The notes under the pieces were generated by a model that was given only the letters and a program-made list of their open reading frames with translations, was not told the origin of the DNA and searched no databases. From Octopus bimaculoides (taxonomy: Eukaryota): a DNA stretch of 40,275 nucleotides. Positions 1 to 40,275 of this stretch are shown here, piece by piece. Location of the stretch: positions 149,743,869 through 149,784,143 of the forward strand of contig NC_068983.1 in NCBI RefSeq assembly GCF_001194135.2, in the 5' to 3' direction. A program made the position numbers and the translations under genes. Each line of letters begins with the position of its first letter. Position 1 is the stretch's first letter.

Positions 1-25
1 ATATATATATATATATATAAAAGAG

Positions 26-164
26 TAATGGAGAAGACGGAGTATATCAAAAAGCATTTATTAGCATAATAATTGTTTCGGCTTCAAGTTGCACTGCTCT
101 CTTGAAGCCGAAACAATTGTTGTGTTAATAATTTTTTTTTTATTGTACTCCGTCTTCTCCATTA
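26..164. repeat. Palindromic (hairpin) MITE-like element
   Basis: Outer arms taatggagaagacggagta (26-44) / tactccgtcttctccatta (146-164) and inner arms aattgtttcggcttcaag (71-88) / cttgaagccgaaacaatt (101-118) are exact reverse complements; 12-nt loop. Confidence 0.75.
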
Positions 165-379
165 ACCTTTAAAATATACCCTATGTATACCCTGGAATTT
201 CTGTATGTACATCCAACGATGAATGCAAAGTTTTGCTGACCACGCCTGATAGCCATAAGCGGTGAACGTGCTCTGCAGCCACACTACTTGGTACTTACCC
301 TGAAACAAGGTTTGGATACTGCATTTAACGCCTACTTTCAAAACCTTAACTCTTTAACTTTAAATTCGACTTATATATG

Positions 380-690
380 CTTCTATTATAGCCCAGAACA
401 GACTAATGCCTAATGAGTGAATTTGGTAGATAGAAACTGTGTAGAAGCCTGTTATATTTGTGTGTGTGTGTGTGTGTGTAAATCTTAGTATTTGTGTTTA
501 TGCCCTTACCGCTCGACAGCTTGTGTTGATTTCTTTACGTCTTCGTAATTTAGCAGTTCGGCAAAAGCGACCCAAAAGAATTGGTACCATACTTAAAATA
601 AGTAGTGGCGTCTACCTTTTTCGATCAGCCTTACAAAGCGGTGCACCAGCATGACTGCAGTCCAATGACTGAAACAAGTAAAACAATAAA
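380..690 (+). mobile_element. Diverged 3' half of the main tRNA-derived SINE family (octopus-type)
   Basis: Reverse complement of the copies at 4921, 15607, 29612: aatttggtagatagaaactg...(TG)n...gcagttcggcaaaagcgacc...gcggtgcaccagcatgactgcagtccaatgactgaaacaagtaaaa. Confidence 0.8.
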
Positions 691-924
691 TAAATAATAA
701 TAAAGAAAACACGAGGTGTTTGTTGGGGGGGGGTTAGCTTTATAAGCTAAATTAAGGGACTGCGTGGTGACATTTTTGTTGGTTTTATGAGAATGTGAGC
801 ACGGCAGGTTTTGATGTATTGGGCGTATTTATTCTAAATTATACAAACACTTCTAATCTATGATATATATTTGTTTTATCATTAAAATATATTTTTACCC
901 TTCCACTAATATCTATTCCCTATA

Positions 925-937
925 ATTTTTTTTCCAG
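925..937 (+). promoter_or_regulatory. 3' splice acceptor 16 nt upstream of the TLR ATG (implies an upstream non-coding exon)
   Basis: Polypyrimidine tract plus CAG (ttttttttccag, AG at 936-937), then aataatacaaaagaagATG. Confidence 0.6.
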
Positions 938-953
938 AATAATACAAAAGAAG

Positions 954-3900
954 ATGGAAGCAGGTGTTTGTTTAAAAATCCAGCTACTTTGCAGTTTATT
1001 AAGCACTTGCTTTTTCAAACTCATTCTTTCAAATCAAATTGAAAATAATACTGTTCTGTGTAAATATGATTTTAGAAAACTATCTGAAACCAGACTCTTT
1101 AGTATCGATGGAAAACGCCTGGAGACAACAGCTCGCGCATTCAGTGATATCAAGACAACTTCCTCAGAAAACGAATGTGTGATTGAATTAAAACATTTAA
1201 ATATACCACGTATCGAAATACGTATTTTGATCTATTACTTTAAGTGTTCTGATGAGCTGACTGTTAGGCTGGACACGACGGATGTTGAGACCATGCCACG
1301 CAATATTTTATATTTACAATTTCAAAGTTGTTTAATGTCCCAAGAAGATGTTGGTAAACTAGAAAGTCTTTATGATTTGCGTGTGTTAACTTATTTTAAG
1401 ACTATACCATCATCTGCTATATGGTCCGGGAGTAACGAAACTGACAATGTAAACGGTATTGATAATGTTGTTTCATACAGTATAATAGGGGACAGAAATT
1501 ACTCTTCCACTTTACCATGGGTATTAACAGCGAACAAAACTTATCCAACTATAGCAGAAATTACTCTCGACGGTATCGGCTTAACCGAACTTCCTGATGA
1601 AATGCGAATTAGATTTCCAAATTTGCAATCACTAGAAATACCCAATAATAAACTTATTGAAATTCCCAAGTTTCCATATACTGAGAGGACTTACAAACTT
1701 CCACTCGGGCTTTCTAGAACGCCATTTATGCAAAACCATTATGCAGACGTTTTCGGAATTAAAGTGAAACCAAACTACTTCAGAAGAATATTAAATTTGT
1801 ACGGCAATCAAATTACAAATCTACCCGATAACTGCACTAGTGGATCTTTACAAATGCTATCACTGGAAGAAAATGGCGTAGTTAATATATCTGACCATGC
1901 TTTTTCAAATATGTACGGTTTAGATACACTTACCTTGGCGAATAACTTACTTATACAGATCGGGGAAAAGCAATTCAGCTATTGCAATGATCTTCAGAGT
2001 TTGAATCTAAAATTTAACAAAATTTCCTGGATTCATTCAAGAGCTTTCAGACATAATAAAAATCTTTTGAAATTGGATTTATCCAATAACAAGCTTGTTT
2101 CATTGGAGGAAGGAATATTTACAGCATTAGATAATATGAAAACACTGAATTTGGAATATAATCAGATTCAAAACCTTTCTTGCAAGAGTCTACCACTGTC
2201 TTCTATTAAGTTAGAGGAAATAAATTTACGCAACAACAATCTTGAAACCTTACCTATATGTTTCTTTTTGATACGTAGGTTGAAACAAGTCGATCTAAGT
2301 TTTAACCAGATAGCGATGGGAAAAGTATCAAATCTACTTGGGTTGATTAACTCATCAGAGCTCATTCACAGTGTTGTCTATTCAGCAAGTTCATCAGTTG
2401 ATTTATTCCGAAAGCCAGAAGAACGGCGATTAATTGATCTCTCTTATAATCAAATCCACCGATTAGATTTCAGTAATTTCACTGAATCTAACCGTCATAC
2501 CATGTTGCTAATTTTATTAAATTTTGAACTTCGTTTCACAGGTAATTTAATTGAATGTGATTGTCATTTACTTCCACTTTTAGACTTCTTCATTACTCAC
2601 AGAGAAAAACATTTTGATGGAAGTGAATATTTTTACCATAAATGGAAATGTGATTCGCCAAGCGAATTTAAAAATACACCTATTCTATCTCTTAAAAAAG
2701 AACAGCTTTACTGCTCTGAAGCGATGCCTCATTGTCCGACTAATTGCATGTGTTACCGTCGTTTAGTACAGAAAACAGTTATTGTTGATTGCAGATATAG
2801 AAAAATCACAGTCTTTCCTCTTACTATGCCAGACGGTAAACTTGAAGTATGGCTTCAGTTTAATAACATAACTAAACTTGTTAACAGGCCGTATTTATCT
2901 CAGATTACACATCTTAATCTTACAAAAAACAGTATTACTTCATTGAATTACACTGTGATGAGAAATATGGTAAACCTCAAACAAATGATTCTGGATTGGA
3001 ATCTTTTGACTACATTACCTAAAGGAATACAAAACGTTCAATTTGAAGTCTTAAGTATCAATCATAATCATTTTTTTTGCGATTGCACAAATATATGGCT
3101 GAAAAAATGGTTACAGAAATCAAGGGAATCAATTTTGAATTGGCGAAGAATTGTATGTAATACTGTAGGAGATAAAGTTCTGGATATTGTAGTGGTTCCC
3201 AACGACAAATTTATCTGTAATAATCCGAATGATAATTTCAAGAAGACATTAACGTTAGGGCTATCCCTTGCTCTAGCTATTCTAATTTTACTTGTTTGCC
3301 TTTTCTTACTCATTCACTATTGGTTGGAAATAAAAGTTATACTGTATGTCTACTTAAATATTCACCCATTTGACAGTAATCCCGCCAAAATAGATGATGG
3401 TTTAGAACCTATTGATACGCTTATAGTGTATTCTAAATCACTTTCTGAGTGGGCTACCGAAAACATTATTAAGAATCTCGAAAAGTTGAGTTTCAACGTC
3501 TTAGATACGAACCGTGATCTCCTGATTGGTATGAGTTTTCAGGAGAACATGCGCGTAGCCGTGTCCCGAAGCAAATACTGTATCATTGTTCTCTCTGAAG
3601 AAAGCATCGAAGACCCACTGGTACAAATAGCTCTTTCGTATACTTATGAAAAAACACTCTATGGGAGACCAACATATATTATACTTATCTTACACAATAT
3701 TAAAAGAAATGTAGTTAAAAATAAAAATCTTAAAAAATACTTGTACAGTGGCCGTTTTATAAAATCTACAGACCACATGATGGAAAAGAAATTATTGTAT
3801 ATGCTAACCGGTAGAAACTTATATAACAATCATGATATCCCATTACGCCGTAGAAAGTCTTACAAAGAATTTTTTCCGGAAGTTTTGGGCTCTGCCAATA

Positions 3901-4373
3901 CTCTGAATGAACAAAAGAAGTATGATATTTTCATTAGTTACCCTGACCAGACTTATCAATTTGCTACTGGACCTTTATTATCCACTTTACAATCACGTGG
4001 CTATTCCATCTGCTTACCAGATCGAGACTTTGTCGTCGGCTCAGCTAAAGAAGAAAACATATTGAGGGCCATTAAAAGCTCAGTTAGAACCTTGATTGTT
4101 ATCACTAAATCTCATGTGGAAGATGAATGGCAACTATTTACTCTAAGAACAGCAGTCCAGTGTTCTCTTAAGAAACCTTTCAATTATTTATTGTGTATTT
4201 TAGATGGTATTGTAGATAAGAGCAAACTCGATCTTGAGACGCAGGCTTATGTAACGTCTCATGTTGTCATTGACAAAGACGATCCACTGTTATGGAAGAA
4301 ATTGTTTCGTTCAATCCCACCAGCAAGGACAATTGAGAACTCCACATCTGCATTTGACTCAAGAAAATCATGA
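954..4373 (+). CDS. Toll-like receptor, multi-cysteine-cluster (Toll/protostome type), with two tandem TIR domains; single coding exon, 1139 aa
   Basis: Hydrophobic signal peptide (~aa 1-26); repeated LxxLxLxxNxL LRRs; LRRCT (NLIECDC...WKC...LYC); LRRNT (CPTNCMC...VDC); 3-4 more LRRs; second LRRCT (NHFFCDC...W...VC...C); TM helix ~3249-3323 (LTLGLSLALAILILLVCLFLLIHYW); TIR1 ~3411-3812 (IDTLIVYS...RDLLIG...SKYCIIVLS); TIR2 ~3921-4320 (YDIFISY...DRDFVVG...SVRTLIVIT...EW...LWKKL). Confidence 0.96.
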   Translation: MEAGVCLKIQLLCSLLSTCFFKLILSNQIENNTVLCKYDFRKLSETRLFSIDGKRLETTARAFSDIKTTSSENECVIELKHLNIPRIEIRILIYYFKCSDELTVRLDTTDVETMPRNILYLQFQSCLMSQEDVGKLESLYDLRVLTYFKTIPSSAIWSGSNETDNVNGIDNVVSYSIIGDRNYSSTLPWVLTANKTYPTIAEITLDGIGLTELPDEMRIRFPNLQSLEIPNNKLIEIPKFPYTERTYKLPLGLSRTPFMQNHYADVFGIKVKPNYFRRILNLYGNQITNLPDNCTSGSLQMLSLEENGVVNISDHAFSNMYGLDTLTLANNLLIQIGEKQFSYCNDLQSLNLKFNKISWIHSRAFRHNKNLLKLDLSNNKLVSLEEGIFTALDNMKTLNLEYNQIQNLSCKSLPLSSIKLEEINLRNNNLETLPICFFLIRRLKQVDLSFNQIAMGKVSNLLGLINSSELIHSVVYSASSSVDLFRKPEERRLIDLSYNQIHRLDFSNFTESNRHTMLLILLNFELRFTGNLIECDCHLLPLLDFFITHREKHFDGSEYFYHKWKCDSPSEFKNTPILSLKKEQLYCSEAMPHCPTNCMCYRRLVQKTVIVDCRYRKITVFPLTMPDGKLEVWLQFNNITKLVNRPYLSQITHLNLTKNSITSLNYTVMRNMVNLKQMILDWNLLTTLPKGIQNVQFEVLSINHNHFFCDCTNIWLKKWLQKSRESILNWRRIVCNTVGDKVLDIVVVPNDKFICNNPNDNFKKTLTLGLSLALAILILLVCLFLLIHYWLEIKVILYVYLNIHPFDSNPAKIDDGLEPIDTLIVYSKSLSEWATENIIKNLEKLSFNVLDTNRDLLIGMSFQENMRVAVSRSKYCIIVLSEESIEDPLVQIALSYTYEKTLYGRPTYIILILHNIKRNVVKNKNLKKYLYSGRFIKSTDHMMEKKLLYMLTGRNLYNNHDIPLRRRKSYKEFFPEVLGSANTLNEQKKYDIFISYPDQTYQFATGPLLSTLQSRGYSICLPDRDFVVGSAKEENILRAIKSSVRTLIVITKSHVEDEWQLFTLRTAVQCSLKKPFNYLLCILDGIVDKSKLDLETQAYVTSHVVIDKDDPLLWKKLFRSIPPARTIENSTSAFDSRKS

Positions 4374-4488
4374 AGATGTTACATTAAAAAAAATACTAAT
4401 AAGAATTCACAGACTTAAATACATTATAAAGAAACACTACCATCATCTTTTATGTATTATTTATTTCGTTTAAAAACCATCAACATTT

Positions 4489-5885
4489 GGATCTTTTCCT
4501 TTTCATGGGCAACTCGATTAATTAATTTTCTTTAACTAAACACTTTGAAACTTCGGATACTGGTAGAATGTGTCATATAGAACATCTTTTACTCTTAGCG
4601 TTATTGAGAAAAGTTTCTATTTACGAAGTTATTTCGTGTTAAAGTTGTCGTATTTCGGTAATTTCAACCAATCAATGACGTGTATTCAGCTGAATAAAAT
4701 TACTGCTGTTGTATGTCAACAACAACTTCCGGCGGCGTATATTTCGTTTGTCACTTATTTATGACATTTCATCTCAGTTACATTCGTATGAATAAACGAA
4801 GCACGTTTACTTCATGACACCACTAAATCGTTCGTGCATTTCCACTGCTTTTTAGGATTTTTTCCTGTTTTTCAGCTGCTATTTTCGGAAAGACTTCCTC
4901 CCTTCCTCGCCCCTTTTTTCTTACTCTTTTACTCTTTTACTTGTTTCAGTCATTTGAATGCGGCCATGCTGGAGCACCGTCTTTAGTCGAGCAAATCGAC
5001 CCCAGGACTTATTCTTTGTAAGCCTAGTACTTATTCTATCGGTCTCTTTTGCCGAACCGCTAAGTTACAGGGACGTAAACACACCAGCATCGGTTGTCAA
5101 GCGATGTTGGGGGGGGGACAAACACACACACACACACACACACACANNNNNNNNNNNNNNNNNNNNNNNNNNNNNNNNNNNNNNNNNNNNNNNNNNNNNN
5201 NNNNNNNNNNNNNNNNNNNNNNNNNNNNNNNNNNNNNNNNNNNNNNNNNNNNNNNNNNNNNNNNNNNNNNNNNNNNNNNNNNNNNNNNNNNNNNNNNNNN
5301 NNNNNNNNNNNNNNNNNNNNNNNNNNNNNNNNNNNNNNNNNNNNNNNNNNNNNNNNNNNNNNNNNNNNNNNNNNNNNNNNNNNNNNNNNNNNNNNNNNNN
5401 NNNNNNNNNNNNNNNNNNNNNNNNNNNNNNNNNNNNNNNNNNNNNNNNNNNNNNNNNNNNNNNNNNNNNNNNNNNNNNNNNNNNNNNNNNNNNNNNNNNC
5501 TCCAATTTCTTCATTTTTCACTTTTTTCCGTAACTCTAACCCTAAAACCCCAATCCTAACCCTAACCCTAAAACCCTAAAGCTAAAACCAGTACAAACGC
5601 ACGAACGATGTCATAAATACCAGTGACAAACGAAATATGCACCGCCGATAGTTGTTGACATACAACAGCAGTAATTTTATTTAGCTGAATACACGTCATT
5701 GATTGGTTGAAATTACCGAAATACGACAACTTTAACACGAAATAACTTCGTAAATAGAAACTTTTCTCAATAACGCTAAGAGTAAAAGATGTTCTATATG
5801 ACACATTCTACCAGTATCCGAAGTTTCAAAGTGTTTAGTTAAAGAAAATTAATTAATCGAGTTGCCCATGAAAAGGAAAAGATCC
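4489..5885. mobile_element. Non-autonomous foldback DNA transposon with ~300-bp terminal inverted repeats, internal (CCCTAA)-like repeats, an internal SINE insertion and a gap; superfamily unassigned
   Basis: Arms begin ggatcttttccttttcatgggcaac (4489) and end gttgcccatgaaaaggaaaagatcc (5885). The ORF track shows the same peptide on opposite strands (4570+ and 5804-). The left arm has a ~60-bp insertion (4768-4828). Telomere-like taaccc repeats at 5531-5580. No TSD recognised. Confidence 0.85.
4921..5146 (-). mobile_element. Main tRNA-derived SINE, 3' part, runs into gap
   Basis: (ttttactc)n tail, ttgtttcagtcatttga..gcggccatgctggagcaccg...gccgaaccgctaagttac...gtcaagcgatg then (CA)n; near-identical to 15607-15911 and 29612-30000. 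Confidence 0.9.
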
Positions 5886-6056
5886 CTAGATTTTGTTCAT
5901 TGTAGCCTTATCATTCATCGCATTTTCACTTTCTGTATTATAGAAATTCGATTGTATATATTCATTTACGCCGTCTCTATTCCAAGCATCCGGTTTCTAT
6001 CACATTCAAGACAATCTTGAAAAATATAACGGAACTTCATGTCAGTGAATAAATTA

Positions 6057-9000
6057 TCAGACTGAGTAAAAAGTAAGCAACGTTTTGAAACATGAAATTC
6101 ATCACAATATATTTCAACAATGCGGACATTTTATTCATCAAAGTAAGTACCATTACAATCAACACATTTTTGCCAACGAGCTACAAGTTTGTTTATTCCG
6201 GAAACACAAAGTGTGTTCAAAGAGTTCTGGAGCTGATAAACTCTTTGAACACACTTTCAGCATGGATTTGATTTTTGAACTCCTCTTGCAGGAAACCATC
6301 GAGGTGCTTGAAAAGGTGGTAATAGGTAGGAGAAAGGCCTGGGGAATATGCTGGGTGGGGAAGAACTTCGTAGTCAAGTTCCCTTAACTTCTTAATTGTC
6401 ATTAGTGAGACGTGTGGTCGAATGTTGTCATGAAGAACCAACCCCTGCGAAGAATGTTTTTTATTGTTGTACAGAATCTACTTTTCATCATAAGTTACAA
6501 TACAGTCGAGAAATGTATCGGTCTGGTTGCGAAGAAGAACCGACTAGCAAATTTCATATCTGCGCATTTTCTGATTTTCATTCAAATCGTATGGTACCCA
6601 TTTGTCGAGTTTTTTGATTTTTCGATCGCATACAAATAGCTGCAGGCAGGTTTCCGGCTAACTTGAAGTTCTTTTGCCAATTCTCGAGTGGTTTTACGTG
6701 GACCTTTCTCAATGATGGTCTTTCATTGGCCGTCATCGATGACAGATGGGCGTCCACTATGCTCACGATCTTCAAGGCTCAGGTCTCCACTGCGAAATCG
6801 TTTAAACCATTTTCGAGCTGACCACTCACTGGTCATTTCCTCACCAAATGTTTTACTGCGTTTTTTTATTACCTATAAAAGGTGTATATCGAAACCAGAA
6901 TGACAAATACAACACATACAGACAATACATAACGAGACATAACATAGAACCGGGGAACTAAAATTATAAAATAGAAATTTAAGAAAAGAAGTAAAAATAA
7001 AAGAAACGAATGAATTATGAAAAGATGATACAATGAGGCGGAATGCCCACTTGAACCCCGAAGTCGAGTTGTTACATTTAGACAGTCTTCCTATTCTTTT
7101 TTTCTCATTTTTTTAAGAACACATTTTTCTCGGGTAAAGCTCAAAATTTTTTTTTGCCCGTTTTTTTTCACCTTTTGTTTCAAAAATGTTCATAATAAAT
7201 TAGTTACCTTTAATCTGAAATTCTTGATCCTTTTATAAATCACAACCGGCGGCCTTCCATTAAAATACACCGGTCCGGGAAACCTTATGATAATTTCACT
7301 ACAATATTTCCATAGGTTGTCGCTCATTTCCACGTTTACCAAATACACACCTTTCTTCTCCGAACTTCCCCTTAGGTAGTTACACTCTAATCAAATTTTT
7401 TTTATCTTTTCCATTTTTGCCTGCACCCGTCTTTCCGTCTCCATTTCTCCTTCTATCTCCTCTTTCTCACTCTGAATCGGATCAGTCTGCTTCTTTTTAT
7501 ATAAGAGGCACTTCAATTTCATGTTCCCCCTTTCACCGCAGGTGTAGCAATTGGGTCTGTGACCCTCTAGTATCACTTTCAAGGAATTTTCCCTTACAAT
7601 CTCTACTTGGTAGGGAAGCCTTTCTATATCTTCATATGTGGTGAAGAGCCAAATCTCCACTCCGCTCCCCCATCAATTCAACACCTTGGCCAAAATCTTT
7701 ATCTCTGCCTTCAGCAGAGTGATGGGCCTAAAATTGTCTATCCTATCCCCCTTGTCCGGGTCCTTCCTGACCAGTGTCACCACTCCCTGGCGCACAGATC
7801 TGGAATCCACCCATTCTCTTGCCAGTTCCCGTAAACGCTAGCCAGTACGTATCCGAACAAGTATGACATACTTTTATATAGCTCGTAAGGTAGACCATCA
7901 AGTCCCGCGCCTTACCACCGCCGCAGTCAGCTATGGTCCCAATCATTTCCTCAGGTGTGATCGACCCTTCATAGCTCTCTGCATCCTACCCCGAGAGACG
8001 CGGCAGCCCGGCGAGGAAGTCCATAAGGTCTCCACGAAAAGCTGGGTGAAGTGTTCCGGGAAAGACTGACACATCTCCTCGGGTTTGTTTATCAACTCAC
8101 CTTGCGAATTCACTAAAGATCGAATTTTGGAATCGTTTCCACGTTGAGCCTCCACAACACGTGCCCATCCAGCGGCCTTCATTCCCTCGCTCCCCATTGC
8201 ACGAAGTCTAGCTCTGACGATTCACTCCATGAGCTTGGCTTCGAGGTGCTGGTTTAACTCCAGTCTCTTCACCTTCACCTGAGATGCGTCGCCAGTTCTC
8301 ATGGCTTCCTCTAGGGCCTTAACTAATTCAATTTCCTTCCTACGCCCTCTAACCACTAAACCTGCACTATATTTAATAGACTCAATTTTAATGGCTCTTT
8401 TGAGGGCGTACCACCATTTGTTATTGATAATAGAACCGGTCAACGCCCTCTGTATTAATAATTTAATCCGGCTCCTGTACTCCTCAATCGCCAAAAGGGA
8501 CTTATTGAGTTTCCAGTAGCCGATCCCTTACTACATAATCTATCTAGGTACAGTTTACAAGTGACTATCTTGTGGTTGCTGTAACTGACCAGGTGATATT
8601 GTGGACACGTAACTATATCTTATCTAGTTTTCTAATAAAAATCCTATCTATGTAAGACCTAGAAGACCCGTCGCTATTTGACCATGTCCACAATGAAGCG
8701 TCCGGGAATTCTAATCTGTAGGGATCTACTAGATGAAAGCGACTTAGTAAATCCCGGAAGTCAATGTTAGGTCTCCTGTCAGAATTAGAGCCAACACTAT
8801 CCACGCGTGCATCGAGAATAGTTTTAACGTCTCTTAACACAACTAATGAACGTGATGTGCCTAGAAACTTCTCCAAATCTCGGTAATGTCAGTCTGACTC
8901 GAATTGGGCGCATAAACAGCGACCAGCCTGATTTCCTTACCACAACTGAATGTCAGGCCTAAAAGACAAGCCTACCTTCTGGATTAGAAAAAATTAAACT

Positions 9001-11118
9001 TTTCTCCGAAACTCAGTTTCTTTTAAGTAGGACCAACACCCTACCCCCGCCCCCCGGCCGACCTGGAGAAATGAATTTTTCGTAGCCTTTCAGGAGCGGG
9101 AGCAGATCTTTGGGCCCTTTTAACCGAGTTTCAGTAGCAACAATAACATCTAAACATTGTGACCTGACGTCATTTAGGAAACGCCCTTGTTTCCACCTCG
9201 ACGCCAGGCCACGCATATTTATGCCTCCTACGTGAACAGCCATAAGAAGACTTACCTTTTAGTCGGTGTCAGGAAGCGGAGGGGGGGGGACCTGCCTCCT
9301 CTTCTTTTTCCCAGGCTCGTGGCATCGGGGAGATGAGGCCCTCATATATATTTGTAGAAATGTCCAGTCTGCGAGGGCCAACATCTTTTCTAAAGTCATT
9401 TACCAAAATATTATAGTTCTTCCTATTTGTCTTGTAAATTTCTACACCTTTTTTATTTTCCGGTATTTCCTTTTTTTTTTGCGTGTATCGTTGCCAGACG
9501 GTTTATCAGATCTCTATTCGAGACGTGAACCGCTATGTAGCAGATTTCTTCTTCATTTTTCTTCTCTTGTTTCCTCGCTTTTTTTGTACTGGCGTGGCTC
9601 GCATTTTCCTTTTTCTTTTTCCGGGGAGTGTGGTTTCAATGTCCTCTTGTTCTGGACAAGAAGTCACCCTTCCCTTTCTTCTGTCATTGGTGTCGCTTGT
9701 GACGACGTCGCTGGTTCAATCTCTTCCTCAATCACTTCTTTCTTTTTTTCGGCTTCTTTCGGTTTGCGGTCTATCCTGAGGTGAACGTTCTTTCCACACT
9801 GGAAGCATCAAGGCTGGCGACCTTCTACCATCACTACCAGACGGGTCTCACCAACCTCGATGATTTCGGTTATTTCTTCCAGCGTGGACTGCTCTACCTG
9901 TATAATTAACCGCACACTTTGGCCGTGTCAGTTGCGTGGCTCCATCATGGCAGCGTCTAGAACTGTAATTTTTTCTTCCAGGCCCATCGTCACTGCTCCG
10001 ACGAGCCACTCTGGATCCACCACAGGGGGAATATTAGTGATATTGATTCTAGATGTCCTTCCTTCCATATATATGGGCAGAAGCACCACTTCCTATGTCT
10101 TCAAAGGGTTTACCGAATGGAGCCGAGCTTCTTCTTCCGACTCCATCTTGACCTCGACAGTTGCAAAACGTCTTCCTCTTGCTACATATTTTATCTTACT
10201 CCATATCGGCTTGAGGCATTTTTCTATTTCAGCTTCCACAACGTAGTCAATTTTTCTTTCCTTGACTTTGTATGTCTTGAAAATCAATGTTTTCTTTTCT
10301 AACTCTTGTTGAATGCTCTTTGGAGGAGCCACTTTGATTTCATGCCCTTCGCTTGTTAACAATTTTTTATGCTCTTCCATGTTGCTAAGGTTAATTTTTT
10401 AAACTTTCGCTCCCGCTGCAGAGGCGAAGTCAAGCTATTTCTCTGTTTTTTCCTTTCTCTCTTCTACTTTTTCTTTCGTTAATAGACTCGGTACATCGAC
10501 ATTCTTTCTCGAAGCTGACGGCTCCATTATTTTGTGTTCATGTGTACTATTCCTCCCCATTCGCGGTCTCTCTTCGTCTGAATCTTCGTGAAGACGTGAT
10601 TCTACAATCTTCTCAATGAGTTCCTCCACTTCGGATTCTTGCTTCTTCGGACCAGCCATAATGCTGGTTCCCCCGCACGGGGAAAAACAGCAATTGTTTT
10701 AACGAGTTAACAGCAACAACGTTCAATAAATATTCAACAATAACAAATATAACTTTTTAACAACCCACCTCTTCACAAACAGTAACAGAATCCAACAAGT
10801 ACCAAAAAAACTAATAACTCCAACTCACAAAATCCGAAGCGAACGTTTCGTTGATATCGCGAGCATTTTTCATGTTTTACGTCCTTTTTGAAGTTGAATA
10901 GCAAAATTGCTCGAATATTGCGCTTTGACAATTCCATTTCAGATGATTGTAATAACGGCGAAAAAAGTATCAATATTAATTTATTGATGCTTTTGGGCAA
11001 GTCTATGCCTGTATTATCAGACAATTGCAAAAAAATGTTAAAAAAATCCAAAACTCTGCAAAAATCCGCTACAAATTCTTCATTGTTCAAAACGTTGCTT
11101 ACTTTTTACTCAACCTGA
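6057..11118 (-). mobile_element. Mariner (Tc1/mariner) element, decayed and internally deleted, split by a LINE insertion at 6861-10841
   Basis: TIRs TA|tcagactgagtaaaaagtaagcaacgttttg (6057) and caaaacgttgcttactttttactcaacctga|TA (11118). Transposase ATG at 10937 (MELSKRNIRAILLFNFKK), HTH WFKRFRSGDLSLEDREHSGRP, WVPYDL, IVTYDEK, HDNIRPH, HPAYSPGLSPTYYHLF; stops, frameshifts and a deletion between DEK and HDN. Confidence 0.92.
6861..10841 (-). mobile_element. Tx1/L1-like non-LTR retrotransposon, decayed: 5' UTR, ORF1 (10659 to ~9270), ORF2 APE endonuclease plus start of RT (9243 to ~7680), then a second ORF1-like segment and a 3' end with AATAAA plus short poly(A)
   Basis: ORF1 with VMVEGRQP*CFQCGKNVH knuckle; ORF2 INMRGL...ATETRL, WTWSN, SYIDRIF, GLDGLPYELY, DNFRPITLL, KILAKVL; minus-strand aataaaaaaa at 6870-6861 abuts mariner sequence. 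Confidence 0.9.
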
Positions 11119-11799
11119 TACATCACCCGAATTGAGTAGTTATTTTCGCTGGTGTGTACATCTAATCGAGTTTAAGTATATATGCATGGTTGTTTGATAT
11201 GTATTTAAGTTCTTTGAAGAAATTTAGATCCACGTTAACATTCATTTTGTTTGTATCTTGTCATTAGATGTTACAGTATTCTTGTGTGTACTGGTGTATC
11301 ATGAAAAGACAAACGACTTTCAGTTGTTATACATGTTGTTGATATTGGCTGCAACTATCGTGGTAAAAGAAACTCCGTCCTGTGAAACATACAGAATATT
11401 TTGAAGGATCTTTTTACATCTTAAAGTTGGGCCGATGTTAAACTCGTCCTACTCTCTGGAGAGTTCCTCCTCTTCCTCCTCCTCCTCCTTGTCGTCATCG
11501 TCGTAGTCGTCGTTGTAATCATCATCATCATTAGCTGACAGAGAAGAGTACCGCCAATACCACCAACAAAGGAAAACCTCAGAATATTGCTCTGTCAAGT
11601 AAACATAAACACGATTATATACCTGCGTGCACACACATTCTCCTATTCAAATGTATCTCAGCTTTCCCCCGCGTCACATGAGCTCTCCTTTGCGACTCTT
11701 CATATAAAAAACTAGGAAGTGGATGCGGAACCACGGCAAGTCGTGGGGATAAAGAGAAAAAGATTACCAATGATCACTACCCCTTAAAAAAATAGAGAA

Positions 11800-12650
11800 G
11801 TCGGCTCCCCCTCCCTCTAACAAATGATCGAGCATTTGTTAGATAAGTGGTTAAGGATAATGTCCACAATTTTGTTAGTCGAATATACAGAATACAAGTT
11901 TCTGATCTGCACAGTCAACAAAGACAGGACATTCAGGTAAGGACACTGAACGTGATTCTCTTTAAAGAAAACTATTAAAAAAAGTTGAATTGGGTGTAGT
12001 AAAGAAGAAGCGGTAGAGAAGAATAGGTTATAAGGGGCACTAGTCATCAAATTACAGGTGGTGACTAGACAAGGCCTATAACGGCTGTAAATGACAGCAG
12101 TGAAAATGTCATCGACTTTCATCTCCGCGAAACACGACGTTTGCAAGTCAGACCTAAGTCATCCAAGATACGAAAAAATAAGAGTCGTTTAATTGGTCTG
12201 CGTAGCAAAAATGCTATGCAGAAACAAAACCACCGTTAGGTCATTGACAGGCCGTAATGGTCTTACTATTCGATTCCGTGCAAGTGTGTGCAGTTTTTCA
12301 ACCGAAGTTTGTCGGACCGGGTGTTGTGGAGGATGGGAGGCAGTTGATTTTAATGTATATATCGAAAACCAGCCTCAGCTCTCGTTGGAAGTAAAATGCT
12401 GCAACTCCCCCGTTAACTCTTCCGTTAATGGCAAGATGTTGTGTAAAGTAAATCGACGTACGTGGATGGTATGCCATACAGGTTTTATGGATACATACTA
12501 TACAAGAGCATCCCTCACAATTGGAAGCAGGCTTGGAACATTCCAAGCTGTGTTGTTAGCTGGGAAGTGGTGGGACTGCTGAGAAAGGACGTGAACAAAG
12601 AAGGTATTAACAATTTCCGTGGCCAAAGTGTTTGCACAGATGTTCATGCT
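11800..12650 (+). mobile_element. Old Tx1/L1-like ORF2 relic (end of endonuclease, linker, start of RT)
   Basis: CPQF.LVEYTEYKFLICTVNKDR aligns with CPQYHLVSYSNHKIVTCKLYLDR of the 8600 region; DGMPYRFY...NWKQAWNIP...VVGLLRKDVNKEGINNFR...AKVF aligns with the RT start at 7700-7900. Confidence 0.7.
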
Positions 12651-12699
12651 TGTCACCAGTTGCGTAACCCTGTGCGATTTCTGGCTGATCTACCCACTA

Positions 12700-13402
12700 C
12701 AGTCTTTTATTTATATAATTCAACAATAGAATGTGTGGGAAGAGGGTTGAAAGCGTGATTCACATTGTTAGTGCTTGTGAAAGTCTTGCGCAGAAAGAGT
12801 ACAAGCGCAGACACGACAAGGTAGCCCAAGACCTTCCACTGGCTACTCTGCCGGAAGTATGGTTACGAGGTAACGTGTGCTTGGTACCAACATACACTGG
12901 AAAAGGTAATGGACGAGAAAGGGAAGGCAAACATTCTCTGGGATTTTGGCTTCTAGACAGACAAGGTATTAGAGCTCCGAAGGCCGGATATAGTAACCTT
13001 TTGGAGGGACAAACAAGAGTGCCTAATAATTGTCGTGGCAGTGCCTGGAGATCAACATACTATCATGAAAGAAAGAGAAAAGACTGATAAATATGGAGAC
13101 TTGAGAACTGAGATCGTTAAGATGTAGCAGCTACGAGAGTCAAGCATAAAGGTTATCCCTATTGTCATCGGAGCATTGGGTTCAATACCACCCAATCTGA
13201 AAAAAAAACATCTGAAAACTTTAGAAATACCCTACAATCTAGGTGTATTGCAAAAGTCAGCATTACTTGCAACTGCCCGCATATTGCGTAAAGTACTGTC
13301 TGTCTGAGGTCCTTGTTGTGACTTGATAAACAGTACAAACCATCGGTAGACACAATATCTTCAATCAACAACCTCATGATATTGTATACTGTGCGACGTC
13401 TA
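12700..13402 (+). mobile_element. 3' end of a Dong/R4-clade LINE (CCHC finger plus restriction-like endonuclease), 5'-truncated
   Basis: RMCGKRVESVIHIVSAC, YKRRHDKVA, WY.H, ILWDF, RPDIV (12981-12995), EKTDKY..L, PIVIGALGS, QKSALLATARILRKVL*, stop at 13305-13307, then short 3' UTR into (AAT)n. Confidence 0.85.
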
Positions 13403-13409
13403 TAATAAC

Positions 13410-13486
<77 letters not shown>

Positions 13487-13509
13487 TGATGATGATGATG
13501 ATGATAATG

Positions 13510-13582
<73 letters not shown>

Positions 13583-13610
13583 TAATAATAATAATAATAA
13601 TTATAATAAT
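13403..13610. repeat. (AAT)n microsatellite with a (GAT)n interruption
   Basis: Direct reading of sequence. Confidence 0.98.
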
Positions 13611-13745
13611 AAAGATCTGAACAGATGGATAGAGGAAATAGGCATAAAACCCAGTTTAGCACAGCTGCAGAAAACAGTGTTATTAGGGACAGCTAGGATA
13701 CTTAGGAGGTTTCTTGGCATCTAAGGTTAATTGTACTTCGATGTT
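13611..13745 (+). mobile_element. Very short 3' end of a second Dong/R4-clade LINE
   Basis: KDLNRWIEEIGIKPSLAQLQKTVLLGTARILRRFLGI* (stop 13722-13724), homologous to the C-terminus at 13200-13307; starts exactly at the end of (AAT)n. Confidence 0.8.
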
Positions 13746-13829
13746 AGGATTTTTTTCTTTTCCAACAGTCTAATCTGTTGTGTGTATATGAAAATAATAA
13801 TATTGATAATAATAATACTTAATGAAAGT

Positions 13830-15190
13830 ATCAAATACTGGAATACAGAATTTATCGGAGGAAGACTCGGAAAAGTGAACACCAGACGTGGAATACTCCA
13901 AGGTGTATTTTCATTACTATTCGTATTGGCTATGACGCCGCTCACTATAATACCAAGAAAAGTTTAAATTGCTTACGATTTGGGAAAAGGAAATGGTCAG
14001 ATAAATCATATTTCCATGGATGATATAAAGGTTTATGCGAAAAATGAGAAACAGCTTGAAAGACTTGCACACACTATCCGCATTTTCTCAAATGACGTAG
14101 GTACAGAATTTGGCATAGAAAAGTGCCCTGTTTTGTAAATGAAACGAAGAAGATTTGAAAGAAGCCAAGGGAATTGAAATGCCAAAAGAGCAAACAATGA
14201 GAGCGGTTGAGAAAGGACAATTGTATAGGTACTTGGGAATACTGGAAGCAGACGAGATAAAAAAAAATGAAGAAATGAAACAAACTACTAGTAGGGAGTA
14301 CACAAGGAGGGTATGAAAGTTATTGCAGTCAAAGCTGAATTAAAAAAAAAACTCTTATTGAAGCAATAAATTCAAGATCAGTGCCTTTAATCAGATATGG
14401 AGTTGAAACGATATAAAGAAACTTGACATGAAAACTAGGAAGTTGTTGACGATGTATGGAGCCCACAATCCGAAAGCTGATATCAACCGGCTGTACTTGA
14501 GAAGAGACCAGGGTGGAAGAGGCTTAACAGCAGTAGAAGAATGTGTACAGATAGAAAGTAAAGGTCTAGTAGAGTATTTACAGAGCAGCACAGAAAAACT
14601 CTAAAGACAGTAAATAAAGAACAGGTGATGAAGCACGTGATAGGAGAAAAGGACAAGAATGAAATACAAAGAGAGCACGTCGGACAGCTCGAAGAGAAAT
14701 CTCTGCATAGCCAATTTTGGAGAGTCATCGAAGACGTATGGGCTTGGTTAAAAAGAGGCAAAAAAAAAAAAAAAAAAGAAGCAGAGAGCTTAATTGTAGC
14801 AGAGAGCTTAATTTTATCAAACGATAAAAACAAACAGCTTGAGAAAAAATATATGTGAAGAGAATGTGTCAGAAAAATGTAGAGCCTGTGGAACGAGACA
14901 ATGGCACATATTGTGAGAAAATGTCTCAAGTTGGCACAGGAAGAATACAAGAAATGGAGACACGATCAAGCTGCAAAAGTTTTACACTGGAAACTGTGAC
15001 AGAAATGGTTATTCGAAGCTGGAAACGAATGGTACAGTCATCGAGTCGAAAGCGTACTAGAGTCGAAGAAATGTAAGATTTTGTAGGATTTCCCAATTCA
15101 AACGGAGATGTAGTTAGAAAATAATAGACCGTATTTTACAATCATAGATAAGGAAAAGCGAAGTTGCTTACTTATCGAACCATCATGCTC
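13830..15190 (+). mobile_element. Dong/R4-clade LINE fragment, RT motifs 4-7 to CCHC/REL start, decayed
   Basis: RRGILQG..SLLFVLAMTPL, INH..MDDIKVYAK, FGIEKC, YRYLGILE, INRLYL.RDQGGRGL, CRACG, RHDQAAKVLHW, DFPIQT, NNRP; many stops and frameshifts. Confidence 0.85.
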
Positions 15191-15606
15191 TTATTCAGGG
15201 ACCTTTTGAGTGGGACGAGCTACAGCTACTAGACCTGAATAAAATTCTAACCGGGTGCCACCTGCTAGATCACGCACTGTTTAATGTTGCGCACATATGT
15301 TTGTGACGCATGTGTCTGGTGTACTCTTATCAGACGGGTAGTCATGATGGGTATATTGGACTTCGTATATTAATACCTCAGTGTAACTTGCAAGGCATCT
15401 TTTTTCAAAAGCAAACAAGCAAACACGGATAAGAGAGAGCTATGCAAATGTCTTGAAGAACAAACCGAAACACAAGAAAAGAGGGGGAGAGTGGGGAAAG
15501 GAGAGAAAAAAGAGGGAATGAAAGAGATATAAAGAAAGAGTGAGAAAGGGAGAGAAGGAGAGAGAGAGTGAGAAAGAGAGAGTTTGTATCTGTGCGTGCG
15601 TGGGTA

Positions 15607-15911
15607 TACTCTTTTACTCTTTTACTTGTTTCAGTCATTTGACTGCGGCCATGCTGGAGCACCGCCTTTAGTCGAGCAAATCGACCCCAGGACTTATTCT
15701 TTGGGAGCCTAGTACTTATTCTATCGGTCACTTTTGCCGAACCGCTAAGTTACGGGGACGTAAACACACCAGCATCGGTTGTCAAGCGATGTTGGGGGGA
15801 CAAGCACAGACACACAAACACATACACACATACATATATATACACATATATACGACGGGCTTCTTTCCACTCACAAGGCTTTGGTCGGCCCGAGGCTATA
15901 GTAGAAGACAC
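15607..15911 (-). mobile_element. Main tRNA-derived SINE, runs into gap
   Basis: Same consensus as 4921-5146 and 29612-30000. Confidence 0.9.
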
Positions 15912-16601
15912 NNNNNNNNNNNNNNNNNNNNNNNNNNNNNNNNNNNNNNNNNNNNNNNNNNNNNNNNNNNNNNNNNNNNNNNNNNNNNNNNNNNNNNNNN
16001 NNNNNNNNNNNNNNNNNNNNNNNNNNNNNNNNNNNNNNNNNNNNNNNNNNNNNNNNNNNNNNNNNNNNNNNNNNNNNNNNNNNNNNNNNNNNNNNNNNNN
16101 NNNNNNNNNNNNNNNNNNNNNNNNNNNNNNNNNNNNNNNNNNNNNNNNNNNNNNNNNNNNNNNNNNNNNNNNNNNNNNNNNNNNNNNNNNNNNNNNNNNN
16201 NNNNNNNNNNNNNNNNNNNNNNNNNNNNNNNNNNNNNNNNNNNNNNNNNNNNNNNNNNNNNNNNNNNNNNNNNNNNNNNNNNNNNNNNNNNNNNNNNNNN
16301 NNNNNNNNNNNNNNNNNNNNNNNNNNNNNNNNNNNNNNNNNNNNNNNNNNNNNNNNNNNNNNNNNNNNNNNNNNNNNNNNNNNNNNNNNNNNNNNNNNNN
16401 NNNNNNNNNNNNNNNNNNNNNNNNNNNNNNNNNNNNNNNNNNNNNNNNNNNNNNNNNNNNNNNNNNNNNNNNNNNNNNNNNNNNNNNNNNNNNNNNNNNN
16501 NNNNNNNNNNNNNNNNNNNNNNNNNNNNNNNNNNNNNNNNNNNNNNNNNNNNNNNNNNNNNNNNNNNNNNNNNNNNNNNNNNNNNNNNNNNNNNNNNNNN
16601 N

Positions 16602-16633
<32 letters not shown>

Positions 16634-16760
16634 CCATCCTCATCATCATCATCCTCATCATCATCATCATCATCATCCTCATCCTCATCCTCATCCTCAT
16701 CATCATCATCATCAACGACAACAATCACTACAACTACATCATCATCATCATCATCATCAT
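16602..16760. repeat. (CAT/CCT)n microsatellite
   Basis: Direct reading; source of the poly-His/Met/Asp ORFs in the track. Confidence 0.95.
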
Positions 16761-17134
16761 ATTAGGCATGTCATTGCCATCGGCGGTATCACATTATTTA
16801 TTGTTATTGAAACTACAGCAATTTCCTCTCAGCCGGTCAAACGACAACTGTTGCATCTTTGAATATTGGTGAGTGTTGCTTTACATAGATATCCTGGGCT
16901 GCTCTGTGAAATAGGATACAACAACAACAACAACAACAACATGCAAACCACAAGTTGATAAAATAACAGACATTCGCGGAGAGGATCCGTGTTTTAAAAG
17001 CATTCCTTCCAACTGATTAAATATTGAGAAACGTTAAAGAAAAAAAAATCAATGAAACACAAAAGAAAACAAAAAACTAAGCAACTATTATATTTTATAA
17101 CTTGAGACGTTTCAAGATTGTGTGCCTCCCCGCC

Positions 17135-17282
17135 CTCACTCACATACATACATATAATCATACACATATACTCACACACATACACACATACACACACACA
17201 CACACATATGCACACACACATACGCACATATACTCACACACACATATACTCACACACACATATACTCACATACACATATGTG

Positions 17283-17332
<50 letters not shown>

Positions 17333-17345
17333 CTTTCAAACACAC
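17135..17345. repeat. Compound (CA)/(TA) microsatellite
   Basis: Direct reading. Confidence 0.9.
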
Positions 17346-17755
17346 ACGCATACACAGTCGGGAAGCATTTTGTATAAACTATCAATTCGACGTTTCAATC
17401 GATGAATATTCACGCAGTCAATATACAATACTAAAAAAAATTAAAACGCATGCATAGACACACACGAACACATGCATAGACACACACGAACACACGCATG
17501 CACGTACACGTACAAGTACACACGCACGCACACACACACCCGTACATACACCCACGTGTAGATATCCGCGAGGCATACGTAATAATTTTACAAGGAAACA
17601 TCGATGACACAGGTGAAACTTCAGAAGCTTCTTAACTCGGCGCTTCCCCATCGGAAATGACAGAATCATTATCGTTTGAAGGGGGCCGCAAGAGGAACAC
17701 GCCTAATATCAAGAAGAAAAGACAAGAGAAGAATAAATAGAACAAGCTAGAGACA

Positions 17756-17757
<2 letters not shown>

Positions 17758-17818
<61 letters not shown>

Positions 17819-17823
17819 GTCTA

Positions 17824-17902
<79 letters not shown>

Positions 17903-17910
17903 GTCTATCT
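17758..17910. repeat. (ATCT)n/(GTCT)n microsatellite next to gap
   Basis: Direct reading; a similar (ATCT)n tract lies at ~19540-19615. Confidence 0.95.
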
Positions 17911-18613
17911 NNNNNNNNNNNNNNNNNNNNNNNNNNNNNNNNNNNNNNNNNNNNNNNNNNNNNNNNNNNNNNNNNNNNNNNNNNNNNNNNNNNNNNNNNN
18001 NNNNNNNNNNNNNNNNNNNNNNNNNNNNNNNNNNNNNNNNNNNNNNNNNNNNNNNNNNNNNNNNNNNNNNNNNNNNNNNNNNNNNNNNNNNNNNNNNNNN
18101 NNNNNNNNNNNNNNNNNNNNNNNNNNNNNNNNNNNNNNNNNNNNNNNNNNNNNNNNNNNNNNNNNNNNNNNNNNNNNNNNNNNNNNNNNNNNNNNNNNNN
18201 NNNNNNNNNNNNNNNNNNNNNNNNNNNNNNNNNNNNNNNNNNNNNNNNNNNNNNNNNNNNNNNNNNNNNNNNNNNNNNNNNNNNNNNNNNNNNNNNNNNN
18301 NNNNNNNNNNNNNNNNNNNNNNNNNNNNNNNNNNNNNNNNNNNNNNNNNNNNNNNNNNNNNNNNNNNNNNNNNNNNNNNNNNNNNNNNNNNNNNNNNNNN
18401 NNNNNNNNNNNNNNNNNNNNNNNNNNNNNNNNNNNNNNNNNNNNNNNNNNNNNNNNNNNNNNNNNNNNNNNNNNNNNNNNNNNNNNNNNNNNNNNNNNNN
18501 NNNNNNNNNNNNNNNNNNNNNNNNNNNNNNNNNNNNNNNNNNNNNNNNNNNNNNNNNNNNNNNNNNNNNNNNNNNNNNNNNNNNNNNNNNNNNNNNNNNN
18601 NNNNNNNNNNNNN

Positions 18614-18956
18614 TTCATTTTCTTTTTTTTTTCTTCGTTTTATTTGCTTTTTTCTTTTTAAATTTGCTGTTTTACCCTAACAACCCTAACCCTAACTCTA
18701 ACCCTATCACCGATAGAATTGTTTCAGAATCGTTTGTTTATGTAGTCGGCACTTAATGTATATCGGCTGAATGGACATCAGTGATTGGTTGAAATTACAG
18801 AAATACGACAACTTTAACATGGAATAACTTAGGGATTTCTTTTTTTTTAAAGAAGACTAAGAGAAAAAGATGTTTTATATGACACATTCTACCAGTGTTC
18901 CAAGTTTCAAAGTGTTTCGTTATTGAAAAATGTGGCCCCCGTTTTAAAAAAGATCC
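18614..18956. mobile_element. Diverged right arm of the same foldback family as 4489-5885
   Basis: taaccc repeats, then gattggttgaaattac.gaaatacgacaactttaaca...aaaagatgtt.tatatgacacattctaccagt...aagtttcaaagtgttt...aaaagatcc, matching 5531-5885; partner arm not visible (gap 17911-18613). Confidence 0.8.
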
Positions 18957-19022
18957 GCGTCATGTTACGTTTATGTATTTGTTTTGCAAGATTCCTGATA
19001 TGAAATCGTGTGCTGAAACATA

Positions 19023-19299
19023 TTGTTATATTTCGGGATGATCATTTTGTGTTCTTTTGCCTAATAAACACACGCCGTATACATTCGCCCTTCTTCAGCA
19101 TTATTATTGTTCTTATTTCGTGCCCTTTGTCTTAAATAATTCGTCACTCATCCTGTGACCTCTTCAATGTGTGACGAAAGATTTAAGACGAAGGACACAG
19201 AAACAAGTCCAATAATAAAGCTGAAGTGACGAACGAATATATAGTGCGTGTGTTTATTTGGCAAAAAAAAAAAAAAATTACCATCCCGAAGTATAACAA
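19023..19299. mobile_element. Tc1/mariner-type MITE with ~100-bp imperfect inverted arms
   Basis: TA|ttgttatatttcgggatg...gcctaataaacacacg (left) versus cgtgtgtttatttggc...catcccgaagtataacaa|TA (right); TA duplication at 19021-19022 and 19300-19301. Confidence 0.8.
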
Positions 19300-19538
19300 T
19301 ATAATAAGCATCATGGTTTCCGTTATACACAGATATATCAAAAGTAAATAGACATCATCAATTCTAGGATTCATTTCTAGACACAAAAATAATGTCTGAC
19401 ATTGATGCATTTAAACCTAGAACTTAGTAGGCATGCCGTGTGCACAATACATCAACAAGTTTGAAGTACTACATAGTATTTGTAGAGATAAAACGGTAAG
19501 ATGAGGCCGTGTCTATTTACTTTTGAGATGTCTCTATG

Positions 19539-19609
<71 letters not shown>

Positions 19610-19879
19610 CTATCTCTTTCTATCCCCCTCTCTCTCGATATATATANNNNNNNNNNNNNNNNNNNNNNNNNNNNNNNNNNNNNNNNNNNNNNNNNNNNNN
19701 NNNNNNNNNNNNNNNNNNNNNNNNNNNNNNNNNNNNNNNNNNNNNNNNNNNNNNNNNNNNNNNNNNNNNNNNNNNNNNNNNNNNNNNNNNNNNNNNNNNN
19801 NNNNNNNNNNNNNNNNNNNNNNNNNNNNNNNNNNNATATATATATATATATATAAATGTGTGTATATATTAAGGGGTAT

Positions 19880-20560
19880 GGGTTTATATGTATGGTGTTA
19901 TGTTGTTGAATTAAGCTGGTTATTAGCAAAGTGTCTAGGCTTTTGTTGCAGTCAGGATCTTTTGAAGCTGTATGAGTATATGTGCAACATTTATTCTAAC
20001 CAAACTGAAACCCTATATTCCTTGAGAATGTTTTAACTTGGTCAAGGATCTTTTTTTTATCTCATGCATATTCTTGGTATACAGTTTCAAGTCATCCACA
20101 AAGAAACAGTGTGTAATTTTGGTATTTCTGTCCCCTTGTGAACCAGTGTGCTACCCTTCAGATTTCCTTAACTTGAATGATAAGACGTTTACAGAAAGTA
20201 TGAACAGCGAGGCTGCCCCCTTAGAATATGCCTCTGCGATACTGTATTCTATCAGCAATAATACCACCACTCCTTGTATTTAACTTGAAGATGGTGACGT
20301 ACGATGAAGCCAGATCAGCTATGGCTTTGACTATGGTTACTGGAACTTTAGCAAGTCAAAGGGCTTCTGCCACCCATGAAAGGGGGACAGAATCAAAAGT
20401 TTACTTGTAGTCCAGCCACAGTGAAACAAAGTTCTTTCTATGTTCCCGCACCTCTGATATTACAGTTTTGTTTATTAACAATTGCTTGGCACATCCCATC
20501 TGCTTGTTCAACTGTGATGTGTTATTACTTTCACAGTGTTCTTGGAGAAAGAGGTTTAAA
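19880..20560 (-). mobile_element. Dong/R4-clade LINE RT fragment
   Basis: Minus-strand GCAKQLLINK, WLDYK*TFDSVPLSW, RRGIF*GGSL, ITHCFFVDDLKLY, IGFQFG*NKC. Confidence 0.85.
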
Positions 20561-20729
20561 CATGCTCTATATATTTTATTTATGTATGTATGTATAGGAA
20601 GAGTAGTCTCGATTCGGCCTGGATTGTGTCTAAACAACATTTTGCTTTTGTACTTACACATACATACATAAATACATACATACATGTATGCATACATACA
20701 TACATGTATACATGTGCACAAGTGTGTGT

Positions 20730-20778
<49 letters not shown>

Positions 20779-21469
20779 AGTAAAAATAAATACAAAAAAG
20801 GTGGGTTTTTTTGTATGATTGTGTATAGAGGAAATAGCCCTGAAGGGAAATAGCCCTGAAACTCGAGTCGCCTTTATATATATATATTTATATTTATATA
20901 TTTATATATTTGATCCTTTATATTGAACACTCAATATTTCATCTACATTCAATACTTTCTTTCATGGTGCCATCCATTTTTATTTTATTTTATTTTATAT
21001 TGTATATTGTATATCATATTATATATTGTATATTCCATATTCTATACCCCACATTAGTTCTGCAGGAATATAAATAAAACATAAAAAACAGACAGTGTTG
21101 GAACTCTTTTAAGCAAAATAATATATATATATATATATATATATACATTAAAGAATTCAGTGGTATCTAGATAAAAAGCTCCTTCTAATTTTCCAAAAGT
21201 TTCAATCTGAGAAATGGAAATTGTGTTGCATACATGCAATGTATACAGCTATGCGAAATTATTAGACTAAACGATAGGGAGAAACTAAGATAAGCATCAG
21301 TGACATGTGCTATATTAAGATTAACTAATATGTTATGTTGAACATTTCCTAGATTAATATAGTTTTCTTTAAAAAAAGCCATACCAGATTAAAGTAAACT
21401 ATACGGAAAACGGATGATCATGGTGAGTCGATCATCATTAGTTGTTCATTATTATTATTATCGTTTCTA

Positions 21470-21610
21470 ATTAGTTGAGGTCGACTTTGCCTTTTCTTCT
21501 TTCAGGGACGATGAGCAAAGTACCAGTTGAGCCCTGGGGTCGATGAATTCGACTACTTCCTCCCTCCCTGCAAAAAAAGTTTCAGGCCTTGCGCCTATAG
21601 CAGAAATGTT
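21470..21610 (+). mobile_element. 3' part of a second SINE-like family (gaggtcgactttgcc...gtaccagttgag...aggccttgcgcctatagcagaaa); related pieces at ~34300-34400 (+) and ~25610-26030 (-)
   Basis: Mutual similarity among the copies in this window; family resembles octopus repeats from memory. Confidence 0.6.
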
Positions 21611-22130
21611 TATTACTAACATTTCTGTTTCTACCCAACATTATTCAACCATAAAATGTCCACTTAAGTATTCGTTCAAATTACGTCTTGGTCTATTGAA
21701 GTTAGAAAAACCAAATTCTTTCTTTTTTCATCAATAGTTTCTTTTTTTTTTCATCACTTAAAAGTATATAGACGAAATATTTCTAAGCATACTATTTGAG
21801 TATGAAGTTTGTTTCCCAACTCCTTATATATCTTATATATTGAGAGTACTAAGGGCCATACAGAGAACTGTTTTCTTTTTCCTTCCTCGTCAAAGAGATT
21901 CAAGCGTCAAAAACGTTAAACTTTTCTTCCTCCTCAAATATCCCATAATTTAAACTATCTGTATTACCTTTTGTCAGCGTGGAACATTATTAGTTTCCGT
22001 TTTGCTGCTTTATTGGAAAATGATAATAATAATTAAACATATACACGAGAAACGAAATACAATAGAAAGACATTTACATAGGTTTTGATGGCGATAATAA
22101 AGAGTAGTGTCAAACATTCGGTTAGTAATC

Positions 22131-22228
<98 letters not shown>

Positions 22229-22491
22229 TCTTTTATTGGTTTTATGCATTAGACAGTGGTCATTCTATGGGACCACCTTCAATGCTTTAATCGATTATAT
22301 CGGTCCCAGTATCTATTTCTGGCTGGTACTTATTGCCTTCCAATTGTCGAACCGCTAAGTTACGAGACATAGAGAACCATGACATGAACAGGACTACATT
22401 CCTTAATCTATTAATCCATTTATTTAGATATTATATACATACATACATACATACATACATACATACATGTATATCTATATCCATCTATATA

Positions 22492-22677
22492 CAGTAATCC
22501 CTATCGACTATCGAGGGTGTTACGTTCCAAAACCCGTCGCGATAGGTGAAAATACGCGAAGTAGAAACAGTATTGTAATGTATATTTTTAAAAATTATTT
22601 TTATAATTTGTGTGTTCTTATTTTATTATAAATGCAAAACAACAGCGATAGGCGAACCGTGATATGGCGGGAGATTA

Positions 22678-22680
<3 letters not shown>
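22492..22680. mobile_element. Tigger/pogo-like MITE
   Basis: TA|cagtaatccc...atcg...cgcgataggtgaaaatacgcga ... gcgataggcgaaccgtgatatggcgggagattactg|TA; CAGT termini with TA duplication. Confidence 0.8.
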
Positions 22681-22728
<48 letters not shown>

Positions 22729-23817
22729 TATACATATATATATATATATATATACATACATACATGCGCGCGCGCATTTGTGTGTGTGACTTATCGTAAG
22801 ATGTTAGTACATGGGTAACGTTTTATATGTAACAAATGAATGACAGAAAGAAAATTCTGTATTAATATGGCCTTTATTTGTTCGTCACAATATAAGTTAC
22901 AACTTCATCGAGATTATTTGCAGAATATTTGGAGTTCCGTTATCCATTCTGTAGGTAGTTAAGTACATCTGTGAGTGACTGCTAGAAGAACGGATGATAG
23001 AAGGAGAGAGAAAGGGTAAAAAAGAATGTAGTCAAGTAAATAGGGTGAAAGTTGCGTAGTCGTGTGGAGACAAGTCATATGTGAAATGCTCTTTTGGGTC
23101 AGGGGCGAAACGAAAGTGAAAGAACCAATTTTGGGTTTCGTATTTATATTTTTTCTTACTAAATTAGGCCAGACTAAACAAAGGGTTTTCCGTCTCTTAT
23201 CTGTTTTGACCTAAGTTTGACTTGAAATGGCCAGTTAAAGAATAGAACTTATCTATATTTAACAGTTTCCTTCCATAAATTTCTTAGTCTAAACGCAGAG
23301 AACAATAAAAAGGACTTCGTAGTAAAATCTAAGATACGTTTCTAATCCTGGCTTAGAATCTAGGAAGCTATTCGCTAAACATGTAATAATATAACTTGAA
23401 ACATTATTACACAATAACGAACTCCTCTATTCTTCCTTTTCGTGTCCAACTTGGTTTGGTTATCAATTTCATTGGCTATGAGTTACAATGTTGTATGTAG
23501 TACGACTTACACTAAAGGAAGTAGCTCATAACGATTACTGCAACACATAGGACACTGTAATATTAAAGGAAATGTAATAAGATATAATTAGTGACATAGA
23601 CTTATTTATTTCAAATATTTACTTTCCCTGCCTATTCCTTCGCAACGGTTTCTCTTAAGCTCATGTCGAACGCCATTAAATTTTTTCAATAACAAATGCA
23701 GCCAGCCAACATCATCGGTCTTTACTCATTGTTGATTGTAGATAGGGTTCTGTGAGTCAAGTTTCAGAAAAACTCACCCCGCAGAAGAAGAATTCTTAGA
23801 GTAATTACACCATTACA

Positions 23818-23885
23818 TGATATCATCATCGTCGTCGTCGTCATCGTCGTTTAACGTCTGCTTTCCATGCTGACATGGGTTGGGC
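23818..23885 (-). mobile_element. 3' tip of a retroposon with (GAT)n tail; second copy at 32483-32587 (+)
   Basis: aacccatg.tagcatggaaagc.gacgttaaacgatgatgat present in both orientations at the two loci. Confidence 0.7.
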
Positions 23886-24399
23886 TGTCTTATAATTAAA
23901 AACAATGAATTCATTAACACCTTCAGAACTCATTGCAATATTTTAATTCCTGCTGGCTTTCAACTAATCTTTGAATACAAACATTAATGTCAGGATGCCT
24001 ATTTTATTCTGGAGCCGAAGCCAAATTTTGACAATGTTCCGCAGTCAATTTAACAATATCATACAATAAGACAAAGGCTTGACTTATTTCTTCCATTTAT
24101 TCACCCAAAATTATAAAATAAAGTTCAGTTTTGATTGTGGATCATCTAACGACTCATTGTTTTATTTATAATCGTTCATTTTTTAAAGCTTAAAATTCGT
24201 TTCTGAACGCCCTTATGCTTTCACTATGATTCAGCACTTCTTCAAGTCAATGTTCATTTAGTCTCAAGTCACATGACTTGTTCAAGTTAATACTTCCTTC
24301 TGTCAAAGCCTTGTATTACTCGATTTCCGTGGGGCCCAATACTATTACAGTGACATATATGCCAGTGTGACTCTGTTGCACCTCCATTCCTTCAAGAAT

Positions 24400-25300
24400 T
24401 CAGCTTCTATAGAAGTGGCTCAAGCGCCAGCATATACAGAAGGGATGAGAGACGACACCTTTGACAGACCGAGCGTATGATTTGAAACGGTTCCGATTTG
24501 CTGTTAATCTGACCGCTGAGTACATACTGCAGTGCATTAAAATGATTCAGTCACCGAAGACGAGGTCTAGGCTGATTGCAATGAAAACAATCTCCTAGTA
24601 ACGATGGCCAATCATATTGAAAGCTTTCAATTGTACCGAATTGATCAGAGCCTCACTGAGGCCAGATTTGTTACCCTCTCTCTACGATGTGTCGTTTGAG
24701 GTGGAGGTTGTTTGCGCTTTCTCGACCATACTTTAAACGATAAACTTATCATGTACACCTTGACCAACATCCTAAACTTTATATTTAGCAGTTATGGTTC
24801 GGAAGTTATCAACTATGTCACCCTTCTTAGGGTCTTTTGTCAGTAGCACCACCACTTCGTATCTTCCAGAACTAGGAATTCTCTCGTTCTGCTGCCAACT
24901 TCAGTAGAGGTCTACCAGGATATCTCCGAACAAGTCTGGCATATAAGCGTAAAGCTCGTAGGTTAGACCATCCAAACCAAGCGATTTGCGCCCCACACAA
25001 CCACTTACTACTACGTACATCTCAGGTGCTGTTATCGGCTTTACGTGTTACTCCGCGTCTTCGGTCGGGACCTAGGACACACCAAAGTAGGCATTGAGGT
25101 CCTCTACTTTTTCCGGTCCACCAGTCATCCTGAACAGTTGACTAAAATACTACTAGAAAGCAGCACACATCGTTTTGGTACGCCAAGGGACGAACTGTGG
25201 CTTTCTTGTCGCGCTACGCCCCTGAAGACCATCAAACAATTTTCGTTCCTTCGTGTTTTAGGTAGCGTGCCTTAACTGCTACGACGAAACCTTCGTAATT
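24400..25300 (-). mobile_element. Tx1/L1-like ORF2 relic (linker plus RT N-half)
   Basis: Minus-strand GRKSLGLDGLTYELY.YMPDLFGDIL...WQQNERIP...VVVLLTKDPKKGDIVDNFRTIT, homologous to 7700-7900; boundaries approximate. Confidence 0.8.
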
Positions 25301-26497
25301 TGCGTTGAAGAAACTGTCAAGAGCCATTTTTGCTGCTTGTATTTCAGTTGGAATACCTGTCCTAATTTCCCCTTCTTATTTATCACTAACTCTCCTTTTA
25401 ATCTAATTATTTTTATTGCCAGCATGTGATTAGTGCTGTATTTCATTGATCTTGGAAAGTTGAGTTGATCTCGGTTGGATTTCAGCTCAGAATCTAAAGA
25501 GCAGGAAGAATTGACATTGGGCATTTTGTTCGAAGCTTTAACGTTTCTACCAATCTATATTGCCTTTGGGCTTCCAATTTAGACATAAAACTGCAATTTT
25601 TTGATGGAGAGAAGGCGTTAATCAATTATATCGACTCCAATACACGACTGGTACTTTATTTTATCGATCTCCAGAAGAATGAAAACCAAAGTTAATCTCG
25701 GCGGAATTTGAACTCGGAACGTAAAGTGGTGAAAGAAATGCTGCAAAACATTTTTCTGATACTTAAAAAATTCTACCAACCTACACTCTTATAATTGTGG
25801 TTGCTTTTAATATAAGGCATACGGCAAGATTTTTGGTGAAGGTTGGGGCGATTTGGGGTAGTCAATTATATCGATCCTCTGTATTTGACTGCTTCTTAAT
25901 CTTTTCAACAACTGAAAGATGAAAGCTAAGTTAACTTTGGTAGGATTTATCTAAGAGCGTAAAGAACAGGAACAAATACCAAAAGGAATTTTATCTGACA
26001 TTCTGATATTTTTGCGCCAAGATGTCTTATATTGGATCTGACAAAAATATTCTTGAACATACAATAACGTAGCAAGACAGTCGTTATATGTCTAGTCGTC
26101 TAATTTCAGTTCAATAGGAAAAAACCTCTGTGGTACTCATATGAAGCTTTACGTGTTTTAGAAAGTGACAATACAAAAATGCTATGGGACTTTAGCCAAC
26201 AGACAGATCGCTAAACGTCATATAACAAACATATTTTGTTACAGTACCATCACGTCTGGTACATAATCGTATTGAAAAGGACACACACACACACACACAC
26301 ACACACACGGTAGTATCATGAGTTAAAATTATAAAAAAAACCTGAATATACAGTTATATATCTAAGNNNNNNNNNNGAAAGGCAGACAGGTACAGAAACT
26401 AAGAGAGAGAAAGCGAGAGAGATGAACTGACAGACAGACTGATGATGGAGATACTGAGAGATACAGCGAGCGAGACATACGGACAGATAGAGGTATT

Positions 26498-26529
<32 letters not shown>

Positions 26530-27237
26530 GGGGAGACCTATTAAAGGCTAAATTATAAAAATTTAAATTTTTGTGCAGAAATTGTTTTTGTATTTACAAC
26601 TCTTCATAACAAATCAAATAAAGAGATAAACAAAATTTCCTAAACGTTATTGAAGTTAGATTATGGAATTGACTCAGATTTCAGTATAAGCAGTGAACGA
26701 GAAGTCCTCTTTTATTTATGGTAGGTCACTTGACCTATAAATAAAACCAAATGTACTTCTAATCATATCTTATCAACCGTAAAAGTAAGCGTTACAACGG
26801 ATAGCCATACTGTTTCGTACTGTTTTGTATTTAGCAAAATAGTTTAGTTTACTCTTCGAAGTGTAACGTAGCGCTCAACAATGTCATCATCGACATCAAT
26901 TTATCAAAAGCATAATATTCGAACGATTTCATATTTGTTCCTAACTATTAAAATCTGTAGCTGGAGGTGTTCATAAACGAAGCGAAAAATTCAAAAAAGA
27001 AAATAAATCATAATGAGGTCACTCTTACGAAGCTCTCACACTCTAAAAAGAAAAAGAAAAAAACAAGAACGAAAAGATTAACAAAAGAACCCTCAGAAAC
27101 ATTAAATACAATTATAATATTACTTTTTATTCATACTCCATGTCAAGCAGCAAAAATACGTATTGAAATTCAGGTCAGCAGATATAATTGTATTTTTAGG
27201 AGCAGTGAAATACAACTCCTCCTCCTCCTCCTCCTCC

Positions 27238-27293
<56 letters not shown>

Positions 27294-27569
27294 TCTACCT
27301 CTCATTTTCTTGCTTTATTTTCTTCTCTCATAAATGGATTGTCTACTTGTTTCTTCTGGGGATTGGTCAAGTGATGTAGCCACCTTAAAGACACCCCAAT
27401 AAAGATCGAAAATCGACTCAGGCTGTTCGTCGTATCTCAACCTACGGAGAAATAGGAAGATGGTAAATTTGATCTGTTTGGAAATTTACACTCACACACA
27501 TGTTTGGAAAGCAAACAGGATAAATAGAACTTAATATATGAGTTACATGTATTAAACAAATTTTCAACG

Positions 27570-28100
27570 GCAGACATTACAGAGAGATTCAAGGACCAAT
27601 AGTTTCGAACGTGGTACTTATTAAACAGTTGAAACACTAGGCTCTTGAATCCATCACTTGTTTCTGCCCATTAGGCTCTTGAATCACTTTCTGATTTCTG
27701 CCGATTATTGATAGCAGGATATAAAGTGAAACACGAATGTGAAAATAAATTAGCTGTTGGCTGACTCTTGGAATGCCAGAGGACATCTGGAGTCAATGAG
27801 AGAATAAACAATTTTCTAGAAAAATAATGAGAGCGTGGAAAAAGTAGAAATGACATGTACAAATGGATCGCAGGGGCATTTTCCAAGGAGACTCGCTCTC
27901 TCTGCTACTCTTCATTATTGAATTAATCCCTTTGACAAGTATAGTAAGAAAATCCAGGCTTGTCTGTGAGTTTACTAAAACCAAGGCGAAAATAAATCGT
28001 CTGCTTCATATGGATGACCTTACACTATATGCAAAAAGTAAGAAAGAGTATTCAGTAAGGGTATTAGAATGCACTTTCGGACAAATAAATGTGCAGGACT
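27570..28100 (+). mobile_element. Dong/R4-type LINE RT fragment
   Basis: RRGIFQGDSLSLLLFIIELIPL...INRLLHMDDLTLYAK (ORF 27863-28102), with degraded upstream RT motifs. Confidence 0.8.
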
Positions 28101-28129
28101 AATTATGAAGAATTCGGAAGATACACTTT

Positions 28130-28395
28130 GATGGTATAAAATCACGACCTGCACAAATGATTTGTTTATAGTGATCAAATGTTCGTGCCGCACATTAGCT
28201 CACTCTCTCCATCAAATCGACGGTGTCGGAACAGATGCACGTTGTACCAAGCGCCAGGTATCGAACTGATCGCAGAGCAATGTGAGATGAAATATTTTGC
28301 TCAAGAATACAATGCACCACCCGATCTAGGAATTGAAATTACGATCACCAGATTGTGAGTGCAACACCCAAACTACTAAGCCATGCGCTCTCACT
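28130..28395 (-). mobile_element. tRNA-derived SINE (third family)
   Basis: Minus strand gcgcatggcttagtagtt (A-box-like)...gatcgtaatttcaattcct (degenerate B-box)...tgtattcttgagcaaaatattt central domain. Confidence 0.7.
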
Positions 28396-29611
28396 GTAAG
28401 CTGGGCCCAACAGCTTAAACTTACGATCACTAACAACATGATGTAGTAAAACCGAGCGAAACAGAATTTATTTAACTAGCTACCCCTTATAACACCACCT
28501 TTACAGGTTATGACCCCAGTAAGCTTCATGCTTTTCTTGGAAATGTAGTATATTTTTAGCTACAATAGCGACAACATGGATTTCTTCCATCTTGCTCTGT
28601 TAAAGTATTTCAGTAAAATTATATTAATTTGTCCGACTGATTAAAATTCTATTTATCTGTGCAGCTGATGATAACCGTGCATTTAAATTGATGCAATGAT
28701 TATATTGTTTAATTAGATGGTGCCGCTTGAAACAATCGTTCTACATCACTTCTTGATATCCTGTTGCTTATTTTGATTTTATTCACCTTACTTCGAGCTG
28801 TGCGGATAATACCGCGCTGACCTGGTGCTTCAACTTAAGTACCTAATTGAACTGAATCTCAATTATTTCTTTTATATANNNNNNNNNNNNNNNNNNNNNN
28901 NNNNNNNNNNNNNNNNNNNNNNNNNNNNNNNNNNNNNNNNNNNNNNNNNNNNNNNNNNNNNNNNNNNNNNNNNNNNNNNNNNNNNNNNNNNNNNNNNNNN
29001 NNNNNNNNNNNNNNNNNNNNNNNNNNNNNNNNNNNNNNNNNNNNNNNNNNNNNNNNNNNNNNNNNNNNNNNNNNNNNNNNNNNNNNNNNNNNNNNNNNNN
29101 NNNNNNNNNNNNNNNNNNNNNNNNNNNNNNNNNNNNNNNNNNNNNNNNNNNNNNNNNNNNNNNNNNNNNNNNNNNNNNNNNNNNNNNNNNNNNNNNNNNN
29201 NNNNNNNNNNNNNNNNNNNNNNNNNNNNNNNNNNNNNNNNNNNNNNNNNNNNNNNNNNNNNNNNNNNNNNNNNNNNNNNNNNNNNNNNNNNNNNNNNNNN
29301 NNNNNNNNNNNNNNNNNNNNNNNNNNNNNNNNNNNNNNNNNNNNNNNNNNNNNNNNNNNNNNNNNNNNNNNNNNNNNNNNNNNNNNNNNNNNNNNNNNNN
29401 NNNNNNNNNNNNNNNNNNNNNNNNNNNNNNNNNNNNNNNNNNNNNNNNNNNNNNNNNNNNNNNNNNNNNNNNNNNNNNNNNNNNNNNNNNNNNNNNNNNN
29501 NNNNNNNNNNNNNNNNNNNNNNNNNNNNNTGGGCCCAGCTTACAGTGAGAGCGCATGGCTTAGTAGTTTGGGTGTTGCACTCACAATCTGGTGATCGTAA
29601 TTTCAATTCCT

Positions 29612-30000
29612 TTTACTCTTTTACTCTTCTATTTGTTTCAGTCATTTGACTGCGGTCATGCTGGAGCACCCCTTCAGTCGAACAAATCGACCCTAAGATA
29701 TTCTTTGTAAGCCTAGTACTTATTCTATCGGTCTCATTTGCCGAACCGCTTAGTTACAGGGACGTAAACACAACATCAGCAATTGTCAAGCGATGATGGA
29801 GGGACAAACACACAAACACACACACATATATATATACGACGGGCTTCTTTCAGTTTCCGTCTACCAAATCTACTCACAAGGTTTTGGTCGCCCCGAGGCT
29901 ATAGTAGATGACACTTGCCCAAGGTGCCACGCGGTGGGACTGAAACCGGAACCATGTGGCTGGTAAGCAAGCTTTTTACCGCACAGCCACTCCTGCGCCT
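29612..30000 (-). mobile_element. Near full-length main tRNA-derived SINE
   Basis: Minus-strand head aggcgcaggagtggctgtgcgg (A box)...ggtttcagtccc (B box)...caccttgggcaagtgtc, internal (TG)n, and (aaaagagt)n tail. Confidence 0.9.
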
Positions 30001-30015
30001 ATATACATATATATA

Positions 30016-31496
30016 TCAGGTCATCCCATAAGTTCTGTCCAATTTTACTTTTTTTAAAATTGAATGAAATTTAAAAGTATTTTAGAATGTCTAATAGAAT
30101 TAAAAATTATTTTTATGCATTTGTGTACATTTAAACTAATTAAGTATTATTTTACCGAATAATAGAATTAAAATTTCTTTGATTAAAACCCTTTCTAACA
30201 TGGAAGTATCCAAAGAGCATTTATGGCAGATAATGCTTTATGAATACAAAAAAAGGAAACTCTGCAGCCGAAGGGACTCGAAACATACCCTCAGTTTATG
30301 GGAAAGAATGCTTGAATGAAAGAACTTGCAGAAGATGGTTTGCAAAATTCAGAAGTGGAGATTTCAGCCTTGAAGATGAAGATCGAACNNNNNNNNNNNN
30401 NNNNNNNNNNNNNNNNNNNNNNNNNNNNNNNNNNNNNNNNNNNNNNNNNNNNNNNNNNNNNNNNNNNNNNNNNNNNNNNNNNNNNNNNNNNNNNNNNNNN
30501 NNNNNNNNNNNNNNNNNNNNNNNNNNNNNNNNNNNNNNNNNNNNNNNNNNNNNNNNNNNNNNNNNNNNNNNNNNNNNNNNNNNNNNNNNNNNNNNNNNNN
30601 NNNNNNNNNNNNNNNNNNNNNNNNNNNNNNNNNNNNNNNNNNNNNNNNNNNNNNNNNNNNNNNNNNNNNNNNNNNNNNNNNNNNNNNNNNNNNNNNNNNN
30701 NNNNNNNNNNNNNNNNNNNNNNNNNNNNNNNNNNNNNNNNNNNNNNNNNNNNNNNNNNNNNNNNNNNNNNNNNNNNNNNNNNNNNNNNNNNNNNNNNNNN
30801 NNNNNNNNNNNNNNNNNNNNNNNNNNNNNNNNNNNNNNNNNNNNNNNNNNNNNNNNNNNNNNNNNNNNNNNNNNNNNNNNNNNNNNNNNNNNNNNNNNNN
30901 NNNNNNNNNNNNNNNNNNNNNNNNNNNNNNNNNNNNNNNNNNNNNNNNNNNNNNNNNNNNNNNNNNNNNNNNNNNNNNNNNNNNNNNNNNNNNNNNNNNN
31001 NNNNNNNNNNNNNNNNNNNNNNNNNNNNNNNNNNNNNNNNNNNNNNNNNNNNNNNNNNNNNNNNNNNNNNNNNNNNNNNNNNNNNNNNNNNNNNNNNNNN
31101 NNNNNNNNNNNNNNNNNNNNNNNCAGGACAATGCGTGACCCCACACTGCAAAGATCACATCACAGAAGATCAAAGAGCTTGGTTGAGAAAAAATTCCTCA
31201 TCCACCTTATTCTCCCGACCTTGCTCCTTCAGACTACCATTTGTTTCGTAGTTTACAGAATCATTTGGAGGACATAACTTTCGCAAGCCAGGAGGAGGTC
31301 GAAACTGACGTTTCAGAGTTTTTCGCTTTGAAATCAAGAGTTTTACATTGATGGGATTAAAAAGCATGTAAATAGATGGAAGGAAGTCATAGATAATCAG
31401 GGAAAGGGCATTGATGATTAAATTTCAATTAAATATAACATTTGATCACTTGTTTTCTTTATTCAAAATTCGGACAGAACTTATGGGATGATCTAA
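30016..31496 (+). mobile_element. Mariner element with both TIRs; transposase pseudogene (ATG 30200, stop 31419-31421); centre in gap
   Basis: TA|tcaggtcatcccataagttctgtcc ... ggacagaacttatgggatgatctaa|TA; MEVSKEHLWQIMLYEYKK(+1 frameshift)GNSAAE...CRRWFAKFRSGDFSLEDE; QDNA*PH, G*EKIPHPPYSPDLAPSDYHLF, RWKEVIDNQG. Confidence 0.95.
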
Positions 31497-31770
31497 TACT
31501 GTATTCAATCTAAACTCTCCGACGAACGGGAACGTGAAACTCTGAGTAGCAGTTTTTGGTGATATTTTGGTGATGTTTTTGCAGCTTTAACAATAATAAA
31601 GCATATTACTCTACCTTTGGTATTCGAGTACTACTTTTTCCCACTTTGTTTCACATTTTTGTGCTTACTTTGGTATATATATTAAGTAACGAGAAGATGG
31701 ATTTGGTATTAAACTTAATTCTGCACAACGTTCGTTTCGATCCGTCCTGCTATTGCTCTTCACGTTCAAC

Positions 31771-31810
31771 ATGTTGTGTTGCATCGACTTTGCAGTCTTG
31801 GTCTCATCAG
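31771..31810 (+). CDS. Candidate first coding exon (signal peptide start) of the mucin-like gene
   Basis: aacATG with in-frame upstream stop (31687-31689); MLCCIDFAVLVSS plus 1 nt; donor CAG|GTACAT; phase 1 matches the acceptor at 36541. Confidence 0.3.
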
Positions 31811-32117
31811 GTACATCGATACAGTTGTGTCTCACTAAAGATCTTGTGCGTCGGCTGCCATGTTGTTATATGCCCATCTGGTTAGGGAATGAATAAAATG
31901 CAAACAAGACTGCAGAAACACAAAAAAATTAAAATATGAACGTGGAAATCTTGCGTTCCTGTTTAGATAAAATGACCTAATCAGCTTTCGCTTTCATAAC
32001 TGCTTAGAGGAAAAAGAAAGTAAAAGAAAAGAAAGAAAAAAGAAAAATAGGAGAAACAGGAAAACGAATACTTAGCCAAACAATTTTGTGTACATGCATA
32101 TATACATGCATGCAGAC

Positions 32118-32195
<78 letters not shown>

Positions 32196-32424
32196 AATTA
32201 TATATATATATAGTAATAAGAAAATGGAGGGGAATGGGTGTTATTCATCAACATACAGACAGTGTATTGTGTCAATTTACCTGTTTATTTCTCAACTAAG
32301 AGGACAATAACAATATATTATCCCATTTTCAGTCACTAGATGTCCTTTTTTAATTACTGATATGACATAATATGTCGCATGTGTTTGTATATTGTTATTG
32401 TCCTCTTAGTTAACAAATAAATCC

Positions 32425-32482
32425 TACACACAGATATACACACAGATATACACACAGATATACACACAGATATACACACAGA
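32425..32482. repeat. 12-bp tandem repeat (tacacacagata) x ~5
   Basis: Direct reading. Confidence 0.9.
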
Positions 32483-32969
32483 CTGGAGCCTGGTGTTGCC
32501 ATCCGGTTTCACCAGTCCTCAGTCAAATCGTCCAACCCATGCTAGCATGGAAAGCGGACGTTAAACGATGATGATGATGATGATGATATACAAACTCACA
32601 CCTACATATACCTTCCTACACACACGAGTACACACACACGTACACATATACCTACACACAGGCACACTCATATATACATTTATCTATACACACAGACACA
32701 CACACGCACACACACACGCATGTACTTACACACATACACATATGCACAAGCCATCGTTTAGATTCATGCATCTGGACTTCCCCGTCCGTCCATCAAACCT
32801 GCTAGTATTTGTTGGTACATTTTACTAATACATAGCTGCATTGTAATGCTACATGTCTGAATACATGTAGCATTCGCAATGCGGTCCTTCCTTAGTTTGG
32901 GTTCCATGGTTGCAGTTCATGAGCTTTTAACTCAGGAGTCGGGGGGATTAATCCAAGTTGTTGGTGTTG

Positions 32970-33760
32970 TTTATATCATTTTGGTGTGGTTCACGATGTA
33001 GTATGTGAACGTGTGTTTAGTTGTATTCAGGCATCTGGGTAGTCGTTCCGTAAATCTATTTATAATCCGCTCCTTTCTTAATAATATTGACAGTGACTCC
33101 TCGGAACATAGCTGGTATTTCTGGGATAGTGTGCTATAGGGATCCACGTATCTAATTATTGACCAGGTCAGGTCAGGTCGTATTTTGCCTTCTCTTCCCT
33201 GAGTGCCAGACGAAATCAGCCAGTGATGTTGCGTGCCGTTTAAGGATTTTTCGAAAGCTACCAATTTTTGAAAATATCGGCCGGTGCACCGATATATACG
33301 TAGGGGTCTCTAGTGTTTACGGTGTACTTATACACTACATTTCTGATCATGCATTGGTTATCCAAGAGATATTTCGATCGGTACTTGCATGGGCATAATC
33401 GGTCAGCTTTTTTGTTTGTGTGTGCGCAGGCAGCACTAGACCAATTGATTCTATTTACATTCGTGGTCGTGTTTAGCTTATTATTATTTTTATTACTGGG
33501 TGTATTTGTGTTGTTGTGTGAGTTGTTGTGGCTGCCATATGTTGGTTGGTTAGTGTAGATATTGCGGTTGTTTTTTCTGGGTTGGTTGGTATTATTGTTC
33601 GAGTCTTTAGTGAGAAAAAGCTGCATGCACATCAGATTTACCCTCACGTTCTCATGCATTATGCCAATGATCAAGTTAACTGAGACTGTATGACATTGCA
33701 GGAGACTGCTAAAATGGCTTAAGAGATCTCGAGACCTCGCTGTACCATCTAAATTGGTGT
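32970..33760 (-). mobile_element. Penelope-like element fragment (GIY-YIG endonuclease with Cys motifs)
   Basis: CPCK...NQCMIRNVVYK.TV...YVYIG...FKN...WSII...PY...QLC.EE..SI...IN...RC..TKH, preceded by an Asn/Thr-rich linker (ORFs 33258-33674 and 32971-33264). Confidence 0.85.
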
Positions 33761-35177
33761 ATGTCCATGAAATAAAACATCATCCAGATGTTTGGCCTAC
33801 ATCATGCTTTCTAACCAGAATGACGATATGTTGGCACCTGTACGAGTTGGCTGCCGCTAACTAAGAAGTTATGGAGAGCAAGGTTACTTATTTTTTGTAT
33901 GCATCGTGTGAATGAAATGCGAACATGCCACTAAACAGACAAACAAACGCAAGATTTACACATACACACGCGTACTTAGGCATTCATATAACTGTTTGGC
34001 TATTGACTTCTTTGCAGTAATCCTCTTTTTACACACACACACACACAAAACGTGCATGTATACATATGTACATACGCATGTATGTGTGAATATACATATC
34101 TAAGTATGTATACGTATAATATACACATATGTATATTAGAGTTGTACTTGACTAGCAAGTCACTTGATCTGAGACCGTTTGTTGAAAACAATTACATCAT
34201 GGAATAGCTTTTAAGACCGTTTAATATCACACAAAACCATGAAGTTCATTTAAATTTATTGCATGAGTCATCAAAATGTATTATATGAGTCGTCAAAATT
34301 TTCGTCATACAACTGCGACCCATCAGGGCAAGTCGATTACATCGAATCTCGTGCTCAAAATTTCAAGCCTTGTGCCTATAACAGAAAGGATTATTATCTT
34401 CTTCTACTCTATTACAATTTTTGTTACAGTATAGAGAGCATGTTCTCTCTACATCATTCATAAGAATATCATTGCATCTTTGCTAACCTTTTAAGTGCAT
34501 TCGGAAGATAACAGGCTAAATGTGGTCTACTATTAAATTCTTTAATTAGGTAGTTGCCAACATGGATTTTCTATAATGCGGGTTTTCTGCTATGCTAGTA
34601 TGATACGGGTATCCCGTTGATAGTAATGTCTTATATTCATTTCCATCTCCAAGAAATGTAACTTTCCCCTCCCCACACTTGGGTTTTATACATATGTAGA
34701 TGCGAATGAAAATATATATGCGTGTGTAAATATATAATGTATGAATATATAATTACAACCGTAAATATATATTAATTGATGCTTATAAAATAATGTTGAT
34801 GTCAACATTATTTTCATGTGCCCATCTTTTTCTTTTTCGTACAAACATACGTACGTATATACATACACACCTACATAAATTTACACGACACTGCGTACAC
34901 AAGAAAATCTAAAATAAAGATACATTTTAAATAGTTAAACTACATTTTTTAAAGCGTTTTGAAATGCCATGTTTAAATTTAGATAAGCGATTATGATGAT
35001 GTTGGATCTCGAAATAAACTATCAAACGGAGTATGGATTTTAATGATGAGAAAAACGTCAGCTGTACACTTTCAATAGATAGTAAGTTTATGTATTGTGG
35101 AGTTGATCGTATTGGACTGTTACAAGTATAGTTGTGACAAGTTCTAACAAGATAAGAATATCATACGGAACATATTC

Positions 35178-35568
35178 TTTTATTGTTTCTTTTACTTGGT
35201 TCAGTCATTAGACTGCAGCCTTACTGAAGCACCGCCTCGAAGAATTTTAGTCGATCGAATCGACGCCAGTACTTATTAATGTTTGTAAAGCTTTAGTACT
35301 TATTGTATCAGTCTTTTTTGCCGAACCGTTAATTTACAGGGGATGTAAGCACATACCAATTGCCAATCGATGATGGGAGACAAATACACACACACACGCG
35401 CGCGCGCTGGGCTTCTTTCAATTTCCGCCAACCAACTCCACTCACAAAGCTTTGGTCGCCCCGAGATATAGTGGAAGACGCCCAAGGTGCCACGCAGTGG
35501 GACTACCCGGAATCGTGTGGTGGTGGTGGTAGTGGGGCAGACTTCTTACCACACAGCCACGGTATGCC
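35178..35568 (-). mobile_element. Older full-length copy of the main SINE
   Basis: ttacttggttcagtcattagactgcagcc...gccgaaccgtt...cacaaagctttggtcgcc...cccaaggtgccacgcagtgggact...accacacagccac. Confidence 0.85.
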
Positions 35569-36092
35569 GTTTGATTATCAAGCTGCCTGTAAAGTGTCAG
35601 CATTTTAAATATTCATAACATCAATAGGAATTTAAAAGTCCTTACTTTAAATAAAAATCCAAAAGTACTTTTGGCACACCACGATCAGACAAATCCGTTG
35701 ACAGCTTTGAGATTTATTAAACCATTCCATGATGTGTACGTTATTACACAAATATACCCGCACAAGCACATGCACGTGCACAAACACATGCACAAATGTG
35801 TGTGTAGATGCATGTGCGTGCGTATGTGTGGGTGCTTGTGTGTGTTTGTGCGTGTGTATGTATGTGTGTGTGTGTATGTGTATTAATCGAAATGTACAGT
35901 ATTAACCATTACGGCCGATCTTATCAATCGGTTTCGCACTAGGGGATCCAACAGTGTTAGGTAACAGAGGTGGCCGTTATGGAATGAAATATGGCGACTG
36001 CTCTCTATTGCTAGAAGTGAATAGACACATCCGGTTTGTGGTTGCTATGAAAAAGATGATGAAAAGAGTTTCTGGAAAACGTGTATGCCTTT

Positions 36093-36145
<53 letters not shown>

Positions 36146-36412
36146 NNNNNNNNNNNNNNNNNNNNNNNNNNNNNNNNNNNNNNNNNNNNNNNNNNNNNNN
36201 NNNNNNNNNNNNNNNNNNNNNNNNNNNNNNNNNNNNNNNNNNNNNNNNNNNNNNNNNNNNNNNNNNNNNNNNNNNNNNNNNNNNNNNNNNNNNNNNNNNN
36301 NNNNNNNNNNNNNNNNNNNNNNNNNNNNNNNNNNNNNNNNNNNNNNNNNNNNNNNNNNNNNNNNNNNNNNNNNNNNNNNNNNNNNNNNNNNNNNNNNNNN
36401 NNNNNNNNNNNN

Positions 36413-36492
<80 letters not shown>

Positions 36493-36541
36493 TATGACGA
36501 TTTCATTTCATTTCATTTGACCGTAAACATTTCTTTTTCAG

Positions 36542-39500
36542 TGATTATAGTCAATGAAGTATCTACTGAACTTGATGGGACAAGCGAGGATGTGGAACCA
36601 GAAGAAGAATTTGCTTCCAAAATACCCCTAAAATGGTTTAAACGAAAGAAGAGGTCTGTTGACGGAACACTTATTTTGCAAAATTCAACAGATGCAGCTG
36701 TCAATAGCTCAATTCTTCAAACCGTCACTCCAGTTGGTAACGAGCTAAGTTCTATAGGAACAACTGAAGATGTTACTGCAGACCACGAGGAGAATTATCA
36801 GAGCATTTCGTTGGATTTAGCTACAAGGAAACTCAATGTGACGACCAACACTAACTCTGTGAATAACTATGAGATTACTTCACTGCCTTTCGATTCAAGT
36901 AGTATCGATTTAGAAGTGAACGCATCCATTAATCAGGGAATGAACTCCACCGCATCAACGCATCGAGAATCTATTAAGCTTCGCACTACAAGTACAACGC
37001 CAACATTGGAGGAGAGTAGCATTTCTTTTAAATTTTCTTACGGTTTAAGCCCACAAACTACACCTCAGAGTAAACCAGAGAGCAGTAGTAGCGAAATATT
37101 TCTTACAGAATCGAGAGCTCACCAAAACATTTCAGCTCCTGATATTTATTCAAGTGAACATTCAACAGTATATTCCTCTAAACGATCAAACTCAAGCAAT
37201 ATTGAAGATGAATTTATAGATGCTACTAGCACAGAATTAAGTAGTTTTACAGCAGATGCAACCGTAAGTATGGGAAACAGTTATAAAATGCATAGTAGCA
37301 CTGGGTTCAGTGATAGTGTTACGACAGCTATAGCAATAGATACAAGAAACGACGTTGTAAATTCTACAGTCAATGACCTCGAAAGCGTTTCACTAACAAA
37401 ATCAACGAGTTCCCCACAAACTGCTTCTGTGTCCACTATTGCTCAAGATTCTCCAACACTACAAACAAACGATGAAGTTGCCATATCCCCTCACTATGAA
37501 ACGAATGAAAATAGTCTAAAAACCATAACGTATTCTTCAACAGTCATTGGAACCTCAGTCGATAATGGTTCAAATGATATAACTTCTACTTTTCAAAATA
37601 TCCCCACAGCAAACGCTTACGCAGCAAGTTTTACTGAGAATAACAACCCCTTGACAACAACATCAGTTAGCGATATTGCAAATAACATAAATAAAAAGAC
37701 AGCTTTGATAGGTATTCCATCAGAATTTTACACTTCAACGAAACTCTCAACTGATGGGGAACTAACTAACGAATCAATTTTTAAATCTGACGAACCACAT
37801 AATTGGACGGTGTCAAGTCCAACTGAAACAGCTAATACACAAGCCGAATTTACTCCAATATCTCCTCAAAATACTAATCCAACAAATATATTGGTCTCTG
37901 TTTCGGTGAATCATATAAACGTTGCTACTTCCCCTACTATATCGAAAGCAAGTGTCACTCCTCTCGAGTTAGAAACAACAACAGTCCACTTGCCAGATAA
38001 AAGTATCACAAGCTCTTCACAAACAGAATCTAATGATAGTGTCATTACGCTGACATCGCAATTAACTCACAACAGCTTAACTGAGAGCAAATTGACTGAA
38101 TCAACTACTGAGAGCTTAACTGAGAACAAATTGACTGAGTCAACCACTGAGATCATTATTTCTGATAAAACAAGTGAAACCCCAATCTACAGCTCAGAAA
38201 TTGGATCAACGTCAATGGAAAATATATTTATGACTGACGATAACATCCTTATAAAAACTGATGATTCGAACGATATATTAACCAGAGATTCAATGTGGCT
38301 AACATCAACAAATTTAAATGGCGATTCATCAACAAATGGTGTCTCACTTCACAAAGATATTGGATTTCAATCAACTCAAACACTAGAAGCAACGAAAGAA
38401 TTAACATATGACAAAAGCACTGTACAAACTACACCAGCATACAAGACCGAAATAGATTTAACAGCTACTACCTCTCCAGATTTGGGTGTAAAATATGATC
38501 CCAACACAGCAAAAACAGAAACTGAATCGGCGACTGTTTTAGAAACTGCAACAATAAAATTAATTGGGAACTCGACATTTTCGTTGTCTGATATGGAAAC
38601 GACGGATCAAGTTGAGACAACACATACAGACGAAAAATCGACAGCTTTAGAAAATGCTCTTGAAATGAAGACAAATACCTATTCTGTTTTAGAAGTGTCT
38701 ACAATCCAACATCAATATGTCAGTTCTAATGGTACCACCCCAACTGAAGGAGATAATTCTACAAAAACAACAAATTTGGATCAACGTTCAAATTCAGTTG
38801 AATTTACATCGATGCATGAACATTCTTCCCAACAATACAATACATTCAGCAATGCAGAAACTAGTCATACATTGACTACATCATCTCAACTGGCAAATGT
38901 TACGACAGAAAATCAGGCATTGTATACTACGACACCAGTGAATAATGTCTCGTTTCAAACAGACCTGCAAACCTCAGCTGAAATTACACTAGAAAAGAAA
39001 AAAGCAACTGAGATAATAACAGCAGCAAAAGCAGCAACAGCAACAACAGCAGCAATAGTAACAAAAGCAGCAGCAGAAGAAGCAACAACTGAAACAACGG
39101 TAGAAGTTACACCAATAGGAAAAACATCAGCGGGAGTAGAAACTGAAGTAACAACGATGGGAACAACAATGGAGGAAACAGAAGTTGCAACATTGGATTC
39201 AACAACTGTAGTAACATCAGCAACAAAAGTAGTAAAAGAGGCAACTACAGCAGCATCGACCAATATCACGACAACGACAACCGCCACCACTACTACAGTA
39301 ACAGAGCCATTAGAAAGGGCAAGTGACATGGTGGAGACACCAGCACAAGCAGCAATAACTGCGACTGAATCCTCAATAGCAACAACGACGGCAGAATCAG
39401 TTGAAATAGCAACTGCAGCAACAAGAATAACGGAACCTCCAACAGCAGCAGTAGCAACTACGATAAATACAGCAGCAACAGAACCAGCGAATGCAACAGG

Positions 39501-40275
39501 AGAAGCACCTGCAACAGCATCAACAACATCAGTACCAATAAATATATTATCAACAGTAAGAACAACGATTACAGAGCCATTAGATGAAGCAACAACAATT
39601 ATAACAGAACAATCAACACCACTATCCTCATCACCGGTACTAACAACTACAACAGCAACAACAACAAGACTTATAGAAACATCACCACTAACCACAGCGA
39701 AAACAACTACAGCAAAAGCAACTTCATTGGTCACACATCTATTAAAATCAGCAGCAACAACAGAACTACGGCCACCGCCACAGCCAGATTCTACAACTTG
39801 TAACACAACAGCAATACGAACAGAACTAACAAGTGCAACAAGATTGGAACCAACAATGCCAGATGCAACAACAGCAGCAGAACCGCGACCAGAAACAGGA
39901 GTAACAGCAGCGGATACACAAGTAACAACAACAATATTAGAAACAAAAGCGGATCCAGATCCACAACCGCAATCTGCAACAACAACAACAGCAACAACAA
40001 CATTAGCAATAGCTGGGGATCTACAAACAACAGCAACGACATTAGCAGTAGCAGCAACAACATTATTAGCGACAGCAACAGATGCTCAAACAACAGCAAA
40101 AGCAACATTAGCAATAGCAGCATCAACGATATTAGCAGCAGCAGCAGCAGAAGATACGCAGCCCATAGAAACAACGTTAGCAACAATAGCCGAGCCGCAA
40201 TCAACAACAGCCGAACCGCAATCAACAACAGCCGAGCCGCAATCAACAACAGCCGAGCCGCAATCAACAACAGCC
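36542..40275 (+). CDS. Giant exon of a Ser/Thr(/Ala/Glu)-rich mucin-like glycoprotein; partial, continues beyond window
   Basis: Acceptor catttctttttcag (AG 36540-36541); frame from 36544 read codon by codon with no stop for 1244 codons; KRKKR|SV at 36640-36660; many N-x-S/T sequons; one Cys (39799-39801); PTS repeats at the end. Absent from the ORF track, presumably because no stop occurs in the window. Confidence 0.88.
38074..38151 (+). repeat. In-frame 39-bp tandem duplication (SLTES/NKLTESTTE x2)
   Basis: agcttaactgagagcaaattgactgaatcaactactgag / agcttaactgagaacaaattgactgagtcaaccactgag. Confidence 0.9.
40189..40275 (+). repeat. 21-bp coding VNTR (AEPQSTT)n, at least 4 units, cut by window end
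   Basis: gccga(g/a)ccgcaatcaacaaca repeated. Confidence 0.95.

Follow-up and report, generated by a model that had tools for sequence, protein, structure and literature searches.

A single open reading frame on the forward strand of the Octopus bimaculoides DNA analysed here (the window, 40,275 nt in length) raises the question of whether one Toll-like receptor (TLR) chain carries two intracellular TIR domains, whether such an architecture is new, and what a second TIR would contribute to signaling. On translation the frame was found to run without stop or frameshift over 1139 aa, with an in-frame stop 93 nt upstream of the ATG, and its parts were assigned as follows.

954..4373, + strand: twin-TIR multiple-cysteine-cluster (mcc, P-type) Toll-like receptor, complete intronless CDS (single ORF, 1139 aa plus stop)
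954..1031, + strand: putative signal peptide, ~aa 1-26, MEAGVCLKIQLLCSLLSTCFFKLILS (hydrophobic N-terminus seen in the translation)
1032..3248, + strand: LRR ectodomain with 12 N-glycosylation sequons and three cysteine clusters (Pfam LRR matches; Cys and NxS/T positions)
2556-2714, + strand: LRRCT1, C535/537/566/587 (cysteine positions)
2733-2792, + strand: LRRNT, C594/598/600/613, CPTNCMC (cysteine positions)
3078-3218, + strand: LRRCT2, C709/711/735/755 (cysteine positions)
3249..3326, + strand: TM helix, ~aa 766-791, LTLGLSLALAILILLVCLFLLIHYWL (Kyte-Doolittle)
3327..3410, + strand: juxtamembrane segment with the family motif (E)IKVxLYxYxxIHPFD (conservation and model)
3411..3812, + strand: TIR1, membrane-proximal and divergent, aa 820-953 (Pfam; pLDDT ~80-94; clade; dN/dS 0.35-0.70)
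3813..3920, + strand: linker joining the two TIRs, aa 954-989, basic and in part disordered (AlphaFold pLDDT)
3921..4319, + strand: TIR2, distal and canonical, aa 990-1122 (Pfam; pLDDT ~90-95; dN/dS 0.24-0.35)
4320..4373, + strand: short, disordered C-terminal tail, aa 1123-1139, plus stop codon (pLDDT <50)

The ectodomain was recognized by Pfam (LRR_8 5.2e-31, LRR_4 2.3e-12, LRR_5 1.8e-11) and is of the mcc (P-type, Drosophila-Toll-like) kind, in which an LRRNT comes after an internal LRRCT and a second LRRCT lies next to the membrane. The hydrophobic start of the translation points to a probable N-terminal signal peptide. Just one Kyte-Doolittle window above 1.8 was present in the protein, at ~aa 766-791 between the LRRs and the TIRs, and in the AlphaFold model the helix runs on from the TM into the juxtamembrane segment, where conservation of K6, V7, F18 and D19 (intracellular-segment numbering) is 90% or higher in 16 twin-TIR proteins. 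The protein is a type-I membrane receptor with an mcc LRR ectodomain, one TM and two tandem cytoplasmic TIRs.

Pfam scanning of the whole protein returned TIR_2 (1.6e-21) and TIR (3.2e-16), each in two stretches. When the segments were scanned alone, 3411-3860 gave TIR_2 at 6.8e-11 (43.2 bits) and TIR at 2.4e-5 (24.6 bits), and 3861-4370 gave TIR at 1.3e-11 and TIR_2 at 8e-11; both domains thus scored above the gathering cut-offs (TIR_2, 28 bits; TIR, 21.3 bits) singly. A gap-free alignment of TIR1 with TIR2 spans 128 residues (23% identity, E = 6e-11). AlphaFold modelled two full beta-alpha TIR folds, the first from strand A at aa 820 to the end of its last helix at aa 951, the second from aa 990 to 1120. 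In the linker, aa 954-969 were modelled as disordered (pLDDT <50) and aa 970-984 as short helices of low confidence; the C-terminal tail is the least conserved region. The best Foldseek matches to the individual TIRs were TIR crystal structures of TLR1, TLR2, TLR6 and TLR10, and the best PDB match to TIR2 by sequence was the TLR1 TIR (4.6e-9). These vertebrate TLR1/2/6/10 TIRs (1FYV, 1FYW, 4OM7, 2J67) are the closest structural and sequence matches to each domain, but they come from scc (V-type) receptors, which have only one TIR. The original prediction of an intact TLR whose intracellular part has two TIRs in tandem is borne out by the ORF, by Pfam on the separate segments and by AlphaFold, and the extents that it had assigned to the two domains and the ~36-aa linker were right nearly to the residue.

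It was considered whether the twin form might not be expressed as such, the gene model being an artefact, the transcript ending before TIR2, or one domain being a decaying duplicate. Two ~3.9-kb Logan contigs (L003 and L004), which may derive from RNA or from DNA, each contain the full CDS. Against it, four species, the most distant at 52% identity, have an unbroken ORF in which TIR1, TIR2 and the linker are free of stops (the orthologous CDSs L001, L002 and L003 are likewise uninterrupted), and bivalve members of the family have been cloned as cDNAs carrying both TIRs (PMC4929906). In addition, dN/dS is below 1 for both TIRs, and both are better conserved than the ectodomain (61% identity for TIR1, 62% for TIR2 and 48% for the ectodomain, relative to the 52%-identical homolog P0003). 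We regard this explanation as very improbable. By these substitution rates both TIRs are under purifying selection, with TIR1 under weaker constraint than TIR2, since its dN/dS reaches 0.70 in one octopus pair. The same architecture was found intact in three further cephalopod-type sequences and in ~50 cluster representatives from other molluscs; given these relatives, it is far past chance.

Contig L003 skips window positions 4497-5881. Since a perfect 235-nt inverted repeat borders the skipped segment, which resembles a foldback/MITE insertion, L003 is no proof of splicing, and its reading as a spliced transcript was rejected. Elsewhere in the 40,275-nt window, no second TLR-like sequence and no tRNA were found. 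The notion that this locus encodes the sole Toll-type (mcc) receptor of the octopus was also rejected, as six mcc TLRs are given for O. bimaculoides (Orus-Alcalde 2021).

The closest relative was the O. sinensis RefSeq entry 'protein toll-like' (P0001, chromosome CM016861.1; 1140 aa as against 1139), which is 92% identical and 100% colinear. It is a direct ortholog, intronless and with two TIRs, and its syntenic flanks share 94% nucleotide identity; it differs in coming from a separate Octopus species (dS ~0.08) and in carrying only a generic name in the annotation. A 2024 survey of O. sinensis TLRs by Chen et al. reportedly describes 14 OsTLRs, of which this protein may be one.

More distant homologs of the intracellular region were collected by exhaustive HMMER search, in which the TM-TIR1-linker-TIR2 region aligned in one stretch to ~50 representatives. 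Word-index searches were weaker, with one match for the region alone and three for a 16-sequence profile; they missed even the O. sinensis ortholog. The relatives came from bivalves, gastropods and chitons (Sinanodonta, Mytilus, Pinctada, Ostrea, Crassostrea, Mya, Ylistrum, Argopecten, Mercenaria, Haliotis, Gigantopelta, Nucella, Littorina, Pomacea and Liolophura), and for Sinanodonta, Mytilus, Pinctada, Ostrea and others a single alignment covered query residues 1-336. The bivalve twin-TIR Tolls share the mcc ectodomain with two LRRCTs, the one TM and the order TIR1-linker-TIR2; their intracellular region is colinear with that of the octopus protein at ~30-37% identity (E down to 7.5e-59, in the unionid Sinanodonta), and each of their TIRs is orthologous to its octopus counterpart. 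The octopus protein differs from the rest of the family in its cephalopod lineage, in a BB-loop Val in TIR2 where Pro is mostly found, and in its linker, which at 36 aa exceeds the mode of ~30 aa (lengths between phmmer envelopes peak at 29-31 aa).

This family has been in print from 2014 to 2023 under the names HcToll-2, Toll-2, twin-TIR and SPP-2TIR (PMC4929906, PMC5845394, PMC10279657). In Saco et al. 2023, the twin-TIR group is reported as conserved at mollusc level, cephalopods implicitly included, and the group described there as missing from cephalopods is the single-TIR SPP, not the twin-TIR one. The locus is the octopus ortholog of this family. The original prediction was right to state that bivalve twin-TIR TLRs had been reported (e.g. 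PMC4929906), and the hope that the architecture might be new in a cephalopod fails, both because the family is mollusc-wide and published and because of the 92%-identical ortholog in RefSeq. The twin-TIR observation is correct but already known; it is an ordinary finding because the design is an old, published feature of mollusc Tolls.

The two TIRs were also placed separately, as had been proposed at the outset. Of 85 twin proteins, 83 had an N-terminal TIR closest to octopus TIR1 and a C-terminal TIR closest to TIR2, and all single-TIR relatives (114/114) were nearer to TIR2 than to TIR1. A neighbor-joining tree of 134 domains, built on Poisson distance, placed 52/52 TIR1s in one bipartition, which was recovered exactly in 153/200 bootstraps and at a Jaccard index of at least 0.9 in 200/200. 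TIR1s thus form one clade and TIR2 is the domain resembling that of single-TIR Tolls. Because all TIR1s fall in one clade, the duplication is older than the split of cephalopods, bivalves, gastropods and chitons; by this phylogeny TIR1 arose once, at the root of Mollusca or close to it, chitons included.

In TIR2, box 1 (YDIFISY), the BB loop (RDFVVG), alpha-C (DEWQLFT) and box 3 (PLLWKKL) were all identified. In TIR1, the corresponding elements are IDTLIVYS for box 1, RDLLIG for the BB loop and DPLVQIA for alpha-C, in which Trp and Glu are gone, and the box-3 Trp is absent; the TIR1 domains have conserved motifs of their own (GfS.qeNi and KllY.MP). The BB-loop Gly is present in 52/52 TIR1s, 51/52 TIR2s and 30/30 single-TIR domains. 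At the classical BB-loop Pro position, the Val of octopus TIR2 is shared by 22/30 single-TIR mcc Tolls, and Pro occupies it in 32/52 twin-TIR TIR2s. Judged by these motifs, TIR2 is a canonical box 1/2/3 Toll TIR, and TIR1 is a divergent yet constrained copy. Single-TIR mcc Tolls (mollusc Toll-I/SPP, Drosophila Toll and arthropod relatives) share the ectodomain organisation, and their TIR resembles octopus TIR2 (33% mean identity; box 1, RDFxVG BB loop, box 3).

In NAD+-cleaving TIRs, the catalytic Glu lies four residues past the alpha-C Trp (SARM1 E642, RUN1 E100). The Trp is retained in octopus TIR2 and the Glu replaced by Thr, with Ala in the same column of TIR1. Across the family this Glu was found in 0/52 TIR1s and 0/52 TIR2s, as against 27/30 single-TIR Tolls, which keep the W-x-x-x-E motif and differ from the twin-TIR family in lacking its extra membrane-proximal TIR. 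An NADase role was accordingly rejected for either TIR; with the NADase-type Glu missing from both, they would serve as scaffolds, not enzymes.

How the two TIRs are arranged bears on what the second one may do. With a 16-sequence family alignment, AlphaFold gave a pLDDT of 82 and a pTM of 0.79, although a pTM from 16 sequences can be over-confident; with a 5-sequence alignment the pTM was 0.44 and no fixed domain arrangement was obtained. The pre-formed intramolecular TIR pair that had been proposed therefore has some support from the model built on the family alignment, and the model built on five sequences does not reproduce it. The pTM of 0.79 would imply a fixed TIR1-TIR2 pair, which is a modestly new result. 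No solved chain matching the two-TIR arrangement was found by Foldseek (TMq <= 0.35).

The comparison of TIR1-only, TIR2-only and full-length constructs suggested by the original prediction had already been published for a bivalve member. In S2 cells with an antimicrobial peptide (AMP) reporter, full-length Hcu_Toll-2-2 gave more output than the TIR-2-only construct, which in turn gave more than the TIR-1-only construct, and the twin receptor exceeded the single-TIR Hcu_Toll-I (PMC4929906). This mussel assay relied on overexpressing the receptors in insect cells, a heterologous system. The ranking agrees with the proposal that a second TIR lowers the signaling threshold or strengthens output.

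As the best overall explanation, we consider it likely that the locus encodes a mollusc twin-TIR Toll in which TIR1 acts through valency and scaffolding. Ligand would dimerise the ectodomains and bring two TIR1-TIR2 modules, that is, four TIRs, together. TIR2 would be the chief surface nucleating MyD88 TIR assembly, and TIR1, probably fixed in orientation against TIR2, would supply a TIR-TIR contact surface and valency, through which output to NF-kB and antimicrobial effectors would be stronger than that of a single-TIR Toll.

The same intramolecular arrangement could be read in the opposite sense, with TIR1 as an autoinhibitory pseudo-TIR that binds TIR2 in cis and masks its MyD88 surface until ligand-driven dimerisation frees it. 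The confident pTM of 0.79 is compatible with such masking, as are the degenerate box 1 and box 3 of TIR1 and the loss of its alpha-C Trp, which might be expected of a regulatory copy. However, removal of TIR-1 from the mussel receptor lowered reporter output and TIR-1 alone kept some activity (PMC4929906), and the invariant BB-loop Gly and conserved RD of TIR1 suggest that productive TIR contacts persist. Autoinhibition, which the original prediction had also raised, is disfavoured by the ranking of the mussel constructs and is unlikely.

Slightly less likely still is a third suggestion of the original prediction, that the two TIRs recruit two partners for two outputs, for example MyD88 by TIR2 and another adaptor from the expanded mollusc TIR-adaptor set by TIR1. 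The separate and ancient TIR1 clade, its own motifs and the purifying selection on it would fit such a division, and additional interaction sites are a subject of speculation in the tandem-TIR paper (PMC4929906); the fixed pair predicted by AlphaFold instead favours one composite surface over two independent docking sites.

Within the valency and scaffold reading, a bolder version is possible but doubtful: TIR1 and TIR2 may form a rigid, pre-assembled heterodimer that serves as a built-in adaptor or nucleation seed, the receptor dimer being a ready four-TIR platform, and the family-wide loss of the alpha-C Glu from both copies and the tightly peaked ~30-aa linker may be adaptations to the cis interface. 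No tandem-TIR chain is known to have a solved structure, so that this arrangement, if true, would amount to a novel way of nucleating TIR signalosomes.

For the field, little is changed by finding this ancestral mollusc twin-TIR Toll in an octopus, as published orthogroup analyses had already implied its presence. The useful additions are the single origin of TIR1, the loss of the NADase-type Glu from both TIRs and the module of TIR1 and TIR2 in fixed orientation that structure prediction suggests. Should such a module exist, twin-TIR Tolls would lend themselves to relating TIR valency and pre-organisation to the threshold of MyD88 signalosome nucleation, and the modest number of TLRs in the octopus would make it a simpler background than bivalves for such studies.

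The single long ORF in the window is preceded by an in-frame stop 93 nt upstream of the ATG and encodes a Toll-like receptor (TLR) in which Pfam, run on the whole protein, matched LRR families and two stretches each of TIR (PF01582) and TIR_2 (PF13676). The original prediction had claimed two tandem TIR domains on one intact TLR at window 3411-4320; this interval was split into two halves, each Pfam-scanned alone, and all TIR and TIR_2 scores exceeded the curated cut-offs. The TM helix was the sole one in a Kyte-Doolittle scan of the TLR, and a putative N-terminal signal peptide was assigned by eye.

Window 954..4373 (+): TLR ORF, 1139 aa
Window 3411-3860: TIR1 (membrane-proximal) half; Pfam TIR_2 6.8e-11, TIR 2.4e-5
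Window 3861-4370: TIR2 (distal) half; Pfam TIR 1.3e-11, TIR_2 8e-11
C535/537/566/587: ectodomain cysteines, LRRCT
C594/598/600/613 (CPTNCMC): ectodomain cysteines, LRRNT
C709/711/735/755: ectodomain cysteines, second LRRCT
~aa 766-791: TM helix

By its cysteine pattern, in the order LRRCT-LRRNT ... LRRCT, the ectodomain is of the multiple-cysteine-cluster type (mcc; P-type, Toll-like). In the AlphaFold models of aa 789-1139, each TIR region (aa 820-951 and aa 990-1120) forms a complete beta-alpha TIR fold of five strands, with a disordered stretch separating the two, and the top PDB matches in Foldseek were the TIR domains of TLR1, TLR2, TLR6 and TLR10. An ungapped alignment of TIR1 with TIR2 spans 128 residues (23% identity, E = 6e-11). 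On these results the tandem architecture was confirmed, and its coordinates were right. Just after the TM, a juxtamembrane motif, KV(L/I)xYxYxG(I/L)HPFD (window 3327-3374), is nearly invariant in the family alignment, whose twin-TIR TLRs reach from chitons to octopus. At window 926-937, 16 nt before the start codon, a polypyrimidine run leads into CAG; the element is conserved in an Octopus sp. contig and resembles a 3' splice acceptor, which points to a non-coding 5' exon that would lie upstream of it, possibly beyond the window.

The closest database match was the Octopus sinensis RefSeq 'protein toll-like' (92% identity, 1140 aa, full coverage), which is intronless on chromosome CM016861.1 and whose flanks match the window at 94% identity, starting 819 nt before the start codon and reaching 529 nt past the stop. 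Two more relatives of equal length with two TIRs were found, one 87% identical (P0002; Logan contigs from several SRA runs) and one 52% identical (P0003; intronless, on an ENA assembly). An exhaustive HMMER search with the 351 intracellular residues returned 2277 hits, and ~50 cluster representatives aligned unbroken over the juxtamembrane segment, TIR1, linker and TIR2. Twin-TIR representatives with source names were molluscs in every case.

Bivalves: Sinanodonta, Mytilus, Pinctada, Ostrea, Crassostrea, Mya, Ylistrum, Argopecten, Mercenaria
Gastropods: Haliotis, Gigantopelta, Nucella, Littorina ('Toll-like receptor 9.1/9.2'), Pomacea
Chiton: Liolophura sinensis, two genes

The gene showed all sequence-level features of the family and is an ordinary ortholog of it, so its existence and architecture were already known, and the novelty that had been raised for the architecture falls away. 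Tandem-TIR Tolls were described in 2014 from Hyriopsis cumingii (Ren et al., as cited in PMC5845394); a 2016 survey of them covered 29 molluscs (PMC4929906), and the name 'twin-TIR' was given to those of Crassostrea gigas (Gerdol 2017, as cited in PMC5845394 and PMC6836662); Saco et al. 2023 (PMC10279657) reported SPP-2TIR, the same family, conserved at the mollusc level, the group missing in cephalopods being single-TIR SPP and not SPP-2TIR. For O. sinensis, PMC12521104 cites a survey of TLRs across the genome (Chen et al. 2024). Within the literature library searched, Saco 2023 was the only paper to combine 'two TIR domains' with cephalopods, and functional work on a cephalopod twin-TIR member did not turn up. 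In Cao et al., gastropods yielded no complete tandem-TIR Toll. The representatives recovered here include full twin-TIR proteins from a chiton and from gastropods of five genera, in line with the orthogroup analysis published later. Orus-Alcalde 2021 (PMC8609888 Table 1) counted 6 mcc-type TLRs in O. bimaculoides and Saco 2023 recorded single-TIR mcc (SPP) as missing in cephalopods; the two studies sort cephalopod TLRs differently.

All retrieved proteins were searched with phmmer, using octopus TIR1 and octopus TIR2 as individual queries. In 83/85 adjacent-TIR proteins the N-terminal domain scored best with TIR1 and the C-terminal with TIR2, and TIR2 outscored TIR1 in all single-TIR proteins (114/114). 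In a distance-based neighbour-joining tree (52 TIR1, 52 TIR2 and 30 single-TIR domains; 139 columns), one bipartition held every TIR1 (153/200 exact bootstraps, 200/200 at Jaccard >= 0.9), TIR2 domains fell among single-TIR Tolls, and the four cephalopod-type sequences grouped in both the TIR1 (200/200) and TIR2 (199/200) clades. The phylogeny of each TIR that had been proposed places octopus TIR1 with all the other TIR1s sampled and TIR2 among single-TIR Tolls. The phmmer assignments and the single TIR1 bipartition show that TIR1 is the 'extra' domain and arose once, before the divergence of cephalopods, bivalves, gastropods and chitons; Cao et al. proposed TIR1 as the extra domain for bivalves, in agreement.

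The window lies on draft scaffold, as it holds eight N gaps, and most long 'ORFs' beyond the TLR gene were rejected as artefacts running through gaps or microsatellites. Searches of the window for tRNA genes and a second TLR-like sequence found neither.

5147-5499, 15912-16601, 17911-18613, 19647-19835, 26367-26376, 28879-29529, 30389-31123, 36146-36412: N gaps
4489-4723 and 5651-5885: perfect inverted repeat (235 nt, 100% complementary) flanking gap 5147-5499, starting 116 nt past the TLR stop codon
12193-12582 (+): ORF with a weak Clip-domain match (CLIP_1 E = 5.7e-4, 20.2 bits, below the cut-off of 26; probably chance)
13402-13612: microsatellite (ATA)x70
17758-17910: microsatellite (TATC)x38
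30240-30386 (+): N-terminal Mos1/mariner-type transposase fragment (Pfam HTH_48, E = 1e-14), truncated by gap 30389-31123

Elsewhere the window holds many simple repeats, CA/TA among them. Of the 235-nt inverted repeat, O. sinensis has homologous inverted copies, and the entire ~1.39-kb segment is absent from L003, an Octopus sp. Logan contig with the full CDS; it looks like a foldback/MITE-type insertion polymorphic between species or, should L003 be a transcript, alternatively an intron in the 3'UTR.

The CDS had zero stops or frameshifts across all four species compared. Pairwise dN/dS among three close octopus sequences was 0.35-0.70 for TIR1, 0.24-0.35 for TIR2 and 0.30-0.53 for the ectodomain, the short-region values being based on few substitutions; the comparison with O. 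sinensis gave 3.3 for the TM/juxtamembrane segment, which was set aside as noise (51 codons). Together with identity to the 52% homolog (TIR1 61%, TIR2 62%, ectodomain 48%), these values indicate that selection maintains both TIRs, TIR2 somewhat more strictly.

Motifs in the two octopus TIRs
Box 1: TIR2 YDIFISY; TIR1 IDTLIVYS
BB loop: TIR2 RDFVVG; TIR1 RDLLIG
Alpha-C: TIR2 DEWQLFT; TIR1 DPLVQIA, Trp lost
Box 3: TIR2 PLLWKKL; TIR1 without the box-3 Trp

The BB-loop Gly is invariant family-wide (52/52 TIR1, 51/52 TIR2, 30/30 single-TIR). Octopus TIR2 has Val at the classical BB-loop proline position, like the majority of single-TIR mcc Tolls (22/30). In NADase TIRs the position four residues after the alpha-C Trp carries the catalytic Glu (SARM1 E642, RUN1 E100); Glu stands there in 27/30 single-TIR Tolls, in 0/52 TIR1 (mostly Ala) and in 0/52 TIR2 (mostly Thr, Ile or Val). 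Lacking this Glu, both TIRs are predicted to be non-enzymatic scaffolds, and its loss is a synapomorphy of the twin-TIR family.

AlphaFold with a 5-sequence alignment gave pTM 0.44, roughly what a chain of 351 residues can reach with two ~140-residue domains that are well folded but placed independently of each other; with a 16-sequence twin-TIR alignment, mean pLDDT was 82 and pTM 0.79, with disorder only at aa 954-969 and the C-terminal tail. As pTM 0.79 requires low inter-domain predicted error, the model suggests a defined TIR1-TIR2 arrangement, and this predicted arrangement is the new result. The pre-formed intramolecular TIR pair originally envisaged finds some support in this prediction. 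Linker length in the family is sharply peaked (29-31 residues between phmmer envelopes), and in Foldseek no solved chain covered both TIRs of the model (TMq <= 0.35).

The TIR1-only, TIR2-only and full-length reporter assay that had been proposed is already published for a unionid mussel member: Hcu_Toll-2-2, overexpressed in S2 cells, activated an AMP reporter more than single-TIR Hcu_Toll-I, in the order full length > TIR-2-only > TIR-1-only (PMC4929906). Autoinhibition by the extra TIR1, another of the earlier suggestions, is disfavoured, as full length exceeded TIR-2-only in those truncations. The two TIRs might alternatively recruit two different adaptors. In the mechanism best supported by these results, ligand-induced dimerisation would display two TIR1-TIR2 modules, TIR2 would be the main MyD88-nucleating surface, and TIR1 would contribute valency or surface and raise output. 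The one line worth pursuing is the rigid TIR1-TIR2 module predicted here, together with the alpha-C glutamate loss common to both TIRs.
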